Both the position numbers and the translations under genes were made by a program. A stretch of DNA of 63,853 nt, the filler included, from Octopus bimaculoides (lineage: Eukaryota), in assembly GCF_001194135.2 (NCBI RefSeq). It is 8 parts of 8 records of this genome, joined end to end, with 100 filler letters (N's around TTAATTAATTAA, not from the genome) between each part and the next. Parts side by side here need not be neighbours in the genome. Positions count along the whole stretch, not along the records: positions 8,761 to 23,909 come from NC_068981.1; 7 more parts are not named here. The stretch is one strand, 5' to 3'. This document shows positions 1-63,853 of this stretch, piece after piece. The notes below the pieces were generated by a model, which saw nothing but the letters and a program-made list of their open reading frames with translations, searched no databases and was not told the DNA's origin. The number at the start of each line of letters is the position of its first letter. Positions within the stretch are counted from its first letter, which is position 1.

Positions 1-1331
<1,331 letters not shown>

Positions 1332-2363
1332 AGAAATGAAAGAAAAGGAAGGTGACCTGGCATATGTCATTTATAACAATAACAAAAACAATCAAAAGCC
1401 AGCAAAGAAAAGCTAATGCAATACAAGATCTCATTAAACAGACGACGTATAATAGCAGACGACACGTCCAAACGACACCTTTCATAAAACAACTGAAGTC
1501 ATACATATAAATATATATGCTTCTTGAGTGAAATTTTGGAAGAAAACTTTTTACACATTGTCTAAGTGACTTTCTCTTAAGAATTCCATAATTAAAATAT
1601 TCACAATTTTTCGTGAAAATTAATTAAACATAATGAAATAATTAATAAATTATTCACACTGTATTGCTGATGTGACAGACGACAGTGATGATACGTGGAT
1701 TCTTACAACAAAACGAAAAGGAAGAAAAAAGTTGGTTCCATATTTTAAATAAGAAAAAAAAAGAAACAAAAAAATAATGATAATGATTTCTTTCGAATGA
1801 TGATGATGATGATGAAGTTGTTTATACGTGACGTGTGATGGCTGCGATGTATTTTGCTTGTCCCCATTCGTGCGACGCTTGGAATTGAAACCGCGTATGG
1901 AGGTGAACCGAGGTGAATTATTATCACCGTTGGTCGAGACTTGACTTGTACAAAGGATTTCGAGCAATACGACAAGCGTATAAATTTACGAGTTAAAAAT
2001 ATTTGGCGAGAGAGAATCCTCCATTTTAAACACGTTTACCGTTTAGCCTTGCCATAAGTTATGGGTAATGTTTAGCGGTTAGTTCAACCAAAGCGGCGAG
2101 AACTAAACGAAGAAAACTATGTTAAGTACAGCTGAGAAATTAAAATGCCAGATGAGAGACCAACAGAATGCATGCTGTGGGTGCAACCGTAATCATGCAT
2201 ATATATAAATATATATATAAGTGTATATATTGTATATATGTATACATATATGTATATATATATNNNNNNNNNNNNNNNNNNNNNNNNNNNNNNNNNNNNN
2301 NNNNNNNNNNNNNNNNNNNNNNNNNNNNNNNNNNNNNNNNNNNATATATAGATAGATAGATAG

Positions 2364-2401
<38 letters not shown>

Positions 2402-3071
2402 ATGCATGTAAGTATGTATGTATGTATGTGTGTGTGTGTGTGTGTATGTGTACGTAGCAAGGGCAAATAATTCTGTCAGTAATATCCATTAAAACGTTTT
2501 ATAAATGCTAATTTTCTGTCCCAAGTTGTACCTGTAACTATATAATTTATTATCAAAACTCTTACACGTTTAAGTATAGCACAAATGTATATAATATATT
2601 CATAAGAAATCACCCTATCTGTTTTTCTAATTACATACTTACATTTTGAGGCGTATGCTTATATATATTTCTGCATATATACATATATATAAACATATAT
2701 ACGATAATGAATATGTACACTGACATGCTCACATACACACAAATGCACACACACACACACACACGCACGCACACACACACACACATAAACACACACACAC
2801 ACATACATACTCACACATACTCACACACAAAATATTCGGCATAAATGTATTGCATGGCATTAATTTCTAACCCAAAGCAATCTTTACAGCAAGATTACGA
2901 TTGTTTACATACGCAAAAATAGCTATATGTGCGTGTGTATGTGTATGTTTACTATACACACACACCTACACATATATTTATGTATGTATTTATTTGCATA
3001 TATGTATGCAGTATACACATACATGTGTATTTACGTCCTTGTGTGTTTTTGTTTTTATTTTTGCATTTACA

Positions 3072-3105
<34 letters not shown>

Positions 3106-3269
3106 NNNNNNNNNNNNNNNNNNNNNNNNNNNTATATATACTTATGAGAAGTGGCAATTTAAAAGAGCGTAAGATGAAATAAATAACTCCCATGAGAATA
3201 TGTGGCTTGCTCATCTAAACTGCTTGATTTCTATAACAATTGGCTAAAACGGGTATACAGTAAGCGTAT

Positions 3270-3440
3270 GGAAGGTCGGTGCAGGCGACGCTGTGCGCCA
3301 TGATAAGATGAACAGATATGAAAAATGGCCGCCGCTGTCCGGGGATTCTAAACAGCGGAGGATTTACTGAAAACGAATTAAGTATTAATTTTATCTGAAT
3401 CAGGTATCCCGCGAGATGGCGCTTTTATCGCCGTTGTTTC
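3270..3440. promoter_or_regulatory. Small CpG/GC-rich island with YY1-like motifs (candidate regulatory element)
   Basis: AAAATGGCCGCC at 3322-3333, GAGATGGCGC at 3413-3422, CCGCTGT/ACAGCGG stem at 3332-3338/3352-3358, in an otherwise AT-rich context. Function not shown. Confidence 0.3.
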
Positions 3441-3656
3441 TTCTTCTTAACTCTACTAATTTTAGTTTTATTTATTTGTTTTGTTTTTTTGGTTTTTTTA
3501 TCCTTTATGTGTTTGTTTGTTGTTATTTTTTTATTTTGTTGAATGTTTTTATTCTTTGCTTTTGTAGTTGTTGTTTAATTTTGAAAGTTTGTTTCTTGTT
3601 TTGGTATTTGTATGTTTGTGGTTTGTTTTGATAGTTTCTGAAACTAATTTCCTCTT

Positions 3657-3905
3657 CGTTGTTGTTGCTGTTGTTGTTGATAGTGTTGTTCTTGTTGTTA
3701 TTATTATTATTGTTGTTGTTGTTGTTGTTGTTGTTGTTTCTTACTATTATTATTATTATTATTATTATTGTTGCTGTTGTTGTTGTTGTTACATATTATT
3801 ATCATCATCATCATCAACACCATCAGTATTATTATTATTATTATGGTTGTTGTTGTTTCTTCTTCTTATCATCATCATCATCATCATCATTATCATTATC
3901 ATTAT
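3657..3905. repeat. Compound trinucleotide microsatellite (GTT/ATT/CAT/CTT)
   Basis: Directly visible; explains the poly-V/I/Y/C/S ORFs in the track. Confidence 0.95.
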
Positions 3906-4019
3906 TAGTTTTAAGGCGGTGAGTTGGCAGAATCGCCATATTATATCCTATATCTTTTCAAATGCGGAGGTTCCGTTCAATCAAATAATCCTAGGAATGC
4001 CAAAGACAAATCCGAAAAG

Positions 4020-4350
4020 CAAGGAACAGGTTAGTGATCTGTGTCAGTTAAATCTAAATGTTAAATGTTTATAAATAAGAAAGATAAATAGATTAACGTC
4101 AGTTGAGTTACAACGAAACTGAAACATGACGTTTCGGACGTAGGTTCGTTTTCAAAGTCTTCGAATAAGAAACTTAATATTAGGATAATTAAGGCCCACA
4201 GCATCAATGAGGGCCGCAAAAGGTATGAATGTATCTCGAAAAAGTAAATAACTGATAGACAGATCAAAAGATTATTCAAGCAATTGATTAGGTAATTGAG
4301 AGACAGTTTAATTGGTTGGTGATAATTGCTATTAATTTAGTTTCAAGGCC
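4020..4350 (-). mobile_element. Degenerate Penelope-like terminal repeat with decayed hammerhead motif
   Basis: Minus strand ~4127-4160 reads TTTGAAAACGAACCTACGTCCGAAACGTCA, a decayed CTGANGA-stem-GAAACGTC motif of the kind found in PLE pseudo-LTRs. Confidence 0.4.
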
Positions 4351-4584
4351 ACTAGGTAATAAATAGTATTAATAATGATGTGAAATACAATCGGTGAATT
4401 TGTTTTTATTGGCAAAAAGAAACCTCCTCAGATAAAACTTGTATGTGTATGTATGCATATATATAAATGTGTGTGTGTACATGAATGCATATGTAGTTTT
4501 CGTTTTGAATTCGTGATAAATAACAACAAATATTTATTGAGGCAAACAGTTAAGAAATGGTTGTAAATTTAGATATTGTGTGTG

Positions 4585-4618
<34 letters not shown>

Positions 4619-5026
4619 TCTTTACAGCATGTATGCATAAACATGCATACACATAAGCGAGATATTGTTTAGCTGTTTAGATGAATATGTAAATTCGAAA
4701 GAAATATACAAATCAACAAATGAAAATTACAAAAAAAAAATTCACAAAAAAAACAAAACGTACAACAATAAAGACATATGAACAAAATAAATCATCCACT
4801 ATATGACGTATTTCACCAAAAATTTTCCAAATAAAAAGAAATTCTTTCCTCTCTGGTAAAAGTTTTTTTCCTCATCGTTCCTAATACGATCTCCTTCACT
4901 CATGCTATCATTCATTGTACCACGATCAACTTATCTCTGTCTCCATAACCGTGGTTAAGAAGCTTCCCTCAGATAAATCTATATAACTGCCACTATGTTA
5001 GGAGTGAAGAGAAAAACCAATGATAG

Positions 5027-5092
5027 AGTCGCCATTTTGAAGAAGGTTTGGCGCCTTTTCTTTGTGGCTGTAGTTTTTCTAAAATGGCGACT
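5027..5092. repeat. 12-bp perfect inverted repeat of a YY1-like motif (AGTCGCCATTTT / AAAATGGCGACT)
   Basis: Arms at 5027-5038 and 5081-5092; stem extendable inward with G:U pairs. Confidence 0.8.
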
Positions 5093-5409
5093 GTCTCGGA
5101 CATAAGGTTTCGTTATCGTCTATTATTGTAAATATAAATGATTATAGGTCTGTGTGTATGTGTGTTTGCGTCTATGTGTGTGTGTGTTTGCATGCGTAAA
5201 TTTGCGATAAATCTGTATGCGAATAGAGAGGGATTGCGTAAGAATTTCGGTTTTCTGTCTGAATGTGAATGTGATTAAAATTGCATGTGTGAATATGTTT
5301 AGTGTGCGCGAATATTCGTGGATAATTGTTTGTATGTATGCCTATTGTGCGCATGCGTATGTGTGTGATAGTGTCAGTATGTATAACTATATACTATGTA
5401 TATATATAG

Positions 5410-5456
<47 letters not shown>

Positions 5457-5964
5457 ATGTAGATAGATAGATAGATATACTTATATACATGTATATATAT
5501 ATATAGGGTTGAGTGTGTGTGAGTATAAGTATGCATAAATGCATATATACATACATACACACAGAAATATAGAAATATATACACAATATACACGTTCACA
5601 CGTACGCAATATGCCTACATTTTCATTTGCTCCGTTTCTTGCTGGGCTTTTCATATGCCTGCACCACACATTCACTCTTATCCATTTATCAATGTACATA
5701 CATATATATATACATATATATATATATACATATATATATATCGCATTTCTCTGTGATGTAGACTCCTTTTCCTTCCTCTATTTGTCTGTCCGATTATATA
5801 ATTCAATAAGTCTTTTAATCTTCTTTTGTATAAATATTTTCATAACAGCTAAAAGTCAAATCGACTTCATACAAGCAGATTGCGTTTCCTTTTTTAGACA
5901 CTAACAGACACACAAACACATACATATGTTTATACACATACATACACACATACACACACACACA

Positions 5965-6009
<45 letters not shown>

Positions 6010-6444
6010 ACAAACATACACACACACACATATACGTGTATATGCTTCCTCTTCCCTTTTCATCAATTACGTGTATATTCACACTGGCATATGTGTGCAT
6101 ATATGCGTGTGTATGTATGTATCTCTGTGTTCATGTGTGTCTGTATATATATATATATGTGCGTGCGTGTGTGTGTTTGTACGCATGTGTCTGTGGGTTG
6201 TTTATCTACGCTAACATACTGAGATGGTGTTTATGCGACCTGATGTTGATCCAATTAGGGCGCTGCTCCGTCATACTTTGGAAAGTTTTCCACTGTCAAC
6301 CGCGTCCCTAAAGCCTCGCATATATCCTAGCTTCTCCTCAAGGAGAGACCGTTCATACAAAGCGGAATTTCAGCTCAATACAAACGAACATGTACCACAA
6401 AGCATCGACTTAGCAACCGCTCCCGATTTGAAAAGCATTGTTGG

Positions 6445-6540
6445 CCCTCAGCGTGATTTGAACTTAGCGAGTACAGACACACAGAAGAACTAACGCTGAG
6501 AAATCTACCTGAGGCTCTAACGATTCTGCTGTTTCACTTG
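6445..6540 (-). mobile_element. SINE family A, degenerate 5' head
   Basis: GATTTGAACTT (B box reverse complement) and CTAACGATTCTGC match the heads of other family A copies in the window. Confidence 0.5.
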
Positions 6541-6661
6541 TATGAACTGGAACTTAAATTATCAACTCCAGATAAAGATATTAAAAAAGAATGCTGTAAA
6601 TATTGGTCAGGGTGAGATTTGAACTTAGAACAGAGCGAGCAGGAAGAAGTGCTGCAATGGA

Positions 6662-6925
6662 TCTATGGAACAGCTGATTCGATCAACGGAACAGCTTGCT
6701 CGTCAAATTTAGGTGCAAGTGGCTGAGCATTCCACAGACACGTGTACCCTTCACGTAGTTTTCAGGGAGATTTAGCGTGACACAGAGAGTGACAAGGCCA
6801 GTCCTTTAAAATACAGGTATAACTCATTTTTACCAGCTGAGTGAACTAGAGCAACGTGAAATAAAGTGTCTTGCTCAAGGACACAACGCGTCGCCGGGAA
6901 TCGAACTCACGACCCTACGATCGTC
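6662..6925 (-). mobile_element. tRNA-derived SINE family C
   Basis: Minus strand has B box GAGTTCGATTCCC, then GTGTCCTTGAGCAAGACACTT, then a tail shared with 24186-24484 and 49091-49270. Confidence 0.85.
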
Positions 6926-7140
6926 TTCACGGAATGGATCACATTGTCTGTCTTAAGAATTTTGCAATTCATTTGCTGTGAGCGAGAAGTTGAATTTGCT
7001 TCTCGGAAAAGTATAAGTGAATAAAGATGCTCATATCGGCGAAATTTCAAATAACGTAGAGTGGCCGGACATATACGAGAAAGCTCTTTGCCCAACAAGT
7101 TTAATATTACGCATGACCCAACTCATCGATTAATAGTACC

Positions 7141-7354
7141 GGTTTCAAATCTTGTCCAAAGTCCAGCAACTTCAAAGGAGAGGTTAAGTCTATTTATCGA
7201 CCCTACTGCCCAATAAGTACTTATTTTATCGACCTCCGAGCGAATAAAAGGCAAATTCGACCCCGACTCCGTTTGAACTCAGGACCTAAAGATGGACGAA
7301 ATATGTCGAGGCATTTTACCCGGCCTGCTAACCATTCTGCCAGCTCATCGCCTT
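7141..7354 (-). mobile_element. tRNA-derived SINE family A (Meta/MESC-like central domain, tentative)
   Basis: Homologous along its length to 62220-62637: head GGCGRYGAGCTGGCAGAA, GAGTTCAAA B box, TTTGCCTTT...GGTCGATAAAATAAGTAC core. Confidence 0.85.
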
Positions 7355-7567
7355 CCGCTGATTAATAATATAAGTAATAGACTAATATTACTACGGGGCT
7401 TTGTAGGAACGGAGAAAAACCATTCAGTGCGGTGCCCTCATCATGGCTGAAGTATATAAAGAGAGATACGTTCTTCGAAAACGGTGTCGCTGGACGAGTT
7501 CTATGTTCAGGGTTAAGCAACAGCAACAACGACATCGGCATACGGAAACACACACATACAAAAAATA

Positions 7568-7910
7568 TTACATACATACATACATACATATACATACATA
7601 CATACGTACGTACGTACATACATACGTACGTACGTACATACATACATACATACATACATACATAAATACATACATACATACGCTTGTATGAATACATGCA
7701 CACACACACTCACCCATATACATACACACAACACATAACACACAACACACACACACTCATTCATAGATATACATATATAAGACGGGATTCTTTCAGTTTC
7801 CATTTATCAAATCGACTTACAGACTTTAGTCGAGCTAAGGCAGTAGTAGCAGGGGCTTAGGCCAAGGTGCTAAGCAGTGGGATTGAACCCGGAACCATGT
7901 AACTGGCGCC
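7568..7910 (-). mobile_element. SINE family B 5' half (7781-7910) with adjoining (TACA/TACG)n tract
   Basis: TTTCAGTTTCC...GCCAAGGTGC...GTGGGATTGAACCCGGAACCATG is the reverse complement of the 58349-58510 head. Confidence 0.75.
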
Positions 7911-8066
7911 CGATTTTTTACCCGAATCAAACGTATACATAGGTTGTAAAAATATATGTATGTATATATANNNNNNNNNNATATATATATATATATATAT
8001 ATATGCATCTAACTGTTTATATATAATTAAACATTTGTGCATAAACTTACAAAAAGATGAAGCACT

Positions 8067-8104
<38 letters not shown>

Positions 8105-8660
8105 GTATATATATACACATACATACATATATGTTTATATGTACATACACATACATAATACATACATACATACATACATGAGCGTACATAAACACACTCA
8201 CGAATCTGAGCTTCTATACATACTTACATACTTACACGTCACCTAAAACGAAAGCCTCCAAGATACACACAAGGCTATTTTACTGCACCTGTTGCTTGCC
8301 TGTAGACACCTCATTATCGCTACGCTTATATATTTATGTGATATTATTTTATCTTTACATTTCTTTCCTTCATTCTGCATATCTAGTGCACATACATTGC
8401 ACATCTGCTCTTGTTTCCAAACTCAGTCTTCAGTCAACTGCATTTAGTCTTGTAATTAATTGAACGTATGTCGAATTGTGACGTAACACCATTACATGGT
8501 TATTTCTCATAAGCCTATCTACATACATCGTTATGTCATTTCACAGACGTTTGCTGACGGAACATGCTAACGTTTTAGATTCGGCTATCAAGTGAAAGTC
8601 TGTGTGTCTATGCATATATGAGCGTATTACATACGTACGTGTATATATATATATATATAT

Positions 8661-8760
8661 NNNNNNNNNNNNNNNNNNNNNNNNNNNNNNNNNNNNNNNN
8701 NNNNTTAATTAATTAANNNNNNNNNNNNNNNNNNNNNNNNNNNNNNNNNNNNNNNNNNNN
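8661..8760. other. Assembly placeholder gap: 44 N + TTAATTAATTAA + 44 N
   Basis: Same 12-mer inside N runs at 8705, 23954, 32640, 43073, 55668, 59316 and 62682. It puts stop codons in all six frames, as expected of an artificial linker. Confidence 0.97.
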
Positions 8761-8801
<41 letters not shown>

Positions 8802-10394
8802 CTGGTCATGGCATTCAACAAGGTAGATGACGTAAAAATATATATTAGGGATTGTGGTAATGCAATATACAAGCAAACGTGTTGGTCACGACTGGAATGT
8901 CTTGTATGTACAAACCCGTGACATAATGTTTATATATATGCCCATACACATGTCCATACATGTATAAACTAGCAGAAAATGTCTTTTTCTCTTAATAAAA
9001 GCAATTAGTAAATACCGTAGATTTCTCAGTAAACTACCATAGTTTTATGTGGAAATTCTTATAGTAGATATAGTGGATTTCGATCATTCTTACTGTAGCA
9101 TGTTTAAGTTTCCTCACAGCGCATTTTAGAATATAATGTATCTCATATGAAGGATACATTGAAGATACGCTGTATCAGTGGTAAAGTAATGAGTGGAATG
9201 CCTATAGTGGTATCTCTGTTGAATTAATACTAAGTTGGTTCTAAACAACAACAAATTGTTAAGCGAAAATGTTTGGTTGTGTTCCTTGAAGCAATGCCCA
9301 GCTGATAGCATTACTTTTTTAATTGCAGTAGCAAATATATCCTTCTCTGGTAATTAAATACAGCAAATTGATATACGGAAACTGACAAAATTTACTAGGT
9401 GGAAGAGTATATCAAAATCCCTTTCTTTAGAAAGGAGTGTATAATTTTCTAAAGTAGAACTATCCCCTACTCACAGAGAGATTTTAAGGAGGTTATTGTG
9501 ACTTACAATAACATAAAACTATAGTATCCATCGATATCATAATTTTAAGTGTATGATGACAGATATCACTGACGCTTGTTACCATCAATGTTTTGTTTAT
9601 ATTTCAGTCAATATTTTCATTAAGCAATTACTATATTTAACGAATTATATACTAATAGTTAAAGAATAATATATTTGAAGGCAAACTGTGCTCAACATAG
9701 TATATAATTTTGATCAAAGACATCATTAAAAATAATTAGCATAAATTTTTCTGAATGATTGCACATAAAATTATTCACAGTAATGATTGTCAATAAAACG
9801 CAAGTCTTTTTGGCTATTTTTGGACGGTATTTGCACACTAATACAGATATCTATCTTCATTGAAACTAGTTGTAAATGCAGAAAAGTCACGTTAAGGATA
9901 CTGTAGTCGATTTTGAATGCACTGTAATTCCCTTAACAAGATGGCTTAAATTATACAGCAGACTACCTGCTATTTTGTTGTGATTCTATTGACAACCCAT
10001 TTCCAGAAAAATCAAATAAAATTACACAAAATATTTTCTATGTAGTGCTTGGATGCAGCAGAGCAATTTTTATAGGAAGTAGATAGTATTCTTTTCAATA
10101 GGCGCGTTGTGCCAATGTAGTGGAAGACAAACGCTATAATTGGACACATGTCATGATCATGTGAGGCTTCAAAATGATTATATCTTAGGGTAACATGATT
10201 GTAAAATAACAGGTAGTTTGTTTCAATAAGTAAAGTCAGGTGCTACCCAGGAATTCAAAATGCCTAAAGATCTGTTACTCTTTTTCATCGAAGTGTGGCT
10301 TGACGTAAGAAGACGGTAGAAGCTCATAGGTGAATGAGTTAATATAATGTAGAATAAGCTACTTTGTCATATAGTGTTATACGCTTTATTACAT

Positions 10395-10520
10395 GTATGT
10401 ATATATATGTGCGCATGTATGTATGCATGTATGTACGTGTGTGTGCGTGTGTGTGTGTGTGTTTGTGTTTGTGTGTGTGTATGTTTGTGCGTGTGTGTGT
10501 GTATGTTTGTGTGTGTGTAT

Positions 10521-10572
<52 letters not shown>

Positions 10573-10705
10573 GTTAACTTTTGTGATGACAGTTTCAATG
10601 CTCAACTATCAAATTGCAAGTTATAGAGATATTTTAAAAGGTTAAATATAAACTCATATATGTGTATGTATGTATGTATGTATGTATGTATGTATGTATG
10701 TATGT
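10395..10705. repeat. (GT)n and (TATG)n microsatellites
   Basis: Directly visible. Confidence 0.95.
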
Positions 10706-13700
10706 TACATGTGCGTTTGTCCTGATTGGTTGTCATGAGTTTATTTCTTGAAATCTTTGACGCCTGCTTGGTGGCAAGTTTGCAGGGCTTGTTCTTTCCG
10801 TCATTGTTCAGTCATTCACCTTTTAAATTTCAAGAAGACCTTGAACATTTTTGTACTTCACATTTCATGAGCATCTGTAGCGCATTTAGTTATGGTGCTA
10901 CGTTATTTCTTAGAACTCAATAGTCAACCATACCATGACCTAAGCAAGTTGCTACACATGCAGCTGTTCAAATGATATTTAGCATAAAGCTGTTAAGTCT
11001 ATGTTGGTTACTGTACTAGCAGACTCATGGTGTTCTTTCTAAAGACTGTTATCTCTGCTATAGAAGATGAAGATTTTTTAACTATATCTCGCTATAAGAA
11101 CTGGGCCTACGCTTATCTGTCATTTTTAGGACTGTTCTAAAAACAGTGTTAATAATTTCATAGAATTTTTATCAAACACGTTTGTCATAGCTCTGTTTAA
11201 AATTTCCCATTCAGCGAAAGTATTTGTTAAACTTAACACTTCCTCCTCGCATAGACCTCCAGTACATTTAAACTTGTTTTGGTGGGACGTATTTTATATT
11301 GAGTATTGCACATTAGCTTGTCCCTTCAGGAATTTTTACCTACGTCTAGTGCTGGTAGTTTTGATATTCTTCAGACGTTTCCTTCTTTGCATTCTTTTCA
11401 AAACCAAAACATTTGGTCACAGATTGTACAAATATCTCATATAACTGTTTGTAAAGTTCGTAATTCCATTGTATAATGCGGTAATAGTCTCGACTGGGAC
11501 GAAAGAGACTAATAATTTTAATCATGACGATTTCGTCTATTTACTACTAATGTATATTTAATTTTAAATAGTTAATGACGCTCTTTAAATGTACCGATAA
11601 ATTTTAATCGTGATTGAATTTAAAGTTATTCACAACTTGAGATTTCTTTTGTTTAAAATTATTTGGATTCTACACTTCTATCAGAGAGTATATAATTAGT
11701 TACTTTACAACATATTGAAGGTGTCTCTGAATTACTTTTTGGGGTATTTGTTCATAGATGTACGTTACAATAGATGTAATATTTAATGTTGTGTAGAAAA
11801 ATTTGTTTGCTATCTTAAACAGTAGCTAAACTTTTCCACAGTATTGTATGCTGCCTTCAGATAAACAGTAATTACATAGGTCCGAATATCGCATTGGCCA
11901 TTACGGTTACCGTGCTTAAATGCATACATGAATGAATCTCTCTCTCTATATATACAGATATATATTTACACATTTATGCGTGCAAGTATGAGAACATTAG
12001 TGCATATGAGTCATCATGTATGCGTACGTGCAATCATTTTTAGATTTGGACGTAAAATTTAGCTTGCTTTGTTCTTTCTTTTGAAAACCCTTGCATTTCT
12101 AAATAATAATGTAATTTGTTGAAGCACACCTTAGTTCACCTGTGATTTTAAGTAGAAGAAAAAAGAATATATATATAGGATACAGTATATGTATGTATGT
12201 ACGTACGTATGTATGTATGTATGTACGTACGTATGTATGTATGTACGTACGTATGTATGTATGTTTATTTTTGTGCGTTTGTATACATATAGAAATTTAT
12301 TATGTATTTATGTATCTATGAGGAAATTGTTTCAAAATGGACAGGTTATCCGGGCAAATCAATGTTACAAATAGTGAAACCAGAAAATTTTAATACGTAC
12401 TTAAAATTAAGCTGAAAACAGCATTTCTATGAGTTTATAAACAATGTAAAAGCTTTTTTTGAGTTGTTATGAATGTTTTTATCTCGCAGTAGAAAGTATA
12501 TTGCATCATAAAAGCTTATTTTCCAGCCGTAGGCTGCATAAGAGAACTGAAAAGAATTAGGATGATGGGTGATAAATAAAATCAACCGATATATAAGACG
12601 AAAGATAAGTTTTTTAAATATTTTCCAGACAGGTAGTTAACTTTCTTAACAAGAGTAAGAGAGGTACACGGTGTCAGCAGGGAACATTCATAAAATGATT
12701 CTATGTAGGTTCTAATTTCCATATAACAATAATTATTCTATTGCAAATCAGGAACCAAATTTTAAATGAAGGTGATAAAATTTTGAGATGTTTTAAATCC
12801 TTGCTGTTATCATTCTTGAGTCTAAATGTTATTATTGTTAATGTGTTCTGTTACTTGAATTAGCAAAGAGCTATGCTAATCACTATAGCATTTGTTTTAT
12901 TAAGCAAAATCGTACTCTTAGATCCCTTTGGAAATGTGCATAAAATGTTAGTGTAGTGTATGTAAAGAAAAAACTTTTTAGAGTAGAATTACTAGCTTAA
13001 TTTAGATGTTGATTTCTTGTACCTTTAGAAAAATATAAATAAATTTGGTGTCTTAGAGCTACGTTAAAAGTTGTTGTACCACCCATGATATTGTTGTTTA
13101 AACTGAGGTTGAAATTGACTGAGCAAATCTATGCTTGAAGGCGTTATGGCCATGACTACCAAGTTTTATTTTCATACGTAATATATTTAGGTCTACATTA
13201 TTCTATGTATCCTCTCCGTTTTAAGATGAATAGGTTTGGATTACCAGTTATGTTTACAAAGTCGACTACATAGAGACTGTTGCCGGCTCGTAAAACCCGT
13301 CAGTTTTCAAATGTAAATGACGCAGAATAGCACAGCTGCATTCGTTAATTAAAACAAAGCAGTAGTTTGTTTTATATCGATCGAGGTTTGTTGCAGGAAG
13401 AATGACATCTGGCATTAACAAAAAAAATTCTGCAATCTTTATTTCATTTGACCGCTGGTGGTGTATCTTAATGGTTGGTCAACAGAGTAGTAACGATGAA
13501 CAGTAAACTCAGGTATGCAATGTAGGAATCGAAATATTTCGATATGGAATCGAAATAATGTCGCAGAATCGACTAACCAGAATTTTACCTCCTCTGCGGC
13601 GTTCATACAACAGCTACAATACCGGCATTTAAGCTATTACAATGTAATTTGTCTACTTCCATCATAAAAGATATTTACTTGTTCATATAAAATTACATCG

Positions 13701-15120
13701 ATTGTAAATTGATCCCAAATATTAGGCGTGTTTCAACACAGCTATCTTTCTACTTCTATATTCATGTCTATAGACACCTCTATACGTTATTTTTGATGCA
13801 AACGAGGTAATTTGTTATTATGCGCATATTCAACTTCTGTTAGGCTGCAATTAGTCGTGTATTATTTCCCCTGTTGATGTAAGATCTCTCCAACACAGCC
13901 AAATTTTCGTCTGTCGTAATGTAATGAACGCATCTTGAAACATCATTTTCTGCAGAAGCCTCGCTGTTTTAGACTAATTTTGTTTCTTTCTTAGTTTTTG
14001 TGTAGGGATATTTTGTTTCCCAGGAGCAACACTCGATAGTAAATAAATAAAAATAATGAGCAACGATGAAATTAAATATATAAATAAAAGAAATTATAAA
14101 AAGAAATAAAATGAATGAAACAAGACAGTAAATACTTAATTTCAGAAATATATTTTTTTTACTTATTTGTTTTGAAAGCATTTAGAAATAATAAAGTTTT
14201 CATTTATTTAAAAATGTAATTGTTTATAACAGCTAGCATTTAATGTTATATTTTTTTGTTGATTGAAGTTATAATGAAAAATACTCGTGGTGTGGTCGAT
14301 CAAAACTCACATTTGTAGTAGGAAACCATATTTTAGAATTTATAGTTAAATATTCTGCTATTTGGTGTAGGAGAAATGTAATGTTCATGCATCTCCCAAC
14401 GTAACGTACAGGAAATGGAATTGCTTCAAGGATCAAAATTGCATCAAGGTCTTAGTATACTGGAAACATAATTCTGGTTCTATGTTGCCCACTGCAAAAC
14501 TAAAAGATAACTAGAACTTGAATCCTACAATAATAAAGGCAGACAACTGGTTGATTTTTCGTGATAAGAGTTATAATAAACGGAAGGTAAATCCGATCTA
14601 TATTTTCTAAATTCCAGCGCCTTTTTTCCGAGAGTTAGTAGAAATAAAAGGAGGTAGTGGAATTATAAATTTCTCATTCTAAGACCACACTTAAAACAAG
14701 TGTTCAGGCAATGTAAAGGAACTGATATCTGAAGTATTAAGTAAGATTATGTCATACCGATTCCGTCAAACAAGCACGTAGGCCCCCATATCTTGTAATA
14801 AGGTTATCAATAAGTTGACTTGGTTTCAAATAGAAATTGAAACCACTTAGTTGGACGCTTACTTCTTCCTCCCTCTTTTCCCTCTATTATTTAATCCAGT
14901 GCATAATTCTTCAATTATCACATGCGATTGCTTTGAATTTCCGCCTCTAAGATCTCCAAAATAAGAATAATATTGATTTTATCGATTATAATTTTTAACC
15001 CACAAAAATAAAACAAGAAGAAATCTTTAAATCATTACATCAACTTAATTAATGAAGATCTAGAATAACTTTTCTCGACGGCCACAGTCTTGCTATTTGT
15101 TTATTGCCACAGTCTTGCTA

Positions 15121-15230
15121 TTTTCATAAGGTCCGATTGTTGTTGTTGTTGTTGCTGCCTTTGTTTATCCTCAGTCCAGTCTTAAATGAAAATTCCTATG
15201 ATCGAAGGAGTTCTTTGCCCTGACTATTAC
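15121..15230 (+). repeat. Left arm of a perfect 110-bp inverted repeat
   Basis: Base-by-base reverse complement of 17464-17573, including the (GTT)5 tract. Confidence 0.95.
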
Positions 15231-16141
15231 TCTTCGGGGTCAAGCATGTCTCATGATGTAATTTTCTCACCAAAATATTCATTTCTCTTTGCTTGAAACA
15301 AAGCCAGGTTTTGCTACAGAAGCGTAATAGTTACTGATTGACACTAGTATACATTTGAGCTCTATTTTGTCAACAGTGGTCCATCAAAAAGCTTTACTGA
15401 ATAGTTTTTGGAAATATTAACATATGTATATGCACTAAATTCCAAACAGAAACGAAGGGAGAAAATGAAAACAAAGGACATTCAGTTTTCACTTAATGGC
15501 ATTAGCAGCATAAAGCTACCGAACCTGAGTCACTGATTAAACTTTTCTTTAGTAAAACTCTTCTTCATTTGAGACATGGATAAATAAAACTGAAATCTCG
15601 AACTGATCAAATATTTGATTATATAACCATTATATAGCTGCGTCCAGAAATACGTGCATTATAGCAGTACTACCTCGTTTTAGTTTAACACTTTTTAAAT
15701 AAAACATCTAGATACGGATCTTCAACTAAATTAGATGTCTGGTGAAATATCATATGGCCAACTCGGTGAGAAACTCCTTCTTACTAGTTCCGCTTATCAA
15801 AATATCTCCACATGATAGCTGACAGACCATGCACTTTGCTGCATTTCACTGACCCCTCACTGTGATTTACTGTACCTTGCTACTGCGTGATAATTAAGAA
15901 TCGAGCAGTTTCTTTAGAATCTAAATCGAAATCATCATTTCGACCTTTACTATCATCACCGAACTTTGCTATTATTATTTGTCTCTGTTGGAGACTCGTT
16001 GTTTTTAAAACCAACCAGTGTTCATGATATCACTTCGTCAATTGGATTTCTTTTTCTTCAGTTTTCAGAAATAATTAAAATATAAGATAAACTTGATTTT
16101 AATCCAACGTACACACGAACACTTCCATATGTGCTCGAAGA

Positions 16142-16195
<54 letters not shown>

Positions 16196-17463
16196 CGCAC
16201 GCACGCACGCACATAAGTGAACACACACAAATACACACACTCGCGAGCGCTTTAAAATACACATATGCGCACAAATATTTATTAATATCTTTTCAATATA
16301 TACCTTTATGTTATCACATTGCAGAGAAGTCAATACTTAATGGAGAACGTATTATACACACGCACGCACACACACATATACACGTCTGTGTGTAGATTTG
16401 TGTGTGTAGATTTTTGTGTGTGTGTGTGTGTGTGTGTGTCGTTCCGAGAACTCTATAAGATATGGCATAAGCACTCAGCACTGAGTGTAATGATTCTTAC
16501 AGAAGAAACAGCTGTGAGCTAATGAAGGTAAATCCTGTTCTTTTGTCAGTCGTACATCGATATTACATCTGTATTCTTCTGGTGCTTTACTCTGAAGCAT
16601 CTGGAAAATATTTTCTGCATTATAAGGTACATATCAAAACAAAAGACTGTAAATTTTTTGCTATTATCTATTCACTATTACACTTGTTTCATAATGCTAA
16701 TACGAGTTGTAAAAGCGTACATGTAGGAGAAACATTTATGTCTCCTACACGTACAATTTTTCAACTGCTATTAATAACTGGTGAATGCGTGAGCGCGTGT
16801 GATAGATGTTACGTTTAAGCCTCACTATTCTCTTCCTTACGCATCATAAATGGTCCTGTATACACGAAGTCCGTATCGTTGTTCGTATAATCTAAGAATC
16901 GGGGTACTAAGTTTATTATACAAACAAACACACGACTACAGGTTATAACGAAAGGAAATTTAGATTAGAGGATTTCCATTTCTTTACCATAGGTTTTGCA
17001 GGTTTATATTATAATGGCTAAGTAAAATATAAATATCAGAATCAAGATGGGGATTTAATTCGCAGAAAATTTACCTGTCCATCTGTTACAATAGTTGCGT
17101 TTCCAAAAAGGATGACGTTCTTGTCAAACTGACGTATAAACTAGTTCTATTTCTTTTGAACTGGTTTTATAGCTATTCTTTATGCATCGTTTTCAACAGA
17201 ACTAGTACTAAATAACACTAAACAAACTCTCTTGTATGAAAGATTGTATCTTGAAAGTTGTTACTTATGCCGGCTTTAGCTGACATTTGCCCTGTATGTA
17301 AAATCAGTCAACTCGCGCCTTTCATAAGAGATTTCTCCTCGACACGCTACAATTCTTTCTTAACGAACAAGCCAACGAGGGAGCCTGTGCGTGGTCATTT
17401 CAATCTCCCCCTAAAATTTAGAAACAAATTGTCCTCAAATAGCCCTCTACTTCTAAAAAGGAC

Positions 17464-17573
17464 GTAATAGTCAGGGCAAAGAACTCCTTCGATCATAGGA
17501 ATTTTCATTTAAGACTGGACTGAGGATAAACAAAGGCAGCAACAACAACAACAACAATCGGACCTTATGAAAA
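17464..17573 (-). repeat. Right arm of a perfect 110-bp inverted repeat
   Basis: Base-by-base reverse complement of 15121-15230. Confidence 0.95.
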
Positions 17574-18487
17574 ACACTAGGAATCCTACTCACTTACCAA
17601 TGTAACAGCATAAGAAATTAATGATGTATCATTTATAGCTCTTACAAAACAAATAGTTGGTATTTTTCTCTTCATTATACATACACACATGCATACATAC
17701 ATATACATACAACATACATACATACATACATACATACATACATACATACATACATAATATATACATACATTCATGCATACATACATATAATTTACTACAC
17801 ACACGGTGACGTCAAAGCGTTCATCCTATTACTTTGAATGTACCGAAAGCACTCTTTCACAATTGAAATAAAATTTATCACCTTCTTGATGGAAAGAAAA
17901 AAAAGAATAAAGAAAACGGATTAAATTTATTTGATATCCGGTTTTTGTTTTGGGATATTGTTATTGTTGCTGATATGATGATGGTGTGTGTTTTCGTTTT
18001 TTTAACGTAGTTAATAACTACCTATCTACCTGTTTTGTACGTTTGTGTACATACATAGATACATACATACATAGGTACATACATACATATATACATACAT
18101 ATTTATACGTGTATATATATATATATATACACACTTACACAGCTATGTATATATATGCATATATATATATATATATATATATATANNNNNNNNNNNNNNN
18201 NNNNNNNNNNNNNNNNNNNNNNNNNNNNNNNNNNNNNNNNNNNNNNNNNNNNNNNNNNNNNNNNNNNNNNNNNNNNNNNNNNNNNNNNNNNNNNNNNNNN
18301 NNNNNNNNNNNNNNNNNNNNNNNNNNNNNNNNNNNNNNNNNNNNNNNNNNNNNNNNNNNNNNNNNNNNNNNNNNNNNNNNNNNNNNNNNNNNNNNNNNNN
18401 NNNNNNNNNNNNNNNNNNNNNNNNNNNNNNNNNNNNNNNNNNNNNNNNNNNNNNNNNNNNNNNNNNNNNNNNNNNNNNNNNNATGTA

Positions 18488-18520
<33 letters not shown>

Positions 18521-19127
18521 GTGTATATATAAACATACAGACACACTACATTCGCACATAATGTTTACCACTCCTTTTAAATTAATTCTTATCATTCTCC
18601 ATTAATGATAATAACTAACCCGGTGGCTCCGACTGAGACTGTAATGATGTCAGTGGTGAAGAAACATGGTTAAGGTTTGTGGTTTGTGATGGGAGCTGAA
18701 GTGTTGATTGAATTAATTAATTCATCGTTTGCTTTGCTTCACTAGATATACTTATTAGTTTCTCGGTCAAATACCGAATTATACTTTAAGATTTACAGTT
18801 ACACTATTCTAAGTCATTCTATTTCCGTACGAAGTGTAATTAACTTGCCAATTTCGAATATTTCAAGTAATTTTTTACTGTTAAATGCCTCCAGTCGTTC
18901 TAATTCACGTGCGTGTCTATTCGCTGGAGTTCTTAGTAGTTACTTAAAAAATGTTTAAGTACAAATAAATTGTATATAATAACGTGTAAACCATTTCACC
19001 CAAAACAGCGCACTATTAACAAGGGAATATTTGAAAAGATCATCCTATCCCGCAATGTGTTTTATTGTTAGTAGAACTCAACAGGTGGGCTCAGGACTAC
19101 ATAATTTGCTGTAAGCATGCGGCTGAA

Positions 19128-19132
19128 TAATA

Positions 19133-19203
<71 letters not shown>

Positions 19204-19244
19204 GATGACGAAGGTGATGATGATGATGGTGGTGATTATGACAG

Positions 19245-19279
<35 letters not shown>

Positions 19280-19285
19280 GTGATG
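19128..19285. repeat. (AAT)n/(GAT)n microsatellite
   Basis: Directly visible. Confidence 0.95.
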
Positions 19286-20435
19286 GAAATAAATAACTGA
19301 ATAAACAAAGTTTTAGCTGTTTTCGATTTATTTCAGCATCAAGTGGATTTAAGAAGACTTACCTTTACTTCAATAGGTACTCAGCGGGATACATTACTGT
19401 AATCGAACGTAGAGAGAATTTCACTCATGAAATACCTGTTAAGGATTCTTGAATGAAGTCACCTTTTGAATAAGTACAAATAATAATAAAAGAAAGCAAC
19501 AACAAAAAGAAAATGAATATAAAGAAAACATATAACGTAACAGCTTCAGCAGTAGCAAAAGTAATAAACAATAACACCAAAAAGGAAAATGAAATAAAGA
19601 CAAGAAAAGAAAAAAGAAACTATTGCTATTTATTTCTTTATATATTTATTAATGTATTTGTAATGCACTCTTTTACTTCGATGAAGATAACACAGAACGT
19701 AACACCGTTTGTCCTGTGGCCCTCAGATCTAAAACATGAATTCAGTAGAAGTCTCTTTAATGTTTATTTTCGCTAATAATTTACCCTGTAATGATATTCA
19801 GAAAGTACAGTGGTAACTGGTATGAAAATATTCAGTTAAAAATACGAATGTCAATAAGGGTATAAACATTAGCTACAAGAAAGTGTCACTGACCGAGGTT
19901 AAAAACAATGATATTTTATTGAATATATATGTAATACGTATATATTATATTAATATAGAATGAAACGACAAACCGTGTGAAGTTTCATTTCTTAAAATAC
20001 GTGAATGTACAATTATCGAAAGCTATAATGAAAATAAATGTAAATCTTGCGTTTATAAGAAAGTTTTATTAAAATGTTTCCTAAATAGATAGTAAAATAA
20101 TAGTAGTAAACATCTGAATACATTTGATCTTTGAAACAGAATGCAATAAAACGTTACCCCGATGATTCATTGCAGTTAAGCATCCGAATGCATTCGAAAC
20201 ATTCAATGCTGAGTTCCAAATAATAGCATTGGGGAAACGTGCGTAGGAACTAAATATTTGTACTGGTTTTTTATCGTAATTTCCACGACTTATGATCTGT
20301 ATATCAATAACCAGTAACATTGCCCAGTACAGTGGTCAACTAACCACTACAATGGAAGCCGACTGAATAATCATAGTCTACGTGAAGCTTTAGCTCAGAC
20401 AGTTGTTGTTATACATCAAACTGTTGACACAAGAA

Positions 20436-20525
<90 letters not shown>

Positions 20526-21573
20526 NNNNNNNNNNNNNNNNNNNNNNNNNNNNNNNNNNNNNNNNNNNNNNNNNNNNNNNNNNNNNNNNNNNNNNNNNNN
20601 NNNNNNNNNNNNNNNNNNNNNNNNNNNNNNNNNNNNNNNNNNNNNNNNNNNNNNNNNNNNNNNNNNNNNNNNNNNNNNNNNNNNNNNNNNNNNNNNNNNN
20701 NNNNNNNNNNNNNNNNNNNNNNNNNNNNNNNNNNNNNNNNNNNNNNNNNNNNNNNNNNNNNNNNNNNNNNNNNNNNNNNNNNNNNNNNNNNNNNNNNNNN
20801 NNNNNNNNNNNNNNNNNNNNNNNNNNNNNNNNNNNNNNNNNNNNNNNNNNNNNNNNNNNNNNNNNNNNNNNNNNNNNNNNNNNNNNNNNNNNNNNNNNNN
20901 NNNNNNNNNNNNNNNNNNNNNNNNNNNNNNNNNNNNNNNNNNNNNNNNNNNNNNNNNNNNNNTATATATATAACAAGTAAAAGAAGAAAACTTCGTGGAT
21001 ATTCATATTGTAATATGGAACGCTTGATAGTACTGAAGCTATACTTCCTTATTATACATTGTGTTTGCCAGTATTCACACAGATTGACAAATCCAAACAT
21101 ACAAAAATACATACATATGCATGTGTGTATTTTTCTAATACATTACATCAGACATGATGATGACTAAGGCATATATCTTGTTAATTGTTGGAATTAGTTT
21201 CAAATAAAAAGACAAACCAAATGAAATTTAAATTCTTAAAACACAGTGAATATTCAATTATAGCACCCCCCCCCCAAAAAAAAACAGGCACCCGGAGCAG
21301 ACGATTTTCGTCTGTCAACGATATAAATATGAGTACTTTTATGCGCCTTGAGTCCATGGTAAACAAGATCTTCTGAAGGTAAATAACACAGTATTCTGTG
21401 TTCTAACACAACATTCACGTTAGGTTGGATATAAAGATTGCCTTTTCTTATTCATACTGCTTCGGTGGCTATTACATATATATTTAGATTGACGTTGCAA
21501 TACTAAACATATATATGCATACATACAAATGGATTGATGTTGCTATACTAAACATATATATTGATTTCGAATT

Positions 21574-21787
21574 GATTTCAAATTTTGGTATTAGGCCAGC
21601 AATTTGGGGGGAAAAGTCAAGTCGATTACATTGGTCCAAGTGCTTAACAGGTACTTATTTTATTGACTCTGAAATGTTCAAAGGCAAAGTCGACGTCGGT
21701 GCAATTTGAACTCAGAATGTAAAGACGGACGAAATGCTGCCTAGCATTTTGTCCGGCATGCGAAAGAATCTGCTAGCTCACAGTCTT
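21574..21787 (-). mobile_element. SINE family A
   Basis: GGTACTTATTTTATTGAC...AAAGGCAAAGTCGAC...TTTGAACTCAGAA...GACGGACGAAATG matches the reverse complement of 62220-62637. Confidence 0.85.
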
Positions 21788-21987
21788 ATAGTGAACATAT
21801 ATCTTAAAATAATATAGAAGCTATAATATACCTGAAATACAATGTAAGGGGAAAACACATGTACATACACACCACACATTAATAGAGAGAGAGGGAGAGA
21901 AAGAGGGAGAGAAATAAATGGATAGATAGACAGTCGTACAGAAATATAGATAAATATGATAGACATAAACAGTCACATAGACGGACG

Positions 21988-22059
<72 letters not shown>

Positions 22060-22099
22060 CATAGACTGATATATAGACAGGTTATTGAGTTGGAACTGC

Positions 22100-22245
22100 G
22101 AACTGTCAAGTATTTCCTAGTACATAATGTATATGTATATATATATATATATACATTATACGCACACACAAACACACTCATATATACATATATATATTCA
22201 CACATATACAAGTACATATATCCATATGCATGCATACACACACAC
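22100..22245 (+). repeat. Segment duplicated in split form at 22849-22912 and 23486-23592 (empty version of an insertion site)
   Basis: Near-exact identity of both flanks, including the same (TA)9 count. Confidence 0.9.
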
Positions 22246-22912
22246 NNNNNNNNNNNNNNNNNNNNNNNNNNNNNNNNNNNNNNNNNNNNNNNNNNNNNNN
22301 NNNNNNNNNNNNNNNNNNNNNNNNNNNNNNNNNNNNNNNNNNNNNNNNNNNNNNNNNNNNNNNNNNNNNNNNNNNNNNNNNNNNNNNNNNNNNNNNNNNN
22401 NNNNNNNNNNNNNNNNNNNNNNNNNNNNNNNNNNNNNNNNNNNNNNNNNNNNNNNNNNNNNNNNNNNNNNNNNNNNNNNNNNNNNNNNNNNNNNNNNNNN
22501 NNNNNNNNNNNNNNNNNNNNNNNNNNNNNNNNNNNNNNNNNNNNNNNNNNNNNNNNNNNNNNNNNNNNNNNNNNNNNNNNNNNNNNNNNNNNNNNNNNNN
22601 NNNNNNNNNNNNNNNNNNNNNNNNNNNNNNNNNNNNNNNNNNNNNNNNNNNNNNNNNNNNNNNNNNNNNNNNNNNNNNNNNNNNNNNNNNNNNNNNNNNN
22701 NNNNNNNNNNNNNNNNNNNNNNNNNNNNNNNNNNNNNNNNNNNNNNNNNNNNNNNNNNNNNNNNNNNNNNNNNNNNNNNNNNNNNNNNNNNNNNNNNNNN
22801 NNNNNNNNNNNNNNNNNNNNNNNNNNNNNNNNNNNNNNNNNNNNNNNNGAACTGTCAAGTATTTCCTAGTACATAATGTATATGTATATATATATATATA
22901 TACGTATACGCA

Positions 22913-23433
22913 GTTATATTTATATGTGAGCCCCGCGTCTGAAAGGTCTAGAGACAAATACTTTCCTCTCTGGTCAATCTCTCATCAACTTCTTCAAGTA
23001 TCACTTGAAGAGGAACGTGACAGTAGAGAGGGAAGTTTTGTCTAGTGAATGTTTCAAAAAAAGATGGGTGAATGTAGCAAGGATGGCACGTGTGAATGAC
23101 GGAGCCAGCTTGGGCATAATCTTATGAACCAAAAAGAAGAAAAGAAAAATGAGAATCCCTTACTGTAATGTGTTTTTTTTTACATGACATTATTGCCCAA
23201 GGTTACGTGGACTTTTCCGTAGGCTCTCCTTTCGACGGACAAACTTAATCTGTTTTCCCTCTTTACACTGACATTTCTGTAATACACGATCCCTATTGGT
23301 CGCTTGTTTTTTCTTTTCCACGATCCCTTTTGATCGAAATTCGACCCGCTTTTTTTTTCTCTTCTTCTTCCGAAAAAGAAAAACTCTACTTTGTATTTTG
23401 TTCCCTCTGTGTTCAGCCGTGTGTGGCCAATAA

Positions 23434-23475
<42 letters not shown>
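22913..23475 (+). mobile_element. 5'-truncated Tx1/L1-like LINE: ORF2 C-terminus, 3' UTR, AATAAA and (TCTA)n tail
   Basis: 22936-23127 translates to RLKGLETNTFLSGQSLINFFKYHLKRNVTVEREVLSSECFKKRWVNVARMARVNDGASLGIIL*, resembling Tx1-clade ORF2 ends (recalled similarity). Ends CCAATAAA(TCTA)n and is flanked by an imperfect duplication ending in TATACGCA. Confidence 0.65.
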
Positions 23476-23699
23476 NNNNNNNNNNATATATATATATATA
23501 CATTATACGCACACACAAACACACTCATATATACATATATATATTCACACATATACAAGTACATATATCCATATGCATGCATACACACACACATATATAT
23601 GCATGTATATTCATATACATATGTGTGTGAGTGTGTGTGTGTATCTGTGTGTGTGTATCTGTGTGTGTGTCTGTGTGTGTGTTTGTGTTTGTGTACTCA

Positions 23700-23860
23700 T
23701 AAGTAGATATGTTCATGTATATTTTCTGACGAAGAGCTTTGCTCGAAACGTAAAAATTACCTTCCTTTCCTTCCCTGAGCGTCTGCTAATACTTCGCATG
23801 TACCACGTTCTCGCGTTGTTGTTTTTCTCTCGTGTTTGTTCTTCGTTTTTCTTTTAGATT
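23700..23860 (+). mobile_element. Penelope-like terminal repeat remnant ending at (TA)n
   Basis: Contains the hammerhead motif; downstream sequence (CCTGAGCG...CTAATAC...TTGTT) resembles 28520-28640 and 63700-63842. Confidence 0.55.
23717..23760 (+). ncRNA. Minimal type I hammerhead ribozyme motif (Penelope type)
   Basis: CTGACGA 23726-32; extra A; helix II GAGC-TTT-GCTC; GAA-ACGT-A with a palindromic ACGT; helix I GTA(T)ATTTT/AAAATTAC. Confidence 0.65.
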
Positions 23861-23863
23861 TAT

Positions 23864-23909
<46 letters not shown>

Positions 23910-24009
23910 NNNNNNNNNNNNNNNNNNNNNNNNNNNNNNNNNNNNNNNNNNNNTTAATTAATTAANNNNNNNNNNNNNNNNNNNNNNNNNNNNNNNNNNN
24001 NNNNNNNNN

Positions 24010-24162
24010 CATTCAGTTTCTGTCTACCAAATCCACTTCCAAGGATTTTGGTCGGCCCGAGACTATAGTAAAAGACACTTGCTTAAAGTCTCACGCCATG
24101 GGACTGAACTCGGAACCATATGATCGAAAGCAAACTTCTTACCACAGAGCCGCACCTGCCCC
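24010..24162 (-). mobile_element. SINE family B 5' half
   Basis: CAGTTTCTGTCTACCAAATCCAC...GGTCGGCCCGAGACTATAGTAAAAGACACTTGC...GGGACTGAAC matches the reverse complement of 58349-58510. Confidence 0.85.
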
Positions 24163-24185
24163 TAAAAACACATACACACACTAGC

Positions 24186-24484
24186 ACGTCAACGGTTACA
24201 ACGACGCAGGTTTCAGGTAACCCGAAGGGCGGAACAGTCAGCACATGAAATTAACGTGCAAGTGGCTGAGCACTCCACAGACACGAGTACCTTTAATGTT
24301 TTTTTGAAGGAGATTCAGTGTGACACAGAATATGTCAAGGCTGGTCCCTTGAAATACAGGAACTCCCCAGTTTTACCAGCTGAGTGGATTAGAGTAATGT
24401 GTAGTTAAATGCCTTGCTCAAAGACACAACACGCTGCCGGATTTCGAACTCATGACCTTACGATCAGGAGCCAAATACCCTATG
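24186..24484 (-). mobile_element. SINE family C, near full length
   Basis: Colinear with 6662-6925; tail shared with 49091-49270. Confidence 0.85.
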
Positions 24485-24577
24485 CATGCGAACAGACATA
24501 TTTGTATGCACGTGTGTCTATTTCTATAGATGTATGTCTATCTGTGTATGTGTATATGTATGTGTGTGTATGTACGT

Positions 24578-24612
<35 letters not shown>

Positions 24613-25344
24613 NNNNNNNNNNNNNNNNNNNNNNNNNNNNNNNNNNNNNNNNNNNNNNNNNNNNNNNNNNNNNNNNNNNNNNNNNNNNNNNNNNNNNNNN
24701 NNNNNNNNNNNNNNNNNNNNNNNNNNNNNNNNNNNNNNNNNNNNNNNNNNNNNNNNNNNNNNNNNNNNNNNNNNNNNNNNNNNNNNNNNNNNNNNNNNNN
24801 NNNNNNNNNNNNNNNNNNNNNNNNNNNNNNNNNNNNNNNNNNNNNNNNNNNNNNNNNNNNNNNNNNNNNNNNNNNNNNNNNNNNNNNNNNNNNNNNNNNN
24901 NNNNNNNNNNNNNNNNNNNNNNNNNNNNNNNNNNNNNNNNNNNNNNNNNNNNNNNNNNNNNNNNNNNNNNNNNNNNNNNNNNNNNNNNNNNNNNNNNNNN
25001 NNNNNNNNNNNNNNNNNNNNNNNNNNNNNNNNNNNNNNNNNNNNNNNNNNNNNNNNNNNNNNNNNNNNNNNNNNNNNNNNNNNNNNNNNNNNNNNNNNNN
25101 NNNNNNNNNNNNNNNNNNNNNNNNNNNNNNNNNNNNNNNNNNNNNNNNNNNNNNNNNNNNNNNNNNNNNNNNNNNNNNNNNNNNNNNNNNNNNNNNNNNN
25201 NNNNNNNNNNNNNNNNNNNNNNNNNNNNNNNNNNNNNNNNNNNNNNNNNNNNNNNNNNNNNNNNNNNNNNNNNNNNNNNNNNNNNNNNNNNNNNNNNNNN
25301 NNNNNNNNNNNNNNNNNNNNNNNNNNNNNNNNNNNNNNNNNNNN

Positions 25345-25393
<49 letters not shown>

Positions 25394-26003
25394 GTAGACG
25401 AACATATACATGTATCCATATGGATACGTTGTGTGCATGTGGTTTAACTCTGTATATGTAATCATGAAGATATTTGCGTACATAATAATACATATCTACA
25501 TAGTAACATATCTACGTTTGTGTTTATGTATGTACACACACATCCACACACAGGCACACATGCATACTTTCTTTTTCTTTCTGAGTGGAATTTCAATGTG
25601 TATTTTGATCTCCTACTTGCTTGGTAGAAAAGTTACAAAGAAAAGATAATTTATGTAAAAGCTCTCTTCATTTGGCCGTCCCATTATGCAACCCTTTAAA
25701 TTTAAATGTGAATCATTATCACCAATAGATATAGCAATCATATTTGTATAGTATGAATAACGACCCTACATTCTTTCTCTAAGTCTTTAAGTTCCGCCAT
25801 ACTTTGATCCTGGAAATTTGATAAATACCCTGTTGCTTCAATGAATATAGGAATGTCACTTTTAAAGTACAGTCATGCATACAGGATTTATAAAACTCTT
25901 TATAACTGGTCCATAAATGGCTTCTTTGTATTTTTCTACGACATGAAACGATCAGCAGACTTCCTTCATAAAGACTGATTGTGTTTTTATTGTCCAAACT
26001 AAA

Positions 26004-26198
26004 AAGGCGAGTTAACAAAATCGCTAGCTCGACGGACAAAAAATGCTTAGCGGCATTTTAAGTTCAATTCCCGCTGGAGTCAACTTTGCCTTGCATTCTT
26101 TTCGGGGTCCCAGAAATATGTATTAGTTGAGTACCAGAGTCGATGTAGTCGACTAATCTTCTCTCCTGAATTATCAGGCCTCGAGTCTATAGCAGAAT
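26004..26198 (+). mobile_element. SINE family A
   Basis: AAGGCGAGTTAACAAAATCG...AAATGCTTAGCGGCATTT...AGTTCAATTCC...CTTTGCCTT...TTTCGGGGTC. Confidence 0.75.
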
Positions 26199-26702
26199 AT
26201 ATATANNNNNNNNNNNNNNNNNNNNNNNNNNNNNNNNNNNNNNNNNNNNNNNNNNNNNNNNNNNNNNNNNNNNNNNNNNNNNNNNNNNNNNNNNNNNNNN
26301 NNNNNNNNNNNNNNNNNNNNNNNNNNNNNNNNNNNNNNNNNNNNNNNNNNNNNNNNNNNNNNNNNNNNNNNNNNNNNNNNNNNNNNNNNNNNNNNNNNNN
26401 NNNNNNNNNNNNNNNNNNNNNNNNNNNNNNNNNNNNNNNNNNNNNNNNNNNNNNNNNNNNNNNNNNNNNNNNNNNNNNNNNNNNNNNNNNNNNNNNNNNN
26501 NNNNNNNNNNNNNNNNNNNNNNNNNNNNNNNNNNNNNNNNNNNNNNNNNNNNNNNNNNNNNNNNNNNNNNNNNNNNNNNNNNNNNNNNNNNNNNNNNNNN
26601 NNNNNNNNNNNNNNNNNNNNNNNNNNNNNNNNNNNNNNNNNNNNNNNNNNNNNNNNNNNNNNNNNNNNNNNNNNNNNNNNNNNNNNNNNNNNNNNNNNNN
26701 NN

Positions 26703-26768
26703 GTAAGCCTAGTACTTATTCTATCGGTTCAAACTCACAACCTCACGATCGTGAGCTACGTGTCTTCA

Positions 26769-26849
<81 letters not shown>

Positions 26850-27003
26850 CATAAATACATGCATAGGAAGGGCTTCCATACAGTTTCTGTCGACTGAATT
26901 CACGCACAAGGCATTGGTCGGACCGGGACTATAGTAGAGGACACTTGCCTGAACATGAAACCACATGGTTGCAAAGCGAGCTCATTAATCACAGTGACAT
27001 ATC
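26703..27003 (-). mobile_element. Rearranged SINE family B with internal (TATC)n and a family C head fragment
   Basis: GTAAGCCTAGTACTTATTCTATCGG (B tail) joined to CAAACTCACAACCTCACGATCGTGAGC (C head), then (TATC)n, then B 5' half 26867-27003. Confidence 0.65.
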
Positions 27004-28192
27004 CATACTTGCGTAAGCATGTTTACACACGCACACACACACACACACAGACATACACACAGACACACACACAGACACACACACACACACACACACAGAC
27101 ATACACACAGACACACACACAGACACACACACACACACACACACNNNNNNNNNNNNNNNNNNNNNNNNNNNNNNNNNNNNNNNNNNNNNNNNNNNNNNNN
27201 NNNNNNNNNNNNNNNNNNNNNNNNNNNNNNNNNNNNNNNNNNNNNNNNNNNNNNNNNNNNNNNNNNNNNNNNNNNNNNNNNNNNNNNNNNNNNNNNNNNN
27301 NNNNNNNNNNNNNNNNNNNNNNNNNNNNNNNNNNNNNNNNNNNNNNNNNNNNNNNNNNNNNNNNNNNNNNNNNNNNNNNNNNNNNNNNNNNNNNNNNNNN
27401 NNNNNNNNNNNNNNNNNNNNNNNNNNNNNNNNNNNNNNNNNNNNNNNNNNNNNNNNNNNNNNNNNNNNNNNNNNNNNNNNNNNNNNNNNNNNNNNNNNNN
27501 NNNNNNNNNNNNNNNNNNNNNNNNNNNNNNNNNNNNNNNNNNNNNNNNNNNNNNNNNNNNNNNNNNNNNNNNNNNNNNNNNNNNNNNNNNNNNNNNNNNN
27601 NNNNNNNNNNNNNNNNNNNNNNNNNNNNNNNNNNNNNNNNNNNNNNNNNNNNNNNNNNNNNNNNNNNNNNNNNNNNNNNNNNNNNNNNNNNNNNNNNNNN
27701 NNNNNNNNNNNNNNNNNNNNNNNNNNNNNNNNNNNNNNNNNNNNNNNNNNNNNNNNNNNNNNNNNNNNNNNNNNNNNNNNNNNNNNNNNNNNNNNNNNNN
27801 NNNNNNNNNNNNNNNNNNNNNNNNNNNNNNNNNNNNNNNNNNNNNNNNNNNNNNNNNNNNNNNNNNNNNNNNNNNNNNNNNNNNNNNNNNNNNNNNNNNN
27901 NNNNNNNNNNNNNNNNNNNNNNNNNNNNNNNNNNNNNNNNNNNNNNNNNNNNNNNNNNNNNNNNNNNNNNNNNNNNNNNNNNNNNNNNNNNNNNNNNNNN
28001 NNNNNNNNNNNNNNNNNNNNNNNNNNNNNNNNNNNNNNNNNNNNNNNNNNNNNNNNNNNNNNNNNNNNNNNNNNNNNNNNNNNNNNNNNNNNNNNNNNNN
28101 NNNNNNNNNNNNNNNNNNNNNNNNNNNNNNNNNNNGAAACTCCCGGCCCTTGAGTCATTCAGTACTTCTGCCTATTGATGATGATGATGATG

Positions 28193-28251
<59 letters not shown>

Positions 28252-28253
28252 CT

Positions 28254-28428
28254 AATGGTTTCAAATTTTGGCACAAGACCTGCAATTTCGAGAGATTGGG
28301 TAAGTCGATTATATCGATCTCAGTGTTCAACTGGTACTTATTTTATCGACCTTGAAAGGATGAACGGTAAAGTCGACTTTGGCGGAATTTGAACTCAGGT
28401 CAAGAAGGACGAAATGCTGCTACGCGTT
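28254..28428 (-). mobile_element. SINE family A adjoining an (AAT)n/(GAT)n tract
   Basis: CTGGTACTTATTTTATCGACCTTGAAAGGATGAACGGTAAAGTCGAC...ATTTGAACTCAG. Confidence 0.85.
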
Positions 28429-28429
28429 T

Positions 28430-28644
28430 CAGGTTCTGTTGCCTCTCTTGCTACCCACGCCTCAAGCCAACTTCTTTCTCTTCCGGTCATTTCAGCAAGG
28501 TTTGACCGTTTAGTTCGGAGACATTTTAGCAGAAAACCGTAGGTTCGAAACGTTGCAGACTTCTTGCATTTTTGCTAAGCGTTAAACTGATACACTCTGC
28601 TTGTTGTTCTTTCACTTCATCTTTGTGTTTTATTTTACTCTTCG

Positions 28645-28645
<1 letters not shown>
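28430..28645 (+). mobile_element. Penelope-like terminal repeat remnant, same family as 63640-63842
   Basis: AACCGTAGGTTCGAAACGTTGCAGACTT...AGCGTTAAACTGATACA aligns to GAGTGTAGCTCGAAACGTCAAAGACTT...AGCGTTAAACTAATACA. Confidence 0.55.
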
Positions 28646-28688
<43 letters not shown>

Positions 28689-28789
28689 NNNNNNNNNNCT
28701 TATATTTAATTGTTTATGTTGATTTTATTTACTCCATGTACCCAGACTTTGTGGACACCCTGTACATTAAAGCTAGAGAGGTGCTCAGT

Positions 28790-28925
28790 GTGTCACAGGT
28801 CAGCTGTCGAAGTTATCGCAGAGCAACGCGAGATGAGATGTTTGACGCAAGAAGACAGCACAGCACCGGCTCCAGAAATCGAAATTCCTATCATACTATC
28901 GTGAGTGCAGTACCCTAGCCATTGG
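28790..28925 (-). mobile_element. SINE family C 5' fragment
   Basis: CAGCTG...AGAGCAACGCGAGATGAGATG...GAAATCGAAATTC...ATCGTGAG, a degenerate match to 6835-6925. Confidence 0.6.
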
Positions 28926-29112
28926 GCAGAAAAGGATAGTCTCATCAGAGATTACTTCTCTGATGGGAATTAGCGAACATTTGCTTTTTTGCCGAAACAA
29001 CGATTGCCATGTTATACGAATATGAATAAACCCATTTCTAAAATAGTTTTGTGTTCAGCATCGAATTTTTCATCATTGTGGACTAACACGATTATTATAT
29101 AGCAAATATTCG

Positions 29113-29150
<38 letters not shown>

Positions 29151-29766
29151 CGAATATTTGGTATATATAATATACGTATATACAGATATACATCCATATN
29201 NNNNNNNNNNNNNNNNNNNNNNNNNNNNNNNNNNNNNNNNNNNNNNNNNNNNNNNNNNNNNNNNNNNNNNNNNNNNNNNNNNNNNNNNNNNNNNNNNNNN
29301 NNNNNNNNNNNNNNNNNNNNNNNNNNNNNNNNNNNNNNNNNNNNNNNNNNNNNNNNNNNNNNNNNNNNNNNNNNNNNNNNNNNNNNNNNNNNNNNNNNNN
29401 NNNNNNNNNNNNNNNNNNNNNNNNNNNNNNNNNNNNNNNNNNNNNNNNNNNNNNNNNNNNNNNNNNNNNNNNNNNNNNNNNNNNNNNNNNNNNNNNNNNN
29501 NNNNNNNNNNNNNNNNNNNNNNNNNNNNNNNNNNNNNNNNNNNNNNNNNNNNNNNNNNNNNNNNNNNNNNNNNNNNNNNNNNNNNNNNNNNNNNNNNNNN
29601 NNNNNNNNNNNNNNNNNNNNNNNNNNNNNNNNNNNNNNNNNNNNNNNNNNNNNNNNNNNNNNNNNNNNNNNNNNNNNNNNNNNNNNNNNNNNNNNNNNNN
29701 NNNNNNNNNNNNNNNNNNNNNNNNNNNNNNNNNNNNNNNNNNNNNNNNNNNNNNNNNNNNNNNNNN

Positions 29767-29831
<65 letters not shown>

Positions 29832-30452
29832 TATATAGAGAAAGATATATTAGATATATATATTTCATTTGTGTTGTATTTTTCCAAGATACAAGAAGGA
29901 TGCTCCTCCTCCGCACACGTACACACACACACACACACGCACACACACACACATGTACACGCACGCACACTCACACTACTTAGATAACTTAGGTTTTTGT
30001 CTATAATTGGCCCAGGTCATGTCTAACTTAATAAGCACACACATACAAATATGTCTAGAGGGAAAAGTCAAAATCAAATCACATCGTTTAGATTTATTTC
30101 AACCCAACTATTGAATCAACAATCCAATACGTTTGCTCGTCTGTTTTCTCCATTTTTTTAAAATCTACAAATTCAGATCAGCAGCAAAATAATGCGTTTG
30201 TATACAAGAGCGTAAGTTATGTTTCCCTTTACGCATCGTGAGTAATGTTTGAGCTGGGATTCGTAAAGAGATGTTGTTGTTGTTGTTGCTGCTCCTTTTT
30301 GTTGTTGTTCTTTCGCTTTAAGTCATCTCTCTGACTGATTCAACAGAACTATGATATACTTTGAAATAAGGTATTCCAATTGAGAGGAAGCCATCGACCG
30401 ATTCATCTATATATGTGTATACACGCATGCACGCACGCACGCACGCAGGCAC

Positions 30453-30513
<61 letters not shown>

Positions 30514-30522
30514 ACACATGTG

Positions 30523-30690
30523 TTCAGGCGTGGTTGTGAAATAAGAAGCTTGGTTCTCAGTCTCATGGTTCCGGGTTCAGTTCCACTACATGGCACCCTG
30601 GGGAAGTGTCCTCTAGTATTGCCTCGGGCTAACCAAAGCCTTGTCAGTGAATTTGGTAGAGGGAAACTGAAAGAAGCTCGTCGTAAATTT
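30523..30690 (+). mobile_element. SINE family B 5' half
   Basis: CATGGTTCCGGGTTCAGTTCCAC...GGCACC...AAGTGTC...CCAAAGCCTTGTCAGTG...GGAAACTGAAAGAAGC. Confidence 0.85.
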
Positions 30691-30721
30691 ATATATATAT
30701 ATATGTGTTTTGTGTGTGTGT

Positions 30722-31938
30722 GTCATTGATTCTTCTAACAGAAGTTTAAAGGCTGTTCTTCTCTACAATGGCAACACAACTGCACCTGTGCCAATTGGTC
30801 AGGGTGTCCAAATGCCAGAAACTTACGAAAATATGAAGACAGTAATAACTGCAATCAAGTACCATAATCACAATTTTCTCATTTGTGGTGATTTAAAAGT
30901 TATTGTTCTCCTACTAGGTCTTCAAAGGAGATACATTAAGTATCCCTGTTTTCTGTGTCTTTGGGATAGTAGGGCAGACAGCCAGCAATATGAACAAAAG
31001 ACTGGCCACCAAGGACCAGCTTCGTACCTGGAAATCACAACATGAAAGCTGTGCCACTAGTTGATCCGCCCAAAAATTCTGCTGCCACCTCTCCACATCA
31101 AATTAAGGCTTATTAAAAATTTTGCGAAGGTCCTGAACAAGAATGGAGCTCCTTTCGAGTACCTGGAGTCAAATTTCCTCATATAAGTTGAAGGCAAGCT
31201 AAAAGGAATTTTTGTTGGCCCTCACATTTGGGAATTGATGAGGGACAAGCATTTTGAGGAGGCATTAGCAAGGGTCGAAGTGAATGCCTGGTTTTCTTTC
31301 AAGAAGATTGTCCAAAACTTCTTGGGAAACAGCCGCTCCCAAGAATATGAAAAAATAATCCAAGACCTGATATCAAGTTTCCAACAACTTGGGTTTAAAA
31401 TGAGTGTGAAGACGCATTTTTTGCACTCGCAACTTGACTATTTTCCCAAGAATTGTGGGGACTATAATGACGAACAAGGACATTTGCACCATGGAAACTC
31501 GATACAAGGGTAAATGGAATGTCAGCATGTTGGCGGATTACTGCTGGTCACTGAAACGTGATGGTCCCGATGCACAACACAAGCGGAAATCAAAGCGGTC
31601 CTCCTTCCGTTGAATCAATATGTAGGCTAACCATTAGGAGCATATTTTTTACTTTCATTTGGTTTGATGTTGATAATTCTGATTCATTTCATGTTGATTT
31701 GGAAAACATATGTTCTTAAAACTAACAGAATGTGCTTTTCCTTGATTACTTGCTTCATTTTAATTAAGTAACGATTTATTAAAAGTTCACACTTTTTATT
31801 GTTATTAATTTGTATTTTATTCAACATCCTTATGTGACGGAGCAAAATGGTTTAGATATTTAAAATCAGCAACCCAAGAATATGTAACATCACATCCATG
31901 AATAAAAATTTTTAAAAATTCCTAAATGCAGACCAGTA
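30722..31938 (+). mobile_element. CMC superfamily (Chapaev3-like) DNA transposon remnant: frameshifted transposase 30722-31613 plus 3' end
   Basis: Motifs IDSSNRSLKAVLLYNGN, ICGDLKV, CFLCLWDSRA (C2C), LPPLHIKL (LH), GIFVGP, KTHFLHSQLDYFP, DEQG, MLADYCWSLKRD. The 3' end GACCAGTA resembles a ...CAGTG terminus. 5' end missing. Confidence 0.8.
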
Positions 31939-31990
31939 TAATCAATCAGTCAATCAATTTATCTAAGTGTCTGTCTGTCAGTCAGTCTGC

Positions 31991-31997
<7 letters not shown>

Positions 31998-32068
<71 letters not shown>
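31998..32068. repeat. (TATC)n microsatellite
   Basis: Directly visible; similar tracts at ~21990-22058 and 26771-26848. Confidence 0.95.
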
Positions 32069-32069
<1 letters not shown>

Positions 32070-32727
32070 ACAACATGCAAACACATATACATCGAATTTA
32101 CAGCCTATTAATTACGACATAATAACCTGTTGAATATGGATTATTTTAAAAATTGTAGCCGGAACAGAATGTTCGGCCATGCTGAAGATGTACATTACGA
32201 AGAGGAAAACGGCGAGAGAAGGGACAAAAAGGCAAAACAAAAACAAACAAACAAAAAAACAGACACACACTCACAAACGCGCAGTTCTCTTTATCAACTT
32301 CATTAACGAGGTATTGGGCGGCTCAAGGCTGTAGCAGATAAAGTGCGCACACTGGGCTGATGTCAAAGTCAAGTGGTTTGGAAGCGAACTTAGAAATATA
32401 GCCATGCCTGCGCCTGTATACAATTTGGCCAATTGTATCGATTCTCAAAGAGCGATGAACGTTAAAGGAAAGATTTGAATAACAAAATCGTGAAATTGCT
32501 AACATGACAGCATTAGGCATCTACTTATCTCTTGTTTACGATAATGACCACATACAAAATGCACACGTACACACACGCATGTGTATATATATATANNNNN
32601 NNNNNNNNNNNNNNNNNNNNNNNNNNNNNNNNNNNNNNNTTAATTAATTAANNNNNNNNNNNNNNNNNNNNNNNNNNNNNNNNNNNNNNNNNNNNATCTA
32701 TCTATGTCTCTCTCTCTCTCTCTCTCT

Positions 32728-32783
<56 letters not shown>

Positions 32784-33162
32784 ATAGAAATGGCAAGACA
32801 ACAAAAGAATGAAAGAGACCTCGATATAATGTAAATGGAAGAATTTACCTGTAAATATAATATGTGACAATTATTCGGTAGCCATATTGTCACATATTAT
32901 ATTTACAGATATGTGTGTGTATATATATATATATCTGTGTGTGTATGTATGTATGTTTCTATGTATGCATTTATGTATGTATTTATCATTCTTTAAACAA
33001 GAATATTATTGACAGTGACTTCGAAGTTTCAGCCAGTGAAGCCATTATTGTTTTGTACTCAACAAAAATATAGAGCAACCCTTCAGATCAATGTAAGACT
33101 GTTTTTATTAAATGTATTACAACTGAACCTGAAAACAAACATTAATATTTATGCATGTATAA

Positions 33163-33480
33163 ATAGGTGCAGTAGTGGCTATGTGGTAAGTAACTTACCA
33201 ACCACATGGTTCCGGGCAAGTGTCTTCTACTATAGCCTTGGGCTGACCAAAGCCTTGTGAGTGGATTTGGTAGATGGAAACTGAAAGAAGACCATTNNNN
33301 NNNNNNACAACCGATGGTGGTGTGTTTATGTCCCCATAACCTAGCAGTTCGGCAAAAGAGACTGATAGAATAAGTACTAGGCTTACAAAGAATAAGTTCT
33401 GGGGTCGATTTGCTTGCCTAATGGTGGTGCTCCAGTATGGCTGCAGTCAAATGACTGAAACAAGTAAAAGAGTAAAAGAG
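33163..33480 (+). mobile_element. SINE family B, near full length (internal deletion; gap at the central microsatellite)
   Basis: Colinear with 58349-58703; ends GAAACAAGTAAAAGAGTAAAAGAG. Confidence 0.9.
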
Positions 33481-33619
33481 ATATGTATATGTATGTTCAC
33501 TTTATTGACTTTTTTACTGTGTAGTTATGATTCAAATATTTAAATAGATACTTTCTCATATGCATACACACATACACACACATACATACACACATATATA
33601 AATATATTTATGTATGTGT

Positions 33620-34025
33620 ATGGATGAGGACAGCTGCAAAAAAAGTGCTGAGCTGTAACTGTGGGGGGGACCTGTGGAAGGGGTAGACCCAGGAAGTCAT
33701 GGGACGAAGTGGTGAGAAGGGATCTTCAGATACTAGGCCTGACTGAGGAAATGACAAAGGACCAGCAGTCATGGCAATTTGCTATACTTGAGATAACACA
33801 TAGAGCTATGTAAAATCTTTTTCACCCATGCATGACAGATGACTATGTGATTAAAATTATATAAGAACAATATGGGATGCCGTGCAAAAACATCCAGCAC
33901 ATTCTGTAAAATGGTTTGGGTTAGGGAGGGCATCCAACTATAAAAACCATGCCAGATAAGACTGGTGTCTCGTGCAACTCCCTGCCTTGCCAGCTCTGGT
34001 CACACTGTCCAACCTATACCAGCAT
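33620..34025 (+). mobile_element. RTE-clade LINE 3' end (ORF C-terminus plus 3' UTR)
   Basis: Translates to CGRGRPRKSWDEVVRRDLQILGLTEEMTKDQQSWQFAILE; the UTR has TGGTTTGGGTTAGGGAGGGCATCCA, a typical RTE tail. Confidence 0.8.
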
Positions 34026-34327
34026 ATTGTTCTTATATAATTTTAACCACTATTGAGCTGAAAATGGACAAAACATTGTGAAATGATTTATTCAGTACAA
34101 GTGAGGGTTATGCCTTTTCTTTAAAATTTCAGAACTATAAAATATATGACAAACCAATTAAAAATAATCTGAAGGGGATTGATATTAATCCCTGACAATG
34201 ATTTTAAAGAACTGGAGTAAGATCTGTAAATAATTGGGAAGGAAAAAACTGGATGTATTTTAGAAAGTTTGTAGCTTACATCACAATGGAATGTTCAATT
34301 CTTGGATTAGGTTAGTTATTAGAGCTT

Positions 34328-34400
34328 AGTTAGGGCAGCGGACACGCGGTCATAGGATCGCGGTTTCGATTCCCAACCCGGGCGTTGTGTTTATTGAGCT
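34328..34400 (+). mobile_element. Isolated tRNA-like SINE head of the 49091-49463 variant
   Basis: TAGGGCAGCGGAC...CGCGGTTTCGATTCCCA...GTGTTTATTGAGC matches the reverse complement of 49375-49445. Confidence 0.7.
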
Positions 34401-34535
34401 TTGGACTTTAATTAGCAAATAAAATAATTTGCAAGGCGAATTTCTCATTAGCAGAATGCCAAACATTGACTGTTCCTTCTAGTATGTAAGGTGACCTGAT
34501 AAGGCTCACCTCTTTTGTGTTTAAATCTACACTAA

Positions 34536-34537
<2 letters not shown>

Positions 34538-34584
<47 letters not shown>

Positions 34585-34775
34585 GTGTATATATATATAT
34601 GTGTGTATATATATATATGTATATATTTATGTATGTATATATATGTATGCATATATATGTACGTATATATATATATGTGTATATACATGTATGTATATAT
34701 ATATGTATATATATGTGTGAATATAGATACATATATATATATACATATATATGTGTATAGGTATATATGTATATA
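34538..34775. repeat. Long interrupted (TA)n/(TG)n microsatellite
   Basis: Directly visible; a similar tract lies at 40640-40812. Confidence 0.95.
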
Positions 34776-35260
34776 AACAAGGGTAACATATATAATCAGC
34801 ACATCATCAGCTGCCTATTGAAGATCCTTATGCTTTTGACATACATACACAATTCTACTCTGAATAGAAAAGAAAGCTATTTCAGTTACATTGATGGAAC
34901 TAATAGCAAAGTTTCTTTGATGTTAGACCCATCAAAGTTTCTCTAGTAATGTTATATCTTTAACATTGCCAGCTTGAAATTTGAATTATTTTATGCAAAC
35001 AAGTAAAAGCTCTGTATTTTCAACTCTGATTCATGCTATTTGTGTTGGGATGCCATACATCATCCCATCCTAAATTCTACTGACAATTTGAAGTGGTTTC
35101 AATATTTCTAAAAAACACAGTTTGTCCTCCTGAAATATTGTCTAAATGGTTTATTTTTATTCTTAACAAGAATAGAAAAATAACTTTTAAATCAGAAAAT
35201 AAAAATAAACTACTGACTGAAAATACAACAGCAATGACGATGACGATGAAGTTGATAATA

Positions 35261-35321
<61 letters not shown>

Positions 35322-36003
35322 TAAATGAAAATTAAAAGACAAACAAAAAAAGATAAAAAACAATTACCAGAATGGCAAATAATACTTTTTACCATTTTTC
35401 TTTGTGTCTACATTTTATGATTGTCTTGTCCATAAAATGTGATTTTAAAACATTTTGAAATTAATGTAAATGACAAAGTGGTAATGGACCTGGTGGTTTT
35501 TCTGACAGACTATAATGATTTTGATATATCACCTGACACTGAGATGACATTCTGTATGTGTATATATGCAAGTACACATTCACTCAAACAGACATCCATA
35601 TATACATACCTATATATATGCACACACACACACACGCACACACACATAATGTTGAGAAGTTGTAAAAGTGACTCAAGGGCAAAGATTTTCATGCATGGCA
35701 CTTATTAATTTAGAAATCATGGATTTACTTTTTATAGGAATAATATATATTTTTTCTCCCAGATTGTTTGAATAAACATTATTATTAGAAAATCGTGTGA
35801 TAATCACTAAATTTCAATATCTACCCATAAATCAAAGTGAGTAAAGAAAATATCTAGAATAAAATGAAAATATAATGAAATCAAAAACTTTTAAAGTTTC
35901 AGTAATATACACATATGTATGCAAAGCTAATATATAGAGATATGCATTAAGATGAAAAAATATTTACAAATAGACTGTATGTATGTACACACATGCATGT
36001 ACA

Positions 36004-37318
36004 TATGAAGTGTGTTTCAGACAATTTGGAGACATGTTTAGGAGAGACAGTTTTAAGTGTCCTAGATTATTTTAAGTTTAGCATGTCATTACTATACATC
36101 TAATAAGCTGACTTGCCAATTTTTTTTATTCCAGATTGAAGGAGATGGCTGAAATAGCACTTTGAATACACCCTGCTACATGCTTCTTGTTACATAGCTG
36201 ACTAGTTTGCAAGATTGCAGTAAGGATTCGAAGACAATTTCGAAGCTCAATATCCAATAAAATTTTTTTGTGAAACTTGGCAAAAGCACTTCAGAAATTT
36301 ATGAAATATTCCAACTGTTTATGGATTAACATGTATGAGTCAAGCATCTGTTTTATGTTGGCACAAGAGGTTCAAGAATAGTAGAGAGGAGGTGAGAGAA
36401 AATGAATGGAGTAGGAGGGGAGAGAGATGACAGAACATTAGAGCAATTTTCTCATTGAAGACTGTCATGTGTCAATAATGACTATACGCAGACAGTTTGG
36501 AGTTGATGTAGCAACTGTGCATAGAGTTATTTATGAAGATCTGAACAGGTGCAAAATTCTTGCAGAGTTTATTCCCAGATTGCTCAGTAACAAACAGAAG
36601 GAAATATGTTGGTTACGTTAGGGAAATGTTTGAGCCCATTACCTCCACTCCAAGAGCACTTGAATCTCTGGTGGCCCACGATGAAAGCTGGATCTTCGGT
36701 TATGATCCAGAAACCACGAGATAAAATACCCAATGGAAATATCTTGCTTCCCCAAGACCCAAAACAGTCACACAAAGCAGATTCCCCAAGAAGCTCTTGA
36801 GGATTCTCTTTTTTGACAGCAAGGGCATCATCTACAACCACTGGGTTCCCTCTGGTCAGACAATTAACAAAGAGCACTTTATGGAGGGTTTGAGGGAGTT
36901 TAGGAAGAGATTTCATCACACAGGTCTGTGATACCTGCACCAGGACAATGCACCAGTCCACAGTTCCATCCTGGTAATCAACTACTTGACAGAGATGGGT
37001 ATCAAAACTGTCCTCCACCTTCCCTACAGTCAAGACCTACCTTGCACCTGGTAACCTTTACTTGCTCCTCAAGCTGAAGAAGAACCACAGAGGCAGTCAT
37101 TTTGAAGACATTGAGAAGATGAAAGTGACTGTCACAAGGGTCCTGAACACCTTCAGTTTGAAGGACTTTCATGGGACCTTCATGAAATAGCTGGATGACT
37201 TTAATAAGTACATCGAATCAGAGGAACCCACTTTGAAAGAGATAAGAGTCTAGAATTTTTTAAAATTAATAAATATCATTCCTGAAAAAGTTTGGAAACT
37301 TCTGGAATGCACTTTGTA
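36004..37318 (+). mobile_element. Full-length but decayed mariner (DD34D) transposon, ~1.3 kb
   Basis: Multi-frame translation: VKLGKSTSEIYE, FIPRLLSNKQKE, AHDESWIFGYDPET, FFDSKGII, LHQDNAPVHSS, HLPYSQDL. Weak degenerate TIRs TATGAAGTGTGTTTCAGAC / TTCTGGAATGCACTTTGTA with TA ends. Confidence 0.85.
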
Positions 37319-39073
37319 AACACACATATGTGAGCATATTCAGTTGTACACACAAACACACACACATAAACTTACATAATTATGCTTATATATAAATTAT
37401 GCTTATATATATAAACATACAACTTATGCTTATATATAAACATACAAGCAAGTTTACATTTAGACATATGATTAATTATATCTATAGATTTAATTAAAAC
37501 ATATACAAGTATTGCAGAGGTTGGGGAAGTATGGATGGATCTAAGTCATTTTCTAACAAGCACACAACATAGCCATTTGTTCGGGTCTAGCTGTATGATG
37601 AGTGTTATATGCCATTGAAAATAAATTTGGCTTTTAAAAGGAAGTGAAGAAAGCAATGCTATTAAAAGTATGGTGCACTACTGCAAAGCCAAATGGATAT
37701 AATGATCACAAGAGTTATTATCACTTACACACAATCTGATGCTAATAATTATTTCAAAGATTAAATGTTGATCTTAGTGGGGCTTTACATTCAGTATGTC
37801 AGCATCTCTAACTCAATAATTCCAAGCATTTTGTCCAATGATGTACTAATTCTGTAACAGTGGTGGTGGTGCTTATGATGGTGGTAACAACTATGATGAT
37901 AACAATGACAATGATGATGATAACGATGAATAATTTGATAGAATCTTACACAAAAATTATATATCAACAACTCCTTACCAATTTTTAAAACCAGATTGCT
38001 TCTTTAAAGTATAGAAAAGAAAGGAAGAAAAAGAAATATGACAAAAATTACAAAAAGCATAAAACCATTGAGAAATTCTTTTCTAAAAATGACCTCCTAC
38101 TCTGATTAGGTTTGGGATAAAGGCTGGTTGTTTGGAAAACTGGCACAGCTTGTCATAACTGAAAATATTTCACAAATGGCCTACAAGTGCATTTGTCACT
38201 CAGGAACATTTAATTGTGAGACCAAAAGTGCATGACCCAAAATTTCAATCTGTATTGATTTGTGTAAATATGCAATGTGGGATGTTTTTGTTTGGTTTTT
38301 AACCTATTTTTGTGTACATTTTATTTTTTACTTGAGCAAATACAGATTTCTGCACCCTTTTCAACTTGTTAGATTTAATGATGCAAGAAAAAGCAACAAA
38401 AAAATCAATGAAACATTATTTAAATATGTACAAAAGTACATAAGTATATATGTGGTTTATAGATAAAAATCAAATGTTCTCCATATAGAATAGACTTTGT
38501 AGTGTTCAAGAGATTTAAACTTGAGTAGATAGAGAAGTATATTTAAGGATAAGCAAAATAGGCAGATCAATATACAAAGAATATTAAACAAATGAAATAC
38601 AGACAGTGAGCGTCTTCCATCAACACCTCAAATGTAAGATCTCTTCCCTGAAGATGGAGGCTCGTCTCATCCTACGATGGAATCAATCTACAAACATTGT
38701 TTTGGACCATCGAGTCCCCCAAAACAGCTTTAGGATTTGTAATACTTGTCTTCAACCCCTTTAATTTTTGATATCATTTCTATTCTGTGTAGGTCAGAAT
38801 TTTCTGTATGCAAACATACATACATTTTGTTTTTGTATTTAATCTATTTAATATATTTTGTATATTGACCTGCCTTACTTGCTTATCCTTACATATGTCT
38901 ATGTGTGTGTATGTGTATATTTATTTATCGTTTATCTTTTTACTTGTTTCAGTTGTTTGACTGCAGCCTTGCTCAGGCACCACCTTCAACAGTTTACAGG
39001 GATGTAAATACACCACCACTAGTTGTCAACCATTGGTGGAGGATGAGCAAAGACAGACACACGCACAACGATA

Positions 39074-39123
<50 letters not shown>

Positions 39124-39274
39124 GATATATATGTACATATGTATATATATATGTCACTGCAAGGATATGTACTCCTCTTATAGGGATGAAATCAACCCTA
39201 GAAATATGGGTATATATATGTGTATCATCATCATCATCCAGTGTTTTAAATCCGGGTTTTGTCCCTGTTAATAC

Positions 39275-40185
39275 CTGTGTAAAAACCTGTGTTTAGGTCC
39301 AATGTTATATCAAAGAAGTTAAGCACCCTGATGTTTCTATCTATGGTAACGGAGAGCCTTTATTTCTCTCAGGGTTTACTTTGCTATACTTGTAGACTAT
39401 GAACAGTACATCGTCTCTGTATAGTCTGCTGCAATGAGTAGAGCATGACTAAGTCGGTGACAAGGGCTGAGTCACTTGCACCCATAGTGATGTCATAGTT
39501 GTTTAGTCTATACCTATGAGTCCATAACCTGCCATCGAAACAGATTATTGTTTGTTAGCTGCTAAAAGTACATCTGCATTTTCTTAGATAAAGATGTGTT
39601 TTTCAAGGTGAAATATAGGGTTAATAGATGAGTAATAATAGTCAATATCTATCTGTATGAATTTTGTGTGTTTTTGTCAGGTAAATTTTTATACTTGTGA
39701 ATAGCGTCAGTATTAACCAACCAGTGATCCAGTTTCACAAGGTTTCTTAATATCAGTAGTACTTTGTCTGTAATATTTTACTTATGTGACCAACAACTGA
39801 TTTTAGTTTGCTAATCAGCCTAATGGTTAGGTTAAATGGAAAATTCAGATTGTGATCTTTAGGTATGTAAGGTTCCATTGTCTTGAATACATAGGTAGTC
39901 TGCTATTTTGCATCATTCTAAGTCGATATTATCCAAGGTGGAATATTGCATGGTTTTATTTCAGTTATTGAGTTCTTTCCATACTAGGTGCTTGCAGTGG
40001 TCTATATTTAAGTTGTATAGATTTCCAGTCTTATCTGATTATACAAGTGTTCTGTCACATTTCTTAAGCTCATCAACAAAATCACTAATCTCTTTTAGGT
40101 GGGTATTCCTGCAAAGCATGCTCTAAATTTCAAGTTCTTCACCTTACCAATCATTTCCTCCTCAGCTGCATTGAGCATCATGCTG
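39275..40185 (-). mobile_element. Penelope-like element reverse transcriptase remnant
   Basis: Minus-strand frames give SDKTGNLY, KDHNLNFP..IRLI..KS.VGHISKIL, YDITMGASDSALVTDLV, LYRDDVL, VLNFFDITLDLNTG; many stops and frameshifts. Confidence 0.8.
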
Positions 40186-40312
40186 TATGGTGGGTTGCTT
40201 TTCGATCAGAACTCTGTGAGTGTGTGTGTGTGTGTGTGTATTATATATATATGCATATATACATATATACTTACATATATTATATTGTATAATATATATA
40301 TATATATATATA

Positions 40313-40643
40313 TCTTGCCCTCCTGGCACTTGCACCAGTGGCACAAGAAAAGACATTCGAGCGAGTTCGTTGCCAGTACCGCTGGACTGGCTCCTGTGCA
40401 GGTGGCACGTAAAATACACCATTTCGAGCATGGTCGTTGCCAGTACTTCCTGACTGACCTTCGTGCCGGTGGCATGTAAAAGCAGCCACTACACTCTCGG
40501 AGTGGTTGGCGTTAGGAAGGGCATCCAGTTGTAGAAAGTCTGCCAAATCAGATTGGAGCCTGGTGTAGCCATCTGGTTCACCAGTCCTCAGTCAAATCGT
40601 CCAACCCATGCTAGCATGGAAAGCGGACATTAAACGATGATGA
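40313..40643 (+). mobile_element. SINE-like family D with RTE-type 3' tail and internal tandem units
   Basis: GAGTGGTTGGCGTTAGGAAGGGCATCCAG...CCAACCCATGCTAGCATGGAAAGCGGACATTAAACGATGATGAT; upstream repeats of GGTGGCACGTAAAA-like units. Confidence 0.75.
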
Positions 40644-40648
40644 TATAT

Positions 40649-40778
<130 letters not shown>

Positions 40779-41980
40779 ATATATATATACATATATATAC
40801 ACATACATACATACACTCTTATTTGTGAATTAATATGGCAACCAATGATTTTGAGTGGAAGAGATCTTCAAGTTACTTATGCGAATAACTTGGTAATGTT
40901 GGTGCTTGTCTCTGTTTTCAATGAGAACGTATGAGGTTATGTTTGACTATACAAGATTTATGTATGAGTGTGTATGTGTGTGCGTTTGTGCATGCTTGTG
41001 TGTGTGTGTCTGTGCCTGTATACATCTATGTATATGAGCATATGTGCTCAATAAAAAAACATGACATGGCAATATAATTGTGCGTAAATCAGTTATGAAA
41101 ATTTATGTAATATTTTTATGAACTGATACTCTGTCATTCAGTTTTGTTACTTATTTATCTAATACTTCCAATCTATACATTTTTCCTTCAATATTATCCC
41201 ATGACTTTTCTGTTTATCTTTTCTAATTTGACATTTTCTGTTTAACTATTTTACTTTTAATATTATCTGTAGTATTTTCTGACTTTTTTATATTTTGTTA
41301 TCAAAGAAAAAAGTCTTTCAATCATTTCAAAATATATTTTATTCTTGTTTTCTTTTTCTTTTTATACCCTACTTTAGCGACTGTTTTTTACGTTAAAATA
41401 TTTTGATTCTTATTTTTTCAATAATATTTGCTTATCTTAGTATTTTTCTTGTCTCCTTTGTATTTTCCTTTTTCTCCAAATATTTATATATCAAGATTTC
41501 TATTTGAAATTTGATTTGATTTGACACATTTTAAAAATGGCAATTTAATTATAGGCTTTTTATTACATTTAAATCTATCATAAAAAAAAGTATAACAATT
41601 ATAACATTAATGACAACGGCGATGATGATGATCATCATCATGATCATGGTGATTGTGATGATGATCATGGTGATTGTGATGATGACGACAAGAAGAAAAA
41701 GAAGAAGAATGCACATATACATAGAATATCTTCATCTGTCTAGTTATCTATGTATCTGTCTATATCTCTCCCATTTTTGCTTTTTCTCTGTTCTCACTCT
41801 TTGTGTGTGTACGTATATATATATATATATATATACATANNNNNNNNNNNNNNNNNNNNNNNNNNNNNNNNNNNNNNNNNNNNNNNNNNNNNNNNNNNNN
41901 NNNNNNNNNNNNNNNNNNNNNNNNNNNNNNNNNNNNNNNNNNNNNNNNNNNNNNNNNNNNNNNNNNNNNNNNNNNNNNNN

Positions 41981-42014
<34 letters not shown>

Positions 42015-42023
42015 ATTTACGTA

Positions 42024-42885
42024 TATATTGGATCACCCCATAAATAATGCAGTTCTTTTTTTACTTCTGTTATTTTTCAAAATTAAGATAAATGATGTTC
42101 TTTTTTAATCTAAAACATACCCTCCTTTATGTTTTACTATGCCTTTCTATCTATCTGGTAGACTTACAAGGCCCATCTTCCAAATTTTACTTGTCCATGA
42201 TGAAAAATACTCCTCCAGTACTGTTCTGACCTTGTCTACAGAATATATTTTTTCCATCCAAATGATCTTGAAGGCTGCAGAATAAATGATAATCAGATGG
42301 GGCAATGTCCAGTGAATATGGTGGGTGGGTCATCATTTCCCGTTCAAACTGCTCCAGCCTCTGGAATATCATCCTCATTGTATGTGGCTGAGTATTACCC
42401 TGATGAAAGAACACCGTTCGTCTTGAAACCAAAGATGGTCATTTTTCTTCTAGCTCTGACTTAAGCCACTCAAGCTGCTCACATTAGATCTCCTATGTTA
42501 TCATTTGATTTGGGCTTAGAAGTTCAAAGTGGACTAAACCTTTCATAGCCCACCAAACACATAATGATACCTTACGGGAGTGAGGACTTTCTTTAGCCTG
42601 GGGTGCTGGTGTTTCTCCTTTCCCTACCCACTGTCTTCAGCACTTGACATTTTTATAGCAGTCACTATTCAGTTCAAAAAAAGGTTCATTCATGAGACGT
42701 GACTGCAATGAAGAGTACACATTCACTCTCTGCACATGATTAGACTTGGAAAGTTTCTGAGGAACCCATTGACCCAAACTGCGGATTTTTTTGATGGCAC
42801 ACAGGTGTCAATGACTGGTTGCATTACCAAATCCAAGCGTCACTGGTAGTTTTTCAACAGCTATGATGGAATTTTGTTCCACTAG
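42024..42885 (-). mobile_element. Mariner remnant (Hsmar1/mellifera-like motifs), 5'-truncated
   Basis: LGQWVPQKL, KVSLCVWW, VFFHQGNTQPH, HPPYSLDIAPSDYHLF; TIR-like TATTGGATCACCCCATAAATAATGC at ~42024. Confidence 0.85.
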
Positions 42886-42911
42886 AGTTATATATATATA
42901 TATATATATAT

Positions 42912-43028
42912 ATCCCTGGCGAAGAATGTACACCCCAACACAGATTAGTAGTTAGCGACTTCGAGATCAAGGCAATATGGGTGCCCAGAAGTAGACCGGC
43001 CTGGGGGAGAAGGGTATGGAAACTTAAA
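42912..43028 (+). mobile_element. RTE LINE fragment (end of the endonuclease domain) running into a gap
   Basis: IPGEECTPQHRLVVSDFEIKAIWVPRSRPAWGRRVWKLK with no stops. Confidence 0.75.
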
Positions 43029-43446
43029 NNNNNNNNNNNNNNNNNNNNNNNNNNNNNNNNNNNNNNNNNNNNTTAATTAATTAANNNNNNNNNNNNNNNN
43101 NNNNNNNNNNNNNNNNNNNNNNNNNNNNTATATATATATATATATGTATGTATATATACATACAGATGCACACACACATATATTTTATATAATTGCGTGT
43201 GAGATAGTCAGTTTAGCTTGTCAAACGCTAGCCATCTTATTCATTGTTGCCCAGTCAATGTCAGGAAAAGAACGTGAAGAAATCGTTCGTAAATCATTGA
43301 GTTAAAGTGACATATATGTAGTACTCTCTAAGTACCCATGATTAAATATCCTGTACTAAACAAAAGCACCATGATCACCAAAAACTATTTCAAATACAGA
43401 TTTTACATCGTAGATCTTTTCCGGAGACTCATTCGATGAATAAGTA

Positions 43447-44621
43447 TATGCAGGTGGGCTGAATGTTTCATAGGCTAATCATGAAGAAGTGATACTAGAT
43501 TTGTCAAATCTTGCATGCAGTAATTTCAATATGTCGTATTACTAACTGCATTGTTTCTTTCCTGGTAAAGAGATAAATGATTCTTCAATGAAGATTTCAA
43601 AGTTAACTAGAAGCGAATTCACTTGAATATGGACAAAATTTAACCCCCAAGGGCGTTCATACTGACATGGTTGCTACATTAGAGGAATGACGCTTCTGCG
43701 TGCAAAAGTGGGCAACTGAATGTAGGAAAGTCTTGAAGATGACCCAAGATTTGGACATCCTGCAACTGCCACCACCAAGGAAACATTGATCATGTTCATT
43801 ACACGCTGATGGATAGCAGGCGATTAACTATAAATCTAATAACCAATAGTACCAGCATATCCCGTGGGTGAGTTCAGAATATTCTGTACAATGAACTTTG
43901 CATGACGAAAGTTTCTGCTCGGTCACATCAAGGGAAAATCATATATTGAGTCAGACCCAGCTGGTTTTCTTGAAAGTTTTCCAACTCAGAATAAGTGCTG
44001 GCGTCATCACGAAAGAGATAATCCATGCAGTGGAAACATCACTCCTCACCTGTACCAAAGGAAGACAAGATCGTTTCCTCAGCAAGGAAGGTGATGACCT
44101 TAGTTTTTGGTGATGCAAAAGCATTCTCCTTATTGACTATCTTCAAAATGGTCGCACCATCAATGGAGAGTACTGTGCCAAAATGCCGAGGCAGTTACGA
44201 AAGGCTATCAAAACCAAACACCCAGTCAACTGTCGAAAGAGGCCTTGTTTCATCAATACAATGCTCCAGGACACAAGTCCTCTTCGTCTCAATGGCTGCT
44301 GTACGTGGCCGTGACTTCGAACTGGTTGATCAACTTCCCTATTCTCCTGATTATGCCCCATCTGACTATCATCTGTTCCCAGACATGAAAAAACACTTGA
44401 CTGGTAACAAGTATCGCAGTAATAATAACGTCATATCTGCTATTGATACTTTATTTTCCCAGCGGGATAAAAGCTTCTCCACCAATGGGATAGAAGCACT
44501 GCAACACCCATGGAAGAAGTGCGTAAACCGTAAGGAGGCTGCATTGAAAAATAAACATCATTTGGTCACATTCCATCAGAGTCTCTTAATCAGCCTATGA
44601 ACCTTTCAGCCGATCCTCATA
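43447..44621 (+). mobile_element. Mariner (DD34D; irritans/Hsmar2-like motifs) with both ~30-bp TIRs, internally deleted
   Basis: TIRs TATGCAGGTGGGCTGAATGTTTCATAGGCT (43447-76) and AGCCTATGAACCTTTCAGCCGATCCTCATA (44592-621); QWKHHSSPVPK, SARKVMTLVFGDAK, LPYSPDYAPSDYHLFPDMKKHL. Confidence 0.92.
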
Positions 44622-47600
44622 CATCCACATGGCGGTTAGTGATCTAAATACGTTCCCTAAAATGCAGCTTTGTACGAATTGTTGAAACACAGCAAGGAGA
44701 TGCAAACTTGATATATTATTCTTAAGAGATATATTATTCGTACGAAAGATACGAAGTTGTTCCGTAAAGTATGGAAAATCCAGAGGTTCACTACTACACT
44801 CACCAAGACTTTTATCTTGCTTTGTAAGGATCAGTCTCAGTAAACAAGGATCAATGTCAGTAAACAAATCCATGCTTGCTGGAATCTTGCTGTTGCTGTG
44901 AATAATGAATTTAGAAGTTTGAATTCTTCTTTGTACTATTAATTATAGTATCGTCCTCAGTCTTACTGCAGATGTGTTACTGTATTAATTCCTGCAGCTC
45001 TACAGCAAATAAACTTTTACCATGAGGTTATATTATTCACTCCAAATTTTCCTCGTCGACATATTGCATTTCCTTTTCGGAGGTGAACTCAATGATGGCT
45101 GTTGATAACATTTCTTTGTAATTTCAGAAAGTCACTGCTTGCTCCTTATCATAGCTTCGTTCAAACTCTGCACGCGCAGTTCTCAGTTACAACGTCCTAG
45201 GATGCTTTGATATTATGATATCTATTTCATTATACAGTAGCGGTTTCTATAAAGTCTTCGATAAGATATTTTGACCACCTCTTTCGTCGCTGAGTTGTTT
45301 AAAGTACCATGAAGTAGAAGGCCTTGATATTAGAAATTACACCCGGCTCCACGGATTGAAATAAGGAGATGGTGTTAGTAGGTAAATGACTTTGACAAGA
45401 TTGCGGGCTTGAAAGACATCGAGATTCTACAAGTCACCTGGATTATTGTCAATCTCAAACAATGACATATTTTAAGTTATGGTCTTCGTAATATCTTTTC
45501 ATTGCTAAACTAAAATGTGGGTGAAACTATTGAAAAATTCTATTGTCACTCATGCCCTGCTGTTTGAACTCAAAGTCCTCTCATATATCATAGTATTTCT
45601 GGATGATGAACGAGCGTTGTCTTGGTGTTGAAGCCTCCTCAAGCATTATCGTTAAGTAGTAGTGCTAAACCTTGAAGCAAATAGCGTTTTTAAATATTTC
45701 TCGTGAAATGAAAGTGAAATGGCTCTCTTTATCAGAAAAGTACTGTTTCATCGATCGTGACAACGATTTCGAGAGAGAACTTAAACAAAATAAACGAAGA
45801 TCACAGATTCTCGACGTACACCAGCTTCATTTCGTTCAGCATTTGCAATTTTCTATAGTGTGGAGTTTTCCGCGACACTTTAGCTGATCTTTCAGTACTT
45901 GATTTTTGAGCTATTTTAAAAGTTTTTAAGAGCAAAAAGTTATGTGAAATATTTGTGTATGGGGAAATATATATTAATTTGAATGATTGTTTGTACATTC
46001 CTTCATAATATATATTTCTTCACGAACATACTCATTCTGTTACTCCACTTTCTATAAAACACTTTCACTTTTTGAGAGGAAGAAAATACTCTCTCCTTCA
46101 CTTTTATGTGCATGGCAACGGCATAGTATTAAGATAGCAAGGAAGGTATCCTCATTACTTGTAATTTTTATTGCTTTTGTAACCATCCTACGTTTATACA
46201 AATTCATTTGTACAACAGATTTTATTTCCACTTTACATTTAACTAAACATCAAAATTCGAAGATTTGAAGTAACAAGAGAAAATTTAAGACAAAATTAAT
46301 GGATTAGCAGATGCAAAATGATTGAACATATACATATATTATTAAAGAGGATCACTGTATACATTTGTGATGGGAAGAGAAAACATGGTTGGTAAAAGGA
46401 CTACAGATTGTATGTTACAATATCAAGAACGAAAAGACAACAAAGAAAGCAAAGCATGTACGAGAAACAAGAACGAGAAAGGAATCGAGTATGGAAACAA
46501 AATATGAATGAAGAATTGTTGCTACATTTGAACACCAGAGATAATTAGGTGCCTCTGTGATAAAATGCCAACATGAAAAATAAAAATCTTTTATTTTCAA
46601 TGCCTTGATCTGATGTCATCTTTAACTTACATAAATTAAGATATGTAAATTCATATAAAATATTAAAGCGAGAAAATTTATTAAAATTTGTTATTTCTAT
46701 GGGTTCTACTTGTTATTTTGATAATGTTCCATCTCAATAAAATATTATCTCCTAGAAAAAAGAGCTGTTACATCGAATCAGCGCTAAACGGGGCAACGCT
46801 AAGTGGTTTCATAAAGCGGAAGAACAAACTATATATTTGTGTATGTGCGTATGTGAATGTCTGTGGGTTTGACAGTGTGTATATGTATGCGCGCATATAA
46901 ATAATTATGTGTGAGTTTATATTATTTTAATGCGTAGATTGTTATCTTACTTCTCGTTCCGTTTTATTACTTCTATTCTGGACTGTTGCGAAGCTGAAAG
47001 TTATGTGCAGCCTTGACGACTGTCAGGTCATGGCGCCTTTCACATGCTGTTATTAATAATGTTTAAAGGTCAATCACTTCAGATTTAAAGATTTTTTTTC
47101 TAACCCAATAATCTGTTTCTTTTTTAATGTGATTATTTTTTAGCAATAATTCTTATTGCTTTGATTCATAATAAGTTGTTGCCATCTCATGTGTTGAGTG
47201 CTATGAATACTATTTCCCATTCAACTGATCCCTATATTGTTGCGTCTATATCACAAATAAATTGTATCAGAACTATCGATGCACAGCTGTGACTTCACCC
47301 TCATGTCCTAAATGCCATGAACTCAATACTAGTTCATTGTTATTAGCAAGTCCCATAAACTAAATATATCGATTGTACAATGTTTATTTCATTGTTTCGA
47401 ATTATCTAACAACACAACAATATCTTTCAAGATAAAGGACACAAACATTATTTAACTGACGGGTAAATGACATACAATTACTATTTCATAAACTGTTATA
47501 ATAGCAATATTTGCTATCTAATCCGAAACGTATATTTATAAGCAGTACTAATCCTTTGGAAAACATATCCATTAAACAGAGAGAAGGTTACGAAGATTCG

Positions 47601-49090
47601 GCTTGTTGAGAAGATAAAGGTTATCTTTTTCAGAAAAATCTTAAAACTCAAATTAATGCCATACAATAATATCTATAGAAAAGAGGATTCTTTCAACAGC
47701 ATCAATGGAAGCTGGTACTGGGAAAGGAAATTGTTTATGTCACTCATAAATGCTTGACAACGTAAATATTGTTGCATGCTGATAAAATAGATACTACTTG
47801 TAAAATATAATTTCTTGGATGCGATACAGAACTAACATTTGAAAATAAATTGGGAAAGCACAGATAATTAAATCGGTCTATTTTAATCAATGCTGTTTAT
47901 TCATATTGCATCGCCAAAGAAATTACACGAAAAGGCGAACTGTACGTAACCAAATGAAACAACAGTAACAGCGAAAAAGATACAAGGAAAGGAATGCAAT
48001 GTAGTACAATATAGTTAAAGCCAGTGTTTAAGAAATTTACTGTCTCTCTAAATATGCATTCCTTGAGCAGCATACATATTCCATCATTTGCATCAAAAAT
48101 AAATAAATATATGAAATGATAATAATAAATAAATGTCATTTTCGCCTGCATGTGGAATATATTTTCTGCCGCCAAGTGTCACAATATAAAAATAATGAGA
48201 ATAAATTGAATGTATAAAAGTCATCATACGATTACTAAAATATGGGTTTCTGTCTCTGAAACCGATCTCTTGATAAAAATTTAGCATTGTAAATCATTCC
48301 GGTTTCCACGAATAACAACTCAGCTTTGTACACAGGATATACAGCGTACCAGTTTGGAAATCACACGCAGCAATACAATACCTCATACTACTTGCGTCAC
48401 CTACAAGATACATCAACACTCACCAATGTAAACTTGATTACACTGAAACTAGTAATGGTCTACGTCGGCAATAAGTTCAAAAAGAGGTTGCAAAGAGGTA
48501 TTAGTTAGTTTCTTGTGGAGAAGAGAAGAAAGGTTGGTTGCAGACAAAGCCATTTATCAGAAAACTGAGGAATAGTTGTTGGTCAGTATTAGTATTGTTG
48601 TAATTTCTTCCACTGATGGAAAAAGTCAGTTCCGGCTTATTTTTCACAAATTTCTTTGACATATACTAAAGTAACATTGCACGGGTATAATTATGTGGAT
48701 TTGATTCTGAGTATAATTTCAGGATATGAGTTTGACATCAAAGCCAACTTGATTTCCAATTGTTTTGTACATCGGTCTCAATAAACTATGTATGTGGAGT
48801 GTTTTGTAAAAATAAGATATACTGTTCTATCATACATACGCTAAATTTTACTGTGGTAAGCTTACCATTTACTATTCAACATAAAGCTCAGAATACGGAT
48901 TCAGATCCATTTCAAGCTAAGTTTTCTACAATGTGTAAAAGGATTTATTCCCTCTTTTTCAAGTGTAGATGCACGTTTCTATGTATGTATGTATGTATGT
49001 ATGTATGTATGTATGTATGTATATGTGTGTGTATGTAAGTATGTATACACAGGCACAAATATACATATGCAAAAGTATATATTTATATAT

Positions 49091-49463
49091 CGTGGTGCTC
49101 CGTCGGTTACGACGACGAAGGTTCCAGTTGATCCGATCAACGGAACAGCCTGCTCGTGAAATTAACGTGTAAGTGGCTGAGCATTTCACAGACACGTGTA
49201 CCCTTTGCGTAGCTCTCGAGGAGAGTCAGCGTGACTCAGTTTGTGACAAGGCTGGCCCTTTGAAATACAGGTACAATACAAACAGGAAGAAAGAGTGAGA
49301 GAAGGTTGTGGTGAAAGAGTACAGCAGGGTTCGCCATCCCCTACCAGAGCCTCGTGGAGCTTTTAGGTGTTTTCGCTCAATAAACACTCAACCGGTCTGG
49401 GAATCGAAACCGCGATTCCAAGACCACGCGTCCGCTGCCCTGACCACTGGGCCATTGCGCCTC
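49091..49463 (-). mobile_element. SINE sharing the family C tail but with a different head and central domain
   Basis: 49091-49270 aligns to 6662-6810 and 24186-24360; 49275-49463 differs and ends in a tRNA-like head (minus strand GCGCAATGGCCCAGTGGTCAGGGCAGCGGAC...GGTTTCGATTCCC). Confidence 0.85.
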
Positions 49464-49469
49464 TGCATT

Positions 49470-49531
<62 letters not shown>

Positions 49532-49574
49532 CAGTTTCCGTGGCTCCTGTGCTCTTAAGTACATTGAATAGCAA

Positions 49575-50135
49575 GTTGACACAACAGGTTTTTCAGGTTG
49601 CGCTTTGCTACGCATCCAAGTGATACAGGCATCTCTCAAGCCATTATGGTTGTTCTGCGCCATGTAATTTTCGGTCCTCCTCTCTATTTTTTACCTTCTG
49701 CTGGTGTCCTTTTGAAACCTATTTTGATTTGCATTCTATATTTTAATCCGCATTCTGTGATGGTTTCGTTAAGTATGTTTGTTTTGGCTTTTTAGGATTT
49801 CTGCACTGGTTACGTGAAATTGTCAGTACGTTCTCAGAATCCTTCTCAAGCATATTTGGTGAAATACATTCCTGTTGATTTTTACGGTGCTCAACCATAT
49901 CTCACTTCAGAGCTGTTGCTTGACCTAATCTGCAATAGAACCGGAGATTTTGTGTAGACCGACGGTATTCGAAGACATGTCAGCGCCCATTCTCAGGATA
50001 ACGGCCACGGCTTTGCAAATCCCATTGCTGGCGTCAGACTCAATATTGCCATTCTTACCGATGATGCAACCCTGACGGGAATATCTGTGCACTGGCTCAA
50101 AAGTTTGTTGATTTATCTTTATGATTGTTGACTAA
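49575..50135 (-). mobile_element. Old RTE-clade LINE, RT C-terminal fragment
   Basis: GCIIGKNGNIESD, SEIWLST, VFHQICLRRIL, VTSAEIL, TPAEGKK*RGGPKITWRRT. Confidence 0.8.
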
Positions 50136-50699
50136 CCTTTGTGATCATTCTTTATGATTCTCCATCCATTATGTTTGTTATTTTCTGTAGGTCATAATCC
50201 TAAAGAAGACACTCATACCTCATACGTAGACATATAGATACAAAAATAGACATACACTTACACACACACGCAGTTCGAGTTATGAACTGATATAGCAGAT
50301 ACATATATATATATATATATATATATATGGTATATTCTGTTAAGAACGTAGAGTACAGTTTAAAGCTCACCCACCTTCAGATTTCACCCTGTGCTATCCA
50401 ATATTAGTATTATACGTACTTCCAGGCTTACGTTTGGGCTTCTGTCATGTGTGAAAATATAATTGAAAAAAATTAGAGTCAATAGAAAGTACGATTGGAC
50501 ATTTAATTTCGACCACTAAAATTGTTTCTACGCAACGTAGTTCTTCAGGCGTGCAGGTACTTATGCAACCGTTTCCTTGCATTATAAAATCGTGTTGTGT
50601 TTCCTCAGGCGATTCAAATTTCCGGCTTCGAGAGAATCCTCTCTGTCTGTCGTGAACGGAGTTAATAGTAGCCACTGAGTTCGTCGAAGGTGTGTTGTT

Positions 50700-51205
50700 G
50701 CTAAATAGATATATATATATATATCTTCCTTTCTCTCTTTCCCTTTTTTCCACATTTCTTGGTCCTCTCTTTCTTTATCTCCCACTATTTCCCACTCGTT
50801 TATCTCCCCTGCACATTTCCCTTTGTCTCTGATTTCTTTTTCAAATCCTCCAATCCCGCAGTCCCCTACCCATCTATCCTCCTTCCACGTGATCAGTGTC
50901 CGGTCAGCCATGATCTTTCTTTCTTGGCCAGACTGCCGACCGTCAACACGTCTTGTGTCCATCTCCCATGTTCCTGCCTTTATGCTTTTACTTCATACGC
51001 GCTAGCTTAATTTGAATCGTTCTCAGTCGAAAGACGCCTGTTGTTATTTCTTGTTGTTGTATTGGTAATTGTGTACCATGTTCTCCGTTTTTTGTTTGTT
51101 TGTTATTTTTCCCTAGCTTTCTTACAAAGTGATCTAATGCTCTTAGCTTAGACTTCTGGGGGGACCACCAAATCGAACCATCTCAAGTGTAACTGTCCGA
51201 AATGT
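50700..51205 (+). mobile_element. Dispersed repeat (probable Penelope terminal repeat), homologous to 55190-55620
   Basis: Shared GCTTAATT(T)GAAT...AGTCGAAAGAC.CC.GTTGTT...ATCTA.TGCTCTTAGCTTAGA; both copies end at (TA)n. Confidence 0.6.
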
Positions 51206-51409
51206 ATATATATATATATAGTAAATCCCCAACCAAAAACGAAGAACAGACACAATAAAAAAACATCGCCCCTCCGTTTTAATCTTGAAAGGAAGGTGTT
51301 GTTTTAATACTATTGTGAAATTTACCTAAAGTTTAAGACCTTCGCACTGGAACAAAAGATAGCAAACTCACATTTCAAATGGTTTTCGAAATAATAATCA
51401 ATAAATCGA

Positions 51410-52062
51410 AATTATTGTGTTGGAATAAACGTTCCAATCAGTTTATAAGTAACATTTTAAAACAATATTTAGATATTTTCGCACACTTTTACTCAACTAA
51501 ATTGTCCAATTTTGTTCCAGTACTTTACATCTTTGAGGCAGCATCATGATCTCATCCGTCCGGAACTTGATATTGCTCATCAGAAGTTGTAAGGTCAGGT
51601 GAGTATTGTGTGTGTGGCAGGATATCCCAGCCGTATTCTGCTGAGTTTGCAAGGAAACATTAGGCCTAACTTTGTCTTGAAGGAAGCTGACCTGCTTCCG
51701 ATTTAATAATTCTGAACGCTTCTCATTTATGCTTCCTTTAATCGGTCTAACTGGGAACAATAATTGTCTGATTTCAATTCGTAATAAAAAAAATCCTTCC
51801 AATCTCACTAGATACAGAGCATCATCTTCTCTGGATACTGCCTGGCTTTGGGAGTAATTAAAGATGGTACATTTCATTTTCTCTAGAACCTTTTCTGATC
51901 CACATTTTGTAAACAATTCATTTTTCATCATCTTTGATCGTTCTTTTCAAAAATAGTTTAGGTTGTTTCTGTTGTGTTTCAGCAAAGAATAGTTGATGGA
52001 AATGTGGTCCATTATATTTTTATTTTAAATAAAAAGCACACAAAAATTCACGTAACCGAGTA
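51410..52062 (-). mobile_element. Heavily decayed mariner remnant
   Basis: INEKRSELLNRKQVSFLQDKVRPNVSLQTQQ corresponds to the EKRP.L.NRK.V.FHQDNARPH.SL motif. Confidence 0.7.
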
Positions 52063-53649
52063 TTTTTAAATGCCTTACAACGCTCATATGATACATGTGG
52101 AAAATTTCTGCGATGTCTTATGCCGTGTGAACTGGATTATTTATGATGAACGTTTCGACTGCATTATCATCAACGACTGCCAGTACGTTCACAGTCTTCC
52201 AGAACAAGCTCTTCACTCCTAAACCTAGCGTACCACTTATGAGCTCTTTCTCTCCATTTTCACTTTTAATGTAAAAACAGTAGAAATAAACCATTCACAC
52301 AATAATCATGTAAGAAGCGGTGTTGAAATATCACCTTTCATGTTCTTCCATCATATGAAAAAGGAAAATACGTGTTTAAATGCCACCAGTTGAAAAATGT
52401 TACGTACTTTTGTTCTAAATAAATCGATGTGTTCTTCATACCTGATCTATTTTCACGTAGAGAACGCTATGTTACCAGAACTACATAGGAAACGGTAAGT
52501 ATAATAGATATGCAAACATAATTGGCCTGGATTTTGTGCACATTGAAATTTTCCTGTTATAAACTTTCTACTATGTTATATATTATCAAATACTTCGTTT
52601 AAAAAAAATATTCAAAGATGTGTATGATCTGCCACTCATTCATTTCTTAGCGTATTCTTTTATTTTGTAATCTTTATCATTTATCATTATCAACAATGCC
52701 GAGCACGGTGACAAAGTCATCCTCATTACCACCACTAATGTGAAACAGAGAAAAGAAAACAATTTCAACGGTCAAACTGAAATGTGTACCCAACATCGAT
52801 CAACATACCAACTGCACCACAGAACTCCTACCTTGCTTTCCTTTTAACTTCAGCATTATATATATTATATTCTTACTTTCCTATTACACATATTTGAAGA
52901 AATGAAGAAGAGTAGAATATGATAATTGGGATATGGGCTTCGGTTTTATCTTGAATGCTTGCAAATACATCGAGCAATAAAATGGCGAGTGTAGTGTCAG
53001 GAAGATGAATGAGATTTAAGTAACTTTGATGAGTGAGATAAGGCGAGATGTCTATGAATATACTTGCATGTGCATGTTTGTGCGCATGAATTTACTTTTA
53101 TGCAATGAATTGATATAAATTCACTACATTTATCCACAATATAATTTTTACATGTGTTTTGTTAGTGCAGTGTACTGAGTTCAACTTTCTCTATGGGAAA
53201 AACTACCGCTTTGCAAACGAAATGTTTATCCTTTTACATAGTATTGGCAATCTACTCTCGTAAAACTGGCAATACAACAGTTATTTAATTACACAATTTG
53301 TGTGTGTTGTAAACAGGTTGATTCCAGGGAACAGGATATAGAATTCACGCTTTAACCCATTTCATTCCGTTTAGAATTGAAGTTTAAATATGTTAAAACA
53401 ATTTTAAAAGTCAACTGGTGAAACGACGATAGACAAATTATCACTTCAGATTTCAGATACTAGATAATAGGTCAGTGACATTCGAATCAACAGGAGACTG
53501 TATATTCACCAGAGTAAACCACATGTTTAGGGTATATTTTTCCTTTTTCTTCTTCATAAACAGGGAGAGATGTTGTTTACAATGTGTATGTCTTCCATAG
53601 GAATATTAACAAAGTTAAGTGAAATGAACTTGAGTCAAATGAGACTTAA

Positions 53650-54545
53650 CACTCTCGGTAATTATACATAATCATTCAAATTAGTATTATCATAAAATAC
53701 TGCAGACTGAATTCGAAGTTTCACAGAATCTCCTCAACCTTCGGTTCAATTCTGTATAAACTTTTTCTGCGAAAACGTAACGGAGGGATCTCTTTCTATT
53801 TCCCGAATTCGAGTGAGATTTTTAAATTTCATATTTCAATTATCCTTCCATTCTATCATCGCATCTTCTCCAGGTGCAAGTAAAAGTCATTTGTGCACAT
53901 CTGCTGTTATGATTGTTTTACTTTTTACTAGCTTGTGTGCCATACAAGCAACATGCAGTCTATTATGTCATTTCAGCTAATGTGATTCCTCTCCCGTTTC
54001 GCGATGTCCAGATTGCATTCATCTGGGAAAATTTTATTAATTTGTAGAATTAATTTGTCTATTATTGTTTCAAGGTGTCCTTTCTGTTTATTTTTCATGC
54101 GTTTTTCTTTAGTTAGCAATTTTACCTGTTTCTCTAATCGTGAACACTGTTTTTCCTTGCCAAGCCTGTAATATCTTTAATAGATTCATAAACTAATCTA
54201 ATATTCTTATCTTTACTTCTTATTTCGTCTGAAATTCAGTAGTATTTCTTCCTATGCTGTATCATGTCTCACATTTAGTTTGGAATTCTACTTTCTGTCT
54301 TATTCTTCTACTACCAAGAGATCATTTTCTCACTTCCTTTCCACTGTTCTAATAACATTCTACATTTGATATAAATCCAACTCCCAACTCTTCTCCCTTT
54401 CTTACGTCTGTAAACAGCAAACTTCACATTTCAAACTTCCTTTAAAATTTCCACAATATTGCTTTGAAGTCAAGATTCCTGATGTCATATTTCTCTGTCG
54501 CTTAATGTTTAACTTACATGCTGTAATTTGGTGATCGATAACGAC
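53650..54545 (-). mobile_element. Very old RTE-like LINE fragment (end of endonuclease to start of RT)
   Basis: Patchy motifs IDHQITACKLNIK, EKQCSRLE, IEWK, VFAEKVYTELNRRL; many stops. Confidence 0.5.
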
Positions 54546-54756
54546 ATCACTTAACCATTTCTGTGAAGCCCTATGTTATTTATCAGCTGGAATATAGAGT
54601 GCAATGTTTCAACAATATTTGTGTATATTTTAATACGTATCAGCAAATATAAATTCACTTCTCCTGCAAAACCTACTGTAGCGAAATCCATTTTCATTAA
54701 TTTTAACAAAAGAATTTCTTTACGCACGCATGACAGCTTTCCAGTTGTGTGCAATG

Positions 54757-54794
<38 letters not shown>

Positions 54795-55189
54795 ATAGAA
54801 TCGTATGAACGTTGAAAAGAATGCATCCTGTAGTTATTTCTAGTCTGTGCTCTGAAATCAAGTCCTGCTGAGTTCAGCTTTATTTTTCATATTTTCGAAT
54901 TCAAGAAACATGTAACAATCCAGTCGGTTGATTGGCAGAACAATTAGGATCGAGTAAGATGTTTTGCAGTATATCTTTCGGGAATTTGGTCTCCAGCCTT
55001 ATAAACCTCAAAAAGTGAGCAAGCATGGACAAATGCCTTCGTCGTAAAGCATTACTCACGCTTGCTCATTACATGACGACCTTTGACCGACGGAGGCCTA
55101 CACACAGATAGTACAGTTGTATGTATGTATATATGTATGTATGTATGCATGTATGTATGTATGCATGCATGCATCCGTGCAACATCTGT

Positions 55190-55620
55190 ATCCCTCCCTT
55201 TGCCTGTCATCTACTATGTCCTTGCCTTAAGGCTTTACTTCTGCACATGCCAGCTTAATTGAATTCGTCCTTAGTCGAAAGACACCCGTTGTTAATGTCC
55301 TTCATTTGTAATTGTGTTTGTGTATCATTTCTCTGTTTTTTCCGTCTTTGTTGTCGTATACATTCGCTGCTTTCTTCCAAGGAATCTAGTGCTCTTAGCT
55401 TAGATTTTCCTTGATGCTGGCCAGATTGGAGCAATCTCGAGTATAAGCAGCTGAAATTGCAAAGATAATTTGGAACTCGACTGGAGAAAGAAAACTCCGA
55501 ATGACCTGTCCTTTTGTTTCTGTATCGTCTGTCTGGATGTTTTGTTGTTCCTTTTTTGTATCATTTAACTGTTTGGATGTTTTGCGTTCTTGTCCTATTT
55601 TTGGTATTCCTTTATATATA
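55190..55620 (+). mobile_element. Dispersed repeat (probable Penelope terminal repeat), homologous to 50940-51180
   Basis: See the 50700-51205 feature; also carries a decayed CTGGAGA...CCGAATG hammerhead-like segment near 55480-55505. Confidence 0.6.
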
Positions 55621-55723
55621 TATNNNNNNNNNNNNNNNNNNNNNNNNNNNNNNNNNNNNNNNNNNNNTTAATTAATTAANNNNNNNNNNNNNNNNNNNNN
55701 NNNNNNNNNNNNNNNNNNNNNNN

Positions 55724-56098
55724 TATGATGCTGCTACACCAGTCATTGGGTATGACTCCTTCATGTATCACCTGGTTCATAATACGGGTGACTAGGCTAT
55801 AGCCAACACTGCCAGATATTTTGAGCATCTCTGCAGTGATTCCTGATGGGCTGGGGGCTTTCCCGGTCTTCATACTCTTAATTGCTTTATCTACCCTGGT
55901 ACTATCAACTCGGATAGCTGGTCCCTCTGTTGGGTCGACATACGGCAGGCTCTCTTCCTCCCATTCATTCTCTTTATTAAGCAATCTATCGTAGTGGCAT
56001 CTCCAGACCTCTTTCTTTGCATCTTCATTTAGTGCAAGCGTACCATCATCCATGCGAACACATTTCTCTCCTACACTGTCTTGCAACACGTTGCCATT
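55724..56098 (-). mobile_element. RTE LINE fragment with an uninterrupted reading frame (pre-RT region), running into a gap
   Basis: GEKCVRMDDG...WRCHYDRLLNKENEW...AIKSMKTGKAPSPSGITAEMLK...IPNDWCSSII; KAPGPDGI-like and IP.DW motifs. Confidence 0.9.
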
Positions 56099-56692
56099 AT
56101 GTGTACAAACATAAATTCACAGGGTTGGGGGTGCTTGTGCGTGCGCGTGTGTATGTATATATATATATATATATACAGAACCACAAATATAGATTTAATC
56201 TAAGATTATACAATATATATATGCTGATATGAAAAGATCAGGCTTGTCAAGCTGCTATTTTCGTTTGTTTTAACAATATCAAATATCTCCGTTCTTTGAT
56301 TTACTCAACAAAACTTTATTAAAGTATGTTTAATATGCAGTGGATTATGGAATTTGTAGAAAAGAGACGACAAAATTTGTGAAAAAATGTCAAGTTGAGA
56401 TGATATGTGAGATAAAGGGTAAGAAAGATTTTCCTGACATAAATAATAAATTCATTTATGAAGTCTGAAATCAAATAATTATAGCTAATTTGAAGTAATT
56501 AAAGAGATAATTACAGCGTTTGTGCTGAAACAGAATCCTGTATTTGCCTCAATTAGCCAAATGTGTGATGCATTTAAAAAATACCAGCTATCCCTCATTG
56601 TCTCGTGATTTCGCTATCTCTCTCTTTTTACCAACACACACACACAACTATTTATATATATATATATATGTTTGTGTGTCTGTATACGTATG

Positions 56693-56730
<38 letters not shown>

Positions 56731-56731
<1 letters not shown>

Positions 56732-57445
56732 TGGCTGGTGTACCTGGTAAAGATGTTCTATTGAAACGCCTTATTACTCTGATATAAGAAAGCAATTTCG
56801 TTATGACTGCCACAAGAAGTGTATTTTTCGTCGCGAAAAAGTGCAAAAAACTGTCAGCTGGAGGAGGGAGAAATTGTTGGAGGCTGGCCAGAGAGGAGAG
56901 ATTATCGGAGGTTGTCAGAGGTTAGTGAGAGAGATTATCAGATGTTATCGGAGGTTGGCGAGAGATGTTGTCGGAGGGAGAGGCATCTTTGTTCCAAAAT
57001 TTCAGTCTTGCAGGGCCATGTGATACACAATGTTTTTGGTTTTGCCGTTGGGAACATAGACGAATAAATTTCCTGGATTTCCAACTCAACAGCATCAGAC
57101 ATAGAGCTGTCCATGATTAAAAGCAGGTCCTGCAAGATTAAGGCCTGTCACTTCCAATGTCTGACCCTGTGCTTTGTTGATGCTCATTGCAAAGCTTAAT
57201 CTCAGGGAATTGTAGCCTTTTGAAATCAATTTGTGTATCGGGCGGAATCAGAAGAATCTTTGGAACGGAAACATCTTCGCGATTCGTTTTCCCAGTCAGT
57301 GTTGTTGCCTCCAACAATGTCTGCATCAATTGTTTGATAATAAGTCTCGTGTTATTGCATAATTTGGGAGCATCGAGGTTTCTTAAAAGCATTACTGGGG
57401 CTCCAAACTTTAGATGTAATTCATGCGCTGGTAATGAAAAGCGTC
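56731..57445 (-). mobile_element. Helitron 3' part: PIF1-like helicase C-terminus, 3' UTR and degenerate terminus
   Basis: LPAHELHLKFGAPVMLLRNLDAPKLCNNTRL, DFKRLQFP, FAMSINKAQGQTL, FNHGQLYV, GKTKNIVY. Minus strand ends ...CAGGTACACCAGCCAG|T (CTAG-like) at 56731. Confidence 0.85.
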
Positions 57446-57599
57446 GAGGGAAGTTGTGTCTCATAGTTGTCTGGTTGTAACCTTCTTTCTTCCTCAGATT
57501 GTTTGTCTTTTAATGGCTGCCTGCTTGTGACCATGACTCTGGATGTCTGTTCACTAATTGAGTTGTCAGGGGCTGCTTCGCTCTGTTGTCGCCAAGTGA

Positions 57600-57940
57600 C
57601 TACCTCTCGTTGAGTCGTCACTGACTGGTGACTAAACTAAATTTTGTTTGGGGTTTCCTTGCTTTTATAACAATCCAGAAGGATAGACATATTATTGAGA
57701 ACAATAGTTTTAGTTGGTGGTCTCGTTATCTCTATTCTAGATTTTGGTAATGCAGAAGAGGTTAGAAAGGGTCAAGTGGTGAAGACATTGTTTTGGCCTA
57801 GCTAAAGGCATCTGGAAAATATTAAACTGCTGTCAGAGAAAAACTATTGTTCCACCGTGGGAAAAGAGTTCTGACACAGTGTTAATTTAAATTTGGCTAT
57901 AGTGGATCGAATCCACTTCATGCCTGCAAGATCCACTATA
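57600..57940 (-). mobile_element. Unassigned repeat, copy 1, with terminal hairpin next to (TA)n
   Basis: Diverged inverted homologue of 58718-59050; TATAGTGGATC...GATCCACTATA at 57898-57940. Confidence 0.8.
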
Positions 57941-58311
57941 TGTATATATATAAATATGAGAGATGCATTATAGAGCTTGAAGTCCTCAGAGAGAGAGAGA
58001 GAAAGTAATTATATTGGGACGTTGGCTTCTAAACAAGAGATGTAAATATTAGAAAATTTGAAATGAAAGGAAAGCATTTTAAACCCATTTCTTTTGGGGA
58101 AGAATACAAAGAATTTTACAATTCACTTTGAACATTTTCAACGACCATAACAAAGACGCGTGTCTCTTTTAAAGATAATAAAATATAATACATTGAAAGA
58201 TATGATGCTGTGTGACAATTTGTATCAAAGTATTTTAGCATCTACAAACAACAGCAAAGAATTCTTCATTATTGTCAATCTCACTCTTACCAACAAGATT
58301 ATATATAATCT

Positions 58312-58345
<34 letters not shown>

Positions 58346-58348
58346 TGT

Positions 58349-58703
58349 AGGCGCAGGAGTGGCTGTGTGGTAGGTAGCTTGCTTACCAACCACATGGTTG
58401 TGGGTTCATTCCCACTGCGTGGCACCTTGGGCAAGTGTCTTCTACTATAGCCCTCAGGCCGACCAAAGCCTTGTCAGTGGATTTGGTAGACGGAAACTGA
58501 AGGAAGCCTGTCGTATATATGTATATATATATGTATGTGTTTATGTCTGACAACCGATGGTGGTGTGTTTACGTCCACGTAACTTAGTGGTTCGGCAAAA
58601 GAGACCGATAGAATAAGTACTAGGCTTACAAAGAATAAGTCCTGGGGTCGATTTTCTCGACTAAAGGCGGTGCTCCAGCATGGCTGAAACAAGTAAAAGA
58701 GAG
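58349..58703 (+). mobile_element. SINE family B, full length, with central (TA/TG) microsatellite
   Basis: tRNA-like head (TGGCTGTGTGGTA...GGTTCATTCCC), GGCACCTTGGGCAAGTGTC, tail GAAACAAGTAAAAGAG; at least seven other copies in the window. Confidence 0.9.
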
Positions 58704-58717
58704 TTTATATATATAGA

Positions 58718-59050
58718 TATAGTGGATCTTGCAGGCATTAAGTGGATTCGATCCACTATAGCCAAATTTAAATCAACACTGCAACAGAACCTTTCCCACG
58801 GTGGAACAATAGTTTTTCTCTTACAACAGTTTAATATTTTCCAGATGCTTTTAGCTAGGGTTAGGGTCACCACTTGACCCTTTCTAACCTCTCCTACTCC
58901 ACTAAAATCTAAAATAGAGATAAGACCACCAACTAAATTTATTGTTCTCAATGATATGTCTATCCTTCTGGATCCGTTATAAACACAAAAAACCCCAAGC
59001 AAAAAGTTAGTTCAATCACCTGTCGGTGACGACTCAGCCTGATGTTGTTA
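58718..59050 (+). mobile_element. Unassigned repeat, copy 2, with terminal hairpin next to (TA)n
   Basis: Inverted homologue of 57600-57940; hairpin at 58718-58760. Confidence 0.8.
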
Positions 59051-59371
59051 TAACAACAAATCTTTATCGTCACAACTGCAGACTCCCACATTTTATAATA
59101 CCTCACAAATCTTACCCTTTACAAGTGATAACTACACAAATTATTATCGTAACAAGTGTTGACTCTCGACTTCAACTAAAAACTTTATCGTTACAAACTG
59201 GCCATCACGACGTTGCACCATAACACACATCGCTACAAAAATAAAAATATTATCGTTATATATATATATATNNNNNNNNNNNNNNNNNNNNNNNNNNNNN
59301 NNNNNNNNNNNNNNNTTAATTAATTAANNNNNNNNNNNNNNNNNNNNNNNNNNNNNNNNNNNNNNNNNNNN

Positions 59372-59407
<36 letters not shown>

Positions 59408-59457
59408 GCACACACATACCCATATATATTATGTATATATATGTTATAGTAGGCGAG

Positions 59458-59540
59458 AAAAAAATTGTATTATTTCTGATAGGGATCGAACCTCGTGTTT
59501 GAAGCAAACTGTACAAACTTGCCAACCACTGCACCGAGGT
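59458..59540 (-). pseudogene. tRNA-like Pol III unit (tRNA pseudogene or SINE head)
   Basis: Minus strand A box TGCAGTGGTTGG (59522-33), B box GGTTCGATCCC (59482-92), T7 run (59458-64); no convincing cloverleaf. Confidence 0.4.
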
Positions 59541-59849
59541 GACATCATAACTTTGAACCTCAAATCAACAAACACAAACATAACATTATCAACTAGTATT
59601 ATACATTCAATCGGCCTGTCAAGTACCTCCGTCTCAAAGCAGATAAGATAGTTATGCAGTTCCTACCCATTCTAACATTTTAAATATTATCTCCCCTGGG
59701 AAACGAACGGAACCTATTTCTTATATTATTATTCTGTATGTTTTTGTTCTGAATCTATATAAATTTGTAATATGTTTGAATTGTATGAGCATGTAATTTA
59801 AATTTTGTAGACCCCCATATCGTGACACATTTATTGAAGTACGAATAAT

Positions 59850-60330
59850 CGATATTATTGTACTTTAAGAATTATCTTGGCTTGATTTTCTTCTGTACTT
59901 TTCCCTAGGCATGTTCTTCTTTAAAGTCTAGTAACATTCTGCATGCATACTAGATCTCCGCTTATTTTGGTAACGCTTTGCCACGGCGGAAGTTTTCAGT
60001 TGGAAACGCTTCCCATGTTTGTCTCTTATCACAGACGACAATTCAAGAAATGAACTTTTAATGACATATTACTCTACATTGTTTGGTAAAGGCTTAAGCT
60101 AGTCACCTTCTGTCTCAGAATAGTTTAAAACCTTCGTATTTCCCAAGAAGTTAGCGCAGGCGTTTTCGAAGTTTTGCGACGCAAAGCGTGAAATTTTCTT
60201 TTGATGTGAATTAAATGAATGTACTTTTTTAATAATTGCATCGAAGATACAGAAAATTATGACAAAATTGGAATAAGTTTTGGGGATATTTTTAATCAGG
60301 GTGGATTGCATGTGACAGTGGTATTAAAGG
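59850..60330 (-). mobile_element. Second, older Chapaev3-like transposase remnant
   Basis: NFENACANFLGNTKVLNYSE, DKHGKRFQ, KRYQNK...MHAECY*TLKKNMPREKYRRKS parallel the C-terminus of 30722-31613. Confidence 0.65.
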
Positions 60331-60396
60331 GAATATGCATTCATCGTAACGTCGGGCAAAATGCTTAGCGGTATCTATTCCGGTTCTTTAAATTAA

Positions 60397-60414
60397 ATAA
60401 TAATAATAATAATG

Positions 60415-60457
<43 letters not shown>

Positions 60458-60497
60458 TAATAATAATAATGATAATAATAATGATAATAATAATGAC

Positions 60498-60554
<57 letters not shown>

Positions 60555-60697
60555 TTGTTGAAATTATGAGATCTTAGACAACAGGCTGCTGTCCGCTCTC
60601 ACAGAATTAACAGGAACAAATAAGATCGAGGGCTCTGAGAGGTAAAATATAATAATAATAATAACAACAACAACAATAATGATAATAATAATAATAA
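60397..60697. repeat. Long (AAT)n tracts flanking a ~95-bp unique insert (60555-60650)
   Basis: Directly visible. Confidence 0.9.
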
Positions 60698-61425
60698 ACT
60701 GATTGGAAGTGTTATCATGTACATGCTTTGTCTTGGTATAAAAGATGGGCTACAGCAAATATTCTGCTCAATATCACAGATTTGCTTGTCAGTTGTTTGA
60801 CCTTAACCAGTTGAGCATGTGTTGGTTGGCAGTATGTGCATCTCTGATAACGAGCAGAAGTAGTGGGGAAATATCATAACCATGTGTTGGGAGGGATTCT
60901 TTGGGATTTGAGTAATTCACCTTTGGCAACATGGGTGTTTCGTTCAACTGCCTTATACAAACTTTATTCAGGGACCTTTTGAGCGGGATGGGCTACTTGA
61001 CCTGCAGACAATTCTAACTGGGCCCCATCTGCGAGGTAATGCGCTGTTTATCTTGAAACGAGATCACCATGTCGCGCACGTATGGTTGTGATGCATGTGC
61101 CTGGTGTACCCTTATCAGACGGGTAGTCATGATGGGTATAATGGGCTTCGTATATTTGTACCCCAGTGTCACTTTGATGGCATGCATTGCTCTCTTACTC
61201 AATAAAAGCAACAACAACAACACTGGTGCCAAGCTGTATCGGCCTTTGCCTTTCCCTTGGATAACATCAGTGGTATGGAGAGGGGAGGCTGGTATGCATG
61301 GGCGACTGCTGGCCTTNNNNNNNNNNGAGGCTGGTATGCATGGGCGACTGCTGGCCTTCCACAAACAACCTTGCCCGGACTTGTGCCTCGGAGGGTAACT
61401 TTCTAGGTGCAATCCCATGGTCTCC
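60698..61425 (+). repeat. Probable interspersed repeat(s) of unknown class bounded by trinucleotide tails
   Basis: GC-richer block between (AAT)n tracts, ending ACTCAATAAAAG(CAA)n; a second block spans 61222-61425. No second copy in the window, so repeat status is inferred. Confidence 0.45.
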
Positions 61426-61505
61426 TCCAATAATGATAATAATAAAAATAATAATAATAATAATGATGATGATGATGATGATGATGATGATAATAATAAT
61501 AATGA

Positions 61506-61790
61506 GATCAACATAATACCGTGAAAGAAAGAGAAATGATTGGTAAATATGGAGACCTGAGAATTGAAATCGCCAAGATGTGGCAGCTACGAGAGGCAAA
61601 CTTAAAGGCTGTCCCATCTGGAAACTTTAGAAATACCCTACAATCTAGATGACCCTATAATTACTGATTGCGTAAAGTACTGTCTGAGGTCCATGTTGTG
61701 ACTTGACAGACGGTACAAATCCCCTGTAGACACAATATCTTCAATCAACATCACGATATTGGATGCTTTGCGACGTCTTAAATAGGAATA
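61506..61790 (+). mobile_element. R4/Dong-like LINE C-terminus (restriction-like endonuclease region) plus 3' UTR
   Basis: DQHNTVKEREMIGKYGDLRIEIAKMWQLREANLKAVP, then a deletion, then HLETLEIPYNL and LRKVLS; matches the KE.EK..KY.DL..EI..MW motif. Confidence 0.75.
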
Positions 61791-61794
61791 ATAA

Positions 61795-61945
61795 TAGTTT
61801 CAAATATTGGCACATGGCCAGCAATTTTTAGAGAATGGGATTCCAGTGCTTAACTGATACTTTATTTTATTGACCCAGAAAAAATGAAAACAAAGTTTCC
61901 CTCAGCCGGATTTGAACTCTTAACGTAATTGGTGGCGGCGAACGT
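61795..61945 (-). mobile_element. SINE family A, degenerate
   Basis: GTTTCAAATATTGGCAC...ACTTTATTTTATTGACCC...GGATTTGAACTC. Confidence 0.7.
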
Positions 61946-62219
61946 AGCCCTATCCAACAAGTATGTGGCTATAAGTGCAGTTCCTACTCCGCCATGGCAT
62001 CGTTCTGAGTTACCTCTTGTTTGTCATAATGTTGTCAAACACAAACATATAAAATCTGTCCCACTCGGCAGTGATATACATAACACCAGAGTAATACGAA
62101 AGATGAGGACAAATGACTGTCTATGTCCTACAAGAAAATTTCGACCCCTTCCGCCCCGCATATACGATTAATTGAATGACAATAACACGTCGTTCAACTC
62201 TACAATAGTCCATGTCTTC

Positions 62220-62637
62220 AAGGCGGCGAGCTGACAGAAACGTTAGCACGCCGGGCGAAATGCTTAGCTTTATTTCGTCTGCCTTTATGTCCTGAGTTCA
62301 AATTCCACCGAGGTCGACTTTGCTTTTCATCCTTTCGGGGTCGATAAATTAAGTACAAGTTACGCACTGGGGTCGATGTAATCGACTTAATCCCTTTGTC
62401 TGTCCTTGTTTGTCCCCTCTATGTTTAGCCCCTTGTGGGCAATAAAGAAATAAGAAACGTTAGCACGCTGGGTGAAATGCTTAGAGGTATTTCGTCTGTC
62501 TTTACGTTCTGAGTTCAAATTCCGCCGAGATCGACTTTGCCTTTCATCCTTTCGGAGTTGATAAATAAAGTACCAGTTGCGTACTGGGGTCGATCTAAAA
62601 ATTTCGGGCCTTGTGCCTAGAGTAGATAAGAAAAGAA
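62220..62637 (+). mobile_element. SINE family A, head-to-tail dimer
   Basis: Two consecutive units, each starting AGAAACGTTAGCACGC.GGG.GAAATGCTTAG (62236 and 62453) with GAGTTCAAATTCC and GTCGACTTTGC.TTTCATCCTTTCGG cores. Confidence 0.9.
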
Positions 62638-62736
62638 NNNNNNNNNNNNNNNNNNNNNNNNNNNNNNNNNNNNNNNNNNNNTTAATTAATTAANNNNNNN
62701 NNNNNNNNNNNNNNNNNNNNNNNNNNNNNNNNNNNN

Positions 62737-62809
62737 NACGCAGTAGGATTGAGCCCGGAATCATGTGGTTGGTGGCAAGCTACTTACCACACAGCCACTC
62801 CTACGCCCA
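62737..62809 (-). mobile_element. SINE family B head
   Basis: Reverse complement of 58349-58420. Confidence 0.85.
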
Positions 62810-62832
62810 TAGCCACTCCTGATGTATATATA

Positions 62833-62869
<37 letters not shown>

Positions 62870-63107
62870 TGTTCCTAATCATTTATGCATGGCTGGTTAA
62901 ATGAAATGAGAATTTCTACATTAGTTTAGATGTACTTTTTAAGTTATTGACAAAGGAAGACGTGTGTCCCAGATATGTCTGTGTGATTGCTCGTCCGCCT
63001 GTCGGTCTATCTATCTGACTGTCTGCATGCCTGCCTGCCTGGCTGCCTGTCTACCAGTGTGTCTGTCTATACACACACACACACATACATACGTACATAC
63101 TTTTTAC

Positions 63108-63144
<37 letters not shown>

Positions 63145-63184
63145 ACTCTAAATATGAAATCAAGGTGATTATTTTAAAGAAGAT

Positions 63185-63347
63185 AGCAGGCTGGCAGAAA
63201 CCTTATCACGCCTAACAAAATGGTTTAGACCATTTCTTCCAGTTAGACGATCTGAGTTCAAATTCCAAGTAGGCTGACTTTACCTTTCGTCCTTTCTCGG
63301 TTAATAACATAAACACCAGTTGGCCACTGGAGGTCGTTGTAATCACA
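63185..63347 (+). mobile_element. SINE family A, degenerate
   Basis: GCTGGCAGAAAC...TCTGAGTTCAAATTCC...GACTTTACCTTTCGTCCTTT...CACCAGTTG. Confidence 0.75.
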
Positions 63348-63639
63348 AAATGCGACTAGGGTGTTAACGCACATGAATGAAAATTCTGTTGCCTCTAAAG
63401 ACGAGGTCACGGAAATAGCCGAAACTGACGCATCAGTATTAAGAATAGTCGATTGGCACTTTTCGGACGATTATGGTCCCTGTTAACGTATATGTTTTCA
63501 TTCATGTGAGGTAACTACAGCATTAGAGTGGCTTAGCTCTTATTTCTAGCAATGTAGGTGTTCACCAACGCCCTAATCTCATTTAGTGACATTTGTAATT
63601 CTCCTTTTTTGGTGAAACATTACAAATTGGTGTCCGGCA

Positions 63640-63842
63640 TTCGCCATGATAGATCGCTGACCACTACATATTTATATATATTTTTTTCTCCTTGTTTCTC
63701 TCCTTATTTCTTTCTGTGTTCCTTTCAGTTGAAGAGTGTAGCTCGAAACGTCAAAGACTTTCTCTATTCCCTAGCGTTAAACTAATACATCCATTTGTTG
63801 TTTACACCACCTGTCTTCGTCGTTTTTTTCGTAAATTCTCCC
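63640..63842 (+). mobile_element. Penelope-like terminal repeat remnant with variant hammerhead fold, ending at (TA)n
   Basis: CTTT-CAGTTGA-A-GAGT-GTA-GCTC-GAAACGTC-AAAG at 63722-63756; homologous to 28520-28640. Confidence 0.55.
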
Positions 63843-63853
63843 ATATATATATA

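What the first reader, a model, noticed from the sequence alone, without database searches (positions are those of the whole stretch)
15121..17573. Perfect 110-bp inverted duplication bracketing 2.2 kb
Seen: 15121-15230 and 17464-17573 are exact reverse complements, including a mutation-prone (GTT)5 tract, with no Ns at the junctions. The arm resembles an old dispersed repeat (a very diverged relative sits at ~13090-13160), so perfect identity cannot be ordinary repeat homology. Known: staggered-break inversions leave inverted duplications at both breakpoints. Inference: a very recent inversion, gene conversion, or a young element with 110-bp TIRs. If transcribed, it forms a 110-bp perfect dsRNA, a potential ADAR/Dicer substrate in a lineage known for heavy A-to-I editing. 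Caveat: 110 bp is close to short-read length, so a mis-join is plausible.
Basis: partly seen in the sequence, partly recalled or inferred. Interest (0 to 1): 0.7.

Follow-up and report, generated by a model that had tools for sequence, protein, structure and literature searches.

The report
Recent 110-bp inverted local duplication scar
A 110-base stretch of non-coding, repeat-rich DNA was recently copied in reverse orientation 2.2 kb upstream of its source; this is most likely an ordinary DNA-repair scar, not a mobile element or a functional unit.

Summary
15121-15230 and 17464-17573 are exact reverse complements (110 nt), similarity stops sharply at all four ends, and no N lies nearby. In the 2.34-Gb assembly the arm occurs only at these two places, and the 2.2-kb interior is single-copy.

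Most of the arm (about positions 17-110) belongs to an old dispersed repeat family (over 1,100 motif hits against 15 control hits) and is about 70% identical to the family consensus. Its outer 16 nt are unique flank.

A family profile follows the right copy about 92 nt beyond the arm into the interior (47 bits against 36.5±1.5 in controls). It stops dead at the inner end of the left arm. So the right copy is the source, and the left arm is a truncated inverted copy of repeat tail plus flank.

This excludes transposon terminal repeats (also no target-site duplication and no other copies). It also excludes two independent repeat insertions and gene conversion.

An 18-nt local tandem duplication overlaps the left outer junction by 3 nt (TTT), which hints at template-switch repair. 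I favour an inverted templated insertion. A staggered-break micro-inversion and an assembly artefact remain open, because no reads or outgroup were available.

Transcription, dsRNA formation and RNA editing were not tested. Interest is low.

The parts
17464..17573 (-). Right arm, inferred SOURCE copy. It consists of 94 nt of the 3' part of an old interspersed-repeat copy, including its (CAA)6/(TTG)6 tail, plus 16 nt of unique flanking DNA (TCGGACCTTATGAAAA on the + strand).
   Evidence: Exact reverse complement of 15121-15230. The family profile runs through its inner end into the interior. A BLAST match to another family member also extends 16 nt beyond the arm here (query 199-308) but not at the left arm.
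17372..17560 (-). Old, roughly 30%-diverged copy of a dispersed repeat family of about 230 bp, with an internal deletion of about 52 columns. The right arm is its tail end.
   Evidence: nhmmer with a 27-locus family profile: 47.3 bits, E=3e-15, hmm 61-294. Controls with shuffled or unrelated sequence placed after the arm give 36.3±1.3 bits (1 of 300 reach the real score) and 36.8±1.5 bits (0 of 240).
15121..15230 (+). Left arm, inferred DERIVED copy. It is an inverted duplicate truncated in the middle of the family (profile position 151), with no family sequence beyond it. The first 3 nt (TTT) are shared with the adjacent tandem unit, so the minimal copied tract is 15124-15230 (107 nt).
   Evidence: nhmmer hit 15115-15227, 36.2 bits, ending at hmm 151. 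The sequence after the arm scores at null level against the family consensus.
15081..15123 (+). Local tandem duplication. GCCACAGTCTTGCTATTT occurs at 15081-15098 and again at 15106-15123; the second copy overlaps the left arm by 3 nt. This is a possible templated-insertion/microhomology footprint at junction J1.
   Evidence: Comparable non-microsatellite local repeats occur about once per 4.3 kb (40 in 171 kb), so coincidence with one of the four junctions has p of about 0.01-0.03.
15231..17463 (.). 2233-bp interior: single-copy non-coding DNA holding (CA)n/(TG)n microsatellites and an older dispersed repeat at about 16443-16790. It has no gene content.
   Evidence: Genome search: only the self match is full-length, and the other hits are confined to 16145-16242 and 16443-16790. 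No convincing ORFs, no Pfam hits and no Rfam hits.
13069..13274 (+).
   Evidence: nhmmer 57.9 bits, E=2e-18, hmm 59-276.

Best explanation
This is a genuine, evolutionarily recent, neutral structural scar. About 107-110 bp at 17464-17573 was copied in reverse orientation into a site 2.2 kb upstream (15121/15124-15230). The copied tract is the tail of an old interspersed-repeat copy plus 16 bp of its unique flank.

The copying happened during repair of a DNA break or a stalled replication fork, through template switching (an inverted templated insertion of the MMBIR/FoSTeS or polymerase-theta end-joining type). The same event also left an 18-nt local tandem duplication and a 3-nt microhomology at the outer junction.

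Shown: the exact inverted pair; its uniqueness in the genome; that the right copy is the source and the left a truncated copy; the absence of transposon hallmarks. Inferred: that the copying was DNA-templated and local, and that it was an insertion rather than an inversion.

Predicted but not shown: the two arms could mediate flipping of the 2.2-kb interior by homologous recombination. If the locus is transcribed, they would form a 110-bp perfect RNA duplex.
For: The IR is exact and sharply bounded. There are only two exact copies in 2.34 Gb, and arm plus interior is not repeated.

Arm positions of about 17-110 belong to an old family: the motif is found 1140 times against 15 in the control, with an alignment and consensus. 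The arm is about 70% identical to that consensus while the arms are 100% identical to each other.

The family profile continues 92 nt past the inner end of the right arm (47.2 bits against 36.3±1.3 and 36.8±1.5 in 540 controls, one of which reaches it). It stops at the inner end of the left arm. Junction 17463|17464 is therefore ancestral and the left copy is derived.

The arm carries 16 nt that lie outside the family, so a piece of a locus was copied, not a repeat unit.

The 18-nt tandem duplication overlaps the left outer junction by TTT. Its background rate gives p of about 0.01-0.03 for coincidence. This argues that J1 is a repair junction, which fits insertion (J1 and J2 new, J3 and J4 old) and not the only inversion topology compatible with J3 being old.

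The signature of an inverted insertion near its template with junction microhomology is described for MMBIR templated insertions (PMC8421209).
Against: No reads, second individual or outgroup could be examined, so neither the pre-event allele nor the physical reality of the junctions is shown. The J1 footprint is circumstantial and T-rich. No microhomology is evident at the inner junction J2. The template lies 2.2 kb away, further than the roughly 100 bp typical of yeast MMBIR insertions. On its own, the sequence beyond the right arm gives no family hit, so the polarity argument rests on in-register continuity (p of about 0.003). The assembly is a gapped short-read draft with demonstrable redundancy 5 kb away (D16).
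Confidence: 0.45

Rival explanations
1. A 2.3-kb micro-inversion made by two breaks, one of them staggered by 110 nt. Fill-in of the overhang leaves the 110 bp at both ends in opposite orientation (the staggered-break model of Ranz et al. 2007). The ancestral order would be A-flank, arm, reverse complement of the interior, D-flank.
For: The anatomy fits: an inverted duplication of a locally unique tract at the two ends of a segment. The size lies within the published range of 46 bp to 1.9 kb, and one-sided duplication was seen in 12 of 18 Drosophila cases (PMC1885836). The topology that keeps the right inner junction ancestral is allowed.
Against: That topology requires the left outer junction (15120|15121) to be an untouched ancestral adjacency. 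Yet an 18-nt tandem duplication with 3-nt overlap sits exactly there. The mirror topology is excluded because it makes 17463|17464 a new junction. No second duplicated tract exists at the other breakpoint. The published cases are large chromosomal inversions, not 2-kb ones.
Confidence: 0.25
2. An assembly artefact of a short-read, gap-closed, Hi-C-scaffolded draft. In this reading, one arm (most likely the left, whose junctions have no independent support) was wrongly placed or filled in, and the genome has a single copy.
For: 110 nt is near short-read length. The same piece has N gaps and a 107-nt perfect direct duplication abutting two gaps (22139-22245 and 23486-23592), plus a 97% duplicate at 22100-22164 and 22849-22912. 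These show local mis-scaffolding or redundancy. No independent data were accessible.
Against: There are no Ns at or near the arms. Both left junctions are clean joins to unique sequence, which in a read-based assembler needs reads that carry them. If the A-flank and interior were truly adjacent, they would have assembled directly. The arm boundaries fall in unique sequence, not at microsatellites as in the gap-edge duplicate. No other 100% pair of 40 nt or more was found in about 155 kb of other loci. No alternative contig lacking the arm exists. This part rests on my general knowledge of de Bruijn assemblers, not on a test.
Confidence: 0.2
3. An RNA-mediated, 5'-truncated retrocopy of the right-hand repeat with read-through into 16 nt of flank, inserted at a break without endonuclease hallmarks.
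For: The left arm comprises the 3' tail side of the element plus downstream flank ending in GAAAA, and it is truncated on the 5' side. That is the shape of a 5'-truncated retrocopy with 3' transduction.
Against: Landing 2.2 kb from its source in a 2.3-Gb genome is about a 10^-6 coincidence. There is no target-site duplication and no untemplated poly(A) or repeat tail after the transduced 16 nt. No other near-identical family members exist genome-wide, so the family is not active.
Confidence: 0.04
4. A young DNA transposon or foldback element with 110-bp terminal inverted repeats; or two old inverted family copies homogenised by gene conversion.
For: A perfect inverted pair bracketing 2.2 kb. 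The arm is related to a dispersed family.
Against: No target-site duplication of any length. Arm plus interior is single-copy. There is no transposase-like ORF or Pfam hit. The arms are a chimera of old repeat tail plus unique flank, and only the right one continues into the rest of the repeat. The left site has no diverged family sequence flanking the arm to act as a conversion recipient.
Confidence: 0.03

Closest known systems
Microhomology-mediated templated insertions (MMBIR/FoSTeS 'MMB-TI'; related polymerase-theta templated insertions)
   Same: An insertion in inverted orientation relative to a nearby template on the same chromosome. The junction is complex, with a second short locally templated (tandem) piece and 3-nt microhomology. 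No transposon hallmarks are present.
   Different: The template is 2.2 kb away rather than within about 100 bp. The insert (107-110 nt) is at the long end. Microhomology is seen at one junction only. The pre-insertion allele is unknown.
Inverted duplications at inversion breakpoints from staggered breaks (Ranz et al. 2007, Drosophila melanogaster group)
   Same: An inverted duplicate of a locally unique tract at both ends of a segment. Its size lies within the 46 bp-1.9 kb range, and one-sided duplication is common.
   Different: The segment is only 2.2 kb and the inverted state is not demonstrated. The junction that should be untouched carries a repair-like tandem duplication. The Drosophila duplicates average 88% identity, while these are 100% identical.
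Inverted repeat pairs (such as inverted Alu pairs) as dsRNA/ADAR hyper-editing substrates
   Same: Two inverted copies a few kb apart would form a long perfect duplex if co-transcribed (-201 kcal/mol).
   Different: Here the pair is a one-off local duplication, not two insertions of an abundant family. Transcription and editing are untested.

Membership tests
Class II transposon / MITE / foldback element with terminal inverted repeats | Target-site duplication directly flanking the two terminal repeats | tested here: not met
   The left flank ends ...CTTGCTA and the right flank starts ACACTAGG.... No direct repeat of any length is present and no palindromic terminal bases could hide one.
Class II transposon / MITE / foldback element with terminal inverted repeats | Other copies of the element (arms plus interior, or the arms alone as termini) elsewhere in the genome | tested here: not met
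   The exact arm occurs only at the two window sites. The interior is full-length only at itself. The search gives lower-bound counts.
Class II transposon / MITE / foldback element with terminal inverted repeats | Termini are element-specific sequence; autonomous members encode a transposase | tested here: not met
   The arms consist of the tail of an old retroposon-like repeat plus 16 nt of unique flank. No ORF has a Pfam hit.
Staggered-break inversion with breakpoint inverted duplication | Inverted duplicate of ancestrally single-copy sequence at the two ends of the rearranged segment, tens of bp to about 2 kb long | tested here: met
   published size range.
Staggered-break inversion with breakpoint inverted duplication | One copy keeps its ancestral outer junction and the other its ancestral inner junction | tested here: inconclusive
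   The right inner junction is ancestral by repeat continuity (p of about 0.003). The left outer junction carries an 18-nt tandem duplication with 3-nt overlap, suggesting it is a repair junction. This is not proof.
Staggered-break inversion with breakpoint inverted duplication | Outgroup or alternative allele shows the segment in the opposite orientation | not testable with these tools
   No related eukaryotic genome or reads were available.
MMBIR/FoSTeS-type inverted templated insertion | Inserted tract is the reverse complement of a nearby template in cis | tested here: met
   The left arm is the reverse complement of 17464-17573, 2233 nt away. Its polarity (right copy as source) comes.
MMBIR/FoSTeS-type inverted templated insertion | Microhomology at the switch junctions, often with additional short templated pieces | tested here: inconclusive
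   J1 shows a 3-nt TTT overlap plus an 18-nt locally templated repeat. At J2 nothing is evident, because the ancestral acceptor sequence is unknown.
MMBIR/FoSTeS-type inverted templated insertion | Existence of a pre-insertion allele in which the A-flank abuts the interior | not testable with these tools
   No alternative contig exists in the assembly. No population data were available.
SINE / non-LTR retroposon (for the old repeat that supplies the arm) | Many dispersed diverged copies with a simple-repeat 3' tail | tested here: met
   The motif occurs 1140 times against 15 in the control. The consensus of about 230 bp ends in a (GTT/ATT)n run, which is an (AAC/AAT)n tail on the element strand.
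SINE / non-LTR retroposon (for the old repeat that supplies the arm) | Pol III-type (tRNA/5S/7SL-derived) head, and target-site duplications | tested here: not met
   ARAGORN finds nothing on the consensus. There is no Rfam hit in the piece, which holds a full copy. No target-site duplication is recognisable for the right copy. The class of the family therefore stays unresolved.

The most novel reading that the evidence does not exclude
The duplication is real and has created a new functional structure. One possibility is a recombination-competent 'flip-flop' segment, whose 2.2-kb interior is polymorphic in orientation between individuals or cells through exchange between the perfect 110-bp arms. 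The other is a newborn long-hairpin RNA locus (110-bp perfect stem) that feeds ADAR hyper-editing or small-RNA pathways in a lineage with very heavy A-to-I editing. Either would give a dated example of how a template-switch scar gives birth to a dsRNA source.
Probability: 0.06. Interest if true: 0.45.

Novelty: new member of a known kind. Interest (0 to 1): 0.2.

Why it matters
If real, this is a clean, datable example of a small inverted templated duplication in a cephalopod-sized, repeat-rich genome. Its polarity can be read from the old repeat it was copied out of. Such scars are the raw material for later inversions and for long dsRNA.

It matters mainly as a quality check of this draft assembly and as one data point on repair signatures. 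There is no sign of a gene, regulatory RNA or mobile element, so its biological weight is small.

Tried and rejected
1. Transposon with terminal inverted repeats. Rejected: no target-site duplication, single copy, chimeric arms, no ORF or Pfam hit.

2. Two independent insertions of a young repeat. Rejected: the family is about 30% diverged, there are no other near-identical copies, and the arm includes 16 nt of non-family flank.

3. Gene conversion between old inverted copies. Rejected: no family sequence flanks the left arm.

4. Looking for the old repeat's own target-site duplication, to decide whether the A-flank or the D-flank is the ancestral neighbour. Nothing rose above the shuffle level.

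5. Junction-spanning ORFs looked up in public assemblies, to get independent read-level support.

6. Sampling 200 kb or more of the genome for the frequency of such perfect inverted pairs. The fallback on 171 kb already held found no other 100% pair, which is too small a sample to exclude a systematic artefact.

7. Base-skew comparison of interior against flanks, to detect an inversion. The flanks themselves are inconsistent and dominated by microsatellites.

8. Short 7-9-nt matches between the A-flank and the arm or right interior (TTTGTTTAT, GCTATTTG, CAGTCTT). They are T-rich and too likely by chance to count as template-switch footprints.

9. The similar lengths of the 107-nt gap-edge duplicate and the 107-nt minimal copied tract. 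The gap-edge duplicate is bounded by microsatellites, so I take the match in length as coincidental.

10. The original genome paper for assembly parameters is not held.

Full report
**1. The observation**

Positions 15121-15230 are the exact reverse complement of 17464-17573 (110 nt, 100%), with 2233 nt between them. Extending the comparison 40 nt outward or inward gives only scattered matches, so all four boundaries are sharp.

The arm contains (TTG)6. No N lies between 15121 and 17573; the nearest gap is 18186-18482. With the base composition of the piece, the chance expectation for such a pair is about 10^-52.

The window lies at C1:56,457,489-56,481,453 of a 2.34-Gb assembly with 145,327 contigs and a largest scaffold of about 200 Mb.

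**2. Copy number**

A whole-assembly search with the arm returns only the two window copies, plus one 78%-identical partial match 2.4 Mb away. The 2233-bp interior matches full-length only itself. Its other hits are confined to a (CA)n tract (16145-16242) and an older dispersed repeat (about 16443-16790). Searches with both junction regions find no alternative contig that lacks an arm or carries the interior differently. The searches give lower bounds for abundant repeats, but a second near-identical copy would have been seen.

**3. What the arm is made of**

The motif CTATGATCGAAGGNNTTC from the arm occurs 1140 times in the genome with at most one mismatch. Its reversed control occurs 15 times. 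Many variants show CG-to-CA decay. The arm therefore derives from an old, abundant dispersed family.

Aligning 30 loci gives a consensus of about 230 bp. It starts with a (GTT/ATT)n run, which is an (AAC/AAT)n tail on the opposite strand, and continues well beyond the point where the arm ends. The arm is only about 70% identical to this consensus. Its outer 16 nt (TTTTCATAAGGTCCGA) lie outside the family.

No tRNA-like head, Rfam family or target-site duplication was found. I therefore call it an old retroposon-like repeat of unresolved class. A profile built from 27 loci (window copies excluded) also finds an independent full-length member at 13069-13274 (E=2e-18).

**4. Which copy is the source**

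This is the most informative result.

- At the right arm, the family profile aligns from 17560 down to 17372. It runs through the inner end of the arm and 92 nt further into the interior, with a 52-column internal deletion (47.3 bits).
- At the left arm, the hit (15115-15227, 36.2 bits) stops at profile position 151, exactly the inner end of the arm.

For the control, I kept the arm and replaced the 200 nt after it.

| Sequence placed after the arm | Score (bits) | Reaching the real 47.2 bits |
|---|---|---|
| 300 shuffles of the real right-inner sequence | 36.3±1.3 | 1 of 300 |
| 240 other genomic 200-mers from the piece | 36.8±1.5 (max 42.4) | 0 of 240 |

A BLAST match to another family member likewise extends 16 nt past the arm on the right but not on the left.

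One caveat applies. Searched on its own, the right-inner segment gives no profile hit, so the support comes from in-register continuity (p of about 0.003).

Conclusion: the junction 17463|17464 is an old, authentic adjacency. The right copy is part of an ancient repeat insertion. The left arm is a truncated inverted copy of that repeat's tail plus 16 nt of the flank specific to that locus.

**5. What this excludes**

- *Transposon with 110-bp terminal repeats.* It would need target-site duplications (none), other copies (none) and element-specific termini. The arms are instead a chimera of old repeat and flank. The interior has no ORF with a Pfam hit.
- *Two independent insertions of a repeat.* They cannot share 16 nt of unique flank, nor be identical when the family is about 30% diverged.
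- *Gene conversion.* It needs a diverged homologous recipient, and the sequence flanking the left arm shows none.
- *An RNA-mediated, 5'-truncated retrocopy.* It has the right shape, but it would have had to land 2.2 kb from its source in 2.3 Gb, and it lacks both a target-site duplication and an untemplated tail.

**6. Insertion or inversion**

Two DNA-level mechanisms leave this anatomy.

(a) An inverted templated insertion. A broken end or stalled nascent strand switches to the opposite strand 2.2 kb away, copies about 107-110 nt and returns. Here J1 and J2 (the left-arm junctions) are new, and J3 and J4 are old.

(b) A 2.3-kb inversion with one break staggered by 110 nt (Ranz et al. 2007, PMC1885836). 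In that work the breakpoint duplications were 46 bp to 1.9 kb long, and 12 of 18 inversions had a duplication from only one breakpoint.

The sequence at J1 is therefore informative. GCCACAGTCTTGCTATTT occurs at 15081-15098 and again at 15106-15123, and the second copy overlaps the arm by TTT. Non-microsatellite local repeats of this kind occur about once per 4.3 kb (40 in 171 kb). An edge of one coinciding with one of four junctions has p of about 0.01-0.03.

A short locally templated piece plus microhomology next to an inverted templated tract is the described signature of MMBIR-type insertions (PMC8421209). I therefore favour (a) but only moderately. The footprint is T-rich, nothing comparable is visible at J2, and the template is further away than in the yeast cases.

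**7. Assembly artefact**

This cannot be settled here. 

In favour of an artefact:
- The assembly is a gapped short-read draft.
- 5 kb away, a 107-nt perfect direct duplicate abuts two gaps (22139-22245 and 23486-23592), with a further 97% duplicate at 22100-22164 and 22849-22912.

Against an artefact:
- No gaps lie near the arms, and both left junctions are clean joins to unique sequence.
- The arm boundaries do not sit at microsatellites, unlike the gap-edge duplicate.
- No other 100% pair of 40 nt or more was found in about 155 kb of other loci.
- From general knowledge of read-based assemblers, if the A-flank and interior were truly adjacent they would have assembled directly, without any reason to interpose 110 nt.

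I give the artefact about 0.2.

**8. Age and consequences**

Zero differences in 110 sites bounds the pairwise divergence of the arms below 2.7% (95%), against about 30% divergence of the arm from its family consensus. The event is therefore recent relative to the repeat, though not necessarily very recent in absolute terms.

The piece shows no coding potential, no Pfam hit and no Rfam family. The arms would form a duplex of about -201 kcal/mol if co-transcribed, and they could mediate flipping of the interior by homologous exchange. Both are predictions only. Nothing here shows transcription, editing or orientation polymorphism.

**9. Verdict**

The feature is most likely a neutral repair scar of a known kind, whose source and derived copies can be told apart. 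It is not a mobile element and not a functional module. Interest is low (0.2). The main open point, real versus mis-assembled, needs reads or PCR.

Noticed in passing
window 22139-22245 and 23486-23592; also 22100-22164 and 22849-22912: A 107-nt perfect direct duplicate whose copies abut the N runs 22246-22848 and 23476-23485, plus a 97% duplicate at the start of the small contig between them. It looks like overlapping contig ends with a haplotype or tandem variant scaffolded in between, which would be local assembly redundancy.
   Followed up: partly
window ~16443-16790 (core 16601-16773; hairpin TGTAGGAGA...TCTCCTACA at ~16722-16749): An old dispersed repeat inside the interior, with dozens of 74-84% matches across all chromosomes. 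The matches often fall on both strands within a few hundred bp of each other at the same locus (for example C14:26624678/26624928 and C8:85363357/85363585). This suggests a family that sits as inverted pairs or has inverted termini (MITE-like).
   Followed up: no
L007 1-182 vs 568-747 (G000:C21:36268158-36268904): A 182-nt inverted repeat at 98.9% identity with a spacer of about 385 nt, at a locus fetched for the interior repeat family. It is a near-perfect inverted pair of a different kind, probably element termini.
   Followed up: no
genome-wide motif list: In the old repeat family, the commonest single-mismatch variant of CTATGATCGAAGG is CTATGATCAAAGG (CG to CA). Positions 14-15 are mostly CA, CG or TG. 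The family appears to show marked CpG decay.
   Followed up: no
window 8761-23909 generally (e.g. 10450-10575, 16145-16210, 17700-17760, 19130-19200, 21985-22060): An unusually dense set of microsatellites: (GT)n, (CA)n, (CATA)n, (AAT)n, (GAT)n, (GATA)n and (AT)n. All three large N gaps are flanked by (AT)n or (AAT)n runs, so contig breaks track simple repeats.
   Followed up: no
window 8858-8902 and 9170-9254: Weak additional fragments of the same old repeat family (nhmmer E=0.008 and 0.018). With the full copy at 13069-13274 and the copy at 17372-17560, this makes at least three to four family remnants in 15 kb.
   Followed up: no
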